Shown here in pieces: positions 1 through 64,000 of a DNA stretch of 64,000 nucleotides (the first letter of the stretch is position 1; each line of letters starts with the position of its first letter). A program made the position numbers and the translations under genes. The stretch lies in the IMG/VR virus record IMGVR_UViG_3300033062_002687, one strand, 5' to 3'. This DNA is from a virus. Lineage: Duplodnaviria; Heunggongvirae; Uroviricota; Caudoviricetes. The notes below the pieces were generated by a model. The model had not been told where the DNA came from and did not search any database. It saw nothing but the letters and a program-made list of their open reading frames with translations.

Positions 1-59
1 AATCGCACCCAGGTCTGAAGTTTAGAAGACTTCTGTCCTGTCTCCTAGACGATATGCTC
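1..59 (-). tRNA. tRNA-Arg(TCT), 3' end runs off the window
   Basis: Anticodon arm GAAGT-CT-TCT-AA-ACTTC, D-arm and start of T-arm visible on the reverse strand. Confidence 0.85.
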
Positions 60-61
60 AA

Positions 62-132
62 TGGGATCACCGGTGATCGCAACCGGATCGCGTAGTCCCA
101 AGCTACGAAGGCGTCTATTACCCCATGACCCC
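62..132 (-). tRNA. tRNA-Pro(TGG)
   Basis: Acceptor GGGGTCA/TGATCCC; anticodon arm CGTAG-CT-TGG-GA-CTACG. Confidence 0.9.
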
Positions 133-140
133 ATATATTC

Positions 141-200
141 GAGGGAACAAACGACAAAGGTTTCATTTTTGCATCGAAGTAACCCTTGTCTACGCCACTC
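141..200 (-). ncRNA. Candidate small structured RNA between tRNAs
   Basis: 10-bp stem GACAAGGGTT/AACCTTTGTC plus terminal GAG/CTC pairing; no ORF. Confidence 0.4.
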
Positions 201-202
201 GA

Positions 203-276
203 TGGGCAAGGCACGATTCGAACATGCGGCATCATCCTTGTAAGGGGTGCGTTCTTCCTAGCTGAACTACTTGCCC
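203..276 (-). tRNA. tRNA-Val(TAC)
   Basis: Acceptor GGGCAAG/CTTGCCC; arm CACCC-CT-TAC-AA-GGATG; TTCGAAT T-loop. Confidence 0.92.
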
Positions 277-278
277 GA

Positions 279-370
279 TGAGCGTACCAGGAATTGAACC
301 CGGACTTCAGAGTCTCTGCTTTTTTTTCAAAACCGTAGCTCTGTGCGCTTATCCATTACGCGATACGCCC
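279..370 (-). tRNA. tRNA-Arg(ACG) with 19-nt intron at 37/38 (314-332)
   Basis: CAGAG-CT-ACG-G[intron]A-CTCTG; BHB-like central helix CTAC/GCAG with an A34:C mismatch. Confidence 0.85.
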
Positions 371-373
371 AAA

Positions 374-446
374 TGTCCCCAGCGAGATTCGCACTCACGT
401 CTACTGCTCGAAAGGCAGTTATGCTTGTCTTCTACACCATAGGGAC
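374..446 (-). tRNA. tRNA-Glu(TTC)
   Basis: ACTGC-CT-TTC-GA-GCAGT; acceptor GTCCCTA/TGGGGAC. Confidence 0.9.
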
Positions 447-448
447 GA

Positions 449-527
449 TGGGATTGAAGGGATTTGAACCCTCGGCCAACCGATTAAGAGTCGGTTGCTC
501 TTAATTACCATGCTGAGCTACAATCCC
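449..527 (-). tRNA. tRNA-Lys(CTT)
   Basis: ACCGA-CT-CTT-AA-TCGGT; acceptor GGGATTG/CAATCCC. Confidence 0.92.
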
Positions 528-530
528 ATT

Positions 531-635
531 GTGTCATAGCGGTGACAGATTTCTCTGCCACCTTAGACGACAACTCTACTTACCAACGGTGCATGTCCAT
601 TCCCGTTGTTTCCTCATTGTTACGCCGTGTGACAC
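531..635 (-). ncRNA. Candidate ~105-nt structured ncRNA
   Basis: Terminal stem GTGTCA/TGACAC enclosing a CAACGG/CCGTTG hairpin and a GGTGGCAGA-GAAA-TCTGTCACC GNRA hairpin. Confidence 0.5.
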
Positions 636-646
636 TATGACTATGA

Positions 647-761
647 TGGCTCGAGGGAGGATCGAACTCCCGTTCTCACGGATTCTTAGTTGAAATCCGC
701 AGGCATATAATTCACGGATACCAAGTATCAGCCGTGCGCCTTGCCACTTGGCCATCGAGCC
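647..761 (-). tRNA. tRNA-Ile, intron-containing, with GAT and TAT anticodon cassettes
   Basis: Acceptor GGCTCGA/TCGAGCC; CACGG/CCGTG stem; 43-nt insert 683-725; two BHB-like solutions. Confidence 0.85.
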
Positions 762-764
762 AAA

Positions 765-836
765 CGCCGATGCTGGAAATTGCATCCAGAGTTGAAGAGT
801 GACAATCTTCTATGTTTCTGCTTACACCACACCGGC
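765..836 (-). tRNA. tRNA-Asp(GTC)
   Basis: GAAGA-TT-GTC-AC-TCTTC; G73. Confidence 0.88.
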
Positions 837-838
837 AA

Positions 839-911
839 TCTGGGCTGTGAGATTTGAACTCACATAGCATGGTCTACAGCCACGAGCTCTTCCAAGTTAA
901 GCTAAGCCCAG
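839..911 (-). tRNA. tRNA-Tyr(GTA), archaeal type
   Basis: CGTGG-CT-GTA-GA-CCATG; C1:G72, A73 and short variable loop (archaeal/eukaryal identity set). Confidence 0.9.
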
Positions 912-943
912 GTATCTAACTACTAATTAACTACTAATTACTG

Positions 944-1450
944 TCAAATTAGTAGTTGATTCGTCTTTTCATGAATAATATAATGAACGTTTGATTTACA
1001 TGTATGATATTTCTTCGATATATAATTATATGACATCCCTGATAAACTATCAAGCCTCATATTTTTTATTTCTTCATCACTAAATTTTCTTAATTTGTTT
1101 GCAGCAATTTTTGCTGATCTCATACGAATATATGGAGACTTATCCATCATATTGTCAGATGCTGTACCTATTTTAATATTTTTAAAATCATTATCTAATG
1201 AATTACCGTTCACATGTCTGACACATATGCCTTTTTTAAATAAATATTCACCATACAATTGATAAGCCGCTAATCTATGAACATAGATCTGGGCAAATTC
1301 TCCATGAAATTGTACCGTGAATCTCCAATATTTGTATTTAGTATTCTGATAATTTAATTTTCTGAATTTTTTACCAAATTTTACTCTTCCATCTGACAAA
1401 ACTCTATATCCTTTTTCAAATGCCTTTTTGATTGCTTCCTTTTGATTCAT
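944..1450 (-). CDS. HNH homing endonuclease with C-terminal HTH
   Basis: YVHRLAA...VRHVNGNSLDNDFKNI...SDN motif; start moved to MNQKE because the listed ATG at 1483 lies inside the tRNA-Met intron. Confidence 0.85.
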   Translation of the reverse strand: MNQKEAIKKAFEKGYRVLSDGRVKFGKKFRKLNYQNTKYKYWRFTVQFHGEFAQIYVHRLAAYQLYGEYLFKKGICVRHVNGNSLDNDFKNIKIGTASDNMMDKSPYIRMRSAKIAANKLRKFSDEEIKNMRLDSLSGMSYNYISKKYHTCKSNVHYIIHEKTNQLLI

Positions 1451-1462
1451 GTTAAAATAAAG

Positions 1463-1568
1463 TAGCGGTACCAGGACTTTCATTCAGCAGCTTTATGCTA
1501 ACTGATTTTGAACCTGGGACCTATGGCTCATGAGGCCATCGGGAACGACCATACTCCCCCATACCGCT
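1463..1568 (-). tRNA. tRNA-Met(CAT), probably initiator, with 30-nt intron in the T-loop (59/60; 1477-1506)
   Basis: A1:U72 acceptor AGCGGTA/TACCGCT; ATGGC-CT-CAT-GA-GCCAT; BHB helix TTCA/TGAA restores the TTCAAAT loop. Confidence 0.85.
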
Positions 1569-2008
1569 ATAGAAACATCTGTTCCGCAATGGAACAAAGA
1601 ACCAAAGAAAAAAACGCACACAGCAGAACAGGACGTTCCTATAGTCGGATATGACAACCAACTTGCGTTGATTGTTGATCCATCGGAAACCCGACGATCT
1701 CTCCGCCTTGTGGACAACCAGCTATCTTGATTGACTGCTGATATTTCCTTTCCTGTTTTACTGCTGTTAAGCTCATTTTGTGTGAATTTATTATACCTCT
1801 ATAATCATGTGGGAGCAAAATGCTCCCGAGTTCTTATCCAGCGCCAGTGTCTAACGACCAATGCTCCAAAAATTGGTCGATCATCAACACACTATATGCC
1901 TAGCACCAATCTTGTTGCAAAATTGATGATCATCAGCATATCTTAACCAAATCCGATATTGTTGGACCCGATTGAAAGCCAACCTTAATGTTAGGAAAAT
2001 AAATGGAT

Positions 2009-2260
2009 TTATATATTTTTCTGTTTCTCAAGATACTCATTTTCAAGATTATCGAGAGCCTGTAAGACTGCCCGGATGTCTGGCTTTCCGACATTGGAGT
2101 ATGCATGAATTAACAGAACTAGTGTATCTCTTTTTAATCCAGAGCTTGCGAGCTTCTTAAATGCCCTGGAGATCATGCGAATCTCTCTAGCTAATTTCTC
2201 AGATGTGTCCTCTAATTTTTTAAGCTCGACTAATGTTACATTCTCCTTTTCTTTTTCCAT
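2009..2260 (-). CDS. Hypothetical protein
   Basis: 83-aa ORF with purine-rich RBS-like upstream sequence. Confidence 0.7.
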   Translation of the reverse strand: MEKEKENVTLVELKKLEDTSEKLAREIRMISRAFKKLASSGLKRDTLVLLIHAYSNVGKPDIRAVLQALDNLENEYLEKQKNI

Positions 2261-2281
2261 TGTTTCATCCCCATTTATTTT

Positions 2282-2659
2282 CTATTCAAAGGCAGAACCG
2301 AGATTTGAACTCGGAGTTCCTCGTCTGCAGCGAGGCGCCTTGCCGGATTTGACCATTCTGCCGTAAATGTAAAAGACAGCTCTTCCGTGCTTTTTGGCAA
2401 ATCTTACCTTGAGCATTCTCTTAAGCTTTCTGTTCCATCGATCAACCTGCCAATAATGCTTGAACCAATATGTTTCTGGCCGGAACTTTGTTTTATCTGG
2501 ATATCCACGACAACCGTCTCTCCGTTCTATCCACGAATCATAATAAGGTTCTATGAACAAATCATTCTCGATGATTAATTTCTGTGGAATTAATGGTTCT
2601 GGATAGACCCATCCACTTCCACGCCTATCTTTTTGAGTCATTCGCTTTCTGTTTCCCAA
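2282..2659 (-). CDS. Hypothetical basic protein whose C-terminus reads through tRNA-Cys
   Basis: 125-aa ORF overlapping the upstream gene end. Confidence 0.55.
   Translation of the reverse strand: MGNRKRMTQKDRRGSGWVYPEPLIPQKLIIENDLFIEPYYDSWIERRDGCRGYPDKTKFRPETYWFKHYWQVDRWNRKLKRMLKVRFAKKHGRAVFYIYGRMVKSGKAPRCRRGTPSSNLGSAFE
2290..2362 (-). tRNA. tRNA-Cys(GCA)
   Basis: CCTCG-CT-GCA-GA-CGAGG; U73; acceptor GGCAGAA/TTCTGCC. Confidence 0.92.
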
Positions 2660-2976
2660 GTACCATCACGTTTGTAATTAAAGACCTTGAATTTATCTTC
2701 ACGATCATAGCTTACATACTGTTTTATGATGAACTTTTTGTATCGCTTTTTAAAGGCAGCTAACAGATAATGAGGATGAGATACATTTGTTGAACATTGT
2801 ATCAGATACACATTACATTCATCATCAATTGCAAGCAAATCAAAAAGCGAATATGCATCTTTGGGTGATACGAACCTTCCTGTCCGCTCGACGATAGCTA
2901 CATTTAAACCTTTTTTTTCCAATAATTTTATAAGATTTGCGCGGTTTTTGTTACCCTTTCTCCTAGGATGTTTCAT
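2638..2976 (-). CDS. Hjc-like Holliday junction resolvase / PD-(D/E)XK nuclease
   Basis: KGN...LEKKG...FDLLAID...YLIQCST pattern. Confidence 0.7.
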   Translation of the reverse strand: MKHPRRKGNKNRANLIKLLEKKGLNVAIVERTGRFVSPKDAYSLFDLLAIDDECNVYLIQCSTNVSHPHYLLAAFKKRYKKFIIKQYVSYDREDKFKVFNYKRDGTWETESE

Positions 2977-2981
2977 TTATC

Positions 2982-3645
2982 TTAGCATGAAGCTTGGTTG
3001 TTTTTAAAGTTTTTGCCTTCGAGCTTGCTAATGAACTGATATATGCCGCAAAGATCAGTGTATTCTGTTGAATGTATCTCCTTTATCTTCGCCTGATTGT
3101 AGGTTGAAAGTGTGTCCAAAAATCTCTTAGAGTAAACTGAGGATATCCCAAGATAAAATTCCTCGGCGACTCCATGAAGCATCTGATCGATCTTCTTGAA
3201 CCAATGCGTAATCTCGACGTCGCGCGTACCTGCAAACCTTGCCGCAGACTGTCCTCCTTTTCGATGCTTATGCGGCACCAATGATTTTTCATGAAACACC
3301 TCCTCAATCTCACCATCTGAATAAACCTTAGCGAAAAAGCATTCGTCATAATCCATAACAAGGATTTGATACATCAATGTTTTTGTATCAGGAAACCTTA
3401 ACAGATCCTTACCACAAAAATAATGTTTTTGCTGCTTATCATATGGCTCAACTGTTAATTGTTCATCATTCCAATATAAAGATATGCCATCTGTTTTCTT
3501 GGCATTACTAAAGATAGTGAGCTATTTTGTTAAGGCCCGCAGTAGTGCTCTGCCTAGTTTGCCTGTCCTTAATGTTCTTTGCTGACATAATCTCTTGCCT
3601 TATGTTTGGTGCTTGTGCACCGACGGGGATATGAATACTTATCAT
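2982..3645 (-). CDS. aRF1/eRF1-like peptide chain release factor (N+M domains), expressed via a +1 frameshift at 3513-3508
   Basis: SD GGAGG + ATG 3645; NIKD (NIKS-like) in frame 0; YFCG (YxC) and KHRKGGQSAARF in the +1 frame; junction CTT TAG. Confidence 0.85.
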
Positions 3646-3664
3646 TTTCTTACCTCCATTTAAA

Positions 3665-3796
3665 CGCCCAAGGCCGGAGTTGAACCGACACGCCTTTTAC
3701 AGCCCCTGTTTTCCAGTCCTGGCTTCAAGTCCTGATATTCGATTCCTGGCTCGAATTAGCAGACAGGTGAATCAGGCCATAGATTCTATCTTGGGC
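3665..3796 (-). tRNA. tRNA-Ser with a 46-nt insert holding GCT, CGA, TGA and GGA anticodon cassettes
   Basis: Acceptor GCCCAAG/CTTGGGC, G73, long variable arm, CCTGT/ACAGG anticodon stem. Confidence 0.85.
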
Positions 3797-3800
3797 AAAA

Positions 3801-3891
3801 AGCCACCATCCAGAGTTGCACTGGAATTAGCTAGTCACCTGGATATATATTTCCTACAGGCTAGCTGAACTTTCTGTTGTTCTATGATGGC
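3801..3891 (-). tRNA. tRNA-Thr(TGT) with 19-nt intron (3836-3854); unusual C33
   Basis: GCTAG-CC-TGT-A[intron]A-CTAGC; clean BHB CCTG/CAGG with TAG and TGA bulges. Confidence 0.82.
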
Positions 3892-3936
3892 ATACTACTT
3901 TAAAGCTGCACTATCCTACTACTATACTACTTTCAA

Positions 3937-4085
3937 TGCGGGTGTAGGGAATCGAACCCTATCCGCCACCTTGTGGCATCAGATTTCTTCCGAATGGATT
4001 TAAGTTCCGTCTTGAGTGACGTCCTAAGTTCTAAGTTTCGTCTCATTGATCTTAGTCTGACGCTTCTCCATCCAGCTCCACCCGC
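3937..4085 (-). tRNA. tRNA-Leu with a 65-nt insert holding AAG, TAG, CAA and TAA anticodon cassettes
   Basis: Acceptor GCGGGTG/CACCCGC, A73, long variable arm GCCAC/GTGGC, TCAGA/TCTGA stem. Confidence 0.85.
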
Positions 4086-4090
4086 AAAAA

Positions 4091-4163
4091 TGGACTCAGC
4101 GGAATTTGAATCCGCAGCCTATTCCTTGCAAGGGAATTGCTCTGGCATTAGAGCTATGAGCCC
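4091..4163 (-). tRNA. tRNA-Ala(TGC)
   Basis: ATTCC-CT-TGC-AA-GGAAT; G3:U70. Confidence 0.92.
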
Positions 4164-4215
4164 GTTTGTTACTTATATTTTTCATATAACTATGCCATTT
4201 TACATAACTATTAAC

Positions 4216-4322
4216 TGGGACTGACCGGATTTGAACCGGTACCGACTGGTTCCTCCTTCCTTTCATCCTATAACTCTCTGAGACCTGGAGCCAGTAATTC
4301 TGCCTGATTAAAATACAATCCC
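4216..4322 (-). tRNA. tRNA-Trp(CCA) with 34-nt intron (4251-4284)
   Basis: ACTGG-CT-CCA-G[intron]A-CCAGT; central helix CTCC/GGAG. Confidence 0.88.
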
Positions 4323-4323
4323 G

Positions 4324-4478
4324 CGGGCATCGAAGGACTTGCACCTTCTTCCTCCTGTTCACTGTTATCTTCACCAAGCACAAGAGTGGTCCCTCGTGGA
4401 AATGACATCAATGGACTTTGGTTTCCATTGGTGAATGATGCTAACAGACAGGCGCTCATCTATATGAGCTTGATGCCC
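4324..4478 (-). tRNA. tRNA-Asn(GTT) with 82-nt intron (4360-4441)
   Basis: CCTGT-CT-GTT-A[intron]A-ACAGG; central helix CTGT/ACAG; intron stem TTCACCAA/TTGGTGAA. Confidence 0.88.
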
Positions 4479-4670
4479 ATTAGTGGGGTCTCCATGTTGA
4501 ATATTATTAGTTTAGCTTGCCACAGAATTCCCATCGGAGTTCAAGGCACAAAGAAAATCTATGGCAAGTTTTGTCAGCAGGATAGCTGACTATTTGCGAG
4601 CGACAATGCAGTGGCATTCAGCCATGATAATGTCGTGCATCTTACCATAATCTGATGAGAAAGTAAACAA

Positions 4671-4687
4671 GTTTATATATTTTTCGG
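4671..4687 (-). promoter_or_regulatory. Archaeal BRE/TATA promoter upstream of the tRNA array
   Basis: CCGAAAAATATATAAAC on the minus strand. Confidence 0.6.
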
Positions 4688-4721
4688 AAATCAGAAATCA
4701 AAAACCTACAGTTTTCGATTA

Positions 4722-4943
4722 TTAGTGATTCGGATGAAAGGCCTTCTCAGCTCGATGACTCAACCAATATCCTATCCATAGGCATATGTCAGCGATGAGA
4801 ATATAGTTCAGGTATACATACTGTTTGAAATAATAGACGCCATATGTCAGCAACAAAAAGACAAATAACGTCCTCGATATCGTATGTTCAAGCCTTCCAA
4901 ATCGAAATGCCCAACGATATCGGAAATTAGTGAAAAATCCCAT
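4722..4943 (-). CDS. Small membrane protein (2 TM)
   Basis: Two hydrophobic stretches. Confidence 0.65.
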   Translation of the reverse strand: MGFFTNFRYRWAFRFGRLEHTISRTLFVFLLLTYGVYYFKQYVYLNYILIADICLWIGYWLSHRAEKAFHPNH

Positions 4944-4945
4944 GG

Positions 4946-5470
4946 TTATATTAGCATCTCCTTGTTGATTTCTGAATGAAAACTCATCAATTGATCGTGC
5001 TCTTTCTTCTTAAGCTCACCAAGCTCGAGCTCCTTTAATGTAGGCTTTCTTGGACCAGGAATTACTTTAAAGAAAGATATGTCATGCTCTTTGTACTTGC
5101 CAGCAACTCTTATTGTCTTATGATCATAGAAGCGCGATATGTGCCGATACATTGGATCAACATATTTCGCGAAGTTAATCATCATCTTCACACGAGTATA
5201 TGGCATCTGATCAAAGTAGAAGAACACGTGAAAACCTTTCTTTGACTTGTAGACAAATGCATCTGAAAGATTCCAATATATCTGCAGCTCATGCACACTC
5301 TCGTTGACCTTTTCGAAATCTGTTATGTCGTAGTCTAATGGCAAAATATGGATATCATTCTCGAGATCGATCGAGCTGTTGACTCCTAATGCAAAACCAT
5401 GGAGATCAATGTCATGAGAATATCGCACATATGATTTCAGGACTTTGAAGAAAAGCTTAAACCTGTTCAT
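4946..5470 (-). CDS. AEP primase-like protein
   Basis: LDYD (DxD) and SKKGFHVFF motifs; likely start MNRFK. Confidence 0.5.
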   Translation of the reverse strand: MNRFKLFFKVLKSYVRYSHDIDLHGFALGVNSSIDLENDIHILPLDYDITDFEKVNESVHELQIYWNLSDAFVYKSKKGFHVFFYFDQMPYTRVKMMINFAKYVDPMYRHISRFYDHKTIRVAGKYKEHDISFFKVIPGPRKPTLKELELGELKKKEHDQLMSFHSEINKEMLI

Positions 5471-5822
5471 GGAGATAATACCTCCATCCTTGCGAAGGAA
5501 CAAGCTGCTCACCATTTCCTATCTCGACCCAGCTTTCAGAATGAAAAATTATCCTGCAAACATGTGGTTCATCACCATTGCTCAAAGATTCAATGATAAA
5601 ATAGCCTTTCACTTGACCATTCACTGCCATATAAATTCGGCGTTCATCCCTATGATTTGCAAGCTGCACAGGAAATCTCCTTGTATCCCAGAAACAATAG
5701 TTATCGTTCTTCAGCATTCCATCCCGCTTCTTATGTTCAAGAATCTCAGCTGTAGTGAAAACAAGTATTCCTTTTGAGCTTGGATTCAAAAATTCCCTTG
5801 TAATTATTTGACTTGTTGTCAT
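5457..5822 (-). CDS. ASCH/EVE (PUA-like) domain protein, tentative
   Basis: CFW...RIYMAVNGQVKGYF...SQGWRYY pattern. Confidence 0.4.
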   Translation of the reverse strand: MTTSQIITREFLNPSSKGILVFTTAEILEHKKRDGMLKNDNYCFWDTRRFPVQLANHRDERRIYMAVNGQVKGYFIIESLSNGDEPHVCRIIFHSESWVEIGNGEQLVPSQGWRYYLHEQV

Positions 5823-6232
5823 TGATCATGCCTCACACCGTAGAGAGTTATTGATGAAAAGATACCTGCCATGAATAGCATTGATGATAACAAAATCATG
5901 TATAATGATCGCGGCATAGATTTTGCTGCTGTAAGATAAAATGTAGGATAACTTGCCGTCTTGTTAAAATCATATTGATCATATAAATTCCTGTAATTAA
6001 TTAATGTGTTGTTGAGATTTATGTTTACATCATTTGACAAAACAGCAATGTTATATGCAAGATCCATGTTATGAAAGCCAATCATATATGTATAGGCTGA
6101 ATACGTCATTCCAAGCGCACCAGCTATAATGAATATGATTGATATGAAGAACATGATTGGATGCAAGATTCCTGATATATTTAGCTTCTTCTTTCTCTTT
6201 CGCTTTCGTTTCCTTTCTCTCTTCTTAACCAT
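5819..6232 (-). CDS. Membrane protein (2 TM, basic N-terminus)
   Basis: Hydrophobicity pattern. Confidence 0.7.
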   Translation of the reverse strand: MVKKRERKRKRKRKKKLNISGILHPIMFFISIIFIIAGALGMTYSAYTYMIGFHNMDLAYNIAVLSNDVNINLNNTLINYRNLYDQYDFNKTASYPTFYLTAAKSMPRSLYMILLSSMLFMAGIFSSITLYGVRHDQ

Positions 6233-6240
6233 TGCCCGAC

Positions 6241-6744
6241 CTACATTGAATAACGCTTTTTAATTGTACCAACATTTCTTTTGTACATATCTCCAGCTGA
6301 CCTAAGCTGGTAATCTCTCTGCTGAATCATAGACATCCTTTTAAATTCTTTGCTTCCATAATAGAAAAGCTCATCTTCAGTGATTCCTTCATCTCCTTTC
6401 GGAATGATAAGGTTGGGAACAAAGACTTCATCCAGAGTAAGACCTGGATATTTCTTCTGGAAGTCATTAAGGATCTGCTGCCTTATCGCAGCAATAGCCT
6501 GATTAAATGTATCCTGGCCGTAGCGAACATAGATAGTATATCGCTGTTTGACCTCAAGCATATTTCCTTGCCTGTCAACATAATGCCCAGATACATAGCA
6601 ATCAACTGATGTAGAAACATTGTTTTTTACTGTGGATGAATAATCAAGAACATGAGCTTTTTCAACTTCTATAGCCTCAGCAAACCTATGCCGTTTTCCC
6701 CCAGATACTTTTGCCCTTTCAAAGATTGATGCTAAATCAACAAT
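6241..6744 (-). CDS. Hypothetical protein with probable ATT start
   Basis: Frame is open for 61 codons upstream of ATG 6561, up to ATT 6744, which lies 6 nt after GGGGAGGGG. Confidence 0.6.
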   Translation of the reverse strand: MVDLASIFERAKVSGGKRHRFAEAIEVEKAHVLDYSSTVKNNVSTSVDCYVSGHYVDRQGNMLEVKQRYTIYVRYGQDTFNQAIAAIRQQILNDFQKKYPGLTLDEVFVPNLIIPKGDEGITEDELFYYGSKEFKRMSMIQQRDYQLRSAGDMYKRNVGTIKKRYSM

Positions 6745-6781
6745 CTAAATCCCCTCCCCTTGATGTGTAAATAATCATGTA

Positions 6782-6797
6782 CTTTATATATCTTTCT
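6782..6797 (-). promoter_or_regulatory. Archaeal BRE/TATA promoter
   Basis: AGAAAGATATATAAAG. Confidence 0.55.
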
Positions 6798-6858
6798 AAA
6801 GACCTAGGGACCAGCTCCTACTGGCCCCGAGGGGGTAAACAAACCAACTCTTTAGAAG

Positions 6859-7374
6859 TTAGGAGCATTTTTTTCTCATCATAAATTTATTTGCAAGATA
6901 CTCCTCATCATCTTGCGAAAAGCCCTTTCGCATCTTCATATGGTCCAAAACATGATGATGCCCAACTTCATGAGGAATAACGTATTCATCCATATATTTT
7001 TGGAGCTCATGCCTCTCGTCAAGCTCAGGTATCATCTTTTTGTATCTCATACCTTTCTTTGTTTTGATCACTGGTTCTGAATAAACATTGATGCGATCAG
7101 CCTTATCAGAATATTGAGCAAATGCCTTAGTTTGCTCAGTAAAAGAAAGCTTTGAAGGAGGCCTGAATGAAACCTCCTTTAAGCCTGTTAGCTGCTCTTC
7201 CGGCAGTGTTTCTAATACCCTCTTTGCCTCTTGAGGAGAGATCGGGTAAACATGATTCTTATATGTAGACTTAACTGTGATTGGAATTTTCACCTTACCT
7301 TTCTTCACGAATGCTGCTGTCCTGATGCCTTTTCTCGCCATTCTATGTCTCCAAGATTCCCATTTCCATGTCAT
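6859..7374 (-). CDS. Tag-family protein, zincin-like metallopeptidase
   Basis: WESWRHRMARKGIRT tag; HEVGH with downstream EE. Confidence 0.75.
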   Translation of the reverse strand: MTWKWESWRHRMARKGIRTAAFVKKGKVKIPITVKSTYKNHVYPISPQEAKRVLETLPEEQLTGLKEVSFRPPSKLSFTEQTKAFAQYSDKADRINVYSEPVIKTKKGMRYKKMIPELDERHELQKYMDEYVIPHEVGHHHVLDHMKMRKGFSQDDEEYLANKFMMRKKCS

Positions 7375-8330
7375 TGTTTATCAACTCCTTCAATCTTCAT
7401 CCAAGCAGCTTTTACTGCAGGCTTCTTATCAGGATATACATGCTTAAGATCTTTATATGATGCACCTTGATCCTTTAACCATGAAACATCATCTAGGAAT
7501 TCACGAGAGACTGTCGGCAAAGGATCATATTGCTTACGTCGACCAACAAGCTGAGGACCAATTGAAGGTTCTGACCAGGTTGAAGTTGGTTTCTTTGCAT
7601 CATATTTATTATCTTTTTTTATAAATTCTTCTATTTCTTCATCAGAATAATCCAATAATTTACCTATTTTTTTATGAAACACAGGATTATGTTTGATCTC
7701 TTTTGTTGGGATTGATTCATAAATATTTTTCAATTCACGAGCAACATGTTCTTTTTCAGGTTGAAAATACAGGAAATCGTGATAAAGTGGTGGAATATCA
7801 TGCTCAACAGTCAACATCGGCAAATTTGTTTTAAGCGAATGCCCTGACATAACAACCGCTTTGTTTCCTGATTCGACTTCTTTAAGCTGTTCTTCATCTG
7901 ACATCTCGGAAAATTTTTTAGCTTGAAAAAGCTTAATACGCCTTTTTCTATCAATCTCATCCTGATACTTCATTTTTGCAAGAATTTCATCAGGATTTTG
8001 TTCAATAAGATTTTTGAATTCCTCATTTGAATAAGAAGAATCAATTGCCTTAAACCTAGTTCTTGCAAATTTTCTCTTTGCTAATTCATCCTTCCCCTCC
8101 TCAAATAATCGCTTCATATTACTTAAAATCTGCTCAGGTGATTCTCCATGTATGGAGGTTACTGGAACTGAATCATCCATAACTCTTATGAATTCCTTTC
8201 TTGCCAAATACCTACTGTTCGCTTTATCATATTTTGTTTTTATGCCACGAGCTGCTAGAGCATGCTGCCAACTATGCAGAAACCATCCTTTTCCAAACGA
8301 CTGCTTGTATTTTTGCTGTAGATTCATCAT
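7371..8330 (-). CDS. Tag-family multi-module protein
   Basis: GWFLHSWQHALAARGIKT tag. Confidence 0.75.
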   Translation of the reverse strand: MMNLQQKYKQSFGKGWFLHSWQHALAARGIKTKYDKANSRYLARKEFIRVMDDSVPVTSIHGESPEQILSNMKRLFEEGKDELAKRKFARTRFKAIDSSYSNEEFKNLIEQNPDEILAKMKYQDEIDRKRRIKLFQAKKFSEMSDEEQLKEVESGNKAVVMSGHSLKTNLPMLTVEHDIPPLYHDFLYFQPEKEHVARELKNIYESIPTKEIKHNPVFHKKIGKLLDYSDEEIEEFIKKDNKYDAKKPTSTWSEPSIGPQLVGRRKQYDPLPTVSREFLDDVSWLKDQGASYKDLKHVYPDKKPAVKAAWMKIEGVDKQ

Positions 8331-9196
8331 AGACCCCACTGATGCCTTTTTCTTGGACTAATCCATTTATCACCAGATGGCTCATCATCTTGATAATCAT
8401 CTTCATTGCGTATTTTCTTTTTGACTTGATATTTCATTGCCTTAAAAACATCCTTTTCTTCCTTAGACATATTTTCTGTTGCTTTTTGTAATTTTTCTTT
8501 CTGTAATTCCTTCGATAACTTCATCGCACCTGTAGATCCAACAGCCTCGGTGACAGGAACACCACGCTTATATATTTGTTTTTTCATTCTTTCTGTAAAA
8601 TGTACAGCTCTTTTTTCTGCACCAAGCGGCTCATGTTTTGTGATAAGATCATCCCATGTCCACTCTTTTGAATCAGAAGGCTTTCCTTCAATCTCTTTCC
8701 AATTACCAGTAGATTCATCAAAAATACTTGGCAAACCTTTCTTTCTTCTAGCTTCATCCTCTCTGAAATGAGCATATTCATGAAAAAATGAACTTTCTGA
8801 ACCAGGCATATGAGCATATTTCAAACTAATAAATGGAATTTGACTTTTATTTGTGCGTCCATATTGCGCACTAGTTTCAAATTCAGAAGCACCAGATTCA
8901 TCATGCTCATATGCAACTTTTTTATCAGCCATTTCTTTAATTATACCTGGTCTGATTTTCTCATAGGTTTCTAAAGCATGGATCACAGCATCACGATCTT
9001 TTGGTGAAATATTTTTATTAATTTCTATCTTTTCTCTCTTACCTTCTAAAGAATAAGGAACATGAACTAAATCTGGATATATTTTTCCTTCATGTTTAAA
9101 GACAAAATGTCTAGTTTTGATGCCTTTGGCTGCTAACATGTGTCGCCAACTATCTTTAAACCAACCCTTCATGTTGAACTTGTATTTTGGGTTCAT
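8327..9196 (-). CDS. Tag-family protein, zincin-like
   Basis: Tag; HEYAH...EKRA. Confidence 0.75.
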   Translation of the reverse strand: MNPKYKFNMKGWFKDSWRHMLAAKGIKTRHFVFKHEGKIYPDLVHVPYSLEGKREKIEINKNISPKDRDAVIHALETYEKIRPGIIKEMADKKVAYEHDESGASEFETSAQYGRTNKSQIPFISLKYAHMPGSESSFFHEYAHFREDEARRKKGLPSIFDESTGNWKEIEGKPSDSKEWTWDDLITKHEPLGAEKRAVHFTERMKKQIYKRGVPVTEAVGSTGAMKLSKELQKEKLQKATENMSKEEKDVFKAMKYQVKKKIRNEDDYQDDEPSGDKWISPRKRHQWGL

Positions 9197-9954
9197 ATAT
9201 TCTCACGTTGAAATTTTTCTCTTTCGATTCGTTCTTTTTGTTTTAAAAATTCTTCATTAAACTTTTGTACTTTTTCACCATCTAATAAAATATTTTTCAA
9301 ACTATGCGGCTCCGAATATCTTGTAACATAATTTAATTCTTCCGGTAAGCCCATTCGTTTTCTGAATCGCTGAGCAAATTTTTCTGCCTCTTCCTCAGAT
9401 TGTGCATGAGGAATATTCTTTCTCGTTGATTTATAACCAAGAACTTCATGTCCAATCTCATGCGGCAAAACATCATAAAGATATTCTTTTCGAGCTTCTT
9501 CAGGAGTCAATTCCATACCAGCAATAACAAAAGTTGATGGTTTAGTCTTTCTTGACCTAAATGGTTTTGTAAATAGAACAATTCTTCCTTCAGTAAAAGC
9601 CTGTCCATAAGTTCCTGAAGCGCCGAGAAGCATTGACGACGGAGCTTTTATCTCAACTTTTTTGACTGAAGCTTTTAATTCCTCTGGAGTCATCATTTCA
9701 ATCATTCCTTTTATCTCTTTTTCGGTAACAGGAGACCTATGAGTCTTTGGAAGATTTGACTGAATAACATCAATAGATGTTGGCTCGAGCTCGAACTTTT
9801 TGCCTCTTAAAAGCTTTATCCTGGTCTGATCTTCACCATAAGGCCAGGCTTTCTCAAGCAAAAATTTTCTTGTTTTGATACCTTTAGCCGCAAGCATATG
9901 TCTCCAACTATCTTTAAACCAACCTTTCATATTGAATTTGTATTTTGAAGTCAT
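9193..9954 (-). CDS. Tag-family protein, zincin-like
   Basis: Tag; LPHEIGH...EEEAEKFA. Confidence 0.75.
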   Translation of the reverse strand: MTSKYKFNMKGWFKDSWRHMLAAKGIKTRKFLLEKAWPYGEDQTRIKLLRGKKFELEPTSIDVIQSNLPKTHRSPVTEKEIKGMIEMMTPEELKASVKKVEIKAPSSMLLGASGTYGQAFTEGRIVLFTKPFRSRKTKPSTFVIAGMELTPEEARKEYLYDVLPHEIGHEVLGYKSTRKNIPHAQSEEEAEKFAQRFRKRMGLPEELNYVTRYSEPHSLKNILLDGEKVQKFNEEFLKQKERIEREKFQRENI

Positions 9955-9963
9955 CTCATATCC

Positions 9964-10644
9964 TTATCTATCTTCAGCTAAATCTTCAGCTAATATTTTC
10001 TCCGATAGCTTTTTGCTTTTATCTAATCTGGCCTGCCGTACAATTTTTAAAGCCTGAGGATTTAACCAGGCTGTTGACTCAGCATCCCATGAGTAAACGC
10101 TTTCAAAAGGATCTTGTTTATCTAAGCGACGATGAAAATTATGTCCTTCCATAGCCGTTTCCTTTGGCACTCTAATAGCATCCCAGTCCTTGCTCATAGC
10201 CTTCCAATCGACATTATGCAAACCTGTATGATGTAGTAAAGGAGTTTTAGCTGGATAATTTTTTGTTAAATAATCAAAATCCTCTTCTGTATCGACCTGA
10301 AATATTCGTGCATCTGATTTTGGTTTAAGCAAAGTTCCTTTTTTATCATGCTTGAAATCTGCATTTATTGCCCAATCCTGCCAATCACTTTCAACTTCTC
10401 CTTCAGGAGTATATGTTGAAGTCCACAACACACCACCAGGCTTACCTATACCCCGATGTATATTAGTTACTTCGGCAGGAATGAGTCTTTTTTTTATTCT
10501 CCTACCTGAGTGAAGCTGAAGACCGATTGACTCTGGAGAAACTTTAGGCATTTGATACTTTCTTGTTTTTATTCCCTTAGCTGCTAGCATATGTCGCCAG
10601 CTATCTTTGAACCATCCTTTCGTATTGAACTTGTATTTATTCAT
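9964..10644 (-). CDS. Tag-family protein, possible ADP-ribosyltransferase-like fold
   Basis: Tag; H...LWTST...WDAES pattern (fold assignment is inference). Confidence 0.55.
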   Translation of the reverse strand: MNKYKFNTKGWFKDSWRHMLAAKGIKTRKYQMPKVSPESIGLQLHSGRRIKKRLIPAEVTNIHRGIGKPGGVLWTSTYTPEGEVESDWQDWAINADFKHDKKGTLLKPKSDARIFQVDTEEDFDYLTKNYPAKTPLLHHTGLHNVDWKAMSKDWDAIRVPKETAMEGHNFHRRLDKQDPFESVYSWDAESTAWLNPQALKIVRQARLDKSKKLSEKILAEDLAEDR

Positions 10645-11657
10645 GGTGTATATCTCCAATCCTTTTCAGTCTTTTTCTTTGACCTTAGAGGCAACTCTTG
10701 CCTCTTAACATACTTATCATAATATCTTTCAGGTAGCGATAGATCCATGAATTCAGGTAATCTTTTTTGCTTTCTAGCTTCCCATTCAATATCAAATTCA
10801 CTTGGTGCAGGCTTAAACGAAACTTTTCTTCCTTTTCTAAATTGAGCTGCTCTTCTATCTGCAAATTTCTCACCAACGTCAGGAGATTCGATATGAGCAA
10901 GTTCATGGGGCAAAACATGATAAAATATTTCCTTCTTTACTTTTTGTTCTGATTTTGGATTGAATAACTGAAAATGAGCCCCACCTACCTTTTCTTCACC
11001 CGTATCTACTTCTCTGTATATGGGCGATCCAGGAATATGAATCTGCTGTCTATATCCCCAAGCTGTACCGCGCGGCCCTGGATCAAAACCTCCCAAATCA
11101 ATTATCTTTACTGGAGCAAGTTCCTTTGGTTTCATTCTTTCTATAAAATCCTTCATTTCCTTTTCAGAAATAAGATTCTTGAATCTTACTGGTTTAAACT
11201 TTCCCTCTTCAATCATTATTTGCTCAGGATAGGTTAAAATAGGCTTTTCTTTTAATTCTTCAGGTGTTACTTCCTTTATTTCAATCTCCGTTGATTCTAA
11301 AAGAGGTTTATCATCGTGATCATATTTATGTTTAGGTATAAATCTTGTCTGACCTTTTCCGAGAGGCCAAGCTTTTTCAAGCTGATATTTTCTTGATTTT
11401 CTCTCGTTAATGATCTTATTAATTTCTCCTGACAAATATTCACCAGTTTGTAACCCCTGATGACAACAAACACACATGCCATTAACTATTATGTGTTTAT
11501 CCTTCTCATTACAAGTAATACAACCATCTTGTAGATGAGCCTCTGGAATTATTTTCTTTGGTTTACTTAATAAAAATTTCTTTGTTTTAATGCCTTTGGC
11601 TGCTAACATATGCCTCCATGATTCTTTCCACCAACCTCTCATGCTGAACTTATTCAT
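10641..11657 (-). CDS. Tag-family protein, Zn-finger plus zincin-like
   Basis: Tag; CxxC...CxxC; LPHELAH...EKFAD; paralog of 9193-9954. Confidence 0.75.
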   Translation of the reverse strand: MNKFSMRGWWKESWRHMLAAKGIKTKKFLLSKPKKIIPEAHLQDGCITCNEKDKHIIVNGMCVCCHQGLQTGEYLSGEINKIINERKSRKYQLEKAWPLGKGQTRFIPKHKYDHDDKPLLESTEIEIKEVTPEELKEKPILTYPEQIMIEEGKFKPVRFKNLISEKEMKDFIERMKPKELAPVKIIDLGGFDPGPRGTAWGYRQQIHIPGSPIYREVDTGEEKVGGAHFQLFNPKSEQKVKKEIFYHVLPHELAHIESPDVGEKFADRRAAQFRKGRKVSFKPAPSEFDIEWEARKQKRLPEFMDLSLPERYYDKYVKRQELPLRSKKKTEKDWRYTP

Positions 11658-12325
11658 TATTTCACTTCTTTTCGAAGAAGCATATCACGAATCCTGTCTA
11701 AATCCTCATGCTTCTTAAATGATTCCCCATATTTATGAGCTTCCTTTTCAATATCATGTGAATCCCATTGTTTTGCTAATTCTTCTTTTAATTTTGACAA
11801 ATCCTTATGTTCCTTTACTTGTTTAACATGCATAAACTCATGACCTAATGACTCAGTGAGATGAAGAGGCTGTGATATAAAGATACCTCCTTTATCAAGC
11901 AAAGGCCCTAGATGTTTTTCTTGTGGAGCAACTATTCCTTCAGTAAAATGTTCTTTTGCAATCCCAATAGACATTTTATCGCCTAATTCGGTCTGGGAAA
12001 TTAGCCGTCCAGCAGCTGGAATCCTTAATAATCGTCCAGATTTATGAATCAATGGCATACCTATATCATAAGCAGGCTGAACACCAATTGTTAAATTTTT
12101 ACCTTTTTTCATATCAAGCCATTCAGGATGTTTTGCGATTTGTTTAACTATAATTTTACGTTCTCTTGGAGTAACTTCAGAAGAAAAAAATATTCCTTTA
12201 GAAGGTAATTGTTCCCTAAATAACTTACCGCCAAAATATTTCCTTGTCTTGATGCCTCTAGCTGATAGCATATGCCTCCATGATTCTTTCCACCAGCCGC
12301 GCATATCGAACTTGTATTTATTCAT
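11657..12325 (-). CDS. Tag-family protein, zincin-like
   Basis: Tag; LGHEFMHVKQ...EKEA. Confidence 0.75.
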   Translation of the reverse strand: MNKYKFDMRGWWKESWRHMLSARGIKTRKYFGGKLFREQLPSKGIFFSSEVTPRERKIIVKQIAKHPEWLDMKKGKNLTIGVQPAYDIGMPLIHKSGRLLRIPAAGRLISQTELGDKMSIGIAKEHFTEGIVAPQEKHLGPLLDKGGIFISQPLHLTESLGHEFMHVKQVKEHKDLSKLKEELAKQWDSHDIEKEAHKYGESFKKHEDLDRIRDMLLRKEVK

Positions 12326-12339
12326 GGCTTTTCGATTCC

Positions 12340-12468
12340 TTATTTCTTTTTTCTTTTGCTCAATACACTTTTACCCGCTGTATAGCCAATCTTTGGTGAC
12401 TTTACAGTGAAGTCAAATACCTTGACTCCAAAATTTGCCACACCTTTAACTATTTTTTCTGCGCTCAT
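12340..12468 (-). CDS. Small basic protein (42 aa)
   Basis: MSAEKIVKGVANFGVKVF...; AGGTGAG RBS; paralog of the adjacent ORF. Confidence 0.6.
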   Translation of the reverse strand: MSAEKIVKGVANFGVKVFDFTVKSPKIGYTAGKSVLSKRKKK

Positions 12469-12602
12469 TTTCTCACCTTTTTTCCTCGTCCGATATTATA
12501 TCCTAGACTTGAAGGTGCTTTCAGCACTTTCCATCCGAAATTCGCACCTGCCTTAATGATCTTGCTCGCTCCTTTCTTGACTTTTGTTTTGAATTTTACC
12601 AT
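12465..12602 (-). CDS. Small basic protein (45 aa)
   Basis: MVKFKTKVKKGASKIIKAGANFGWKVL...; ATGA overlap with the next gene. Confidence 0.6.
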   Translation of the reverse strand: MVKFKTKVKKGASKIIKAGANFGWKVLKAPSSLGYNIGRGKKVRK

Positions 12603-12603
12603 T

Positions 12604-12786
12604 TTAGATCCACGGTGTAAGCATCCTGTTGATAATATCCTTCTCAGTGCGCTTGACAGCTTTCTTGCTAACCCTCTTATGCTTATATGCTGTTGGAGTT
12701 AGCAATTCATTAGCGATATTATTCATATCATAGCCGTACTGCCTTGCTTTCTTTCTTTGATATTTTTTTATGCTATAATATCTCAT
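12604..12786 (-). CDS. Small basic protein (60 aa)
   Basis: ORF track; K/R-rich. Confidence 0.55.
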   Translation of the reverse strand: MRYYSIKKYQRKKARQYGYDMNNIANELLTPTAYKHKRVSKKAVKRTEKDIINRMLTPWI

Positions 12787-12864
12787 CTTACCACCAACTC
12801 CAGTGTTCTTCCTGTAATTTGCATGTACAATCTTCCCTTAGCAACTCGCAGATTGGGCATGGCA

Positions 12865-14388
12865 TCAGTTATTCACCTGAATCTCCCATGGCATTATTGA
12901 ATTATATGCTTGAGCTGATTGATTTTGAGGAACCGATGCCCAAAAATAAAGATTGATATATGAATTATTATTTGCAGAAATAATTGATGATGAATTCATC
13001 TGAACTGAAATATTGTTTGACAAATTCACAGCAGTTGAAGTGTCATTTATTGGACTCACCATTGTAAAGTTCGCTGATAAGATTGAGGACCATCCTATGA
13101 GATCGTACGCCTTAACAGAAATATTTGTCAGATTTTCATTTCCCGTATTGTTGATAATGATAGGATTCTGGCTTGGAGTATTATTCAGGCCAGGAACCAT
13201 ATTAAAATATAAATACTGAGGATAGAACTGGGCTGACAACAAAGAATATACTTCACAACCATGATTCAATGAAGCATTAATTATCTGATTGAATGTTGAA
13301 TCAAATATGCTAACATTTAGATCATACAATCCAGCAGGATACCAATACCAGATTGTAATATTGCAATCATATGATTTTAATGTTGACATATTACTCCAAG
13401 AGCATGTAGCATTACGATAAGGCGAATTAATCGAAACATCTTTTATATCCGTAGAGTTCAAACCAAATGACTGATTCACATTGAATTTAATATTCATCAT
13501 CGCAAAATCTCCTGAATTAGGAAGAACAGCCGAGCAACTTAGTCCTGATAGGCTCGCTGAACCTGCTATTGTAAAATTCAACTCATAAGATAAGCTTGAC
13601 GCGTTGATTACTGTAAATGAATGAACCCTTAGCTTATATGTCCCTGATTGCAATCCTGTCATTGACCAGATATATGATACATTTGATGTATTTGTCAAAT
13701 TCATCCAGTCTGAACTATTAAAATACTCAAGAAAATATATCATCGTGGTTTTATTGCCAATTGATGCATTCCAGTTCATCAAAATAGATGAATTAATTGG
13801 AATTAGCTGATTCTGAACAGGACTTATAAAGATTGGAGTTGATAAATTTTCAGAAAATATTTGCTGAGTACAATTATCTGATGGACTGGTTGTGTTAAAA
13901 AAATAACCATATGTTGAATTCTCCTGAGTACCTTTTAACTGCCAATTAATTGCTGTACAATTTCCTTCAGAAAATCCAACATAATATTCTGGAGCAAAAA
14001 CTGACCCTATAGTGCAATTAGACCAAATCCCGCAGTAAACTGCTGCATTTGGATTAGTATCATTGCCGTTTATGCATACAGAACCCTGATTTACCAGAAC
14101 AGAATATGACTGATTATTGCAGGATCCTGTACCATTACAATAACCATTACCAGAACAAGCTTTCAAATTATTTGCAAGACAAAATGTACAGGTCATATTA
14201 GAGCATTCGCTCTTCAAATCTTCACTAGCATCCTGATAAATGCATTGGTTGGTTAGATTCATATCACATTTCTCACATTTGGAACAGTTTAAATCTGATG
14301 TACAGTTCTGCCCAATAGCTGAAACATTGATTGCAAATAATATTGCAATCAAAACTACTAGTCCAACCAACTTTATGTTACCCATCAC
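12865..14388 (-). CDS. Secreted Cys-rich glycoprotein-like protein
   Basis: Signal peptide; many N-x-S/T sequons; C-terminal domain shared with 21556-26877. Confidence 0.85.
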   Translation of the reverse strand: MMGNIKLVGLVVLIAILFAINVSAIGQNCTSDLNCSKCEKCDMNLTNQCIYQDASEDLKSECSNMTCTFCLANNLKACSGNGYCNGTGSCNNQSYSVLVNQGSVCINGNDTNPNAAVYCGIWSNCTIGSVFAPEYYVGFSEGNCTAINWQLKGTQENSTYGYFFNTTSPSDNCTQQIFSENLSTPIFISPVQNQLIPINSSILMNWNASIGNKTTMIYFLEYFNSSDWMNLTNTSNVSYIWSMTGLQSGTYKLRVHSFTVINASSLSYELNFTIAGSASLSGLSCSAVLPNSGDFAMMNIKFNVNQSFGLNSTDIKDVSINSPYRNATCSWSNMSTLKSYDCNITIWYWYPAGLYDLNVSIFDSTFNQIINASLNHGCEVYSLLSAQFYPQYLYFNMVPGLNNTPSQNPIIINNTGNENLTNISVKAYDLIGWSSILSANFTMVSPINDTSTAVNLSNNISVQMNSSSIISANNNSYINLYFWASVPQNQSAQAYNSIMPWEIQVNN

Positions 14389-14423
14389 TATCTTCTGAAC
14401 TTTAATGTGCTTATAAAGTTTTC

Positions 14424-15344
14424 TTATTTGTGCCTGGTAAATGCATAAATTAATCCGACTATTACGGATAAAACGAAGGCAATTACAATCAAATCAAGCA
14501 CATTAACAAACTCAGCTCCTGCTGTCCCTAATCCATCTGCAACTATTTTTTCCATGTCACCTTTATCATAGGTATTTGCATAACCTAGCGTTGCGCATGA
14601 ATCTACATGCTCTGTATTTCTCCATCTTAGACCAGCTGTAGCTGTCTGCGTTGTTCCGGCAGCAACCCATGACGTATCGACACAGCTTGTTCCTGAAGCT
14701 GCATATCCAACAAAATACTCGTTAGCTGTACTAGCTCCCTCAATACAATTTGACCATGTTCCGCACTTCAGAGTTGCGTTCGGAGCCTGATTCGCACCAC
14801 TAGCACAAACTTTTCCTGCAGCAACATGCAAAGATGCATCATTCGTATCTAAAATACCTCCTCCATCACAATAGCCATCAGGACCCTGCCTTGTGTATGC
14901 GTTTGTACAGGCATTATATGTGGCAGTCTCTCCGGTATTCGTCACATATTCACCGCTTATTAATCCATTTACTGTCGTATTTATTATGTAATCTGCAGCA
15001 ATAAAAACATTAGCTGTTCTTACAACCCATCCTGTTGCAACACATGTTGCTGTTCCATCACCAGCGTATCCTACATAGAATCTCGTATAAGCACACCATC
15101 CGTCAGTATAATTTGCCCAGCTATCTGAACAATATACTGCCGCTGTCGGATCAACATCATAATCTGTTGCATTAATACAGACATTTCCTGCTGTCACATT
15201 CTTTATAACACCTGTGTCGTTGTATTTGTATGCACTAGGAGCACTTGTCTCATCCATGCATCCTGTCACTGCCGCGTTAACATACATCGCGAGTATTGTC
15301 ATTAACAAAACTCCAATTCCGATCATTCCTATTTTCTTATTCAT
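14424..15344 (-). CDS. Secreted Cys-rich protein with C-terminal coat-like anchor (candidate minor coat protein)
   Basis: Signal peptide; C-terminus YDKGDMEKIVADGLGTAGAEFVNVLDLIV matches the 57860-58582 family. Confidence 0.8.
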   Translation of the reverse strand: MNKKIGMIGIGVLLMTILAMYVNAAVTGCMDETSAPSAYKYNDTGVIKNVTAGNVCINATDYDVDPTAAVYCSDSWANYTDGWCAYTRFYVGYAGDGTATCVATGWVVRTANVFIAADYIINTTVNGLISGEYVTNTGETATYNACTNAYTRQGPDGYCDGGGILDTNDASLHVAAGKVCASGANQAPNATLKCGTWSNCIEGASTANEYFVGYAASGTSCVDTSWVAAGTTQTATAGLRWRNTEHVDSCATLGYANTYDKGDMEKIVADGLGTAGAEFVNVLDLIVIAFVLSVIVGLIYAFTRHK

Positions 15345-15350
15345 TTTTCC

Positions 15351-16313
15351 TCACCTTGGTTTTTCGAAGCTCTGGATTGCCAGATCCCCTTTTTTTGATA
15401 ATTTTCCTGATTTTCCGAAACCAATAGAAACACCCTCTTTAAGTGTTCCGACCTTAACCTTTGTTCCGGATAATTTAGGAATATGCGTTAGCTCTTTATA
15501 ATTTACGATATGCTTCTTTCGCTTCTTCACCCATTGCACGGGCTCGGTGTAGATTGCCTGGAATTTTTCAGGCTGTAAAATTCTTGGACCATGTATGAAT
15601 TTATCTCCTTCCCATGTTGAAAGATATGCTTCTGGTTTTTTACCAAGATATTTTGGTTTTCTTCCTGGCTTTAGACGCAAGACTTCAAGAGTCAATGGTT
15701 TTTCCTCTTCTTCAGCAGCTTCTTCCTCAGCAAGTTCAGAAATTCTTGGAATAGAACGCTTGAATGCTATATCGCTTCTGGTTCTCTTGACCTGAACATC
15801 ATGCCTCAGATTCTTGATACCTTCACGCAATGCCTTCTCAGAATCATTTTTTTCTCCAGAAACTATCTTTTTAGTCAAAGCCTCTAATTCAAGCTCTTTA
15901 ACAAACTCAGGCCTTTTAGTTGATTTCTCATGATATCTGTCAAGAACACCTTCTATTAATTTGCTTTTTGTTTCTCCACGAACATCTTCTGAAGGTGGCA
16001 TACCAGTAATTCTCTTAAGCTTATTCTGAATCTGATCTATCTTTTCGTCAATCTCTTCCTTGTTAATCGCTTCATCTTTTTTAGCAAGAGATCTCAGTGA
16101 CTGCCAATAATCCAATTCCTGGAGCAACATTGTTTTTTTACCTGACTTACGAAGAACAGGTTTAATCTCGTATAGGCTTTGCGCACCTTGCGGTTCATAT
16201 TTAGGAGCCTGAAAATGAATCTTAGTCTTTACTCCTTTAGCTGCAAGCATATGACGCCAACTATCATTGAACCAACCTTGCATATTGAACTTATATTTTG
16301 AATTAAGATTCAT
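15351..16313 (-). CDS. Tag-family protein
   Basis: MNLNSKYKFNMQGWFNDSWRHMLAAKGVKT. Confidence 0.8.
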   Translation of the reverse strand: MNLNSKYKFNMQGWFNDSWRHMLAAKGVKTKIHFQAPKYEPQGAQSLYEIKPVLRKSGKKTMLLQELDYWQSLRSLAKKDEAINKEEIDEKIDQIQNKLKRITGMPPSEDVRGETKSKLIEGVLDRYHEKSTKRPEFVKELELEALTKKIVSGEKNDSEKALREGIKNLRHDVQVKRTRSDIAFKRSIPRISELAEEEAAEEEEKPLTLEVLRLKPGRKPKYLGKKPEAYLSTWEGDKFIHGPRILQPEKFQAIYTEPVQWVKKRKKHIVNYKELTHIPKLSGTKVKVGTLKEGVSIGFGKSGKLSKKGDLAIQSFEKPR

Positions 16314-16840
16314 TTATTTTCCTCTTGATATTCTTCTCTTAAATTCTTCACCATTTGTTTCTTAAACCACAAATCCCTCGCTTTCTGAGGATCAATCAGC
16401 TTTCTTTCCTGCGCTTCGGTTGATAAAGCATACAATGGAAGCATTGGAAGATGCTTTTTTATAGCTTCAGCCTCAATCTCCGTTTTTGCAGGAATAATTA
16501 CCTCATTAGCATCCAGTTCTTCCACAGTTTCCGGCTTAATCTTCCCATGACCATACGCAACCCACCAATTCTCAGAAGCATTTGACCATATAAATCTGTA
16601 AGATGGCTTTTCCACTATTTCATGTCTTATCCCATACCCTGTTCTTTCCAAAACCTTTCGCTTAGCTTCTTCTATTTGACTTTCGGTTAGGTTCTTTTCA
16701 GCATCATCAATCCTATCATCACGTTTCGTCATCATGAATCTGACAGGCTTTGTTTTTATTCCTTTGGCTGCTAACATATGACGCCAAGATTCGTTAAACC
16801 ATCCTTTCATGTTGAATTTGTATTTTGAATTGATGTTCAT
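16310..16840 (-). CDS. Tag-family protein
   Basis: Tag. Confidence 0.8.
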   Translation of the reverse strand: MNINSKYKFNMKGWFNESWRHMLAAKGIKTKPVRFMMTKRDDRIDDAEKNLTESQIEEAKRKVLERTGYGIRHEIVEKPSYRFIWSNASENWWVAYGHGKIKPETVEELDANEVIIPAKTEIEAEAIKKHLPMLPLYALSTEAQERKLIDPQKARDLWFKKQMVKNLREEYQEENK

Positions 16841-17391
16841 TTTGGAAGACCTCGTTCTTCTGGCTGCCTATAACTTATGTCAAGCTTCCTGTAAACATCC
16901 TGCTCGGAATGAACCGGTATTCTTTTACCTGCCTTGTCATAAAGACCATGCTGAGATAACTTCCAGCCTTTTTTCTTTGCCGCAACTCTAAGTCCGATGT
17001 TGCCAGAAAAAGGACCACTATATGTAAGCAATTGTGTTGGCCATTCTTCTTTGGATGAATATCTTATGTCGACTTTTACTCCTTTAACATTAGCCGCGAT
17101 CGATTCTGCGCCACTTGTTGTAATTTTTCCTTTCTTTTCGAGAACTTCAGCTATCTTGAGCTTATCTTTAGGTACCATCACGATATCAACATCGATCGGA
17201 TCAGGACGCTTTCTTCTTATTGAACCAGCAATCTCGATTTTTTCGGCATAGGGCTTTAGAGAAGCTTTCATTTGCCTGGCAAGAGCTATGACTTCTGCTG
17301 GAGAGCGAGTCTTATATGACTTTCCCTTCTTGAAGACCGTCCTTATGCCCTTTCTCGCGAGCATATGCCGATGAGATTCGTATTTCCACAT
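16837..17391 (-). CDS. polX: Minimal family X DNA polymerase (palm+thumb) with tag
   Basis: AGSIRR..DVDIV, VDI, TYSG, KGWKLSQHGLY, PEER motifs. Confidence 0.88.
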   Translation of the reverse strand: MWKYESHRHMLARKGIRTVFKKGKSYKTRSPAEVIALARQMKASLKPYAEKIEIAGSIRRKRPDPIDVDIVMVPKDKLKIAEVLEKKGKITTSGAESIAANVKGVKVDIRYSSKEEWPTQLLTYSGPFSGNIGLRVAAKKKGWKLSQHGLYDKAGKRIPVHSEQDVYRKLDISYRQPEERGLPK

Positions 17392-17402
17392 AAGTTCTCC
17401 TT

Positions 17403-18233
17403 TTATTCATCCGAATACAAATATTTGACTTTTTCTTTTAATCTCTTCGCTTTTTCTTCTGGAGTTTCAACCCATATTCCCTTTGATACCGGTTCTGTTT
17501 TGATTTTAGTTCTTATAGTACCTACTCCCAATGATTTTGCATGTTGTTCACTAGATCCTTTCTTGACAGGAACCACAACTGGCTTGAAATCCTTCGGAGG
17601 TAATGGCAAAAAAGCACCACCTACTAGCTTTTCATCTCTTGCCATATCTTGCTCAGATATAGGCTTTGTATGGAGTAGTTTTTCTTTTAGTTCAGGATTA
17701 CCCAATTGAGATAATTTGAGATCAGCTTTCTTGATTAACTCCTTATCATCACCAGCTTTTTCTTTAACAAGATGCCAATATGCCCTATCCTTTGCCCGTT
17801 CAGCTTCATTAGTCTCAGCTGCCATACGCCGTTGCTTTATTCTTGAACCTTTTAATCCTCCTCCTCCTCCTCTTTTTTCTTCATATCCCTTTTCACTCCA
17901 ATCATTTTCTTTTGCTGACATAAAATGTTTAGATTTATGTTCGGTTTCTTCTTTCCATTTCTTATATTGTTCAGCAACCTTTCTTCCTTCTGCATCATTA
18001 GGAACAACAAATTCAGTTCCGGGTATTTGCAAAGGACCATATTTCCTTATCTTATCTAACTTAACCCATTGTCTAAGGATATCTGCTTCTACGAGCTCAA
18101 GTTTATGGGGTTTCTCAGCCATATATGCTCGTTTCTTGAATGTCGACTTTATACCTTTTGCTGCAAGCATGTGTCGCCATGACTCATTAAACCATCCTTT
18201 CATATTAAATTTATATTTTGTATTTATATTCAT
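17403..18233 (-). CDS. Tag-family protein
   Basis: Tag. Confidence 0.8.
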   Translation of the reverse strand: MNINTKYKFNMKGWFNESWRHMLAAKGIKSTFKKRAYMAEKPHKLELVEADILRQWVKLDKIRKYGPLQIPGTEFVVPNDAEGRKVAEQYKKWKEETEHKSKHFMSAKENDWSEKGYEEKRGGGGGLKGSRIKQRRMAAETNEAERAKDRAYWHLVKEKAGDDKELIKKADLKLSQLGNPELKEKLLHTKPISEQDMARDEKLVGGAFLPLPPKDFKPVVVPVKKGSSEQHAKSLGVGTIRTKIKTEPVSKGIWVETPEEKAKRLKEKVKYLYSDE

Positions 18234-18235
18234 TT

Positions 18236-19153
18236 TTATCCCTCCTGAGATAGCTTTTGAAGCTTTTTCTTTGCTGCTTGTTGTTCAGGACCACTTGCCC
18301 TGAGATTGCTAAGAATATATGCTATTTGATCTGATACTCCTCTAGTTCCATACATCGCTTCTGAATCTTCCAATGCATCAACATATGTCTGAGCGTACGG
18401 ATTCAGCTTGAAGTTTGCATCCCTGATTATCTTCCTCACATTACTTGATGTAAGATCGCCTTCTCCCTTGAATGCAGTACCTTCCTCGCGCATTTTCTGA
18501 GCCTGAGCAATTTCTGCCTTTTCAACTGATATAAATGGAACTTCCTTTTTCTTGAACTCAACTACACCAGGAACATCAGTAGCTTCAGGCTCTTCACCAG
18601 CAAATGCCTTAATATCACGAGATTTCTCTTCCTGCCTTATTTCAGCAAGTGCCTTTTCTATATCTGCCTTTGAAACATCATCCCTGTCAGAAAACTCGAG
18701 CTCTTTGAATTCTTCTGCACTAATGGAACCGAGAAGGTTTCTTGCCTTCTTCATTTTTTCGATCTCTTCAGGCTTAAGAGCCATGTATTTCCTAAGAGCA
18801 TGAGTTACATCTTGTTTTTGTTCTGCAGATAACTCACGCCAGGATTTGCTAAACATTTCAACTGCCATATCATCATAATTTTTCTCTTTTAGAGCCATGT
18901 ATTTTCTAAGAGCAAGTTCGACAGCATCAGCATCTACACCACCAAGCTGCTTAGTGTATTTTGAACCTTTTAATCGTTTCGCATAATCTTTTGCGATATC
19001 TTCCCTACAATGCTTATGCATCAAAATTGATTTTGTCTTGATTCCCTTGAAGACCATATGCTTTGTCTTGACGCCTTTAGCTGCAAGCATATGACGCCAT
19101 GAATCATTGAACCAACCTTTCATGTTGAATTTGTATTTTGTGTTTATATTCAT
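18236..19153 (-). CDS. Tag-family multi-module protein
   Basis: Tag; duplicated ALRKYMALK. Confidence 0.8.
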   Translation of the reverse strand: MNINTKYKFNMKGWFNDSWRHMLAAKGVKTKHMVFKGIKTKSILMHKHCREDIAKDYAKRLKGSKYTKQLGGVDADAVELALRKYMALKEKNYDDMAVEMFSKSWRELSAEQKQDVTHALRKYMALKPEEIEKMKKARNLLGSISAEEFKELEFSDRDDVSKADIEKALAEIRQEEKSRDIKAFAGEEPEATDVPGVVEFKKKEVPFISVEKAEIAQAQKMREEGTAFKGEGDLTSSNVRKIIRDANFKLNPYAQTYVDALEDSEAMYGTRGVSDQIAYILSNLRASGPEQQAAKKKLQKLSQEG

Positions 19154-19159
19154 TTTTAT

Positions 19160-20071
19160 TCACCATTCCTCACCAGGTTTTAATGGCCCTGATAAACCAT
19201 ATTTCTTTTTAAGAACTGAAAAAGGAGCTGTCCTAATAAATTTATCTTCCTTGAATCTTCTTTCACGCTCATCAATACCGCCATGCCAATCATTGTCCGG
19301 ACTTAAAACATATGTTTTGCCTCCTTCCCTGAACTGGACCCAGTCATGAGCGCTTTCGATTCTCCTGACAGGCTTACCATAATTTTTATATGATTCAACC
19401 TTTTTTTTCTTAACTGGCTGAGTCAACCAACTAAACATTGATTCAGGTTTTTCTGCCTGATATTTCTTCGGTTTTTTAGCATCTTCCAATGCTTTCTCAA
19501 ATGAAAGATCTTTCTCAAATCCCGGCTCTCCGCCAAATAAACCACCAGTCATCTTGTAACCACCATCAACTTTCCTAAATTTCAATATCTGCATACCGGG
19601 AAAAGGATACTCAGTAAATGCTTCAAGCTCATCTTTCGACAAAGGATCACCACGCTCCATTTTTTGTCTGGCTTGTTCACGAACAGCATCTAAATCAGAT
19701 TTAGTCACCTGAAATTTTTTACTATCATATTTTTTCTTTTTCATAAGTTCGACCTTATCTTGAACTTCTTTTCGTTTATCCCATGGTAGATTATTGAAGC
19801 TACTTCCATATTGTGCATATGAATAAGCGTCAAGATCAGATAACTTAGGCCCGATTGTAATTGGTGTCTCCACTGCAAGTTGACGAGCCTTTTTATCTCT
19901 TTCCATCATCTGAAGATAAAATTCAGCTTTAGCTTTATGATGTTTTTCCAATTGCTCCTTTGAAGCCGCATAATGAACTTTTGTTTTTATGCCTTTAGCT
20001 GCTAGCATATGTCGCCAACTATCTTTAAACCATCCTTTCGTATTGAATTTGTATTTTGAATTGATGTTCAT
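19160..20071 (-). CDS. Tag-family multi-module protein
   Basis: Tag. Confidence 0.8.
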   Translation of the reverse strand: MNINSKYKFNTKGWFKDSWRHMLAAKGIKTKVHYAASKEQLEKHHKAKAEFYLQMMERDKKARQLAVETPITIGPKLSDLDAYSYAQYGSSFNNLPWDKRKEVQDKVELMKKKKYDSKKFQVTKSDLDAVREQARQKMERGDPLSKDELEAFTEYPFPGMQILKFRKVDGGYKMTGGLFGGEPGFEKDLSFEKALEDAKKPKKYQAEKPESMFSWLTQPVKKKKVESYKNYGKPVRRIESAHDWVQFREGGKTYVLSPDNDWHGGIDERERRFKEDKFIRTAPFSVLKKKYGLSGPLKPGEEW

Positions 20072-20082
20072 TTTTATTCACC

Positions 20083-21546
20083 TCAAAATCCATAATCCCT
20101 TCGTATCTGTTTACCAAGCCTTTCCATTTTTTCTTTTTCTGTTTCTTCAACTTCATGTATTGGAACAACTGGTACGAAAATTACATCTTCATCATAATCT
20201 TCATCTTCGAATTCATCATATTTTGGACGTTTCGCCTCTTCAGCCTTTCGTTCTGCTTCCATCTTAAGAAACCGATCATTAGAATCTTTCATTGCCTGTA
20301 TATGCATCTTTGTAATTGCAATCCTTTGCTCAGGAGTCTTAAATATACCAGTTGCATATAATGCATTTTCTAAAAATCCTCTTTTCTTTTCTTTATTTTC
20401 TTCAGGCTTTTCTTCAGGCTTTTCTGCTTTGTACTTCCTCTTGCTTTTTTTTACCTGTTTCTTAATTGTTTTTGCACCAATATATACTGCACCAGCTGCA
20501 ACTCCGATTGGAATCAGCGGCACTACAGCAGCACCTGCAGTTCCGACTGCATCACCTGCAATAACAGGCAAGTCTCCAGCCACATAGGTCGGAATATATG
20601 ACATGTATTTCCTTGGTTTTTTCTTCTCGTATTTCTTTTCCATTGCGAGAAGATGAGTGTAGTAAAATTTGTCCTCAACAAGATGATCTTGAGCAATTTC
20701 GCGAGCAATCTTTGGATTAGTTGTATGCTCCATCTCAACTTTTATTCCTTTCTTTAGCTGATCCTGATTGAAATCCTTTGGAGATTTTCCTGAAGAGAGG
20801 CCTCCTTTTATGAACTCATGAGGCTTTCTTGCTGCAAAATAATATCTCCAACTAATTTTACCAGATTTTCTATTTTCAGTTGAAATATCAACATCAGTTT
20901 TTTCATGCTTATTTAAATTAGCATAAGGCTTACCATATAATTCTGAAGACATTTGCTCTAACTCATCAATTGAAGGTTTTCTAGCAAGCAAAGGCTTTTT
21001 TGCCATAAAGCCATATTCTCTTTCCTGAATCTCAATCTCATGCTTACTTTTTAATGGCTTTACATGCTGCTCAGCATCTTCTTTCCTTGCCATATTTGGC
21101 TCACCATAGCTTATTCTTTTTAGCTGAGCATCAATATCTTCCTTTTCCCGCCGATCTAATTCTCCATAGTACTTTCCATAAATCATTCTTGACAAGACCT
21201 GTTTTCGAGGAAGATCTTTCTCTGCCAGGTATTCCAATCTCGAAGATTTCTTATGTTGTTTTTTTCCCATGATCCAATCTTTGTTTAATCCTTCCTTTTC
21301 TAGCTTATCAAGCTCCTCATTAAGTTTTTTTTCGTTCCTGATACGCATCTCTTCATGATATCTTCGCTCACCCTCTGCAAATGCAGTTGGCTTTGATTTT
21401 TCAAGCAATTTCCTGTAACCGGGATGAAGCCTGGCTGTTTTTGAAGCAAAATGAGCTGTTTTGATCCCCTTTGCCGCAAGCATATGCCTCCAACTATCTT
21501 TGAACCAACCTTGCATATTGAACCTGTATTTTGTGTTGATGTTCAT
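20083..21546 (-). CDS. Tag-family multi-module protein (DUF5661-like module plus coat-like module)
   Basis: Tag; GIKVEMEHT...IAQDHLVED..YYTHL; YVAGDLPVIAGDAVGTAGAAVV. Confidence 0.8.
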   Translation of the reverse strand: MNINTKYRFNMQGWFKDSWRHMLAAKGIKTAHFASKTARLHPGYRKLLEKSKPTAFAEGERRYHEEMRIRNEKKLNEELDKLEKEGLNKDWIMGKKQHKKSSRLEYLAEKDLPRKQVLSRMIYGKYYGELDRREKEDIDAQLKRISYGEPNMARKEDAEQHVKPLKSKHEIEIQEREYGFMAKKPLLARKPSIDELEQMSSELYGKPYANLNKHEKTDVDISTENRKSGKISWRYYFAARKPHEFIKGGLSSGKSPKDFNQDQLKKGIKVEMEHTTNPKIAREIAQDHLVEDKFYYTHLLAMEKKYEKKKPRKYMSYIPTYVAGDLPVIAGDAVGTAGAAVVPLIPIGVAAGAVYIGAKTIKKQVKKSKRKYKAEKPEEKPEENKEKKRGFLENALYATGIFKTPEQRIAITKMHIQAMKDSNDRFLKMEAERKAEEAKRPKYDEFEDEDYDEDVIFVPVVPIHEVEETEKEKMERLGKQIRRDYGF

Positions 21547-21555
21547 CTTCTTGTC

Positions 21556-24500
21556 TCATGAAGTGGTAATTGACCATGGTAGTAATGAATAATACATCTG
21601 AGGATAAATATCCCTTGGAATTGTTGCAAAAAAATACAAGTTTACAGTATTGCCTCCTGAAATATTGTAATTCAAGCTTCTTTGTGTATTATTCTCCAAT
21701 ACGATTGATGAAACTGCATCATTAACTGTATTGACCCTGAAATTGCTTGCTGGCAACGAATAGCCGCTCAAAACTGAACCTGTAAGATCATAAGCAATAA
21801 TTCCAACCTGCAGAAGAGTATTTCCTGTATTATTTATCATCAAAGGCAATTGCGCGCTGACATTTACCATACCTGGAGTCATTATAGCAAAGCTAACTGA
21901 ATCCAAAGATACTTTTGATGAAAGTAGCTGATAATATTCACAATAGCTCGTATTCAATAAATATGTTGTGTTATGAAAAAATCCATCATAGATACTTACA
22001 TTCAGATCATATAATCCTGCTGGATAATAATACTGCATTGTTATATTACAATCAGCCCTGCTATCAACATCTCCTGTTGGAGTTATTGTGCATGTTCCCT
22101 GGAATATATTTGAATCCAATTTTATCTGAGCAGCTGCAGCTGACAAATTATTATTCCCACCAACTGCCTTTATACTGAAACTTATTGGCATGTTTACAGT
22201 TGAAGCTTGAACTGGCATTGTCGCATTGCATGATGAATTCAAGATTTGTGCTATAGCCTCATGATATAGATCCTCGAAATTAAAAGTAACCGAATCATTA
22301 CCAAGCATTCCAACTGAATTATTGGCATATATCGTCACTGAATAATTACCATCAGTTAATGCAGTATTATTTATGAAAGAGAACTCACTTATATCATAAG
22401 GATTCTTTGTATAGCAACCTGAATTATTTCCTTCACAGATAAAAATATCCTCAATTCTCGTATCTACACTGCAACCATCACACTGATAATTCAATGATAC
22501 TATATTCACCCTGTCGAGACTTGTAGTTGAAACCAAGAAACTATATCCATTTCCACTATTATCATAAAGAACTCCATCTATTGTATAATAGCATTTATCT
22601 GTCGAACTGTTAGCAAAAATTGATAAGTTATACATCTGTCCTGTATTATATGCAACAAGTTGTGTTTGAATTGAAGGAGAAATATAATTAATTGTTGCTG
22701 ATGTATAAAAATAATTCGAGTTAGCTTCAAGCCCACATGTATCCCAGATTGCTCCATGCTTTCCGACAGTAAACCTTGTCCCGCCATCAGAACTAAAATT
22801 TGCTCTTAGTGAAATTGTTATCGAATCAGAAGATGTAATATTTAGATACGTACTACCAGACCTAAAAAAGCCATCTGATATAATTCCCCATCCAGCAAAC
22901 CAGACATATTGGTTCCAATAAGCGCCCATATATTCTGAGTTTCCAATATCTCCACTACTTGTTCTTGAGAAAGTATCGAAGTCGATATATGATAATATTA
23001 GCCTGAACCGACTATCATTTATCCAGATTTTATCAATATTATCAATGCTTGATATGGTTCCATTTATCTCAACAGGATAATCTGAAGTCCCATTTATTAG
23101 CTGAAGATTCTCCGGATATGTTATATTAACATATACTGAATAATCAGATTCTGAACAATTCTCAACCTTTTCTGTAGTATCTATTAGATAACCTTCTAAA
23201 GAAACATTCCAGAAACTTCCCGTTGACTGCCAGTCTATATCGACACAGGTTGATGTTCCGTCACCTGCATAACCAATATAATATTGGTCTGCCGAGGCTG
23301 CATATTGAACGCAGTTACTCCATATCCCACAATTAACCTCTGAGGTTGGGTTTGTATCTGAAACAGAAGCCCAGTTGAAACCAAAGAATTCTGTGCTGTT
23401 TCCTGTAATAAAATACCAAGTCCCATCTTTTTCAAAAACTGAAAGTGCCACTCCATCCCAAGCACTTAGACCGCCAACTATTCCATCATCCTGTTGCCAT
23501 GTAGAACCAGTCCAGTTAAATCCATAGAAATCACCCTCTGCTCCTGCAATAAGATACCAAGTTCCGTCTTTTTCAAATATTGATGGAGCATTATACTGAC
23601 CTATATATCCAAGACCATTCACTATTCCATCATCTTCTTGCCATGTTGTTCCTGTCCAGTTGAATCCATAAAAAGTTCCATTATTCACTCCCGTAATTAA
23701 ATGCCATGTTGAGTCCTTGTAGAATACTGAAGGAATTAGGGAAGAACCTGTAATATCTAATCCAAGAATTATTCCATCATCCTGTTGCCATGCAGAACCA
23801 GTCCAGTTGAATCCGAAAAAATGGTATGGTGCAGGTTGATTATAATAACTTCCTGAAATCAAATACCATGTTGAGTCTTTATAGAAAACAGAAGGACTCG
23901 AAGCTTGACCAACATCAGTTAATCCTATGATACTCCCATTATCCTGTTGCCATCCTGCTTCTGTCCAATTGAAACCAAGGAAAACTCCATCTTCATTTCC
24001 TGAAATCAAATACCAAGTTGAGTCCTTGTAGAATACTGAAGGAGTTAAATAAGTATCTTCTGTAACCAAGCCATTCGATATTCTTTCATCAATATTCCAT
24101 TTATTAACAGATGATTCAATACAAACATTACCTACGGAAACATTCCAGATTCCTGTATCTGCATCACAAACTCCTGCACCGTCGCAGAGACCATTATCTC
24201 CATGCATAGTATAATTATTCACGCAACCAAGATATGACTGGGAACAATCATCCTTCAAATCCTCAGATGATAATTCATTTGCACAAGAACCTGCACTGCA
24301 AACCTGACAGGTTGGGCAATCAGTTATTGCTGAAGTGTTGCAAGCTCCTGCTCCGTTACAGAGACCATTGTATTCCTGAACAGCATATCCACTGCAAGTT
24401 GTAGAAACATTGCATTCGCTCTTTGCATCTTCATTTGAAAGTTCATTCACGCAACTTCCACCACTACACTTCATACAAAGTGAGCAATTTTCATCATCTG

Positions 24501-26877
24501 TGCATTCTGCTGGTGGAGCTTCTTCAATATTCATTTCTACATACATATTATAGATAGTCAATTCCTCTGCAGTATAAAAACCTATTGTTGGTCTTAAATT
24601 TGATTGCATCTCTGAACCTTTAACCATAGTGACATTTAAGGCGTTAATACCTTGTTTCCACGCCCTAATTTGCCTATGTGTTGTATTAAAATCAGAAATA
24701 TTAACTTCATAAACTGCTATTCCTCCAACATCGGGACACAAACTTTCCGCAACTGTCTGATATCCTAATATTCCAGCGTCATTATAAATATCAAAAGAAC
24801 ATTCCAGAGAATCTTTATTATCACTAAACATAAGATAGTCACCAGGATAATTATAATAATGGTCATTTCTTGGATTTCCGCCAGGATAATCATTATACCC
24901 TATAAAAGCATACATAGTGCTTATATCTGTTGTGCCATTCCATTTAAAATAAAGATAACTCATATTCACCCCCCAATAAGAAGTGAGATTTAAAAAAGCT
25001 TCATCAGCAGCGGTTGTTGTCATTAAAGAATTATCCTCAATTCTCCATGAAGTTCCCATCACTTCTGTCCAATTCTTGTCTAATATTGTGTTGTTAGGTC
25101 TTATGAATGTATCTTCGTATGTTACTATTGATGGAGCTTCTTCAACAGGATTCCATAAGAAATATGGATATGAAGCTCCCTCATTTATGCCCCAGATGTT
25201 TGTGAAGTCGAAGCCAGTATAACTGGATTCTTGTTTAGCTTGAACTATAGACAGATTAGTAGCAGTTCCAGAAGAACAACCATCTCCAGAGATTCCAGTT
25301 GATTCAATGTAATATACATTGTTGCAAATTACAGTTCCACCACCAGCTATGTTATAAACTGGAACTGTCCCATTTGTCGTTATTATATTTATAAATCCTG
25401 CATAATAAACATCATTCACGTTCACAGTGTATGATTTGGAAAATCCGATTAAACCACCGATACCTCTCAAAGTATTATCAGAATATTCAACCTGAACATC
25501 CATCTGTGAATATGAATCAGTTATAGTCGCATCTGCCTGAACTTCTCCGAATAATCCCCCTATTTCTGTTTCAGTATCTATTGATGTAGCATTAATTTTT
25601 CCTTTTGTGTAAGAATCGTTAAGATAAGTTCCATAAAACTCTCCTGAAAATCCACCAATGTGCATATCCGCAGAAATATTTCCTTCAAAACTTGAATTGT
25701 ATATATTTCCACCAGACAAATAACCATAAAATCCACCAACATACTTCAATGTTGGAACATCAATCCTTCCTGTAACGTGAACATTTTGTGTTATTGATAC
25801 CTCACCATCAACTGCTCCAGCAAGAGTTCCAACACAACATTCACCATATCCACCTGTTTCATCCGTTCTTTGTATGTAAAGATTTTCAAAATTTACATTT
25901 TTAATGAAAGCTGAAGAATCGATTGAACCAAAAAATCCCCATCCACCTATCTCTCCATTATCAAAGACAGGAATGTAGAGATTGCTTATAGTATGACCAC
26001 GACCATCGAATGTTCCTTCAAAATAATTTGTCCAATCTCCGACAGGTGTCCAGTTGCCCCAGGAACCCATATCAATGTCATTGCCAAGAGCATAACTTAC
26101 AGTAAGATTATCTCTCATAGCATCGAGTTCAGCAGGTGTTGTTATGATGAAAGGATTTTCTGGTGTTCCGATTTCGACTAGTGGCGTTTGAGGAATTTCC
26201 CCTGTATTTGTTATGAATATCTCATCGAACCAACTACCTAAATCACCACTATATAATTTTATATTATCTAACCCTCCTGCATCTTTTGATGCTGAAGCAA
26301 TGTCAATCCCATTAACCTTACAAGCTATATCTGAACCTGAAAAATTAAAAGTGATATTAAGCCATGTTCCTGCGAGTCTTGTTATGCCTGAATCATACCA
26401 ACTGGAATTAGCATAATAATAGTAATTAGTTGGGGAAAAATCTGATGTATAAATAAATGACATTCTTATAGCTGTTCCATATACATAAAAACCTGAAGTT
26501 TGTGAACCTCCATTATCATACCATCTCAAACTTACTATTCCAGCAAATGTGCTATTTTGGATTATTATGGAAGCAATAGAATTAGGAGCATCTAATTTCA
26601 AGCTGTAAGTTCCCAATGAACTCCGAGTTGAATCATATACTGCTGTTCCCATAGCATCTGCGTCACTCCACCCATAATCAAATGCAGAGCTTCCATTGAT
26701 AGTTATGGGAGTTCCGTTAAATGCAATATCTGTGCTTTCCAAGCCATCTGTAAAATAATAAGTTCCGTTGTAATAATAGTCAGTCCTGTCTGTAGATTGT
26801 GTTGCAGAAACAGACATAGCAGAAGCTAAAGATAAAATAAAAATAAAAAATAATAAATTAATTTTTTTTATATCCAT
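21556..26877 (-). CDS. Large secreted adhesin-like protein (GLUG-like repeats, beta-propeller repeats, Cys-rich modules)
   Basis: Signal peptide; VGG/IGG GLUG-like repeats; 5x PSVFYKDSTWYLISG..FNWTG repeats. Confidence 0.85.
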   Translation of the reverse strand: MDIKKINLLFFIFILSLASAMSVSATQSTDRTDYYYNGTYYFTDGLESTDIAFNGTPITINGSSAFDYGWSDADAMGTAVYDSTRSSLGTYSLKLDAPNSIASIIIQNSTFAGIVSLRWYDNGGSQTSGFYVYGTAIRMSFIYTSDFSPTNYYYYANSSWYDSGITRLAGTWLNITFNFSGSDIACKVNGIDIASASKDAGGLDNIKLYSGDLGSWFDEIFITNTGEIPQTPLVEIGTPENPFIITTPAELDAMRDNLTVSYALGNDIDMGSWGNWTPVGDWTNYFEGTFDGRGHTISNLYIPVFDNGEIGGWGFFGSIDSSAFIKNVNFENLYIQRTDETGGYGECCVGTLAGAVDGEVSITQNVHVTGRIDVPTLKYVGGFYGYLSGGNIYNSSFEGNISADMHIGGFSGEFYGTYLNDSYTKGKINATSIDTETEIGGLFGEVQADATITDSYSQMDVQVEYSDNTLRGIGGLIGFSKSYTVNVNDVYYAGFINIITTNGTVPVYNIAGGGTVICNNVYYIESTGISGDGCSSGTATNLSIVQAKQESSYTGFDFTNIWGINEGASYPYFLWNPVEEAPSIVTYEDTFIRPNNTILDKNWTEVMGTSWRIEDNSLMTTTAADEAFLNLTSYWGVNMSYLYFKWNGTTDISTMYAFIGYNDYPGGNPRNDHYYNYPGDYLMFSDNKDSLECSFDIYNDAGILGYQTVAESLCPDVGGIAVYEVNISDFNTTHRQIRAWKQGINALNVTMVKGSEMQSNLRPTIGFYTAEELTIYNMYVEMNIEEAPPAECTDDENCSLCMKCSGGSCVNELSNEDAKSECNVSTTCSGYAVQEYNGLCNGAGACNTSAITDCPTCQVCSAGSCANELSSEDLKDDCSQSYLGCVNNYTMHGDNGLCDGAGVCDADTGIWNVSVGNVCIESSVNKWNIDERISNGLVTEDTYLTPSVFYKDSTWYLISGNEDGVFLGFNWTEAGWQQDNGSIIGLTDVGQASSPSVFYKDSTWYLISGSYYNQPAPYHFFGFNWTGSAWQQDDGIILGLDITGSSLIPSVFYKDSTWHLITGVNNGTFYGFNWTGTTWQEDDGIVNGLGYIGQYNAPSIFEKDGTWYLIAGAEGDFYGFNWTGSTWQQDDGIVGGLSAWDGVALSVFEKDGTWYFITGNSTEFFGFNWASVSDTNPTSEVNCGIWSNCVQYAASADQYYIGYAGDGTSTCVDIDWQSTGSFWNVSLEGYLIDTTEKVENCSESDYSVYVNITYPENLQLINGTSDYPVEINGTISSIDNIDKIWINDSRFRLILSYIDFDTFSRTSSGDIGNSEYMGAYWNQYVWFAGWGIISDGFFRSGSTYLNITSSDSITISLRANFSSDGGTRFTVGKHGAIWDTCGLEANSNYFYTSATINYISPSIQTQLVAYNTGQMYNLSIFANSSTDKCYYTIDGVLYDNSGNGYSFLVSTTSLDRVNIVSLNYQCDGCSVDTRIEDIFICEGNNSGCYTKNPYDISEFSFINNTALTDGNYSVTIYANNSVGMLGNDSVTFNFEDLYHEAIAQILNSSCNATMPVQASTVNMPISFSIKAVGGNNNLSAAAAQIKLDSNIFQGTCTITPTGDVDSRADCNITMQYYYPAGLYDLNVSIYDGFFHNTTYLLNTSYCEYYQLLSSKVSLDSVSFAIMTPGMVNVSAQLPLMINNTGNTLLQVGIIAYDLTGSVLSGYSLPASNFRVNTVNDAVSSIVLENNTQRSLNYNISGGNTVNLYFFATIPRDIYPQMYYSLLPWSITTS
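23360..24060 (-). repeat. Five intragenic ~140-bp repeats (propeller blades)
   Basis: Recurrent ccagttgaa / tcctgttgccat / gagtccttgtag strings. Confidence 0.8.
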
Positions 26878-26881
26878 GTTT

Positions 26882-27067
26882 TCACCGTTTCAATGACTTT
26901 CTTAATCCTCCAAACACGTAGGCGCGAGGGTTTCTAATTACTTTTCCATGCGCTGTCATTCCCTTTTTACCCTTAAGCCGCCTGTCAATCTTAGTCACTG
27001 TACCTTTGAGATGCCTAAGAGTCTTCGCTGACACGACAAGCCGTCCGGTTTTAGTTATCCTTCCCAT
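26882..27067 (-). CDS. Small basic protein
   Basis: 61 aa, K/R-rich, GGAGG RBS. Confidence 0.7.
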   Translation of the reverse strand: MGRITKTGRLVVSAKTLRHLKGTVTKIDRRLKGKKGMTAHGKVIRNPRAYVFGGLRKSLKR

Positions 27068-27079
27068 TGTTTTGCCTCC

Positions 27080-28087
27080 TTATGCATGAGTCTGCGAGGG
27101 AGATAAGTCTGATCGCAATGATACAAACACTGGCTCGCGATATCTCCCTTTTGACCCTTGCTTAACATATTTGATTCTAGCCACCATCCTCGGCTGAACC
27201 CATCTAATATTTTTCTCTGGAAAATGATCTGAAACATTTGGTCTTTTTGAAGTTTCTATTGATTTAAGCCTCTTGCTTACATCTGTAAGCTTCGACTCAT
27301 CAAATCCTGTCCCTACATTACCGGTATACTTGTAACCTTCTTTCGATTTAATGCCTGTTACCAGTGAACCAAACTTTCCTTTTCTCTTACCTTCACCAGC
27401 AGTATATCCTAAAATTGCAACATCATTCTCATTCTGGAACTTCAGCTTGAGCCAGTCCTTGCCCTGATGCCCGTGATATTTACTATCTTCCTTCTTGAAA
27501 ATCACACCTTCTGCCCCAATATTTTTCATCTCTTTTGTAAATTTTTGAACATTTTCAGTAGTTTTTATCTCTTTTATCTGTTTCAGGTCATCAGGAATAA
27601 CCTTATCCAAGATTTTCTTCCGTTCTATCAATGGTAGATCTCTAACACATTTTCCATCAACTTCAAGCACATCAAATGCCATGTAGGTCAATGGATCTTC
27701 CTTTGCCTTCTTCATAATAATTTCCCTATTCTCAAGGTGTTCTCTGGAAGCAAGATCCTTAAAGCTGTCTTTTGCGCCTTTAAGACTGACCACTTCTCCG
27801 TCTAAAATCACTGAAGACTTAAAGTTAAGCCTTTCCTTAAGCCCATCGAATTCCGGATACTGCCCAGTCTTGTCAACTCCACGACGATTGACAAAAACCT
27901 GGTCATGTTTGTCCATATATGCCAAAACCCTGCTTCCATCGAACTTACGCTCAGCAAGATATCCTTGCTTCGGAGGTGTTTTTGCCTGTGAAGGCCTCAT
28001 AATTTTGATGGAACGTAGTTTTTTCCTTCCTGAAGCAATACCCTTTCCTGCAAGGTAATGACGATATGATTCATAGGGCCAGCTCAT
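27080..28087 (-). CDS. lig: ATP-dependent DNA ligase (LigD/LigC-like) with tag
   Basis: ERKFDGSR, LDGEVV, AFDVL, EGVIFK, WLKLK, VGTGF, REPVF..LRSD. Confidence 0.92.
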   Translation of the reverse strand: MSWPYESYRHYLAGKGIASGRKKLRSIKIMRPSQAKTPPKQGYLAERKFDGSRVLAYMDKHDQVFVNRRGVDKTGQYPEFDGLKERLNFKSSVILDGEVVSLKGAKDSFKDLASREHLENREIIMKKAKEDPLTYMAFDVLEVDGKCVRDLPLIERKKILDKVIPDDLKQIKEIKTTENVQKFTKEMKNIGAEGVIFKKEDSKYHGHQGKDWLKLKFQNENDVAILGYTAGEGKRKGKFGSLVTGIKSKEGYKYTGNVGTGFDESKLTDVSKRLKSIETSKRPNVSDHFPEKNIRWVQPRMVARIKYVKQGSKGRYREPVFVSLRSDLSPSQTHA

Positions 28088-28644
28088 TACTCTTTCCTCC
28101 CTACTTGCACTTTCTTTAAGATCTTCTCGTATTCTTTAGTTTCCCATTTTTGTCTCTTCTGCTCCCTTGTTTTTATTGATTTTTCACGTGCTTTTTGCCC
28201 TCTTTCTGATTCTTTTTTAGCAAGAGCCTCTGCTTTCTTCAATTTCCTTCTTTCAGTCTTAGTCGGCTTGAAAGAAGGAACCCATCCTGAATAATGATAT
28301 TTTTTAATCCTATCAAAATCCTTTGAGGCTTGCCTAACTAAGACAACATCACCAGTTGCCATTAATGTCTTGTAAGCTTTCTCAGCATCATCAAATGTAT
28401 ACATTGAACCTGCACCACGACCAGTCCTTTGAAATTTAAGATATTGCGATAACACATCAAGATATGTGCTATGTTTAGCCCTGAGATCCTTTGTCGCTCT
28501 CTGCCGCTCCCTAGCAGCCATTATTTCTCTCTGAAGATCGAACTGAGATTTTTTCTTTGTCTCAATACCTCTGGCTGCAAGAGCATGTCGCTGACTTTCA
28601 AAACGCCACCCTTTCAGATATTTTTTGTTGAATTGCGTTGTCAT
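28087..28644 (-). CDS. Tag-family basic protein
   Basis: KGWRFESQRHALAARGIET. Confidence 0.75.
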   Translation of the reverse strand: MTTQFNKKYLKGWRFESQRHALAARGIETKKKSQFDLQREIMAARERQRATKDLRAKHSTYLDVLSQYLKFQRTGRGAGSMYTFDDAEKAYKTLMATGDVVLVRQASKDFDRIKKYHYSGWVPSFKPTKTERRKLKKAEALAKKESERGQKAREKSIKTREQKRQKWETKEYEKILKKVQVGRKE

Positions 28645-29162
28645 CTTAATCTCTTAAAATAATTTATCTGCCTTTCACGTTTAATCGCTTTCTTCTTTGA
28701 AGGAAATGTTCCTAAAATCCTTCGTTTCTTCTGCCCATGGACAACATGAGTTGCCTTACTATAGAGCCTCCATTTCTTCGGACCTAATCTGCGAAGAACC
28801 ATTATGGTTCCTCACAAACCCAGCCTTTTGCCATATTTTTTCTTAAGCCCTTCCTTAAGGTGCTTTGGCGTCTTTGGTGACATTATTGCTCCCCTAATCG
28901 CATTCAAGTTTACTCCGCGTTTCTTAGCCATTTTTACTTCCTCCTTTTAACTTTTGTAAAGCTTCCCATAGTCGGATACGCACCATGACCTGCCTTACAA
29001 GCTTTCTCTGCTAGCGGAAAGCTAGGTAACTTTTTTCCGTATTTTTTCATTTTATTTGCCTCCATTATTTTTTCTCTTTACCCGCATGCTCTGATAGCCT
29101 AAAACGCCCATCTTATATGCGAGGTTTACAATTCCTTTGTTATATGAGATTTTTTTGCTCAT
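28641..29162 (-). CDS. Four tandem tiny basic ORFs (28641-28802, 28812-28931, 28934-29050, 29052-29162)
   Basis: Hand-translated 53, 39, 38 and 36 aa; GAGG-type RBSs; closely packed. Confidence 0.6.
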
Positions 29163-29238
29163 TTTTTTAACCCCTCTAAGCCTTAAAGATGAGAAGTTTT
29201 CACTTCTCATCCCAAGGAATTTAGCTCACCTTTCATGA

Positions 29239-31743
29239 TTATGCCGTAATGTAAGCCCTCATCTTGCCACTCCTATTAACCAGGATATTAACATTATTAT
29301 CTATGTTATTGACTGTGTTATTTATCTGCAATGTTGTCTCTTCGATACCAAGCAGCTTGTTCCAAATATCAACTGTAAGGAATGTATAGGTATTGTTGAC
29401 TGTCGGATATAGGGTTGTCTCAAGATACAGCTGCGTGTAGGTCACATTGGTCAGGATATAATTTGCACTTTGGTTTATCTCAACCATCAGATTGTAATTT
29501 CTATCCAGCAATGTTGCCATATAGGTGAAATTTGCATTCATTGAAAGCTCAAAATCATTTATCAATGAATTGGTATATGTGAAATTATTTGCCATGGCAT
29601 TATTCACAACATCTATCTGATTCTGCACATATGTCAGGTTGTTATCGATTGCTGTCAATCTTGTGAATACATCAGCAAAATTAGTCACCAAAGTCTGATT
29701 GACAACATTAATCATTGATTCCACGTTATCAAACCTGAAATTCATTGTATAATTCAGATCGCTCAATAATGAATTTATGCTTAAGAAACTCGAATTCACA
29801 TCTGTCTGGAATGCCAATAATGATAAATCCAGAGCATTAAACCTTGCAACCATCGTATTATTCATATTTACAAGATATGTATTAAGATTGCTGAACTCAT
29901 TCATGATCGACGCATTCATAGCAAGAGTTATGTTGGTCAGATTCCTCATTAGATCAACACAGACACCACTTGAACAGCTAACATTAGCCAGGGAAGACAT
30001 GACTTCATCAAATCTTTCATCCCAATGACAGCTGTACTTCATAATTAACCCGTCATCTCCAACTGTATACCCCTGCTTTTCATTAAACATATTAATGTCA
30101 TTTACGTTCATTGCAAGAGACACATTAGTGAATCCTATGACAATTGAAACAAGGCTGCTATAAGGATATTCTGCAAACTGCCATTGCTTGCCATCATACT
30201 TGTAAAATACGCCAGGTGTTGTTGTAACTACCCATATATCAAACTGATTATGCGCATATATTGCTGATGGGGTAGAAGTTGAACCTGTCGCTTCAAACTC
30301 AACTGTAAATACAGATCCGTCAAATGAATATACCTTCAATGGAGCTTCAGCACTGACAAGATATATCTCGTCATAGTAAACTGAAGAAACATCAACAAAA
30401 CTTGCTCCTGGCTGATTATATGTTGTCACTACATTTGTTGCGACATCAACAACAGCAAGAGTATCTCCCTGGACAATATAAGCTTTTGAATTATCATTAA
30501 GCATGCTTATCTTCCCTGTTCCTGTCTCGCCGGTACTTCCGATATTATTCCAGGTCCCGTTATAATACATTATATCACCGTTATCTGCGATCACGTATGC
30601 CGCAATCAATGTTGGGGAGTAGTATCCTATTATATCCTCACAAGAAGTTGCTGCAGTTGCAGTTAATTCAACAGGCGCCACACCATTAACTGAATAAAAG
30701 CAAGATGATCCATTTGTACCGACAACCCACGCATAGTTCGTGTTTGCTTCAATTGCTGATACACCTTTCCAATCATAGCCAGAATAAGACATTGCTGTAT
30801 ATCCTGTACCATTATAGAATATCATGTCTCCAGCATCGGTTACAAACCAGGCATTGTCCTCAGATGACATATCTATTGCTGAAAAATCATATGTATTAGA
30901 CAATCCTGTATAATATGGATCATTTATATCTAAAGTCCAGTAACAGTAATCAATTGAATGAACCAGATCATAAACTGCCGCGGACTGCTTTGTATTCATA
31001 GACCCTGCAGCAACTGAGACATTCAAATCATTGATCAGATTAATTGCAGTTGTGAAGTTGGCCTGAACTTCTGCCTGGAAGTTATTTATCTGAGTTGTAA
31101 GATTACCATATTGCACAGTTGTTAAATTTTTAAGATCACTAATTGCTGTAAGAATAGTGGTTGTCTGATTATTTATCTGGATCTGAATATTGCTTACAGT
31201 ATCATAAATCAGGGTTGTTGTCCCATTAATCTGGGTAACATAATCATCAATGGTCTTGATTCTTCCAACCCAGTCCGGATTCTGCCATTCTCCGAATGCC
31301 ATTGCGGTATCTCCTGCATAATAACAGGTGATTTGTGTCAGATAGGTTCCTTTTGTCGTGCTCATATTAACATGGATCATAAACCTTCCTGAACCCGAAA
31401 TTGAATCCATTGAAACATTATCCTGCCATTGAACTCCTGTTGAATACCAGGAATCAAATGTAGCTGTTGAGCCTGGAATAAGATAGCCATCACCATCGAA
31501 GCATGCACCATAAACAGTCATTTCTTCTCCTGTCTCATAGATTGAACCCTTGACCATCGCTTTGAGTTTTGAAGGATTAGAGCTCGAGCTACCTAATTCA
31601 GTGTAAGCAACAGGTTTTTCAGAATTAAAGCCAATTGCAATGGCTTTCTCAATTGTAGTGGTTTGATTCATCAAAACCCCCATTGTTGCAGTAAGCGTAA
31701 CTAGCACACCGAATACAATCAACAAAAATTTTCCTAGTTTCAT
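29239..31743 (-). CDS. Membrane-anchored fibre/spike-like protein (coiled coils plus propeller)
   Basis: N-terminal TM; GSIYETG..GEWQNP.WV domain shared with 51140-52348; Asn-rich heptads. Confidence 0.8.
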   Translation of the reverse strand: MKLGKFLLIVFGVLVTLTATMGVLMNQTTTIEKAIAIGFNSEKPVAYTELGSSSSNPSKLKAMVKGSIYETGEEMTVYGACFDGDGYLIPGSTATFDSWYSTGVQWQDNVSMDSISGSGRFMIHVNMSTTKGTYLTQITCYYAGDTAMAFGEWQNPDWVGRIKTIDDYVTQINGTTTLIYDTVSNIQIQINNQTTTILTAISDLKNLTTVQYGNLTTQINNFQAEVQANFTTAINLINDLNVSVAAGSMNTKQSAAVYDLVHSIDYCYWTLDINDPYYTGLSNTYDFSAIDMSSEDNAWFVTDAGDMIFYNGTGYTAMSYSGYDWKGVSAIEANTNYAWVVGTNGSSCFYSVNGVAPVELTATAATSCEDIIGYYSPTLIAAYVIADNGDIMYYNGTWNNIGSTGETGTGKISMLNDNSKAYIVQGDTLAVVDVATNVVTTYNQPGASFVDVSSVYYDEIYLVSAEAPLKVYSFDGSVFTVEFEATGSTSTPSAIYAHNQFDIWVVTTTPGVFYKYDGKQWQFAEYPYSSLVSIVIGFTNVSLAMNVNDINMFNEKQGYTVGDDGLIMKYSCHWDERFDEVMSSLANVSCSSGVCVDLMRNLTNITLAMNASIMNEFSNLNTYLVNMNNTMVARFNALDLSLLAFQTDVNSSFLSINSLLSDLNYTMNFRFDNVESMINVVNQTLVTNFADVFTRLTAIDNNLTYVQNQIDVVNNAMANNFTYTNSLINDFELSMNANFTYMATLLDRNYNLMVEINQSANYILTNVTYTQLYLETTLYPTVNNTYTFLTVDIWNKLLGIEETTLQINNTVNNIDNNVNILVNRSGKMRAYITA

Positions 31744-33416
31744 TATTTCGCCTCCCTGATCGGGTTTTCGTTCATATTTTCAATCTTAGCTGAACCATAT
31801 TTGATATGTGGTTCAAATAACAAATAACTAACTGTATCATTTCTTAAAATTGGTCCTGGCCTTTTTTTACTTAATAAAGGATTATCAATACCTGTAAATA
31901 CAGCACCACCTGCGACACCACTGAATGGCACTATGTCGCTTGATTCTGGAGTCACTGGCTCATATCTTCCAGGATTCATCCTAGCGTCAAGCCTTGCTAG
32001 CTTGTCTGTTAAATTGTGCATCCTGATCTCGTTCTTATTAACTTCCTTCCAAACATCTGACTTTGCTGCGGTTAATTTCTTTGAGAGTTCGGCAAGCTTT
32101 CTTGTCCCGCTTCCTCCAAATCCAAAGTTAAATAAACCTGAACCTGATCCTTCCATATCAATAAATGACTGCTTGGTTTCTTCCTTCATGAGCCTTGCTC
32201 TTGACTGATCGAGCCAGACATTACGATCAATAAGCTTTCTTTTCTCTGCCTGAAGCTCATTAACTGATTCCACGAGCTTCTCACGATTACCTTTGGAAAA
32301 TGCGGAGACGCCCTTATCATAGCTAGATTTCGAGGAGTTATCTTTTAGAGCGCCCCTGCCCTGATAGAGATCGTTAATTTCTTTTTCTAAATGAACTGCT
32401 TCTGGATGAATTTCCTGCTTAGTTGGTTCACGTCTTTCAGGAGCAGCACCAAATCCCATTTGATCTTTTAAAGGCTGTTGTGTCTGGAACAGTGAACCAA
32501 AAGATATATTTTTCAATGGATTAAAAGGATTAATTGGTCCTCCACCACCCATAGCTTCTCCAAAAGCTCTTTCTTCCTGCCGCTTCCTAGATGCTTCAAG
32601 TGCTCTTATGGTTGCCTCATCTCGTAATTTTGCCAATTTCTGAGCTGGTGTCAACATTTGTGGTAGAATCGGAGATAATCCGACACCAACACTTTTAAGG
32701 ATAGGTTCAAGATGCTTTTCCCTAAATTCTTGTAGTTTAACTGCCTGAGTTTGTTTAGCTATTAATGCAAGTGATTTTTCCTCAGGAGCATAAAGATCTC
32801 TTGCACCCCATTTAACTATTTTACCTGTTTCATCTTTAACTGATTCTAACGGAAATCCGCGTCTCGCATATTGTTTCATAGCTTCGGTTCTTGCCTCTTT
32901 AAGACTTCCACCTCTCCTAAGCACTTCTATTGCTGCTACATTAGCTTCAGTAGTCGCAGTTGGAGCTGCCTCAATAAATTTAGTTCGTTCTCTCATAGGC
33001 CTCATTGATTTTTGTATAGCTTCAAGCCTTCCTACAGCTTCTCCCATTTTTTCAGCAGCAATCAGAGCGGATTCTTTTAATTCTTCTTTTGTTTTTTTAA
33101 TCGATTTGGCTCTCTTTTCCTCGATTTCTTCCGCTACAGGAGTTATTCTTACAGTTCCTTTTAGCAGTTCTTCTTTCAATTTCACTCTCGATCTGCCAAT
33201 TGGAACAACAGTTTTGATATCAACGGATGGTTCACCTTTTTCAATTTTTACTATCTCAGGTTTATCCGGTGCTTTAGAACTTATTCTAACTATATTTTCC
33301 CTTTTTGCAAAATGATATTTACCACCAGCTTTTCCAAAACGAGCTGCATTAGAGTGACGTATCTGCTCATTAAACCATCCTCCAACTTTTCTCCATTTTG
33401 ATGTCCAGTCTGTCAT
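31743..33416 (-). CDS. Tag-family coiled-coil protein
   Basis: GGWFNEQIRHSNAARFG variant tag. Confidence 0.75.
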   Translation of the reverse strand: MTDWTSKWRKVGGWFNEQIRHSNAARFGKAGGKYHFAKRENIVRISSKAPDKPEIVKIEKGEPSVDIKTVVPIGRSRVKLKEELLKGTVRITPVAEEIEEKRAKSIKKTKEELKESALIAAEKMGEAVGRLEAIQKSMRPMRERTKFIEAAPTATTEANVAAIEVLRRGGSLKEARTEAMKQYARRGFPLESVKDETGKIVKWGARDLYAPEEKSLALIAKQTQAVKLQEFREKHLEPILKSVGVGLSPILPQMLTPAQKLAKLRDEATIRALEASRKRQEERAFGEAMGGGGPINPFNPLKNISFGSLFQTQQPLKDQMGFGAAPERREPTKQEIHPEAVHLEKEINDLYQGRGALKDNSSKSSYDKGVSAFSKGNREKLVESVNELQAEKRKLIDRNVWLDQSRARLMKEETKQSFIDMEGSGSGLFNFGFGGSGTRKLAELSKKLTAAKSDVWKEVNKNEIRMHNLTDKLARLDARMNPGRYEPVTPESSDIVPFSGVAGGAVFTGIDNPLLSKKRPGPILRNDTVSYLLFEPHIKYGSAKIENMNENPIREAK

Positions 33417-34595
33417 TTAACGTCTCCAATACTCATATTCCTTGAGCTCTTTTGCACGCTGCTTTGTGAGGCGATCTTCCTCAACATCTTTCCAGCGCTG
33501 CTTTACAACTTCTTCCTGTTCCTTGAAAAATTCACCAGCTTCTGAACCAAATTCCTTAGCTTTTGACCCGAATTCCTTAGCCTTTACGCCAAAATCCTTA
33601 GCTCCTTCTTTCACTCTCTTCCAATCCTTAGATACTACAGATTCTGGCAAGCTCTCGTCAAATTCCTTTTTCGGAAATTTTGACTTTATCTTTTCTCTGA
33701 ATTCTGATACTTTTTCTCCAACTGCTCCACTAACATCTTCAGCCTTTCCTTTTACAGCACCCCAATCTTTCTTATAAATTGGCTCTGGTAGACCCTCTTC
33801 TGTTGGATCCTTATATGCAAAATTTCTTGCCTGGAATTTTTTCTTGTGATGAATCTCTCTCCTATCCCGAATAGCCTCTACAGCCTCATATCTTGGTATT
33901 TCCTCAGGTTCCATTCCAAATGTTTTCCTGAGATAATTTAATTCATCTTCAGATATATTACCTAGCTCTGAATCCTTATCACCTTTTGCATGCACAAATG
34001 GATGACGATCTTCCATATGGCTCCATACTTGATCCTGCTCATCAGAAGTCAATTCATTCCAATTTTTTTTAAATACCTCTTGAGCTCCTTCATTCCAATC
34101 GAGCCATTTTGCCTTGTTAATAGATTTGGTTGCTTGAAATTTTCGATCATCTTTTTCAGAATCCCTCACTTTTTTTGCTTGAAACTTTTCATTTTCAGCA
34201 GAAGTCAACCTTGCCTTAGAAAATTTCAGCTCTTTTGTAACTTCTGGCATTAATTTTTCAAGAAGCTTGTTAGCTCCTTCCGATGTACCTCCTGTGGATT
34301 TAAATTCCTCTGGAGTAACTTCTACATAAACAGCCTTTGTCACAGACTGCACACCTTCTTCCCCTGGCCAAGCAGTTTCCCTATCTGTCTCTGGACTCAT
34401 GATTATCATTGTTGGCTCTCTCACCATAAAACCTAGAACTTTACTTCCTTTCGGAATCTGTGATGGATCCATATACATTTTTCTATCTTGAAATTTCCTT
34501 ATTTTGGTTTTGATACCTTTCGCAGCGAGCATATGTCTCCAGGATTCGTTAAACCAACCTTTCATGTTGAATTTGTATTTTGTGTTTGTGTTCAT
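33417..34595 (-). CDS. Tag-family multi-module protein
   Basis: Tag; KFQA repeats; KAKEFGS repeats. Confidence 0.8.
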   Translation of the reverse strand: MNTNTKYKFNMKGWFNESWRHMLAAKGIKTKIRKFQDRKMYMDPSQIPKGSKVLGFMVREPTMIIMSPETDRETAWPGEEGVQSVTKAVYVEVTPEEFKSTGGTSEGANKLLEKLMPEVTKELKFSKARLTSAENEKFQAKKVRDSEKDDRKFQATKSINKAKWLDWNEGAQEVFKKNWNELTSDEQDQVWSHMEDRHPFVHAKGDKDSELGNISEDELNYLRKTFGMEPEEIPRYEAVEAIRDRREIHHKKKFQARNFAYKDPTEEGLPEPIYKKDWGAVKGKAEDVSGAVGEKVSEFREKIKSKFPKKEFDESLPESVVSKDWKRVKEGAKDFGVKAKEFGSKAKEFGSEAGEFFKEQEEVVKQRWKDVEEDRLTKQRAKELKEYEYWRR

Positions 34596-34596
34596 G

Positions 34597-34989
34597 TTAA
34601 ATTAATATTCCCTCCTCGTAAGATAACAGAGCAGGAGGATAGCTTACTTCTGTCCCCCTCTCCTCAATTGGTCGGGCTTCTGTTTCAGAAGATCGTGATT
34701 CCTGTGGCAATTCCTGGATTTCTGGTAAAGCTTCTGCAGGTGCAAGCTGCTCTGGCTGAGGTATTGTCGGCATAATCGGAGCGGTTGATGAAGGTATAAT
34801 CATTTCAGATAATGTCTGTGATTCTGGAACGACAGGAGCTGATGCCCTCATCGACGCTATCATCGACTCGTTTGCGAGCAATGGACGCCTACGCCGTTTA
34901 GGAGCATATTGCTTCCAAGATCTGCCTTGCGCAGCTAAAGAATGTAGTTCCGGATGGCCTCTAAAGCCTTTCAAATAGTTACGTACCAT
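34597..34989 (-). CDS. Protein with degenerate tag; first gene after a promoter
   Basis: KGFRGHPELHSLAAQGR; TATTTAAA ~25 nt upstream. Confidence 0.65.
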   Translation of the reverse strand: MVRNYLKGFRGHPELHSLAAQGRSWKQYAPKRRRRPLLANESMIASMRASAPVVPESQTLSEMIIPSSTAPIMPTIPQPEQLAPAEALPEIQELPQESRSSETEARPIEERGTEVSYPPALLSYEEGILI

Positions 34990-35110
34990 GTTATAGCTAA
35001 ATATTATCTACTTTGTTTAAATAGATTTCGTTTTTTTTATAATCTGCAGCAGAGAATACCTAAAAGGATTTTTGTTTTTTTTGTTATTTTTACCGAGGAG
35101 AATTTCGAAT

Positions 35111-35851
35111 TTAAGTGTGTTTAATGCTCTTTCTCTCCTTTGAAAAACTGCTGCCACTACAAACTTCACCACCTTTTGTCCGTGCAAGACCTTCTTTCCA
35201 GCATGTTTTATAAAATCTGCAGCGCCCTGTTTTCCATTTGCAGGGATAAGCATCTGATGTGTAGAAGATTGGAGGAAGTTCCCTCCTTTCGACATATCCT
35301 TTTAATGTCTGAAAAAACTTGAAGACATTTGCGACCATTACAGGATCATAATTCACCTCGAACTCATAGACTTCCTGAGTCTGTTTTGATTCATAAATCA
35401 AAAAGCCTTTCTTTTTTTTGAGCTGATGCATGTAAAAGTTTATCTGGCCAAGATGCTCGTACTTCGGTTTTTTCACAGGATCCATGCTAATGGACTTGAA
35501 CTCGAGAATATCACTTTCGCCTTCTCCTATGAGAGCATCTACACGACCATGAATATTTATATCCTCTGGAATAGGAACATTTACCTCTGTCTGCACTACA
35601 AGACCTTTATGCTTCAGATAACTAACTAACCTGTCGTGCACAAAATTGCCATTGTGAAAAATCCTTATCTGCGCCGGGATGAATTTGTCCATGCAGATTG
35701 TCTTATCTTTCTCCATATGAAATTCATACCAGATCTTTCTCATGCACTGAAATACATCGGAAGCATAATAATATTCCCGCTTCTTCTTGTTGCTTTCTTC
35801 CTGCATCTTCAACGCTTCCTCATCAATAATTTCTTTGTAAATCTTTACCAC
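35111..35851 (-). CDS. Solo Cas4-like PD-(D/E)XK exonuclease (no CRISPR array in window)
   Basis: QCMRK, GNFVH, GRVD, EFKS, QINFY and three C-terminal Cys. Confidence 0.85.
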   Translation of the reverse strand: MVKIYKEIIDEEALKMQEESNKKKREYYYASDVFQCMRKIWYEFHMEKDKTICMDKFIPAQIRIFHNGNFVHDRLVSYLKHKGLVVQTEVNVPIPEDINIHGRVDALIGEGESDILEFKSISMDPVKKPKYEHLGQINFYMHQLKKKKGFLIYESKQTQEVYEFEVNYDPVMVANVFKFFQTLKGYVERRELPPIFYTSDAYPCKWKTGRCRFYKTCWKEGLARTKGGEVCSGSSFSKERKSIKHT

Positions 35852-36807
35852 TTCCTTTTTTCTGGCCGATAATTGACCATTCTCCTGTCATCTCCTTGTT
35901 CAACTTGACTCTCGACGCTATCTCCATAGCCATCACGTTAGCCTTGAACTCAGGATAAATCTTGTTTATGAGCTGAATAAGCATTTGTGTCGGAATATAA
36001 CCCCTAACACTTTTGTAGAGTTTTTCAGCTGATATAAATAATGGATGCTGCGTAATCCTTTTTGCAGCCTCCTCTATCTCATCTATCTGAATCTTTCCTG
36101 TCAACTGATCGAGATGTAAATCCTTTTTTTCCTCATATGCTGCTAGAAGATCTTTGGAGATAAATTGCAGCGGATGAGGAATTTCGACATAACCTAAAGT
36201 CAACAAATCACGAGTTTTATATGCAGCATAACAGGTATTAGTTTTGTGATCAATAAACATAGTTTCGAAAATATACATTGAACTATCATGTTCGGGCTTT
36301 AATGTCGGAGAACAGAAAAAGAAATGAACTGATTTTTTTCTCAGTTGCTCTTTTAACGCCTTCAAAATTATGCTGACTCTCATCGAGTCAATGCCATAAG
36401 CTTCAGCCTGCTCGTCAACAAGAATAGCTGAATGAGGCTTTAAACTACGGCGGTCATAAACAAGCTGTGAATAATCAAAATATATCTTGTCGATTGAAAA
36501 TTTTTGATCAAGAAAACCACATAAAGATAGAGCACTGTAGCTTTTTCCAGATCCTTGTGTACCAAAAATACTACTAATATACGAATGTTGTACATCAACT
36601 GATCTTCTTGTCTCAAGAGTTTCAAATAATTCATCAGTGAAATTTTCCTCTAAACATCTGAAAAAGGTTGGTTCTGTATCAGATTTCATCTCTAATAAAT
36701 CCCATTTAACAGGTGATAGCTCCCTACTAGCAGTTTCAAAAAAAATTCACGTTCAGGAGCTATCACCGGATTTCTCTGGGCAATGATTGTACATCTATCA
36801 TATCCAT
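35823..36807 (-). CDS. Zot-like P-loop ATPase (morphogenesis/extrusion candidate) with probable 76-nt BHB intron (36699-36774)
   Basis: GTQGSGKS, ILVDE, QLRK; SD GGAGGTGA + ATG 36807 joins the frame after intron removal. Confidence 0.75.
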
Positions 36808-36959
36808 TTTCACCTCCTTCAAAATACTATTTAAATCACCTAAAAAAGACCCATTGCCAAGATTCTGCAAAATCCTGGTTGGGAAAAAGAGGTTGAACAA
36901 GCTCATAAAGAAGTTGTTCAACATATGGAAATTCTCTATTGTATTTAAACCTTTCGTAA

Positions 36960-37406
36960 TCATCGGAATCTTGCAAACCTCCTTTGTTGTGCCTTCATCC
37001 TTACCCTTTCAAAGATCCATACTTTTATCCTGTTTAAATGCCGCTCGACGTCAAATTTTGAAACGACCTGCCCGTTATCTTCTCTTTCGAAATATGAATA
37101 ATAATCCGGATTCGATTCAATGGCCATCTCGAGATCATATAATGAAAGACCTGATGCTATCTGTTCACCTGTAAAAACTATTTCTTCAACTCCCTTGATC
37201 ATGAATTTCAGTTCCGTAAGCTCGTCGTCTTCAAATAGCTGAAGGGAAAGAGTAAATAATTCACTCCAATAATGCGGCATGAGTGAATTCTGAGCTCATC
37301 AAAGGCTCGACCTTAAATGATTAACTCAAGGATACGAAGCAATATCATTTGAAGGAAACAAACATTGTTTGCTTCTCTCTTCCCAGGAATATCTTGTGAA
37401 TGCCAT
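36960..37406 (-). CDS. Hypothetical protein; 5' part probably intron-interrupted
   Basis: Coupled TAATG start at 37406 is in frame with ORF 36960-37280 but three TGA codons lie in a hairpin-rich insert. Confidence 0.55.
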
Positions 37407-38284
37407 TAGACAACCACTTCCTGTTGCTTCATATCTACACTCATCTCCAACAGCTTATTTAATTCCATAATTAATTCATTCACATTGTACCCCTCCTCGA
37501 CTACATGTATCTTATAGCCTCTTTTTTCATAAAAATCAATTGTTCCTTGTTTCGTTCGATGATAAGGAACATTAAATTTAGTTTGATTATGAAACACACC
37601 ATGATATTCAACAATTAACCTACTATCTGATGAAATAAAATCAGGATTTTTTCCATCAATCCATAATGAAAAATCACCAACATATTTCAATGGCAAATTA
37701 TATTTTTCAAATAAATTAATTAAATTTCTTTCAGGAATATTTGGACTTGCATTTATTTTTTCACTCCATCGTTTAACCCATTCCGGATCTTTATACAATC
37801 TTTTTTTAGATAATGATAGATTAGGAAATTTTCTTCCTATTCTCGAATCTGATATTTTTTTCCTTACTTTAGCATTCATTGCTAATTTTATTGCCAACCT
37901 AATCTTATTTCGTTCGTCAACTGATCTTACTTTGCCTTTTAGAGGAGAAATCCATCCATTCTTAACTCGCAGTTTAACTGCATTTCTTATTTTATCTTTA
38001 GTTTCACTATTATGACTTCTTCCAAACATCGGATTTTTACATCCTGCATTAGACTTTAATGAACCTCTATTACGCCTAAAAATTCCAAATTTTTTTAATG
38101 CATAATAAACAGTCGAATCATTAACTCCATACTTTTTCGCAATATGAGTACCAGATGTTGTTAAATATTCATTAATTAAATCCTCTTTCGATATCCAATC
38201 TAACAGAATCTTACCTTTTCTATTACATTGTGAAGATTTTCTCAACTTCCAGAGATCATTATTTTTTGCAAATACCATTACCAA
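37406..38284 (-). CDS. Putative homing endonuclease (HTH, NUMOD3 repeats, Vsr/DUF559-like nuclease)
   Basis: NPMFGRSHNSETKDKI; PNIPE...PDF...IVEYHGVFH. Confidence 0.8.
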   Translation of the reverse strand: MVMVFAKNNDLWKLRKSSQCNRKGKILLDWISKEDLINEYLTTSGTHIAKKYGVNDSTVYYALKKFGIFRRNRGSLKSNAGCKNPMFGRSHNSETKDKIRNAVKLRVKNGWISPLKGKVRSVDERNKIRLAIKLAMNAKVRKKISDSRIGRKFPNLSLSKKRLYKDPEWVKRWSEKINASPNIPERNLINLFEKYNLPLKYVGDFSLWIDGKNPDFISSDSRLIVEYHGVFHNQTKFNVPYHRTKQGTIDFYEKRGYKIHVVEEGYNVNELIMELNKLLEMSVDMKQQEVVV

Positions 38285-38387
38285 TTCTCCTCATAATTAT
38301 CGTCGATCCATTTGACTTTATCTTTATCAGACATTTTTGACCAATGCTCAGGAAGCTTGCAATTTCTCTTCTTAAAAAACATCAGTG

Positions 38388-38636
38388 TCACCTCTGAAAT
38401 GCTGTTATTAGATTCCCTAAAATATTGTAGTGATGAAAATACCATACTGTCCAGATGCCAAACATCAGTATCAGAAACATAATTATTGAGAACACCATTA
38501 ATATCTTTTTGTAATCAGCTAAATGTCGATTATTTATCTCGATGTTCCTGTTCAATGTATCCAAATCAACCTGACTAAATCCATGAAGCACAGTGCCTGA
38601 GGCTTTATCTTTGTACGTCAATGTCAATCTTTTCAC
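38388..38636 (-). CDS. Small membrane protein
   Basis: One TM helix. Confidence 0.6.
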   Translation of the reverse strand: MKRLTLTYKDKASGTVLHGFSQVDLDTLNRNIEINNRHLADYKKILMVFSIIMFLILMFGIWTVWYFHHYNILGNLITAFQR

Positions 38637-38893
38637 CCCTACATTTATGATTTCCGATCACATCATAGATCCATAGGATCTCGTTATATGGCCTATTATC
38701 CTTAACCTGAACAATTACTTCCTTGCAAACCTTGCATTTATATGTTTTCATATTACAAGAGCATAACCTAGTAGGATGATTCCTACCAGCATGCCAATTA
38801 AAAAAGCTCTTTGCCTATTTTGATATACTATCTGAGCTTCGATATCCGGATTCCTTACTAGATTCCCTGTTATGATATCAACAGCTTCTTCCA

Positions 38894-39232
38894 TCATTTA
38901 CTCCTAGTTATGATGTAAGATATTGGAACTCCTTTTATATCAAAGTCACATTCTATGTTCTTTGGTATTGGACAATTATATCTGCCAAAATCACCATAAC
39001 ATTCTCCTGGCGATACATCTTCCAGCTTAATGTCATTCATCGTACAGTGCCCTTTTACATCCATGGTTCCACCAGCTAGAACAACTATTATCACACAAAT
39101 CATTGCCAGAACACCAAGGCACACTAAAGTCTCACCTAAATCTTCATGCCAAGTCGACTGACGATCCTTTCTTGAGACTAATCTCTTCAGGAGACTTGTT
39201 CTTTTATTTTTTTCTTCTTTCTTTTCAGCCAT
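38894..39232 (-). CDS. Small membrane protein with Cys-containing ectodomain
   Basis: TM helix followed by several Cys; AGGTGAG RBS. Confidence 0.7.
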   Translation of the reverse strand: MAEKKEEKNKRTSLLKRLVSRKDRQSTWHEDLGETLVCLGVLAMICVIIVVLAGGTMDVKGHCTMNDIKLEDVSPGECYGDFGRYNCPIPKNIECDFDIKGVPISYIITRSK

Positions 39233-39404
39233 TTTCTCACCTTTTTATTTTATCCTCTTCCTCTAATCGAAAAATTAGCATTAAGCTCTCTGGCCTGATC
39301 TACCCTTTTACAAAAAGGACACACGATCTGCTCACCATTAAATAAACGAAATTCTTTTCTGCAGTTCGAATTCATGCATTTGAATCGACGCGTATTATCC
39401 ATCT

Positions 39405-40244
39405 TTATCCTCCTCTACTTTCCGTCTCTCCCATTGGACTTGGGATCTTGAGCAACTTTCTTTCTTCCAAAGCTTTCTGATGCTGTGCATCCATACCGAC
39501 GGCGCGCCTTGTAATTGCAACTTCATCTTTTAAAAATTCATGAATATGAGCCCTCCAAGCTTCCTTAACAACTGAGTGGTCGATTCGTGCAATATCTAAA
39601 AATGCCCTATTTGGAAAATACATTGAAAATTTCTTAATCATAGACACAGCATAAACCTTCACATCACCGACAAGTTGAGAATGTTCATCATCAAATACCC
39701 TAAGTATCTTTGGTTGTTCGAATAATGAAAAAGGCCACATCATTTTTTTCCAAATGAAACAATCTTCAGGAATAATGACCATTGAAGGATCCCATTCCTC
39801 TCCCCTAACCCTAGCATCTTTTTGCAATTTAGTAATTTGATCAGGAGTGAGTGCTGCAATCTTATTCAGATCCTTATATGATTGAATTTGACAATATCCT
39901 ATAATTTTTCCAACCTTGAATTCTCCATGTTCCTTGTCTCCTGTAAAGTAAAGATCTTTCAGCATTGGCGGCTTTGAATATGTTCCAGCATCAATAATAT
40001 CCTGCATAACTGTTGCAACCAGATCAACTTTGGGCCGTTGCATTATCTTAAAAACAAGATAAACTATACCACCAAAAATCGCAAGAACAATCATCCATGT
40101 AAAAATTCGTGAGATAAAATCCTTAAACCCTAAGAAACCGTATCTTGCATAAGTATAGATACAAATACCTACAAATAACACGATAATTACTAGGATTATT
40201 GCCTTTTTCTTATCTGCACCGCTTTCTGGCTGTCCTTCTGCCAT
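39405..40244 (-). CDS. Membrane protein (2 N-terminal TM)
   Basis: 279-aa ORF. Confidence 0.8.
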   Translation of the reverse strand: MAEGQPESGADKKKAIILVIIVLFVGICIYTYARYGFLGFKDFISRIFTWMIVLAIFGGIVYLVFKIMQRPKVDLVATVMQDIIDAGTYSKPPMLKDLYFTGDKEHGEFKVGKIIGYCQIQSYKDLNKIAALTPDQITKLQKDARVRGEEWDPSMVIIPEDCFIWKKMMWPFSLFEQPKILRVFDDEHSQLVGDVKVYAVSMIKKFSMYFPNRAFLDIARIDHSVVKEAWRAHIHEFLKDEVAITRRAVGMDAQHQKALEERKLLKIPSPMGETESRGG

Positions 40245-40251
40245 TGTTTAC

Positions 40252-40587
40252 CTACTTATTTATTACATATTTTGTGAGGAAGATTATGAAGCTTGTCAAA
40301 AAGATTGCAAACACAATTATAATAAAGGCTAATAGACCATACAGCATGGATTTGCCTTTAGTAAGCCCTGGCACTCCTTGTGGTTGCATTGGAGGCTGTT
40401 GTGGATATGGCTGTTGCTGGGGATATTGCGGCTGCATTGGTGGCTGCTGTGGCGGATATGCAGGATATCTTTGTGGTGGCTGCATTGGTGGCCTCTGGGG
40501 AAGAGGATAACCTCTTGGCGGATAATTCTGCTGCTGTTGCGGCGGATAACCTCCTTGTTGTGGTAAAGGACGTCTATATGATTCCAT
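40252..40587 (-). CDS. Pro/Gln/Tyr-rich membrane protein
   Basis: YPPQQ repeats plus C-terminal TM; GAGGTGA RBS. Confidence 0.75.
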   Translation of the reverse strand: MESYRRPLPQQGGYPPQQQQNYPPRGYPLPQRPPMQPPQRYPAYPPQQPPMQPQYPQQQPYPQQPPMQPQGVPGLTKGKSMLYGLLAFIIIVFAIFLTSFIIFLTKYVINK

Positions 40588-40598
40588 TTTTGTTCACC

Positions 40599-41126
40599 TC
40601 ATATTTGTTCCTGAGGAAATTGCTCCTGAGGATACTGCTGATCTTGATAACCTGGATATTGAGGTTCCTGATAAGGTTCTTGATATTGAGGCTGTTGAAC
40701 TTCCTGGAAATTAGCTTCAACAGGCTTAGATGGCACGTGCTGATAAATTGTAGGGGCAGCTGGAAATCGCTTTTGTAATTGCCGTTCATATTCAGTTAAT
40801 GAATATTTTTTATTTATCCTGTTAAGAAGATATGCCATTAGCGAATTAATGAATATGCTCAGACCAAGAACACCAATAATAATCCTCTTTTCTGTCTTAG
40901 CCATATACTGATTTGTCCTTTCATCAAGAGCAGCGGTATTAGCGTCTTCATTCGTAATCATCTGCTCTTTCAGAGATTTGAATTGGTCGTCAAAATCCTT
41001 AAGAATCTGAGCCCTGAAGTTCTCAAGCTGCTTGGCATCAAGCGCTGCACTGCTTATCTCTTCAGCAAGAACAATATAATTAATCAAGAACAATGCTATG
41101 ATTAAGATTACAACTGTTTTATTCAT
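40599..41126 (-). CDS. Membrane protein with coiled coil and Q/P/Y tail
   Basis: Signal peptide, TM helix, QEPY repeats. Confidence 0.75.
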   Translation of the reverse strand: MNKTVVILIIALFLINYIVLAEEISSAALDAKQLENFRAQILKDFDDQFKSLKEQMITNEDANTAALDERTNQYMAKTEKRIIIGVLGLSIFINSLMAYLLNRINKKYSLTEYERQLQKRFPAAPTIYQHVPSKPVEANFQEVQQPQYQEPYQEPQYPGYQDQQYPQEQFPQEQI

Positions 41127-41178
41127 TAAGCCCGACCTAGTTATCTTCTGTAAAATTTTAAAGTTTATAAAGTTTTCC

Positions 41179-42522
41179 TTAGCTATGCTTAGCTATGTAT
41201 CCTACAAATGTGAATAACAAAAACACTACAAAAGCGCCAACAAATGTTGACCATGTAAAGACATTACGTATTCCGAATACTTGAATGCCCAAGCTATAAC
41301 CTGCATCTGGATTTTTTACATAATTCAAATCACATGAAAGACCAATAGCATCACCAATCACTTTTTTTTGAATCACACCATCTAAACTACTCGAATGTGT
41401 AATTGCAAAAACTGAGGTGTCCATCGTAGGATTATTTGCTACCACTGAATCAAAAATGAAACTTGAATATAATATATTTCCTTTAAGATCATCAGTCGGC
41501 CTAAAGGATGTATCGATCCTATCTGCTATAAAGGTAAGATAATCATACTTTGTCGAATCAAATATCCAAATTTTATTCGTCCCATCAGTTAACTCTAACC
41601 AACTACCACTTTCATCATTCTGAATAGTTGGAACTACTGGACATGCCTTTTGGATCATGTCTAGCTCACTTTTATCAATTGTCGTTAGACCCATCTTATC
41701 TTCATTCAGATTAGTATAACTTAATAATAATAATGATGGAGTTGCTGTTGGAGTTACCCAATATTGCAATGCATCAACTACATCATCTTTTATTGTACAA
41801 TCTGAGCCAAACCATGGAATTGTAGCACCTAATATAGTCAAAGTATTTTTAATGCAGCTATTACAAGATGATGAAGAAAATTTTCGTGGAAGAACAGAAC
41901 CCATGCTCATTGATTCAAAATGTATTGACCCAATATTAAATCCTGAATTTTGTGGATTCTTATCAAGATCTCCAAGTTTCATATAACATTGGCCATTTGT
42001 ACTATCTGTCCTTACTTTTTTGCAAATAAAAAAATCTTGAACGCATCCAACATTATATGCACCACGATTCAACCAGTAACATGTATCATTATTAACCAAA
42101 AATATATCTTGTTTCTTAACACCGTTCGGCACAATTATATAATCATGAGAAAAATATTTTGCATAATATTTTTGATCATCAGCTGCTAAATCCTTTAAAC
42201 TACTAGCTCCTGCTACTATTTCCTGAAAAATTCCTACAATTGGATCACGAGTTGTTAGAACACCTTCAGAACTACAAGAATTTCCAACACCCATTGTAAA
42301 ATTAACTCCTGGAATCAATATAACTGATGCTAATAAAACTCCAAAAATCATTTTCATTGGAACTGGCAAAGCTTGAAATGTTACACTTATCATGCTCCAT
42401 ATCGAGCTAACAATTATTGAAATTACTGACCAAATTGCGTTTAATACTCCCGGCGCAAAAATAGCTAATAAAACTCCACCTATTATCACACTCGCTCCGA
42501 CTAAAATGCTCGCTAATCCCAT
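41179..42522 (-). CDS. Multi-TM protein with large ectodomain
   Basis: N- and C-terminal hydrophobic helices. Confidence 0.8.
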   Translation of the reverse strand: MGLASILVGASVIIGGVLLAIFAPGVLNAIWSVISIIVSSIWSMISVTFQALPVPMKMIFGVLLASVILIPGVNFTMGVGNSCSSEGVLTTRDPIVGIFQEIVAGASSLKDLAADDQKYYAKYFSHDYIIVPNGVKKQDIFLVNNDTCYWLNRGAYNVGCVQDFFICKKVRTDSTNGQCYMKLGDLDKNPQNSGFNIGSIHFESMSMGSVLPRKFSSSSCNSCIKNTLTILGATIPWFGSDCTIKDDVVDALQYWVTPTATPSLLLLSYTNLNEDKMGLTTIDKSELDMIQKACPVVPTIQNDESGSWLELTDGTNKIWIFDSTKYDYLTFIADRIDTSFRPTDDLKGNILYSSFIFDSVVANNPTMDTSVFAITHSSSLDGVIQKKVIGDAIGLSCDLNYVKNPDAGYSLGIQVFGIRNVFTWSTFVGAFVVFLLFTFVGYIAKHS

Positions 42523-42531
42523 TTTATGCCC

Positions 42532-45500
42532 TTATGATTTTTTTATTGCTTTAAGTATTGGAATGCATAATACCATTATTACAAAAATAACAAGCAACAC
42601 CAGCTTATTTGACCATAATATGCTCCAGACTCCTGTTAAAAACGGCCCTGCGACCTTGCCTGTTGTTTCGGTGAATGATAATATCATTGCGCAATATGTC
42701 GCTGCAGCCTGATTCACTCCCTCATCTTTGCTAAAATCAAATGCTCCACTAACTTTCTTACCATTCTGATCAATTTCCTGACCGGCTACATCTGTATTGA
42801 ATGTCATCCTATATGTATAATTGACGCAATAATGCAACAACTCATTAAAACAGCCTCCGCTATATTGCACAGGAATACTTCTTGCCATCTGTTTCAAATC
42901 TTTTTCAGTGCAAAATTTTGGAGATCCTGTAGCTGATACTGTTCCTGGCGGAAACCCTTCTCCATATGTTGTACACCAGGAATTTATGTTACAGCTTCTT
43001 AGTAAGTCAACTCCGGCATGTTCAGCTACAACTGAAACAGTCTCTGCATAGTGCAATCCATATATTTTTATGAAGCGTATCTTAATACTGCCTCTTTTCA
43101 AGTTAATTCTGACTCTATTGTAATTATTCACATTGGTATAATCCGGCTTTCCTAAAAATGTCATGACCCATGGAGTAGCTGATATGCCTATTGTATCTGT
43201 TTCAGCATCCCATGTCAAATGATCAAGATCAGGATTTGACATATCAGAATTTCGCAATGCCATCCACTTCTGATCCCCGGCTGTAAATGACATTTGCACT
43301 TTATATTTTTTCGATGCATTCCAGTTATGACCAAGATCCCCTTCTGTAAGATCAACCTTGCTTAATGTTGATCCAGAACTACCATCAAGCATACTTCCTG
43401 ATTGCATCCTTAAATAGCCTATTGCATAATTCTGGCCAATCTTTGTCGAAAAGCTTTCAGCCCAAGCGTCAACTCCGAATGTCACATCTGCATCTGCTGA
43501 CAGCTCATACCCAATTTCAACAAAAAGATCTGAAGTTGGACACTTCAAGCCATCTAACACCAAAGAAGCTTGGGTCAAGCTTGAGCTTGTGGTTGACATT
43601 CCAAAATAACCTGTTCCTGTTGTAGGGGTTGATCCTATATAAGACCATCCATGCTGACGAGGATCATCCCCAGCGAAGAAATCCTCTACATAAGAACAGG
43701 CACTTGCAGTTGGAATCGATGACTCTAAAACAGTACCTGAACATGTTCCTGAAGCAAGTTCTGTTCCCTGAGCATCATACATATGAATTACGACCTTGGT
43801 CATTCCTGAAGATATCATAACTATTGGATCAAAAATTAACATCATTCCAGACATCTTATAATTTATAGCTTGATATGTCGCGCTATCACCTAATGATGCT
43901 TTGAAGATTAATCCTGTTAAGTTAGGACTTGTATATGTTGCTGTTACCTGAATCACATTTGATGACACGGTGCAGGTCGGAGTAATTGATGCTGGACCAA
44001 CTAACAAACTGGATTGAGGAGGACGACTTATATATGCGCCAGAACCACTTGATCCAATAATCAAAATATCAAGATAATCATCATTATTCAGATTTGCCGG
44101 AATTGCCTCAGCAGTATCCAACGAACTATTCTGAAGCCTAACAATTGACGATGGATTTAGATAAATGATTGCTTTCGGAGAAACCAATTCAGAATAATCA
44201 TCTTTGGTAACATCAACAGCAAAAATTGATTGAGTTCTTACTGAAGATACAAAAGAGTCTACTGAACTTTGAAAATTGTTTCCAGTTTTGAATTTTTTCA
44301 CGTTCAATGATTGTCCCAACGAATATGAAAAAGCCGGATAGAAATTAGAACCATCTTTAAAAAATACAGCTCCTGATACCAATGGATTAGAAATATTAGT
44401 GCAAAAATCATATTCATACACATTTTCAGTTTGAACTGCATTAAAATATGTATATCTTGTTAAATTTGTTCCTTCTATTGCAAATATCCCTATATCATCA
44501 TGCATAATCATATTCATGCGTGTCCTATATGTATCTTCTTGAGATGTAATATTTGACCAGGATAATCCTGACCAAAAGCCGTATAGATTAATCTTTTTAA
44601 TTCCGATTCCGATTCCATCCATGTAACCTGAGAGATAATAATAACTTCCTTTGATAGCAGCCACAGAAACCTGATCATGATATTCATCTCCGGAGGTAAA
44701 TTTTTCAATAAATGAACCATAATTAGCATCACCAACTATCATTGTTTCCCGCGGAAGACTCATATCCCTTACAGTAAGCAATGACCAAAAAGATCCAGCA
44801 GTTGCAAACGTACCATATATAGTTGCATAATTTGCTCCTGATTTAGAATATACTGAAGTCCATGCTGATGTTGCAAAATTATATTTTTTTATCTGAACAG
44901 AGCTTGGATTACCTGCGGTATAAACCAAAAACAAATCACCACCATCATAAGATACTGATCTGAGTAAAACTGCATTAGCTATATCATGTGATATTGTTAC
45001 CCATGTTGTAGACCCAGAATTTAAATTGCTCACAACACTCAGATTATTATAATTGCCCGAGATTGCATAACAAATTCCTTCATCACAATCTATCCATTTT
45101 CCTGGTGTACCAGTCATATAACCATTTGCTGGTGAAAACCAGTCTCCGCAACCACCTTTGTCACCAACCATTTGACTTCCAATAAAATAAGTTAAAGTTA
45201 TTCCATCAGTTGTCTTAAAATATTTGCGAGTAGTTAAATCAACACCATAGTAATATTCTCCATCTTCATCCATAATTACAAATTTACCAACAGTATTGCG
45301 TTTTCTCCATCCCCAACCATCCCAATAAATAATCTGACCCGAAATATTTCTGCAATTAGCTTCAGTATGACCAGGATCAACACATGATGATCCATCATTG
45401 AACTCGTCAAATGGTGCAACACAATCATCATATACTGTTCCCAAGCAATCTATTGAACTTTTACATTGTATCCAACCCATATTAGCAGCGTGTAAACCCG

Positions 45501-48500
45501 TAACATTACCAATTATATTCCCTTCGCTATTATCCAACAAGCTGCTGCATCCAGGATCCGATGGAAAATCAATAAATCCATCAGCATCGTTATCAATACC
45601 ATCATTACATTGAGGATTTGTTTCGTCATCATCTATTGCACTTGTACATCCTGGATCAGCTGGATAGTCTATCTTGCCATCACCATCATTATCAATACCA
45701 TCATTACATTGCGAAGCTTCTGTGATGTCTGATGGATCTGAACATCCCGGATCAGCTGGATAATCTATCAAACCATCAGCATCATTATCAATACCATCGC
45801 TGCACTGCGGAGGGGGGGGTTGTATTAATGTAACATTAAATAAACAGGTGACTATGCTATCTGAAGCAGTGGTATCACACATTTTTGAAATATCATCAAA
45901 TCTACCAAGTGGATCATGAACTGATACACTCCATGTTCCTTGAGGAATATTAAATTTTCCACCACCATTAACAGTTATTTCCCAGATCCTTGGTTCTCCT
46001 CCTCTTGTGAAATTTTCAACTGAAATCCTTACTCCTGTAACGAGATTAGTGAGTACTCCATCAAATATAAGATAACGTATTTTTTCAATAGTCGTTCCAT
46101 TATGCCAAATTAAATTTCCTTCGTAAGTATTTGTTTGGTTAAATTTATAATAATGAGAATTAGTCACATAAATTTTCCAGTGTGCTCCTTTCTGCACAGA
46201 AGAAATTATGCCAAAATTAGCGAATTCATTCGTAAGATTGTGATAGCATGATAGATATTGTGAATCATCTATTGTACCACCAAAGGATTCATGAGAAGGT
46301 ATCCAATCAGCATCCAGACAAATACTCATAACATCTCCACCAGGATCATAACCCTGAGTCTGAAACATCACTCTAGTACCCGGTACTGAAACATTAGCTG
46401 ACGGGACTAAATTCAACAAAGAAAGCTCTGGTTTTCCACTTGCTTCAAGATAAACAAGACCAGAGTTATCATAAAAAAGCAGATCAAGTACATTACGAGT
46501 ATTTCCAAGTCTTACTGGAATAACGTGATACGGATAATAATAATACCATAATCTTGATAATGACTCAGAAGCCTCTACTTGATAAAATGATCGGGTATTA
46601 TTTAAAGGAAGAGTTTCATCAACATAAGAAACAGCATAGTTTATTTGATAATATCCTCCCCCCATATGATCCATGCATGTGAATAAAATTTCCTTATCAG
46701 GATGACTTGAATCCAATTCAACAGCAAGCAGATATTCTTGAAGCCCGCCAGAAATATCATATTCCCAATTAGGAACATCGCATGCTGGAGCTTGAAAAGT
46801 ATTATCCGTCATCGTTGAATCTACACGATAAGTATATTTATCCCAACATAAAAGATGCCGACTAAAATAAGCTTCTTTATAAGCCGCACAAATATCATTA
46901 TTCATTTCGACAGGATTTGTACAAGTGCCAAACGCAATAGTTCCTGCACCTTCCGGATGGCCAGAATATGGTGTATATGTTCCTGTAAGGGTATTTTTAA
47001 TAGTTCCATTATCCGCATTAAAAACATAATAAGTAACACTACCAAAAATCAGATCCCCCGAACCTGAACAACCACTAACAAATATATCTCCTGTTGAAGT
47101 AATCATTGGTGCTGGTCTTCGCCAGTTCCCTGTAGACTGACTTACCCAATCTTGATTTCCTAATTCATCGACACATACCACTGCAAAATTAGAGTTATAA
47201 AAAAGAGCTTCAATGTCATTTTCTCCTCTAATATCTCCGACTGAAGGAATAATATCACCACTATAACCAGCAACATTAGTATTATTGAATTGATTACAAT
47301 TAAATATCCCATTAGTTAAATCACATGAAGCATATCCTGCCGCTGTTCTCCAAAAACAAATTGGAGTATTAGACTCATCATATTCACATCCGATTCCATC
47401 CTGCCTTTTTAAAAGACCTGATACTACACTATCTCTCAAATATAGCGACCCATCATAACAATAAGACTGTGAATGATTGTTCATGTTATTTAGCAAAAGT
47501 ATCGTCAGAGTTTTGTAATTGCTACTGCATGGTTCAGGAATAACAGTCAGCGTTGCATTATCTCCTATGTCAAGCGATGCTTTCACATTAAAAGAAGTGT
47601 CTCTGATATAAAGATGATTATTCCAAGTATGTGCAATTTCTATTTGCCCATCTCCATTGAAATCTCCGGTGACAACATTTTCAACTCCACTATAAATATA
47701 AGATTGGTTTAAAGAAAGATTAATCTGAGCTTTGACTTTCATATCTCCAAAATAAACTTGTTTTACTTCAGGTTTATAATCCCTGCTCATATTTGCTGTT
47801 GGACTCCACCACATATTCCACCAGTCATAATTATTTGCAGAAGGATATGTGTAAGAATAACTCATGTTCTGCGTCTCATTCAATTGCGGTGGCAATGGTG
47901 GTGATGGTGGAATTATCGAACTTCTATTTGTTTCAAAAAAGTTAGTTCCAAGATTAGAACTGAAAAAAATATCTGGAAATTGACTCCCACCCCATTCTCC
48001 AAGAAACATACTATTTGTACTATTCAAAGGAATACCTACCATATTTAAATTAGAACTATTGGAGGAAAAAATTATATATCCTGCACCGGTTATTGCCTCA
48101 TCTCCATTTTTCGAATTCAATAGTTCAGTTCCAATAAAATCATAAGAAGACCAATCATGCCCACCTTCATAACTTCCAGATATGTAACTAGAAATGTCCT
48201 TTTTATACCAGCATCCGCAAGTTGGACATCTTTGATCAATGTCAGCTTGCTGTTCAACAGCACCAGTATCTATATTTTGGCAGGTTATTGTATCTGTTTT
48301 TCTTCCAGAAGTGCTGTGCCAACCTCTACTGTGATATATGTAGAAACACATCTGCTCATTAACATTGTCCCCATCTGAATCTCTTTCCCAAATGTTACTA
48401 ATGTATCTTTTTCCATCTGTGCAATCAGCAGGATTGTTGCATAGAGCCGCATCATTCTCACAATGCTTTGCATAATACTGAAAAATTCCACCTGAATTGA

Positions 48501-49398
48501 ACACCTTTATATCATCTATATCAGATGATGTTTTTTCTTCACCAACAATGAAATTATTTGAAAGAATTGTTGGAAAATTTCTTTGTCTTGCCCATGATAA
48601 GCTAAAAATTCCAAGATTTTCACTCATACTCGTGAAATCTGTTCCATCGTCTTTTATAATTTCAAATCCGACATTATTACTAACAGGATTTCTTGCATAA
48701 AAAACAGCTTCAAGATGTCCATCTGAATCCAAATCCTTGACTGCTGGTCGCTGAGTCAGATTATATGATACAATATAATCGTTTGAAGTTGAATGATCTG
48801 TACATGAAACATAAGTTGGAGACATCTGACAATAGACTATTCCAAACTGCATAACTGCAAAACATCCATAGGTTGTTCCACTTATCTGTGCACATGTAAT
48901 AAAATCACTCAATGGACTTGGTCTCATACCAACATAATTCGCAGATTCTTGCGTAATTGTTGAGCCATCAAAACAATATGTACTGATTTCTTCACTTCCA
49001 CCAACAACAACAATCCTTAAACGATTCACATTACTGGTAGGAACACTACATCCAGTAGAAAGAAGAGTTATTGTGCTATGTCTTCCTATATCTTTAAAAG
49101 CTTTAAGATTAAATGATGAATCAAAAATATATAAATTAGTTTCACTAACAGTTGCATATTCAACATTGCCATCATAATCTATATCACCCAAAGCAAAAGA
49201 ATCACTACTTCCAAACTGAATTTGTTTAGTAACAGAGATATTAGTAAAATCAACATCTCCACCAAAATATCCTGTGTAATGCTGCCAATTAAATGCAGGA
49301 TTATCTCCATATTGATACCAACTTTTAAGCTCTGAATATGCAACAACAGATGTCATGCAGACAAACAACATCATAATAAATATTAAAATTTTTTTCAT
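42532..49398 (-). CDS. Giant secreted, C-terminally anchored surface/virion protein
   Basis: Signal peptide; FG-GAP-like GD.D.DG motifs; 3x QC.DGIDND.DG.ID.P.DPGC; C-terminal TM. Confidence 0.88.
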   Translation of the reverse strand: MKKILIFIMMLFVCMTSVVAYSELKSWYQYGDNPAFNWQHYTGYFGGDVDFTNISVTKQIQFGSSDSFALGDIDYDGNVEYATVSETNLYIFDSSFNLKAFKDIGRHSTITLLSTGCSVPTSNVNRLRIVVVGGSEEISTYCFDGSTITQESANYVGMRPSPLSDFITCAQISGTTYGCFAVMQFGIVYCQMSPTYVSCTDHSTSNDYIVSYNLTQRPAVKDLDSDGHLEAVFYARNPVSNNVGFEIIKDDGTDFTSMSENLGIFSLSWARQRNFPTILSNNFIVGEEKTSSDIDDIKVFNSGGIFQYYAKHCENDAALCNNPADCTDGKRYISNIWERDSDGDNVNEQMCFYIYHSRGWHSTSGRKTDTITCQNIDTGAVEQQADIDQRCPTCGCWYKKDISSYISGSYEGGHDWSSYDFIGTELLNSKNGDEAITGAGYIIFSSNSSNLNMVGIPLNSTNSMFLGEWGGSQFPDIFFSSNLGTNFFETNRSSIIPPSPPLPPQLNETQNMSYSYTYPSANNYDWWNMWWSPTANMSRDYKPEVKQVYFGDMKVKAQINLSLNQSYIYSGVENVVTGDFNGDGQIEIAHTWNNHLYIRDTSFNVKASLDIGDNATLTVIPEPCSSNYKTLTILLLNNMNNHSQSYCYDGSLYLRDSVVSGLLKRQDGIGCEYDESNTPICFWRTAAGYASCDLTNGIFNCNQFNNTNVAGYSGDIIPSVGDIRGENDIEALFYNSNFAVVCVDELGNQDWVSQSTGNWRRPAPMITSTGDIFVSGCSGSGDLIFGSVTYYVFNADNGTIKNTLTGTYTPYSGHPEGAGTIAFGTCTNPVEMNNDICAAYKEAYFSRHLLCWDKYTYRVDSTMTDNTFQAPACDVPNWEYDISGGLQEYLLAVELDSSHPDKEILFTCMDHMGGGYYQINYAVSYVDETLPLNNTRSFYQVEASESLSRLWYYYYPYHVIPVRLGNTRNVLDLLFYDNSGLVYLEASGKPELSLLNLVPSANVSVPGTRVMFQTQGYDPGGDVMSICLDADWIPSHESFGGTIDDSQYLSCYHNLTNEFANFGIISSVQKGAHWKIYVTNSHYYKFNQTNTYEGNLIWHNGTTIEKIRYLIFDGVLTNLVTGVRISVENFTRGGEPRIWEITVNGGGKFNIPQGTWSVSVHDPLGRFDDISKMCDTTASDSIVTCLFNVTLIQPPPPQCSDGIDNDADGLIDYPADPGCSDPSDITEASQCNDGIDNDGDGKIDYPADPGCTSAIDDDETNPQCNDGIDNDADGFIDFPSDPGCSSLLDNSEGNIIGNVTGLHAANMGWIQCKSSIDCLGTVYDDCVAPFDEFNDGSSCVDPGHTEANCRNISGQIIYWDGWGWRKRNTVGKFVIMDEDGEYYYGVDLTTRKYFKTTDGITLTYFIGSQMVGDKGGCGDWFSPANGYMTGTPGKWIDCDEGICYAISGNYNNLSVVSNLNSGSTTWVTISHDIANAVLLRSVSYDGGDLFLVYTAGNPSSVQIKKYNFATSAWTSVYSKSGANYATIYGTFATAGSFWSLLTVRDMSLPRETMIVGDANYGSFIEKFTSGDEYHDQVSVAAIKGSYYYLSGYMDGIGIGIKKINLYGFWSGLSWSNITSQEDTYRTRMNMIMHDDIGIFAIEGTNLTRYTYFNAVQTENVYEYDFCTNISNPLVSGAVFFKDGSNFYPAFSYSLGQSLNVKKFKTGNNFQSSVDSFVSSVRTQSIFAVDVTKDDYSELVSPKAIIYLNPSSIVRLQNSSLDTAEAIPANLNNDDYLDILIIGSSGSGAYISRPPQSSLLVGPASITPTCTVSSNVIQVTATYTSPNLTGLIFKASLGDSATYQAINYKMSGMMLIFDPIVMISSGMTKVVIHMYDAQGTELASGTCSGTVLESSIPTASACSYVEDFFAGDDPRQHGWSYIGSTPTTGTGYFGMSTTSSSLTQASLVLDGLKCPTSDLFVEIGYELSADADVTFGVDAWAESFSTKIGQNYAIGYLRMQSGSMLDGSSGSTLSKVDLTEGDLGHNWNASKKYKVQMSFTAGDQKWMALRNSDMSNPDLDHLTWDAETDTIGISATPWVMTFLGKPDYTNVNNYNRVRINLKRGSIKIRFIKIYGLHYAETVSVVAEHAGVDLLRSCNINSWCTTYGEGFPPGTVSATGSPKFCTEKDLKQMARSIPVQYSGGCFNELLHYCVNYTYRMTFNTDVAGQEIDQNGKKVSGAFDFSKDEGVNQAAATYCAMILSFTETTGKVAGPFLTGVWSILWSNKLVLLVIFVIMVLCIPILKAIKKS
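45520..45810 (-). repeat. Three QCxDGIDNDxDGxIDxPxDPGC repeats
   Basis: Repeated ttatcaataccatc DNA strings. Confidence 0.85.
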
Positions 49399-49429
49399 TC
49401 AAATCACCCTTGATTGTATCTTTTTTTTA

Positions 49430-51100
49430 TCATTGTATTGAAGCCGTATCCCATGCATTATATATGTTAGGCACACCAGTTGCAGAATATCTGAGTTGTG
49501 CAAAGCTTACCGAATTTGAACATGATATTGATGGTGCTATGCAATAATCCACAGATTCATAAACATCTATGTCATTATCAGTGATGTAAGAAATTGGATT
49601 TTTTATTGCAGGATTCAGACATCCCTGCAGACTTGCATTAAGCATTATGTTTAGATTCATATCAGTTGCTGCATATGTGAAAAGAGGACTTCCGCTATTA
49701 TTTACAGCAATCTGCCATAATAAATAATCACGTTGGCTACTAACATCTTTTATTTTAGTTGGAGTATTGAAAAAATCTACATCATATCCTGGCAAATTAC
49801 CATTAATATTCACCGATTTAATGTCAAACGATCCTGTTTCATAAGCAATATAATTTTGACTGGTTTTTGTCATTATAAAACATCCGAATGCTTTTTCACA
49901 ATAAAAACCTGACTGATTCACATCACCTGTTAACGTAAAAGAATTAATGAAGGTTCCTGTATATTCATAAATCTGAATCGAAGATGTTGTGGAATTTCTC
50001 ACAGGAATCAAAAGATTCGCGTAATATACTCCCGGCTGGCCAACAATTGTTCCTCCAGGAATAGGTAAGTTCAATATTTTTGACCATCCATTAGCAAAAC
50101 GATAAATAGTCATAGATGTCGAATTAAACACAACAACCTCTTGTCGCCCATCCAGGTCAAAATCCTTAACTACAGGCTGCCATCCCTGCTGATAACTTCC
50201 ATTCAGCGGAAAATAATCCATTATATCCGATATTAAAGAACTTTGCGAATTAGCAACTAATACTGATGGATTAGAGATTGAATGAACATAAGGTGCAAAT
50301 CCAGTGCATCCTGTACACATACATGATTTATTATTGCTTCCGCTACTTGGTACATTACAATCTGAAGCTGCCCCGGTAGCTGCACAACACGAAGGATTAG
50401 CTGAATAATAAGATAAACTCATTTGATTATTTAAACAGGCTGTATATTGCGTAGTCCATTGCGGATCACAATAATCGCATGGCACAGTAAATGATGGAAT
50501 ATATTGACATGATGGATCTGCCTGAATAAAATATGTAGTCTGATATCCTCCTCCAACACTTGTACTATTTGGAGTACAATTACCAGATATTTTACTCGGA
50601 GAAGTACAACTGCATGCAGGATAAATTTCAATTCCATCGTATGGAGTAAAATCGATTATACAACCCGGGACATGATGATCTGTACCTGCTGGCGTTGAAT
50701 CTTTATTACTGCATAAAATAAGAGGAGAATAACCTACAATAGGTACACCTACCTTATAAGGAACAACAGTTATTCTATTGAACATATAATATAATGGATC
50801 ACCTATTTGAGGAGTTATATCCCATATCCAGCTTCCGACTGTCCTATTGCCTGTTGTAGGAGCTGTATGCATACTTATTTCATTATTAAGCCATATATTG
50901 ACATAACTTATTCCTTCACCCCACGGATCAGGAAAAATTATGCTGCAGTTTATTCTGGCAGTCTGCCTACAACTTGGTGCAGTATTATTCACTGAACATG
51001 CTACATGCATTTCAGCTGTCGCTATAGCAAAAACCTGGCTGCTAGAAACAATTAATAATGCAAATATTAGCGCTAATAATATCAATTTATTCATGTTCAA
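49430..51100 (-). CDS. Secreted Cys-rich protein with FG-GAP-like motif
   Basis: Signal peptide; DFDLDGRQE. Confidence 0.82.
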   Translation of the reverse strand: MNMNKLILLALIFALLIVSSSQVFAIATAEMHVACSVNNTAPSCRQTARINCSIIFPDPWGEGISYVNIWLNNEISMHTAPTTGNRTVGSWIWDITPQIGDPLYYMFNRITVVPYKVGVPIVGYSPLILCSNKDSTPAGTDHHVPGCIIDFTPYDGIEIYPACSCTSPSKISGNCTPNSTSVGGGYQTTYFIQADPSCQYIPSFTVPCDYCDPQWTTQYTACLNNQMSLSYYSANPSCCAATGAASDCNVPSSGSNNKSCMCTGCTGFAPYVHSISNPSVLVANSQSSLISDIMDYFPLNGSYQQGWQPVVKDFDLDGRQEVVVFNSTSMTIYRFANGWSKILNLPIPGGTIVGQPGVYYANLLIPVRNSTTSSIQIYEYTGTFINSFTLTGDVNQSGFYCEKAFGCFIMTKTSQNYIAYETGSFDIKSVNINGNLPGYDVDFFNTPTKIKDVSSQRDYLLWQIAVNNSGSPLFTYAATDMNLNIMLNASLQGCLNPAIKNPISYITDNDIDVYESVDYCIAPSISCSNSVSFAQLRYSATGVPNIYNAWDTASIQ

Positions 51101-51139
51101 TCACCTGTATATCCTCTGTGTTTAAATAATTTTCCATTT

Positions 51140-52348
51140 TTAGCATGGAGGGTAATCATAGGTTGCCCTCCCCTCGTAATAGCATGCTGTTGAATAATCG
51201 AAATCATCTGTGGTGATCATCTGCTCATAATAAAAAAATCCATTACTTTCCATATCATTTGTGCAATGCGGCCAATCATAGATTCCTAAACAATGATCTG
51301 AACCAACCCAATCCATTGACGCTGTAATATTCACTCCTGAGTTATCTGTCGTAATATTGCATCTTATACCATTATCGTATCTGCCCCAATATCCATACTC
51401 ATCCTCTACATAAGTTTTAACTGACCATCTACTATGCTTATATGGAAATGTAGCTGCATTAACTATTGTAAGTCCATAAGTTATAGGAGCCTTGACTGAC
51501 CTGGCGACATTCTGAATTATTCCTGCAAGATATGAATCATTCCTATCAACAGAACGATTTGCAACACATATACTATATCCTACACTTCCTGAGATATTCA
51601 GGTTGTTGATCAGAGTATTAGTTGTATTAAATTCCTGAAGAATAGTCGTGTTGATATTATCAAGTTTCGAAAAAGTAATATTGAAATCCTGATCAAATTG
51701 AGCTGCATAAGCAAGAAGTTGATTTGTCATATTCAACAATTGCTCAATCCCTGAAATTGTAATGTTGAAACTAGTGTTAGTCAAGTTCATAAGCTGTGAG
51801 AGCTTATCGCAGATTGAAGTACCATCAGGACATATTAAGGTTACATTCATACTGAGGTTGTTGAGCTGAGCCTTTATGTCCTGAGTCGTATTATCAATCA
51901 CAGCAAGCCTGTTAACCCATATCGGATTCTGCCATTCTCCGTAAGATATTGCCTGTTGTCCATCCAGACTACAGACAAATTCTGTCAGATATGTACCCTG
52001 GATTGCTTCCATAACTCCAGTCCAATACCAATAACCTGTCTCAAAGTGGGTCATATTGGTTGTGTTGATGAATAAGATGCCGTTAGGATAAAATACCCTG
52101 AGATTGACATCAGTATCAATTGGCTGATCATCCCCTGTTAGACAAGTACCGAATACGGTAATCATGTCTCCTGTTTCATAAATTGAACCTGTAAGCTTTG
52201 AAACGAGCTTTGTCTCTTTTGTAACTGTGCTGCTCTTGAAGAACTCATTTATTGCAATCCTGTTTCCATTCTCGTCCATTACAGCTCCTATTCCACAACC
52301 TGAGATAAACAACATTGCAATTATCGCTAAGATTATTTCGAGCTTCAT
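51140..52348 (-). CDS. Lipoprotein-like fibre protein
   Basis: ISGC lipobox-like motif; domain shared with 29239-31743. Confidence 0.8.
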   Translation of the reverse strand: MKLEIILAIIAMLFISGCGIGAVMDENGNRIAINEFFKSSTVTKETKLVSKLTGSIYETGDMITVFGTCLTGDDQPIDTDVNLRVFYPNGILFINTTNMTHFETGYWYWTGVMEAIQGTYLTEFVCSLDGQQAISYGEWQNPIWVNRLAVIDNTTQDIKAQLNNLSMNVTLICPDGTSICDKLSQLMNLTNTSFNITISGIEQLLNMTNQLLAYAAQFDQDFNITFSKLDNINTTILQEFNTTNTLINNLNISGSVGYSICVANRSVDRNDSYLAGIIQNVARSVKAPITYGLTIVNAATFPYKHSRWSVKTYVEDEYGYWGRYDNGIRCNITTDNSGVNITASMDWVGSDHCLGIYDWPHCTNDMESNGFFYYEQMITTDDFDYSTACYYEGRATYDYPPC

Positions 52349-55300
52349 TTTGCTATCATCGCCTTTAACCCTTTGTTAACGTGAAAGGTATGAGAAGCAT
52401 AATATGTCTGTCCACCTTCTGTAACTTGAGCTGATGCTGTATAAACTCCAAGAACCGAAGGAATTGTAAAGTTATAATAATAAATTCCGTCTTCCTTGAA
52501 AATCATCGGAGTCGATGCAAGATAAGTCGACATGTCAGGATAAAATACCTTTACTGTAACTGATTTATTATTCAGAGGATTCATCCCCTTGAAAAATTGA
52601 ATGACAAGCAAACCATCATTTCCTGAATAATATTCTGTACCTCCTGAAAAATAAAATCTTGTCAAAAGATTCTCAACTGCTGACGAATTTGGATTAAGAC
52701 TTACTGTAAGGTTATTTATCTGATTTTTTATTACAGATGTGTCATTCAATATAACATTCTGATTATTTTTTATGTTGTATGTCTGAATCAAATCGTGATG
52801 CTCTCTCAGTTTTGGATAATACCATTGAGCTTCCGAAAGAAAGGATTCATATTCTCCAGTAACCGTTACACTTTGTGATTCATCATAGAAATAATAGAAC
52901 CAATACAAGTCATCCAATGCCCTGTCGCAACCCGTCAGGATTGTTTCCTGAGTTGGAAAGGTAGCTAAAGGGATGGTGTAAGTGTGATTGAATGAAATTC
53001 CAAGAGGGATGCAGTAATTATAGATGGTTAGATTGTATAAGGCAACAAGATTCTTGTAATATTCAATTTCCCATTTCAGGTAGTTGTCAAACTTCAGCTC
53101 GTAAACAACAGAAGGTTCAGAACTTGTGAAATAAATAGGAAGGGATAAAATGCAGTTATCTTTCAGACCAGACCTGAAAGTTGTCTGGTTATAAACATCA
53201 GTTATAGTTCCGTTTGAATTCCTTAAAATAGAAAGAACTCCTGTGCAGTCAAGACCGAGAGCTGTTTCATATTCGTAAACTGCATTAGTGTCAATCCCAT
53301 AATCATTTGTGATGGTGATATTATCCAAAATCATTCCCTGAGGTTCACCTAAGTCAGATTCATTTGTGAAAATTGCACATTCTGGGTTGATATCACCGCA
53401 TAAAGTCTCAATACAATACAATCTTCCTGTTGGTGAGCTGACGTGTATCTCTGAAGAACCTTTTATTTCAGATATGATTCCAGTTCCAAGAGTGACAAAT
53501 TTTATCAGCACTTGGTCATTCTGGATGTTGTCTTTTATCACGTCTGCCATTGCTGTATCGTTGAATTTTAAAATGATAATCCCGTTCTGAATCAAACCCA
53601 TAGCAGTCAGGTTATAATTTGGGATTGTGATTGAATTTGACAATGTGTATCGTGTTGTTCCATGCTGTTCAATCAGAGAAGGCAATGCCAACCATGACGA
53701 AGAAGAATAGTTCCAGACACGAATAGTTACATCATCTCCTGCATTGCCATTCCATCTTCCGCTCCATTCAACAATCATCTGGGATGTAAAATTCGGAACA
53801 ATAACATTTGCAAATGTCATGTTAAAATTCAGTCTATAAATAGTTCCGATTGTTCCATTTGTCAAATTAAGTGATTCATCGATTCTCCATTCTACATTAT
53901 CATATAGCCACGTTGCTGTATAATTCTGAACTAAATACTGAGTTCCGATAGTTATCTGACCATTTGTTGCATTAAAACTAACCATTCCTGTCTGATAAGC
54001 ACAAGTAGCAGCTACTGGATAAACTCCGACAATACTAGGAATTATCAAATCATAATAATAGATTCCCTGAGAAAGATAATTCATTAGTTGAGCAGTATAT
54101 AAATAAGTTCCGTCTGGTTTATGAATATCAACAAAACAGGTTGCATTTGAGACATATTCATTCCCTGAAGTCAAGAGTTGTAACCATGTTTTTCCAATAT
54201 CTCCAATAGTGTATTCTGTTCCTTGAATCAACATTTTAGGCGATTCGAGAGTTTTCGCGGCATCAAGCTTTTCATTTAGAATAATTGTATCATTCCTTAT
54301 ATTATTCACTGCCATCTCAATTCCAAGAAGCTTTTCCCATATATCAAAAGTCACAAAATCCCAGATATCATTCAAAAAAGCCATGACAGATGAATCACCA
54401 TCTTCTGTCAAAAAAGATAATGTGCTTATTTGATAAATATTTCCATCATTACCTCCAACATAAACATAATTTTTGGCAATAGCAGGTGATGAAAAAGAAG
54501 CTCCTATTGAAAATTTTGTGATCAAATCGCTAATATTGGCAGAATCCAATTTATATAAAATATCATCCTCGCTTGCAATATAAACATATCCATCAGAAAC
54601 AGCTGGTGATGATCCTATCATACCTCCGGTTACAAAAATAGATATGAGCTGACTAACATTATTTGCATTTAGCTGATAAACATTATTATCATGGCTGCCA
54701 AAATAAACATAGCCGTTGGCAATGGCAGGAGATGACTGGATAGCCTCTGCGTTTCCAGTAGAATATATTGATACGAGCTTGCTGATATTTGTGGCATTCA
54801 GCTGATAAAGATTTCCATCTCCGCCACCAAAATACAAATAACCATCAGCAACAGCAGGAGATGATGTCACTGCCCCCATATCAGGAAAAACAGCTATTAA
54901 TTTGCTAATATCTGTAGCATTCAACTGATAAACCTGGCTCCAGGCAGTGATATAAACATAGCCATTGGCAAAAGCTGGAGAAGAATCAATATAATCATAT
55001 GTTGGATAAACCGCTACAAGCTTGCTGATATTGGTTGCATTCAGCTGATAAACATCGCCATTGAAATAATCCGAGATATAGACATATCCATTAACAATGG
55101 CAGGAGATGAAAGTGTAGCACCAATAAAATAGGTTGAAATCAATTTGCTGACATCGGTTGAGTTCAACTGATAAAGATAACCATCCTGATTCGCAATATA
55201 AACATAACCATTGGCAATGGCAGGTGAGGAATCAATTGCGGAAGATGTTGCAAATTTCGATATAAACTGATTGATGTTTGTTGCATTCAGCTGATAAACA

Positions 55301-55575
55301 TAGCTATCATAGCTTCCGACATACACATAGCCATTGGCTATTGAAGGAGAGGAATATACTAAATTATTTGTATGATAGGCCGCTGTAAGCAGTTCATCAA
55401 CCACAGGAAAATCAATACCATCCCAACGAGAATGATTCAGATATCTCCCAAACATAAACCATTCATTCAAACCACCTTCAGAATCCTGTGCAGACACATA
55501 TATAGACCCGATAACTAGGAAAATCAGTATACTAAATAAAATATTTATTAATTTCTTCATATTTTTCATTTTCAT
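52345..55575 (-). CDS. Secreted PQQ-type beta-propeller repeat protein
   Basis: 8x SSPAIANGYVY..YQLNA repeats; start placed at MKMKNMKK. Confidence 0.85.
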   Translation of the reverse strand: MKMKNMKKLINILFSILIFLVIGSIYVSAQDSEGGLNEWFMFGRYLNHSRWDGIDFPVVDELLTAAYHTNNLVYSSPSIANGYVYVGSYDSYVYQLNATNINQFISKFATSSAIDSSPAIANGYVYIANQDGYLYQLNSTDVSKLISTYFIGATLSSPAIVNGYVYISDYFNGDVYQLNATNISKLVAVYPTYDYIDSSPAFANGYVYITAWSQVYQLNATDISKLIAVFPDMGAVTSSPAVADGYLYFGGGDGNLYQLNATNISKLVSIYSTGNAEAIQSSPAIANGYVYFGSHDNNVYQLNANNVSQLISIFVTGGMIGSSPAVSDGYVYIASEDDILYKLDSANISDLITKFSIGASFSSPAIAKNYVYVGGNDGNIYQISTLSFLTEDGDSSVMAFLNDIWDFVTFDIWEKLLGIEMAVNNIRNDTIILNEKLDAAKTLESPKMLIQGTEYTIGDIGKTWLQLLTSGNEYVSNATCFVDIHKPDGTYLYTAQLMNYLSQGIYYYDLIIPSIVGVYPVAATCAYQTGMVSFNATNGQITIGTQYLVQNYTATWLYDNVEWRIDESLNLTNGTIGTIYRLNFNMTFANVIVPNFTSQMIVEWSGRWNGNAGDDVTIRVWNYSSSSWLALPSLIEQHGTTRYTLSNSITIPNYNLTAMGLIQNGIIILKFNDTAMADVIKDNIQNDQVLIKFVTLGTGIISEIKGSSEIHVSSPTGRLYCIETLCGDINPECAIFTNESDLGEPQGMILDNITITNDYGIDTNAVYEYETALGLDCTGVLSILRNSNGTITDVYNQTTFRSGLKDNCILSLPIYFTSSEPSVVYELKFDNYLKWEIEYYKNLVALYNLTIYNYCIPLGISFNHTYTIPLATFPTQETILTGCDRALDDLYWFYYFYDESQSVTVTGEYESFLSEAQWYYPKLREHHDLIQTYNIKNNQNVILNDTSVIKNQINNLTVSLNPNSSAVENLLTRFYFSGGTEYYSGNDGLLVIQFFKGMNPLNNKSVTVKVFYPDMSTYLASTPMIFKEDGIYYYNFTIPSVLGVYTASAQVTEGGQTYYASHTFHVNKGLKAMIAK

Positions 55576-56555
55576 GTAAACAATTTTTTTAATGTAAAAT
55601 ACAATATCGCTGTTGCAAAGATTCCGCCAATTATAATTATTGCAAGCATACTTGCATTTTGCACAACCCAAACTCCCCTCGAAGGAGCTGATCCAAACGC
55701 CTCCTTATATTGAGGAGTTATAAGCTCTTCATAAATAAGCTCTGTTGAATTAGAATTGCATTTGATCACTTTAATGAATGTGTTGTATCCAACAAGATCA
55801 GCATCCCTATAATAAACATTTCCGACACTGTTTTCTATCTTGAAATAGCCAAGGATCTCTGGCAGATTCTCATCGCTTGAAGATGAAGATCCAAATAAGC
55901 CTCCCCCTGCTTTCTTTTTTTCAGGATTTGTCTGAATCAACCTTTTTTCATTTGTATCAAAGATCATGACTATGCATTTGAATTCTTGATTTAAATATAC
56001 TGAACCAAGATCAACTGCATCATAGACTCTTCCATGCAAATACGCCTCTGTATCTGAATAAACAGAAAAATCCTGCCTTCCTGTAACTGAATAATTTGAA
56101 AAACCCGATACTGTAAATCGAAGCTGGCCTATATTACGAGTATATGTAACAGATGTGCAATTTGAAGAACAATCCACCCCATCCTTCTTTAATGTAGGCT
56201 GATAAGCATAAGTGAGATTTTTAAGGGTAATTATAGCCTGCTCATCCAGATCAGGCCTTCCGATGCTATTTACATATGCCCACCCTCTTCCTATTTTAAC
56301 CTCACTAGCTAACACCTGCCCTAAAAGAGTCAGATTTAGATCTGTACCAGTCCAATCTATTCTGCCATAATTTGAACAGTTTTCTTCTATTACCAGATCA
56401 GGAACATAGCCATCACTTGCAGCAATTGTGACAGGATCATAGCAGTCTCCTAGATCAAAGCTTGGAGCTGCCGCTAATGCCCCTTTCATTGTAAATGCAA
56501 ACGCCAATATCAAAATTATTACTTGAGTCAACTTAGACATTTTTTTCTTTCTCAT
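55572..56555 (-). CDS. Secreted, C-terminally anchored protein
   Basis: Signal peptide, C-terminal TM; FTVSGFS.Y domain shared with the next gene. Confidence 0.8.
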   Translation of the reverse strand: MRKKKMSKLTQVIILILAFAFTMKGALAAAPSFDLGDCYDPVTIAASDGYVPDLVIEENCSNYGRIDWTGTDLNLTLLGQVLASEVKIGRGWAYVNSIGRPDLDEQAIITLKNLTYAYQPTLKKDGVDCSSNCTSVTYTRNIGQLRFTVSGFSNYSVTGRQDFSVYSDTEAYLHGRVYDAVDLGSVYLNQEFKCIVMIFDTNEKRLIQTNPEKKKAGGGLFGSSSSSDENLPEILGYFKIENSVGNVYYRDADLVGYNTFIKVIKCNSNSTELIYEELITPQYKEAFGSAPSRGVWVVQNASMLAIIIIGGIFATAILYFTLKKLFT

Positions 56556-57727
56556 GATGACACCCCTGTTTGTTCAGACCCTAATTTATTGTTAACATAC
56601 ATGTATAATGTTATAACAGACATAAGAAGCGTGATAAAACCCCAGGCCATGGTTGAAATTAACTGCCTTGCACCATCTTTAAGCTCAGAATCTGCAGCAG
56701 ACTCTGGATTATTTGCAGCTGCCAGTGCATTAGCCTGCTGCTGTTTTAACAACTCCTGAGCAGATGCTGGTGTATTTGTATCTGAAGGATTTGAAACAGG
56801 AGAAGTTGATGGTGAGCTAGTATCCCCGGGATTTGTTCCAGGCACTTCTCCTGTTACTGGTGTTTGACTTACGGTTGAAGACGTTGCTGAACTTGTAGTG
56901 ACAACATCTTTTGAAATTGTTGTATATGTTGAAAAATTAGCGACTGTAAAGACCAGAACACCATCATAATATGAATCAATTATACAGCCCATCGATTGGG
57001 TGCAATTTTGGCCATTCTTCAAAATCTGAGGCGTATTTGAATAATTTAATCCCTTAAAGGTAATTCTTGCATGCTTGTTCAAAGCAGGATAAGCATCTGT
57101 ATTTATCCTGACATAGTTAAAGGAGATATTCACATAATCTTCCCTGAACGAATAAGAATACAGGTCAACTTCCTCTAAAAATTCAACTTTTGTCGTATCA
57201 TTCTTATCGAACAACACAAGATCAGTTATATGCCTTGGATTTTCATCATACGTCATTAATGAGAAAGCGCCATAATCAAGAGGAATTCCAATACCGCTCC
57301 AGAGGCAGCTTACGCATTCCCCGACATTCACATACATCACATGATCTGTTTCCGATATAATCCTTATCATACCAGTTGAAGATCCCAAAACACTATATCC
57401 ATATTTGACCGGAAATTCTGCGTTGAAATTAGGTGCCCTGAAGGTCACTGAAACCTCCTGATTAGTTTTTGCAGGAAGATAATAGGCCTGCTGAAATGAT
57501 TGAGCTCCATTTATCCTGAATGGCATTATTGTCGATATCTTAAATATAACATCGCGAGAAACATCATCATTGTTCTGGATAATGAATCTGAAGCTTTTCT
57601 CCTGATTTTTCTGCATGATAAGCTTTCCGTTCTTGAAATCAGCGACAGAATGAGCAACACCAACTGCGCTAACAGCGTCTATCATGATTAAGAATAACAG
57701 TGCGCTTATTAATGATTTAGCCTGCAT
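56552..57727 (-). CDS. Secreted, C-terminally anchored protein with S/T/P linker
   Basis: Signal peptide; FTVANFSTY; C-terminal TM. Confidence 0.8.
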   Translation of the reverse strand: MQAKSLISALLFLIMIDAVSAVGVAHSVADFKNGKLIMQKNQEKSFRFIIQNNDDVSRDVIFKISTIMPFRINGAQSFQQAYYLPAKTNQEVSVTFRAPNFNAEFPVKYGYSVLGSSTGMIRIISETDHVMYVNVGECVSCLWSGIGIPLDYGAFSLMTYDENPRHITDLVLFDKNDTTKVEFLEEVDLYSYSFREDYVNISFNYVRINTDAYPALNKHARITFKGLNYSNTPQILKNGQNCTQSMGCIIDSYYDGVLVFTVANFSTYTTISKDVVTTSSATSSTVSQTPVTGEVPGTNPGDTSSPSTSPVSNPSDTNTPASAQELLKQQQANALAAANNPESAADSELKDGARQLISTMAWGFITLLMSVITLYMYVNNKLGSEQTGVSS

Positions 57728-57859
57728 CTTGACTCCATAATACCTTCATAGTTTATAAATATTACTATTTCTTAGAAAGAGTGAGCTGTCTTCCTCAGGT
57801 TACAAAATAAAAATAATTTTATTGAAAACAAAAAAATTTTTGTTCTGTTCTATCTGACC

Positions 57860-58081
57860 TTATTTGAATAGGTTGCCGAGCTTTATAAAAATCCCAATTA
57901 TAAAACCAAGAACAACTAACAAAACTATAAGATCAAGCCATTCGACAACTGCGGCTCCGGTAGTGCCAAGCCCATCCACAACAACATCCTTGAAGTCATT
58001 TTTGCTATATGCATTATTAACTATGCAGACATGTGTTGTTTGGTTCATTGTTCCGCCAACGCCGCAATATCCATATGCCAT
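57860..58081 (-). CDS. Small coat/pilin-like protein, copy 3 (73 aa, with Cys loop)
   Basis: DFK..VVDG.G..GAA.VEWLDLIVLL.VLGFIIGIF.KLGNLFK; GGAGG RBS. Confidence 0.8.
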   Translation of the reverse strand: MAYGYCGVGGTMNQTTHVCIVNNAYSKNDFKDVVVDGLGTTGAAVVEWLDLIVLLVVLGFIIGIFIKLGNLFK

Positions 58082-58173
58082 TGATTTTCCTCCCTGTTTA
58101 AAATATATTGAGAGAATAAAAATTCTCTCGAAAAATAAATAAAAAAAATTTTCTTCCTTATTTCAGCACAAGC

Positions 58174-58341
58174 TTACTTAAAGAGATTGCCTAGCTTTAC
58201 GAAGATTCCGATTATAAAGCCAAGGACGATTAGCAGGACTATCAGGTCAAGCCATTCGACGATTGCCGCCCCGACCGTTCCCATTCCGTCCACAACGATC
58301 AGCTTAAAATCGCTCTTATCGTAACTTTTTGCATATGCCAT
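58174..58341 (-). CDS. Small coat/pilin-like protein, copy 2 (55 aa)
   Basis: Hand-translated MAYAKSYDKSDFKLIVVDGMGTVGAAIVEWLDLIVLLIVLGFIIGIFVKLGNLFK; AAGGAGG RBS. Confidence 0.85.
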   Translation of the reverse strand: MAYAKSYDKSDFKLIVVDGMGTVGAAIVEWLDLIVLLIVLGFIIGIFVKLGNLFK

Positions 58342-58411
58342 TTGTTTTTTCCTCCTTGATGTTTTTTAACTATGAGCCCTATAAAGAGCAAAAAAATATT
58401 TTTTATCTGTC

Positions 58412-58582
58412 TTACTTAAACAGATTGCCTAGCTTTACAAAGATTCCGATTATGAATCCAAGTACAACCAGTAAGACGATCAAATCAAGCCACTCAACAA
58501 TTGCGGCGCCGCTGACGCCCATTGCGTCAACAATTATGTTTTTGAAATCGCCTTTTGTATAGTTGTTTCCCAAATACACCAT
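58412..58582 (-). CDS. Small coat/pilin-like protein, copy 1 (56 aa)
   Basis: Hand-translated MVYLGNNYTKGDFKNIIVDAMGVSGAAIVEWLDLIVLLVVLGFIIGIFVKLGNLFK; AAGGAGG RBS. Confidence 0.85.
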   Translation of the reverse strand: MVYLGNNYTKGDFKNIIVDAMGVSGAAIVEWLDLIVLLVVLGFIIGIFVKLGNLFK

Positions 58583-58655
58583 GGTTTTTTCCTCCTTTGT
58601 ATTTTTATTTTTAAAGTATCGGCAACAACGCCTATGAGTATAGATCGCAAAGTTG

Positions 58656-58716
58656 CTTTAAAAGCTTTTGGGCATCATAACAAAAAATTAAAAAAAACCA
58701 AAAGATTTTTATATTA
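58656..58716. promoter_or_regulatory. Divergent BRE/TATA promoter pair
   Basis: CCAAAAGCTTTTAAAG (minus) and CCAAAAGATTTTTATA (plus). Confidence 0.55.
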
Positions 58717-58739
58717 GATAAATTACCTTCGTATCCCAG

Positions 58740-58979
58740 ATGATAAAGAAGCAATTGGTCAGGATATCTATGTCGAAACATCTGGTTTCTCAAATAGAGA
58801 ATATACACGCTGAATTAGAAAAAAAATTCTCTGTCACAAGAAGCGATCTTTACAATGAAGTCCTAGCATATGGACTTGAGGTATACAGAATAAAGAAACA
58901 GGTTGGAGACCAAAAAATTGACGATGTGTTTAAGCTTATGAGAAAAGAATCAGGCATTGAAAATGACAAAAAAATATGA
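58740..58979 (+). CDS. RHH-like transcription regulator
   Basis: VRISM strand followed by TRSDLYNEVLAYGLE helix. Confidence 0.65.
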   Translation: MIKKQLVRISMSKHLVSQIENIHAELEKKFSVTRSDLYNEVLAYGLEVYRIKKQVGDQKIDDVFKLMRKESGIENDKKI

Positions 58980-59328
58980 TTTTGGGACAGTTAAAAGAGG
59001 AAAATTTTACTTAACGAATAAGATAGATGCATTTAGAAACAAAAAAATGATGGGAGATTTGGAAAATGAAATTGCAAAAATAATGCCTGAAGAAATAATA
59101 ATACCGAAACGACTTAGTCCTGAAATGCAGGAGTTCTTGAAGGATACTCTGGTATTTTTTCTGACATACTGGTCTCCAAAGTACAACAATTATAAAATAA
59201 TATCTTTAGGAGAATTTTTACATAGCAGATCTGAATTATATAGAGGACAACTTGGTTATGAGGGTACTCCTGAAAGAGGATATTATTATAAAATTCGAGA
59301 TGGAGGAAAAATAGATGACAAAGAATGA
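58957..59328 (+). CDS. Hypothetical protein
   Basis: 123-aa ORF in the plus-strand operon. Confidence 0.7.
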   Translation: MKMTKKYDFGTVKRGKFYLTNKIDAFRNKKMMGDLENEIAKIMPEEIIIPKRLSPEMQEFLKDTLVFFLTYWSPKYNNYKIISLGEFLHSRSELYRGQLGYEGTPERGYYYKIRDGGKIDDKE

Positions 59329-59590
59329 TGATTATGAACCAGAGAGGACTTCACGAAATGTGATGATAGATACGAATAAAGATACATTCCTTGAAGAGAT
59401 GCGCATAATAAACAAAGGTATGTCAACAGAATGCAGGCGTGGCAGAAGTGATGTTTACAATGAAGTTATATCATATGGCATCGAAATCATTAAGCTCAAG
59501 AGAGATATCGGAGACAAAGACTTCGAAAAAACCTGGAGTCTTTTGCATAAGATCAATCTTCAGAAGGTTGATATATCTAAATTAATCTGA
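59315..59590 (+). CDS. RHH-like regulator, paralog of 58740-58979
   Basis: RSDVYNEVISYGIE. Confidence 0.65.
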   Translation: MTKNDDYEPERTSRNVMIDTNKDTFLEEMRIINKGMSTECRRGRSDVYNEVISYGIEIIKLKRDIGDKDFEKTWSLLHKINLQKVDISKLI

Positions 59591-61168
59591 TTTTTTTTCT
59601 AACTTTGGATATGGTAAAATCTTATCGGCAAGAAGATTTTTAATTCTATTCTTTTCATCTTCTCCCTTTCCAACAATTAAAAAATATTTATGTTTTCCGC
59701 TAACACTTATTTTACATTTTGAGAGATCTTCATTTTTCAATTGATCAGCCAGATGCCTTCCGGCAGGCAACTTAATACCATCAGGCTTGATCACAGAGAT
59801 AGTATTAGCACAGCCAAGATATAATGCACCAACAGCCTGATAGATTATTCCCAAATGTCCTTGTTCCGGATCTGCAAAGGATATTAATCCCCAAACATCC
59901 TTAAAATCAACCCGAATCATTTTAATTACACCCGATAAAAATTCAGAAGCTGTATTTTTTTCCAAACCTGGAACAAGAGCAAATCTTCTTAACTCCATAA
60001 CTTGCTTAATTTTATCTTCTCCAAAAATTGACCCTGCTACACCTGGATTCGAAGGCGACCCAATCGCAGCCACACCAACAAGATTTCCATTTTTAATCAA
60101 ACCATAATTTGTTGTTCCAATAGGAAGAGTCTTAAGATAATGATTTTTCAGTAAAAATTCCTCTACAAATTCGTTTTTTAATCTACGAATTCCATCATCC
60201 CAACCTCTGAATTTTTTCATCGCCAAAGCATATTTTCTATCTAAATAAATTCGAGCATCATGATATAACAAATTAATCAACTTATCAGCAATTTTTCCTT
60301 CTGAACCAACAAAATAATTATTTCCATCTTTAAAAATAGTCCCAATCGAACCAAAAATTCTTTCAGCAAAATTTTTAAACTCTATACAAACTTCATATGT
60401 ACCACATAATTGAATAAGACTTCTTCTATAAGATTGACAAGTCATAACTGGAATAGTACCATCACCATCAATCATTCCTCTCCAAAAATGATGTTCTAAA
60501 TTTTCTGAAACTTTTGGCGGAATTAGATTCTTTGATTTTTCAGGAAGAATTCCTTTTGCAGTTAATGATTCCCACATAATTTTGCTTTTAAAACATATTT
60601 GACATTCCTTTGATATCTTTCCTTCTTCTCTTTTTCGTTCCCTATCTAAAATTTTTCCTGTAAGCTTTATTGCTCTCGCAAATTTTTCAAGATGTGCACG
60701 ATCATCATATTTTAATGTAATCTGAATTTGATAATTTTTCTTTCCCAGATTCCCATCTGCAGCGAAAAATCCGAGCCAATATGCTTTTTCCTCAGTATCA
60801 ATCACATCAAAATAATGCTCGTCGACATGACCAAATGCTGTCATTCCCCTTAATTCAACCCCTGCCTGTTTAAGCCATTTCTCGATCATGTGATGCTGAA
60901 TCCCTTCAAATGATTTTGAAATCTCCATTGCTGATTCGCCGGCAAGGTATCTTTGTTTCAAAACATTGATATCACAAGGCAACTCCATTAGTTTAGGGCC
61001 ACTTTTTCTTAATTTAATATTATTTTTTTTCAAAATCCCAAGGATAGCCGTTATGCTAATCCCAAACTCTTTAGCGAGCAGTTTAGATGAACTTCCTGCT
61101 ATATACATCTCAATTACTTTCTGTTCATCAACTTGTTTTCTTGGACGCCCAGTTCTCAAATAAATCAC
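59582..61168 (-). CDS. HTH-LAGLIDADG endonuclease fused to a Mom-like DNA modification (acyltransferase) domain
   Basis: YWLGFFAADG and FWRGMIDGDG; then NHYL, ELRRF, NTASEFL, ISFADPEQGHLGIIYQA. Confidence 0.8.
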   Translation of the reverse strand: MIYLRTGRPRKQVDEQKVIEMYIAGSSSKLLAKEFGISITAILGILKKNNIKLRKSGPKLMELPCDINVLKQRYLAGESAMEISKSFEGIQHHMIEKWLKQAGVELRGMTAFGHVDEHYFDVIDTEEKAYWLGFFAADGNLGKKNYQIQITLKYDDRAHLEKFARAIKLTGKILDRERKREEGKISKECQICFKSKIMWESLTAKGILPEKSKNLIPPKVSENLEHHFWRGMIDGDGTIPVMTCQSYRRSLIQLCGTYEVCIEFKNFAERIFGSIGTIFKDGNNYFVGSEGKIADKLINLLYHDARIYLDRKYALAMKKFRGWDDGIRRLKNEFVEEFLLKNHYLKTLPIGTTNYGLIKNGNLVGVAAIGSPSNPGVAGSIFGEDKIKQVMELRRFALVPGLEKNTASEFLSGVIKMIRVDFKDVWGLISFADPEQGHLGIIYQAVGALYLGCANTISVIKPDGIKLPAGRHLADQLKNEDLSKCKISVSGKHKYFLIVGKGEDEKNRIKNLLADKILPYPKLEKKSD

Positions 61169-61409
61169 TCCGATAATTTCTTAGTTCAAGACCTTCTTCT
61201 ATTGTCTTTGGGCAGCATCTTGTGCAAAGCTTTGAGTCGTGCTTAGGACGCTTACTGTAGTTATAATGGATAACTAATGTCTCCTGCCCGCATCTGTCAC
61301 ACTTGTCAAAGTGCACAAAAATGTCATGCTGCGTCTTTGTTGAGAAAGGAAAAAAACCTTTCTCCTCATTGCTCTTCAACATAGCTCTTACATACTTCGC
61401 GCGGATCAT
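61128..61409 (-). CDS. Small Zn-finger protein
   Basis: CDRC...CTRC. Confidence 0.55.
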   Translation of the reverse strand: MIRAKYVRAMLKSNEEKGFFPFSTKTQHDIFVHFDKCDRCGQETLVIHYNYSKRPKHDSKLCTRCCPKTIEEGLELRNYRSDLFENWASKKTS

Positions 61410-61740
61410 TAATGATCAACAACACTGATGCTGACACATTTGCATTCAGAGTTATGTTACCAGGATATTTACAATAACAATTCAATTGCACTACATCCTG
61501 CTCGTATGCATCGAATCCCAATCCTGCTGTAACACACTGCGCCCTACAACACTCATTTTTGTCATAGTTCGGTTTCATAAACTTCTCCGGACTTAGCACT
61601 CCAAAATACGCTAATGCTCCTATTGCTGCTAAAACAATAAGTATGGCCCACCCATTTTGGCGACTGAAAATAACAAATCTGTTACTTTACAGTAATGTCA
61701 TGAGGAATTCCATACTTTCTTGACTTTTTTTGTTTTTCAT
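61366..61740 (-). CDS. Class III signal (type IV) pilin-like protein split by a 39-nt BHB intron (61656-61694)
   Basis: Spliced product MKNKKSQESMEFLMTYGWAILIVLAAIGALAYFGVLSPEKF; GGAGGGG RBS. Confidence 0.85.
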
Positions 61741-61807
61741 ATTTCTCCCCTCCTTACTTCTATAAAATTTACACATGAATCCTCCAATGAAGCAAAATAT
61801 CATCAGC

Positions 61808-61840
<33 letters not shown>

Positions 61841-61861
61841 CAACAATAAAATAAAAAAAAA

Positions 61862-62995
61862 TCATACCTTACACTTGCCAATCGCAATCTCGCACCTGTG
61901 GCTCAGAGGGCAGTAGATTGATGTTACTGTCTTCTGGCAATAGCCAAGCCAGCACGCTGTATCTGTCCCTGAGTCAACCTTGCACTTTCCCGTGTAGTCT
62001 GTGAACCTTGAGAAATAAGTCCCATAGCAAACATAAGTGTCTACATTGGTCGTGCAGTCTTCTGTAGGTCTGGATGTGCATGCTCCATCCGTGCATCCCC
62101 ATTTGCAACTGTCACTAATTGAGGTATAGGTACAGCCTCCGACCAGGCACATCGTGTCTGCTCCAAAGCCAGGCTTGCACCTGTAGTCCTTGCCAAAAAC
62201 AGAATTGCCACTGCACGATTGGAAGTCTTTTGAGTTGCAGTTCTCAAATGCCTGTCCGCATTCATTCATGCAAATGCCGTCCTTGCCGTCTTTACCATCA
62301 GCTCCTGGTGGTCCAACTATTGAGTCGCCTTTATCTCCTTTGATTCCCTTGGCACCATTTGTTCCATTTATGCCGTCGAAGTAATCAACTCCCTTGACTG
62401 GCATGGTTCCATTTATTCCATTTGTCCCATTGATGCCGTCAAAGTAATTAACCCCCTTGACTGGCGTATATCCTGCTACACCTGGTGCGCCGTCTTTACC
62501 ATCTGCTCCAGTTGCTCCTGTATCTCCTGTGTCGCCCTTTGGTCCTGGTGTAGGCGTTATGACAAAAGCATTGTAATTCAGGTTGATGCCACCCAGTTCA
62601 GTATTCACGCCAAACATGCTTCCGCTAACTTGCACTTCACCATCACACTCGAGAATAAAGTGACCACTGTTTTGTCCTTGGTTCACATTTGCCCCCGAAT
62701 ATGTTCCTATGCAGTCACCAAGCGTGTCGAAGTGTGCTGTCACTTTGGCATCGGTCACTCCTACTGCGGTGCATACCGTATCGTAATAGGTGTTGCTAAC
62801 CAGAGATATTGTTCCAGACAAATTCCCAGCAATTGTTCCGTTGAAGTTCTGAGGTCGGTCTGGATAGTTTGTCCAGCTTAAAACTCCTGTCCCTTCAACA
62901 CTTTCCATATCGGCGAATGCTGCTGGCAACAAACACACCATCAGCACAATAGCCAAAATTAATATCTTTCTATTTTTCATTGTTTTTACCTCCAC
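61862..62995 (-). CDS. Secreted collagen-like protein with Cys-rich C-terminus
   Basis: G-X-Y triplets; PVKGV.YFDG repeats. Confidence 0.85.
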   Translation of the reverse strand: MEVKTMKNRKILILAIVLMVCLLPAAFADMESVEGTGVLSWTNYPDRPQNFNGTIAGNLSGTISLVSNTYYDTVCTAVGVTDAKVTAHFDTLGDCIGTYSGANVNQGQNSGHFILECDGEVQVSGSMFGVNTELGGINLNYNAFVITPTPGPKGDTGDTGATGADGKDGAPGVAGYTPVKGVNYFDGINGTNGINGTMPVKGVDYFDGINGTNGAKGIKGDKGDSIVGPPGADGKDGKDGICMNECGQAFENCNSKDFQSCSGNSVFGKDYRCKPGFGADTMCLVGGCTYTSISDSCKWGCTDGACTSRPTEDCTTNVDTYVCYGTYFSRFTDYTGKCKVDSGTDTACWLGYCQKTVTSIYCPLSHRCEIAIGKCKV

Positions 62996-62997
62996 AT

Positions 62998-63273
62998 TTA
63001 TTTCTTCTCGAGCAAACTCTGCAGATGAGCAAGCTTTTCCTTTTTTATTTCCTCAAAGACCTGAGTTGACAATCCAAACAAAATCATCATTTGAGAAAGC
63101 ATAACCCATGCGTCGACGATACATTCATGCACCTTTTGTTCAGTCACCTGTCCACGATTATATTTACTCAATGCCTGAAGCAGTTCTCCACATTCCTCAC
63201 AAGTCATCAAAATCTGAGATTGTGCGCCCCATTTTTGGATGGCTTTTTTATATAAATCCCGCTCATTCACCAT
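62998..63273 (-). CDS. MazG-like nucleotide pyrophosphohydrolase
   Basis: EECGEL.QALSK...ECIVD. Confidence 0.75.
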   Translation of the reverse strand: MVNERDLYKKAIQKWGAQSQILMTCEECGELLQALSKYNRGQVTEQKVHECIVDAWVMLSQMMILFGLSTQVFEEIKKEKLAHLQSLLEKK

Positions 63274-63278
63274 TTTAA

Positions 63279-63473
63279 TTACCTCACCTTCATTTTATCT
63301 CCTTCATATCTCCATTTATATGCCATAAATAATATCAATCCTGCAGCGAGATATGAAAATCCAACTGCCATCCTGACATTTTTTAGCAGAGAAATTAAAT
63401 AACCGCTTCCAAAAATTGCTGCGATTGTAAGTGGATATGAGACCCGCTCTGTAACAACCCATGTTTTTACCAT
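63279..63473 (-). CDS. Small membrane protein
   Basis: Two TM helices. Confidence 0.6.
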   Translation of the reverse strand: MVKTWVVTERVSYPLTIAAIFGSGYLISLLKNVRMAVGFSYLAAGLILFMAYKWRYEGDKMKVR

Positions 63474-63947
63474 TCAACTACCCCCAAACCGCTTGTTCAA
63501 TTCATCTAACTTATCACTCATGCTATTTAATTTGTTCAATAGTACCCCAAATCTCCAGAGAAAAATAATCGCAACCATTGCTATAAGCCTTCCTATACCA
63601 AAATGATTATAAATCCCGCCAAACAACCAGTAGAATAATGCGGCAAATAAGACATAACCTATCTGAACAGGCATAACTGTACAAGCTCCTTTCCATATGA
63701 TGACATCTGACTTTGTCCAAGGATGCCTATTCTTGAAGTATCTATTCTTGATCCACTGGTATACCTTGCCCCATAGACCTGATACTGGCTTTTCATCAAA
63801 AGGAAAGTTTTCTGGCCAGCCTAAAGCTTTGTGCAATTTTTCTTCTGGGATTCTGAAAATCTTTTCTCTGTCTCGCTTAACCAATCTTTTTTCCTCCGAC
63901 CGAATTGAATCGTTCCCACGATCATTAAAAACAAATATGTCAAGCAT
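63474..63947 (-). CDS. Membrane protein (true start may lie beyond the window)
   Basis: Two C-terminal TM helices. Confidence 0.65.
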   Translation of the reverse strand: MLDIFVFNDRGNDSIRSEEKRLVKRDREKIFRIPEEKLHKALGWPENFPFDEKPVSGLWGKVYQWIKNRYFKNRHPWTKSDVIIWKGACTVMPVQIGYVLFAALFYWLFGGIYNHFGIGRLIAMVAIIFLWRFGVLLNKLNSMSDKLDELNKRFGGS

Positions 63948-64000
63948 GATGCTATAAAAAATAGGTATTTCCAGTAATTGCTCATTACTAGCGATGCAAT

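Follow-up and report, generated by a model that had tools for sequence, protein, structure and literature searches.

In the literature searched, part of which was available only as partial text, a BHB intron has been demonstrated in only one archaeal coding sequence, cbf5, and one further case is located in a 5′ UTR. The cbf5 pre-mRNA intron was found in Desulfurococcales and Sulfolobales (Yokobori 2009, PMC2738675). According to the available part of that paper, the introns are 33–39 nt long in several species, are inserted in phase 1 of a conserved codon, and mostly adopt an unconventional BHB. The 5′ UTR case is Haloferax volcanii HVO_1309 (PMC7714728), and according to the accessible text of that report no other case besides cbf5 had been reported. 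For an archaeal virus, Peng et al. proposed putative 12-bp introns in protein genes, without splicing being shown, as described in the same portion of PMC2738675. Among tRNA introns, the relaxed forms (hBH, HBh′, and BHL) are recognised EndA substrates (PMC5829648, available part), and no EndAs other than those of (alpha-beta)2 and epsilon2 type are reported to cut relaxed or non-canonical sites in the accessible text of PMC5829648 and PMC12397907. The available portions of PMC4090602 and of two 2026 preprints add nothing on mRNA introns. Our literature search, which included few subscription papers, found no BHB intron in a pilin gene and no demonstrated one in a viral mRNA.

Here, we describe a 39-nt insert in a pilin-like gene on the minus strand of a 64-kb stretch of DNA (64,000 nt, hereafter the window). 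The window is probably part of a virus-like element of archaea with a Woesearchaeota/Nanobdellota cell as its host. On sequence grounds, the insert is likely to be a BHB pre-mRNA intron that is spliced by the host, like that of cbf5. As in the accessible description of cbf5, it is short, has a relaxed motif, interrupts a conserved codon of the reading frame after its first base, and was missed by gene callers. However, cbf5 is a crenarchaeal chromosomal housekeeping gene with cDNA and cleavage evidence across many species in the sources available, whereas the pilin-like gene, an accessory surface gene, belongs to a virus-like element that is probably of Nanobdellota, and is known from one DNA sequence. 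For the cbf5 pre-mRNA intron, Watanabe 2002 is reportedly cited as well. The locus shares with HVO_1309 the processing of an mRNA by the tRNA splicing endonuclease, which is predicted in the pilin case. In the available account, removal of the HVO_1309 intron appears to matter for expression; that intron is chromosomal and located in a UTR, whereas the pilin insert interrupts the reading frame. The putative 12-bp introns, as summarised in the text at hand, are likewise small insertions in archaeal viral coding sequences. In contrast to them, the pilin insert carries a stop codon, and its removal is therefore needed for a full-length product. Relaxed tRNA introns such as ARMAN-2 tRNA-Cys 59/60 also have one clean and one disturbed bulge in the parts available (PMC5829648, PMC12397907), but the pilin RNA is an mRNA in which an exon–exon helix replaces the tRNA stem. 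The initiator-tRNA intron of the same element is at 59/60, as described for ARMAN-2 tRNA-Cys in those parts, and has a 3×1 loop as in the pilin insert.

An insert at a conserved site of a pilin-like gene

The features of the locus and of the tRNA cluster are listed in Table 1. Straight reading of the pilin-like gene ends at codon 18, and removal of the 39 nt opens a frame of 111 codons in which the motif and spacing of the family are restored. Exon 1 encodes a Lys-rich leader and a class III-like motif, K-S|Q-x-S-x-E, followed by F-L-M-T. Exon 2 encodes a hydrophobic pilin-type helix (GWAIL...YFGVLSP) and a Cys-rich α/β domain of ~70 aa. From 5′ to 3′, a single nucleotide of the insert is followed by a 31-nt hairpin and an unpaired C, then by the central helix's 3′ strand (61661–61658) and by AA, which belongs to the 3′ bulge. 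In the database, the gene is called as a 70-aa product (P0001) that starts downstream of the insert and is present on three contigs, the longest of 140,343 nt. No other form of it is in the protein collection, and the expectation in the earlier note that gene callers truncate the genes of the element is borne out for the pilin-like gene. A Shine–Dalgarno-like GGAG sits shortly upstream of the internal Met used by the 70-aa call. A short tandem run of a 4-nt A/T repeat was also seen at 61810–61843, in the gap upstream of the gene.

Table 1. Coordinates of the pilin-like gene, its parts and neighbour, and the tRNA introns in the window
Feature	Position	Strand	Remark
Pilin-like gene	61740 to 61366	minus	
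Shine–Dalgarno-like purine run (GGAGG/GGAG)	61745..61753	minus	before exon-1 ATG; from sequence
Exon 1	61695..61740	minus	15 codons + 1 base
Candidate BHB intron, 39 nt	61694–61656	minus	phase 1 in Tyr codon
In-frame TAA	61689–61687	minus	within hairpin
Exon 2	61366..61655	minus	
Outer helix, 5′ strand CTCA	61704–61701	minus	exonic
Central helix, 5′ strand TGAC	61700–61697	minus	exonic
Outer helix, 3′ strand TGGG	61651..61654	minus	exonic
Extended exon–exon clamp	61640..61716	minus	61716–61710 pairs with 61646–61640, 7 bp; rare synonymous codons in part
Downstream neighbour, HTH + LAGLIDADG-type endonuclease fused to Mom-like domain	59582..61168	minus	198 nt from pilin stop
tRNA cluster with 8 BHB-type introns	279..4478	minus	
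tRNA-Arg intron	332–314	minus	
tRNA-Ile intron	725–683	minus	
Initiator tRNA-Met intron, 30 nt	1506–1477	minus	T-loop 59/60
tRNA-Ser intron	3756–3711	minus	
tRNA-Thr intron	3854–3836	minus	
tRNA-Leu intron	4049–3985	minus	
tRNA-Trp intron	4284–4251	minus	
tRNA-Asn intron	4441–4360	minus	

The ends of the insert are fixed by homology. When all deletions starting at gene bases 30–59 and ending at or before base 109 were scanned, a single one, 61694–61656, yielded M-T-Y-G-W. It is the 39-nt cut that had been predicted to recreate the Tyr codon and the pilin motif, and no other deletion in the scan does so. A search with exon 2 gave 1129 relatives at E ≤ 0.001, and the named ones are mostly hypothetical proteins of Woesearchaeota/Nanoarchaeota. 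From 344 proteins fetched, 333 passed the family filter; the 11 dropped were three unrelated repeats and eight members keeping Y-GW. Comparison with these intron-less pilin homologues, which had been suggested as a check, indicates a constant segment: Tyr precedes GW in all 102 relatives having at least 12 upstream residues (120 examined), and in 318 of 320 relatives E and GW are spaced by 6, the two exceptions being regex artefacts. Judged from these sequences, in-frame insertion at the Y-GW segment is not tolerated in the family sample of 320. The homology-fixed ends coincide with the BHB cut sites, and the evidence is that coincidence rather than a BHB-like shape as such.

The outer helix (CTCA/TGGG) has four of four pairs, one of them U-G, and the central helix (TGAC/GCCA) has three of four, with one A·C mismatch. 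The inner helix (ACTG/CAGT, 4 bp) continues into the hairpin. The cuts, AT|T and AA|A, fall after the second base of each 3-nt bulge, which are the exon borders set by homology. All three helices and both cut sites are present as listed in the earlier note. Its description of two 3-nt bulges holds for the 3′ bulge, which is clean, but the 5′ bulge faces an unpaired C and forms a 3×1 internal loop. Because of this extra C, the motif is relaxed and departs from the strict form with two clean bulges. At the 5′ end of the insert the hairpin is set in by 1 nt, and at the 3′ end it stops 7 nt short. Such an asymmetry would be required by a BHB intron and would be unexpected for a DNA-level inverted-repeat element.

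The same three helix criteria, which were chosen after the motif was seen, are matched by 91 of 447,447 minus-strand site pairs 36–42 nt apart (2.0e-4), and the two of them that are independent of the hairpin by 269 of 63,921. Shuffled inserts pass the BHB criteria in 0.7% of cases. The intron hairpin alone is unusually stable (−10.2 kcal/mol; 0.45% of 2000 shuffles), and the whole 73-nt region is not (z −1.58; 15 of 200 shuffles equal or better). The central helix is predicted to be almost never formed (pairing probability 0.00–0.03). The BHB conformer lies 2.9 kcal/mol above the local minimum, and the corresponding values are 1.8–9.5 kcal/mol for the six tRNA introns of the element that were tested. 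When bacterial promoters and terminators were scanned for, the hairpin gave no terminator hit.

A further signal resides in the exons and is independent of the insert's own sequence. The outer helix is built on codons that are rare in the long frames of the window, CTC (6% of Leu) and GGG (10% of Gly), and a 4-bp outer helix has a probability of 0.027 given the peptide and the codon use of the window. In the fold of the insert with 30 nt of each exon, the ensemble pairing probability of the outer helix is 0.69, aided by the 7-bp exon–exon stem. Synonymous redraws of the 22 codons around the junction reached 0.69 in 1 of 1500 cases with window usage, in none of 1000 with uniform usage, and in 10 of 1000 with GC3-biased usage. 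This result speaks for selection on the exons to close around the insert, or for survival of the insert only at a place that already offered such a stem.

The closest orthologues, P0258 (23-kb contig) and P0122 (4-kb contig), form one cluster. Exon 2 is open and 60% identical to P0258, and all six Cys residues are kept. Both orthologues are called from internal starts past the Y-GW site; P0122 begins at the same Met as the 70-aa call of the window, and P0258 begins at another. The GW segment is absent from only 3 of the 333 family calls (the window gene, P0122, and P0258), in a sample biased against truncated calls of more distant members, which would not be retrieved. The N-terminus-less calls of P0258 and P0122 fit a shared interruption as indirect evidence, and the GGAG near the downstream Met could account for truncated gene calls even if no intron is shared. 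P0121, which is the next orthologue, is intact. In P0006 (4.4-kb contig), five non-family residues precede GWAIL, and this may be another interrupted copy.

A same-site insert was not found in the three collections scanned. Scans with an exact degenerate pattern allowing inserts of 10–40 nt (12–42 nt in the viral collection) gave 1 viral, 5 genome, and 8 metagenome hits, and all 14 are chance matches without pilin flanks. The 64-kb window contains no further copy of the insert (best other match, E 0.36). No related locus was found in IMG/VR with exon 2, a neighbour protein, P0121, or P0258 as the query. P0006 gave two weak hits there, and two weak hits of the pilin alignment in IMG/VR were rejected as unrelated phage genes. 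INPHARED gave no match, and two distant viral relatives gave no pilin match.

tRNA introns and other genes of the element

The eight tRNA introns provide an internal control. Seven of them are at 37/38 and one is at the non-canonical 59/60. After excision at the BHB register, ARAGORN recognises 8 of 8 as tRNAs. At least three central pairs are present in seven of the eight, and an extra 3′ base as in the pilin insert is present in three. The pairing probability of the central helix is 0.00 in four of the introns and 0.25–0.83 in the four with perfect helices. On this basis, the element would need an endonuclease that tolerates relaxed, non-canonical sites. The Leu intron has two of four central pairs only, and its borders are less sure. 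The initiator tRNA-Met gene (1457–1566, minus) was missed by ARAGORN and Rfam; its intron surfaced in a loose blind scan and was found again by a strict scan. An HNH endonuclease gene (944–1450, minus) directly follows it. Once the introns are removed, the tRNAs at 279–370 and 3936–4086 (minus) read Arg(ACG) and Leu(AAG). An anticodon with A34 is unusual in archaea, and these two would suggest inosine editing. The cluster also contains a structured RNA-like stretch of ~105 nt (535–645, minus) with an acceptor-like stem and two arms (−39.5 kcal/mol), for which ARAGORN and Rfam gave no match.

The earlier note had extended tRNA-type splicing to the mRNAs of the element in general. This generalisation is not upheld within the 64 kb, where the strict blind scan is at chance level: it gave five minus-strand hits and six on the other strand, and shuffles gave a mean of 2.9, with 6 of 31 reaching five. 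The three minus-strand hits other than the pilin insert and the initiator-tRNA intron fall inside long open frames. The loose blind scan for spliced ORF joins gave 479 candidates and was too noisy to use. A frame at 37406–36960 (minus) starts at the stop of a NUMOD3/HTH endonuclease gene, runs for 26 codons, meets a hairpin with stops (about 37330–37286), and resumes in the same frame for 106+ codons. It has no outer helix, and no homologues were found; it is a possible second interrupted gene.

The stop codons of the 39 long minus-strand frames are TAA in 19 and TAG in none. A release-factor-like gene (3645–2982, minus) is split at CTT-TAG (3513–3508), and the +1 frame continues. Its downstream part matches eRF1 domain 2 and aRF-1, and for its upstream 45 codons, which gave no Pfam hit, a likeness to the NIKS region is visible by eye only. 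The gene looks as if it carries an autoregulatory +1 frameshift in the style of prfB.

Pfam and PHROG scans (50 and 41 window proteins) identified HNH, NUMOD3, and LAGLIDADG-type nucleases, a Mom domain, an ATP-dependent ligase, a PolX-like domain, a Cas4-like nuclease, a collagen-repeat protein, and a release-factor domain. Neither scan gave a capsid, terminase, or EndA family, and two distant viral relatives gave no EndA match. At least 16 otherwise dissimilar genes at 6859–34595 (minus) share the N-terminal motif W-x-x-[ED]-S-x-R-H-x-L-A-[AR]-[KR]-G-I, which is possibly a packaging or targeting signal. The same paralogue arrays occur in two IMG/VR virus records, one of them complete with terminal repeats, and the virus-like status given to the element comes from this distant link. 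Three tandem, near-identical hydrophobic paralogues of 55–73 aa (57860–58582, minus) are possible coat proteins; a similar segment is present near the end of a 306-aa protein (14424–15344).

The predicted pilin-like product

The restored N-terminus has a basic leader followed by K-K-S|Q-E-S-M-E (Ser at −1, Q+1, S+3, and E+5), in agreement with a class III signal, and Ser is found at −1 in 23 of 102 relatives. It continues into a hydrophobic helix (hydropathy peak, 2.4) that is also a helix in the structure model, whereas the 70-aa called product is without any hydrophobic segment. The C-terminal domain was modeled (pLDDT 80) as two helices around three strands with six Cys, and no Ig-like β-sandwich was observed. 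This domain is one of a varied set of short Cys-rich forms. In contrast, the predicted fold of P0003, a full-length relative of cellular type, is a long helix with an all-β sandwich head, and its best fold match is the archaeal type IV pilin 8fk7, which is weak (E 2e-3). Fold searches with the exon-2 model gave no match at E 0.001 (best Z 5.3). Neither the gene nor its relatives matched a pilin family in Pfam or NCBIfam, a PDB sequence search gave nothing, and Atlas gave no usable feature hit for exon 2. With P0003, Atlas gave Nanobdellota clusters, and 3 of 30 hits carry Class_IIIsignal at 20%.

Pilins of the QXSXEXXXL group are processed by EppA (PMC2910488), and system 1 pilins are widespread in Nanobdellati (PMC13705601), according to the available parts of these papers. 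The window protein resembles the Epd-type (system 1, DUF361/QXSXEXXXL) pilins described there in its charged leader, Q+1, S+3, E+5, and hydrophobic helix. It differs from them, as far as those descriptions extend, in having Thr rather than Leu at +9 and a shorter, Cys-rich α/β C-terminal domain without a clear fold match. It has Glu at +2, where 100 of 102 relatives have Ala. The name type IV pilin used at first suits only the N-terminus, and the C-terminus is a small Cys-rich α/β domain instead of an Ig-like sandwich. Sequence and structure models describe the product as pilin-like and not as a typical pilin, in that a pilin N-terminus is joined to a Cys-rich domain unrelated to it. The 50 window proteins scanned gave no match to a pilus ATPase, platform, or peptidase family.

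Proposed splicing and alternative explanations

Here, we propose how the pilin-like message may be processed. The two exons would pair and present the hairpin to a broad-specificity host EndA, of the (alpha-beta)2 or epsilon2 type, which would cut after the second base of each bulge. An RNA ligase would then rejoin the exons, giving a predicted membrane-anchored pilin-like protein of 111 aa; RtcB-type ligation would restore the frame. The unspliced message would give only a 17-aa peptide. In the weakest step of the scheme, the product would probably enter the host pilin pathway as a decoy or pilus modifier. A BHB intron in a protein gene, as the earlier note had it, is supported by the BHB register at homology-fixed ends, by the relaxed geometry shared with the tRNA introns of the element, and by the synonymous clamp in the exons; its generalisation to other mRNAs is not.

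The main rival is a dead or dying gene, in which a hairpin (a transposon footprint, a MITE remnant, or an unspliced BHB intron) inactivated a dispensable pilin-like gene. Unlike cbf5, the gene is not evidently essential, and a dead insertion would cost little. The insert occurs once in all DNA examined, the gene is accessory and has an intact orthologue (P0121), and the central helix is mismatched and unstable, all of which agree with inactivation. We nevertheless consider it unlikely, because both exons are open, the Shine–Dalgarno sequence and the six Cys are retained, and a random insertion would not account for a synonymous clamp in the exons around it. Three observations speak against a MITE or DNA transposon footprint in particular: the T-Y-G frame fits no target-site duplication, the inverted repeat is set back from the ends by 1 and 7 nt, and no second copy is present in the 64-kb window.

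The remaining alternatives are much less probable. Translation without splicing, in which a 17-aa leader is followed by downstream re-initiation to give a 70-aa soluble Cys-rich domain (or a 77-aa form), has in its favour the database call P0001 and the orthologue P0122, which start at this Met, and the GGAG shortly upstream of it. It is very improbable, since it leaves unexplained the complete pilin signal and membrane helix kept across the insert, the BHB register, and the clamp; moreover, the called product has no hydrophobic segment, and P0258 is called from yet another internal start. Ribosomal recoding, by read-through or reassignment of the TAA or by a translational hop over the hairpin, would suit an insert whose length is divisible by 3 and in which the only stop precedes a hairpin. 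However, TAA is a normal stop here, and read-through would add 13 residues to a segment fixed in 318 of 320 relatives and lose the Tyr. A hop is opposed by the split codon at the junction and by the two matched pairs of take-off and landing codons, which give wrong products, and recoding in either form is thus hardly credible. The chance of an assembly artefact is equally slight: the truncated call and the neighbouring genes are found on three contigs, of assemblies that may not be independent, the insert has no source elsewhere in the window, and an artefact would not fall on the BHB register.

Beyond host splicing of a BHB intron, a more specific scenario may be drawn for a DPANN virus, which we regard as speculative and rather doubtful. 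In this scenario, the mini-intron in a pilin decoy would spread by collaborative homing with the adjoining LAGLIDADG endonuclease and would link decoy expression to the host endonuclease. In phages, group I introns that lack an ORF are known to use collaborative homing (PMC3984707, available part). The target of the LAGLIDADG enzyme would be the intron-less pilin codons, and the HNH enzyme beside the initiator tRNA may act likewise. The same host endonuclease would have to mature at least eight viral tRNAs, and the intron would thereby put the expression of a viral surface protein under a switch based on splicing.

A BHB intron that carries a stop codon, in a gene that is borne by a virus, apparently not essential, and probably of a Nanobdellota host, would be of a known but very rare kind and in an unusual setting. 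The locus offers a compact, testable substrate of under 100 nt with eight matched tRNA controls on the same DNA, and the synonymous clamp is a single-sequence signature for finding more such introns that gene callers truncate. If the intron is spliced as proposed, BHB introns are able to arise or be maintained beyond the Crenarchaeota and beyond catalytic motifs, and the tRNA splicing of the host can be needed for viral mRNAs.
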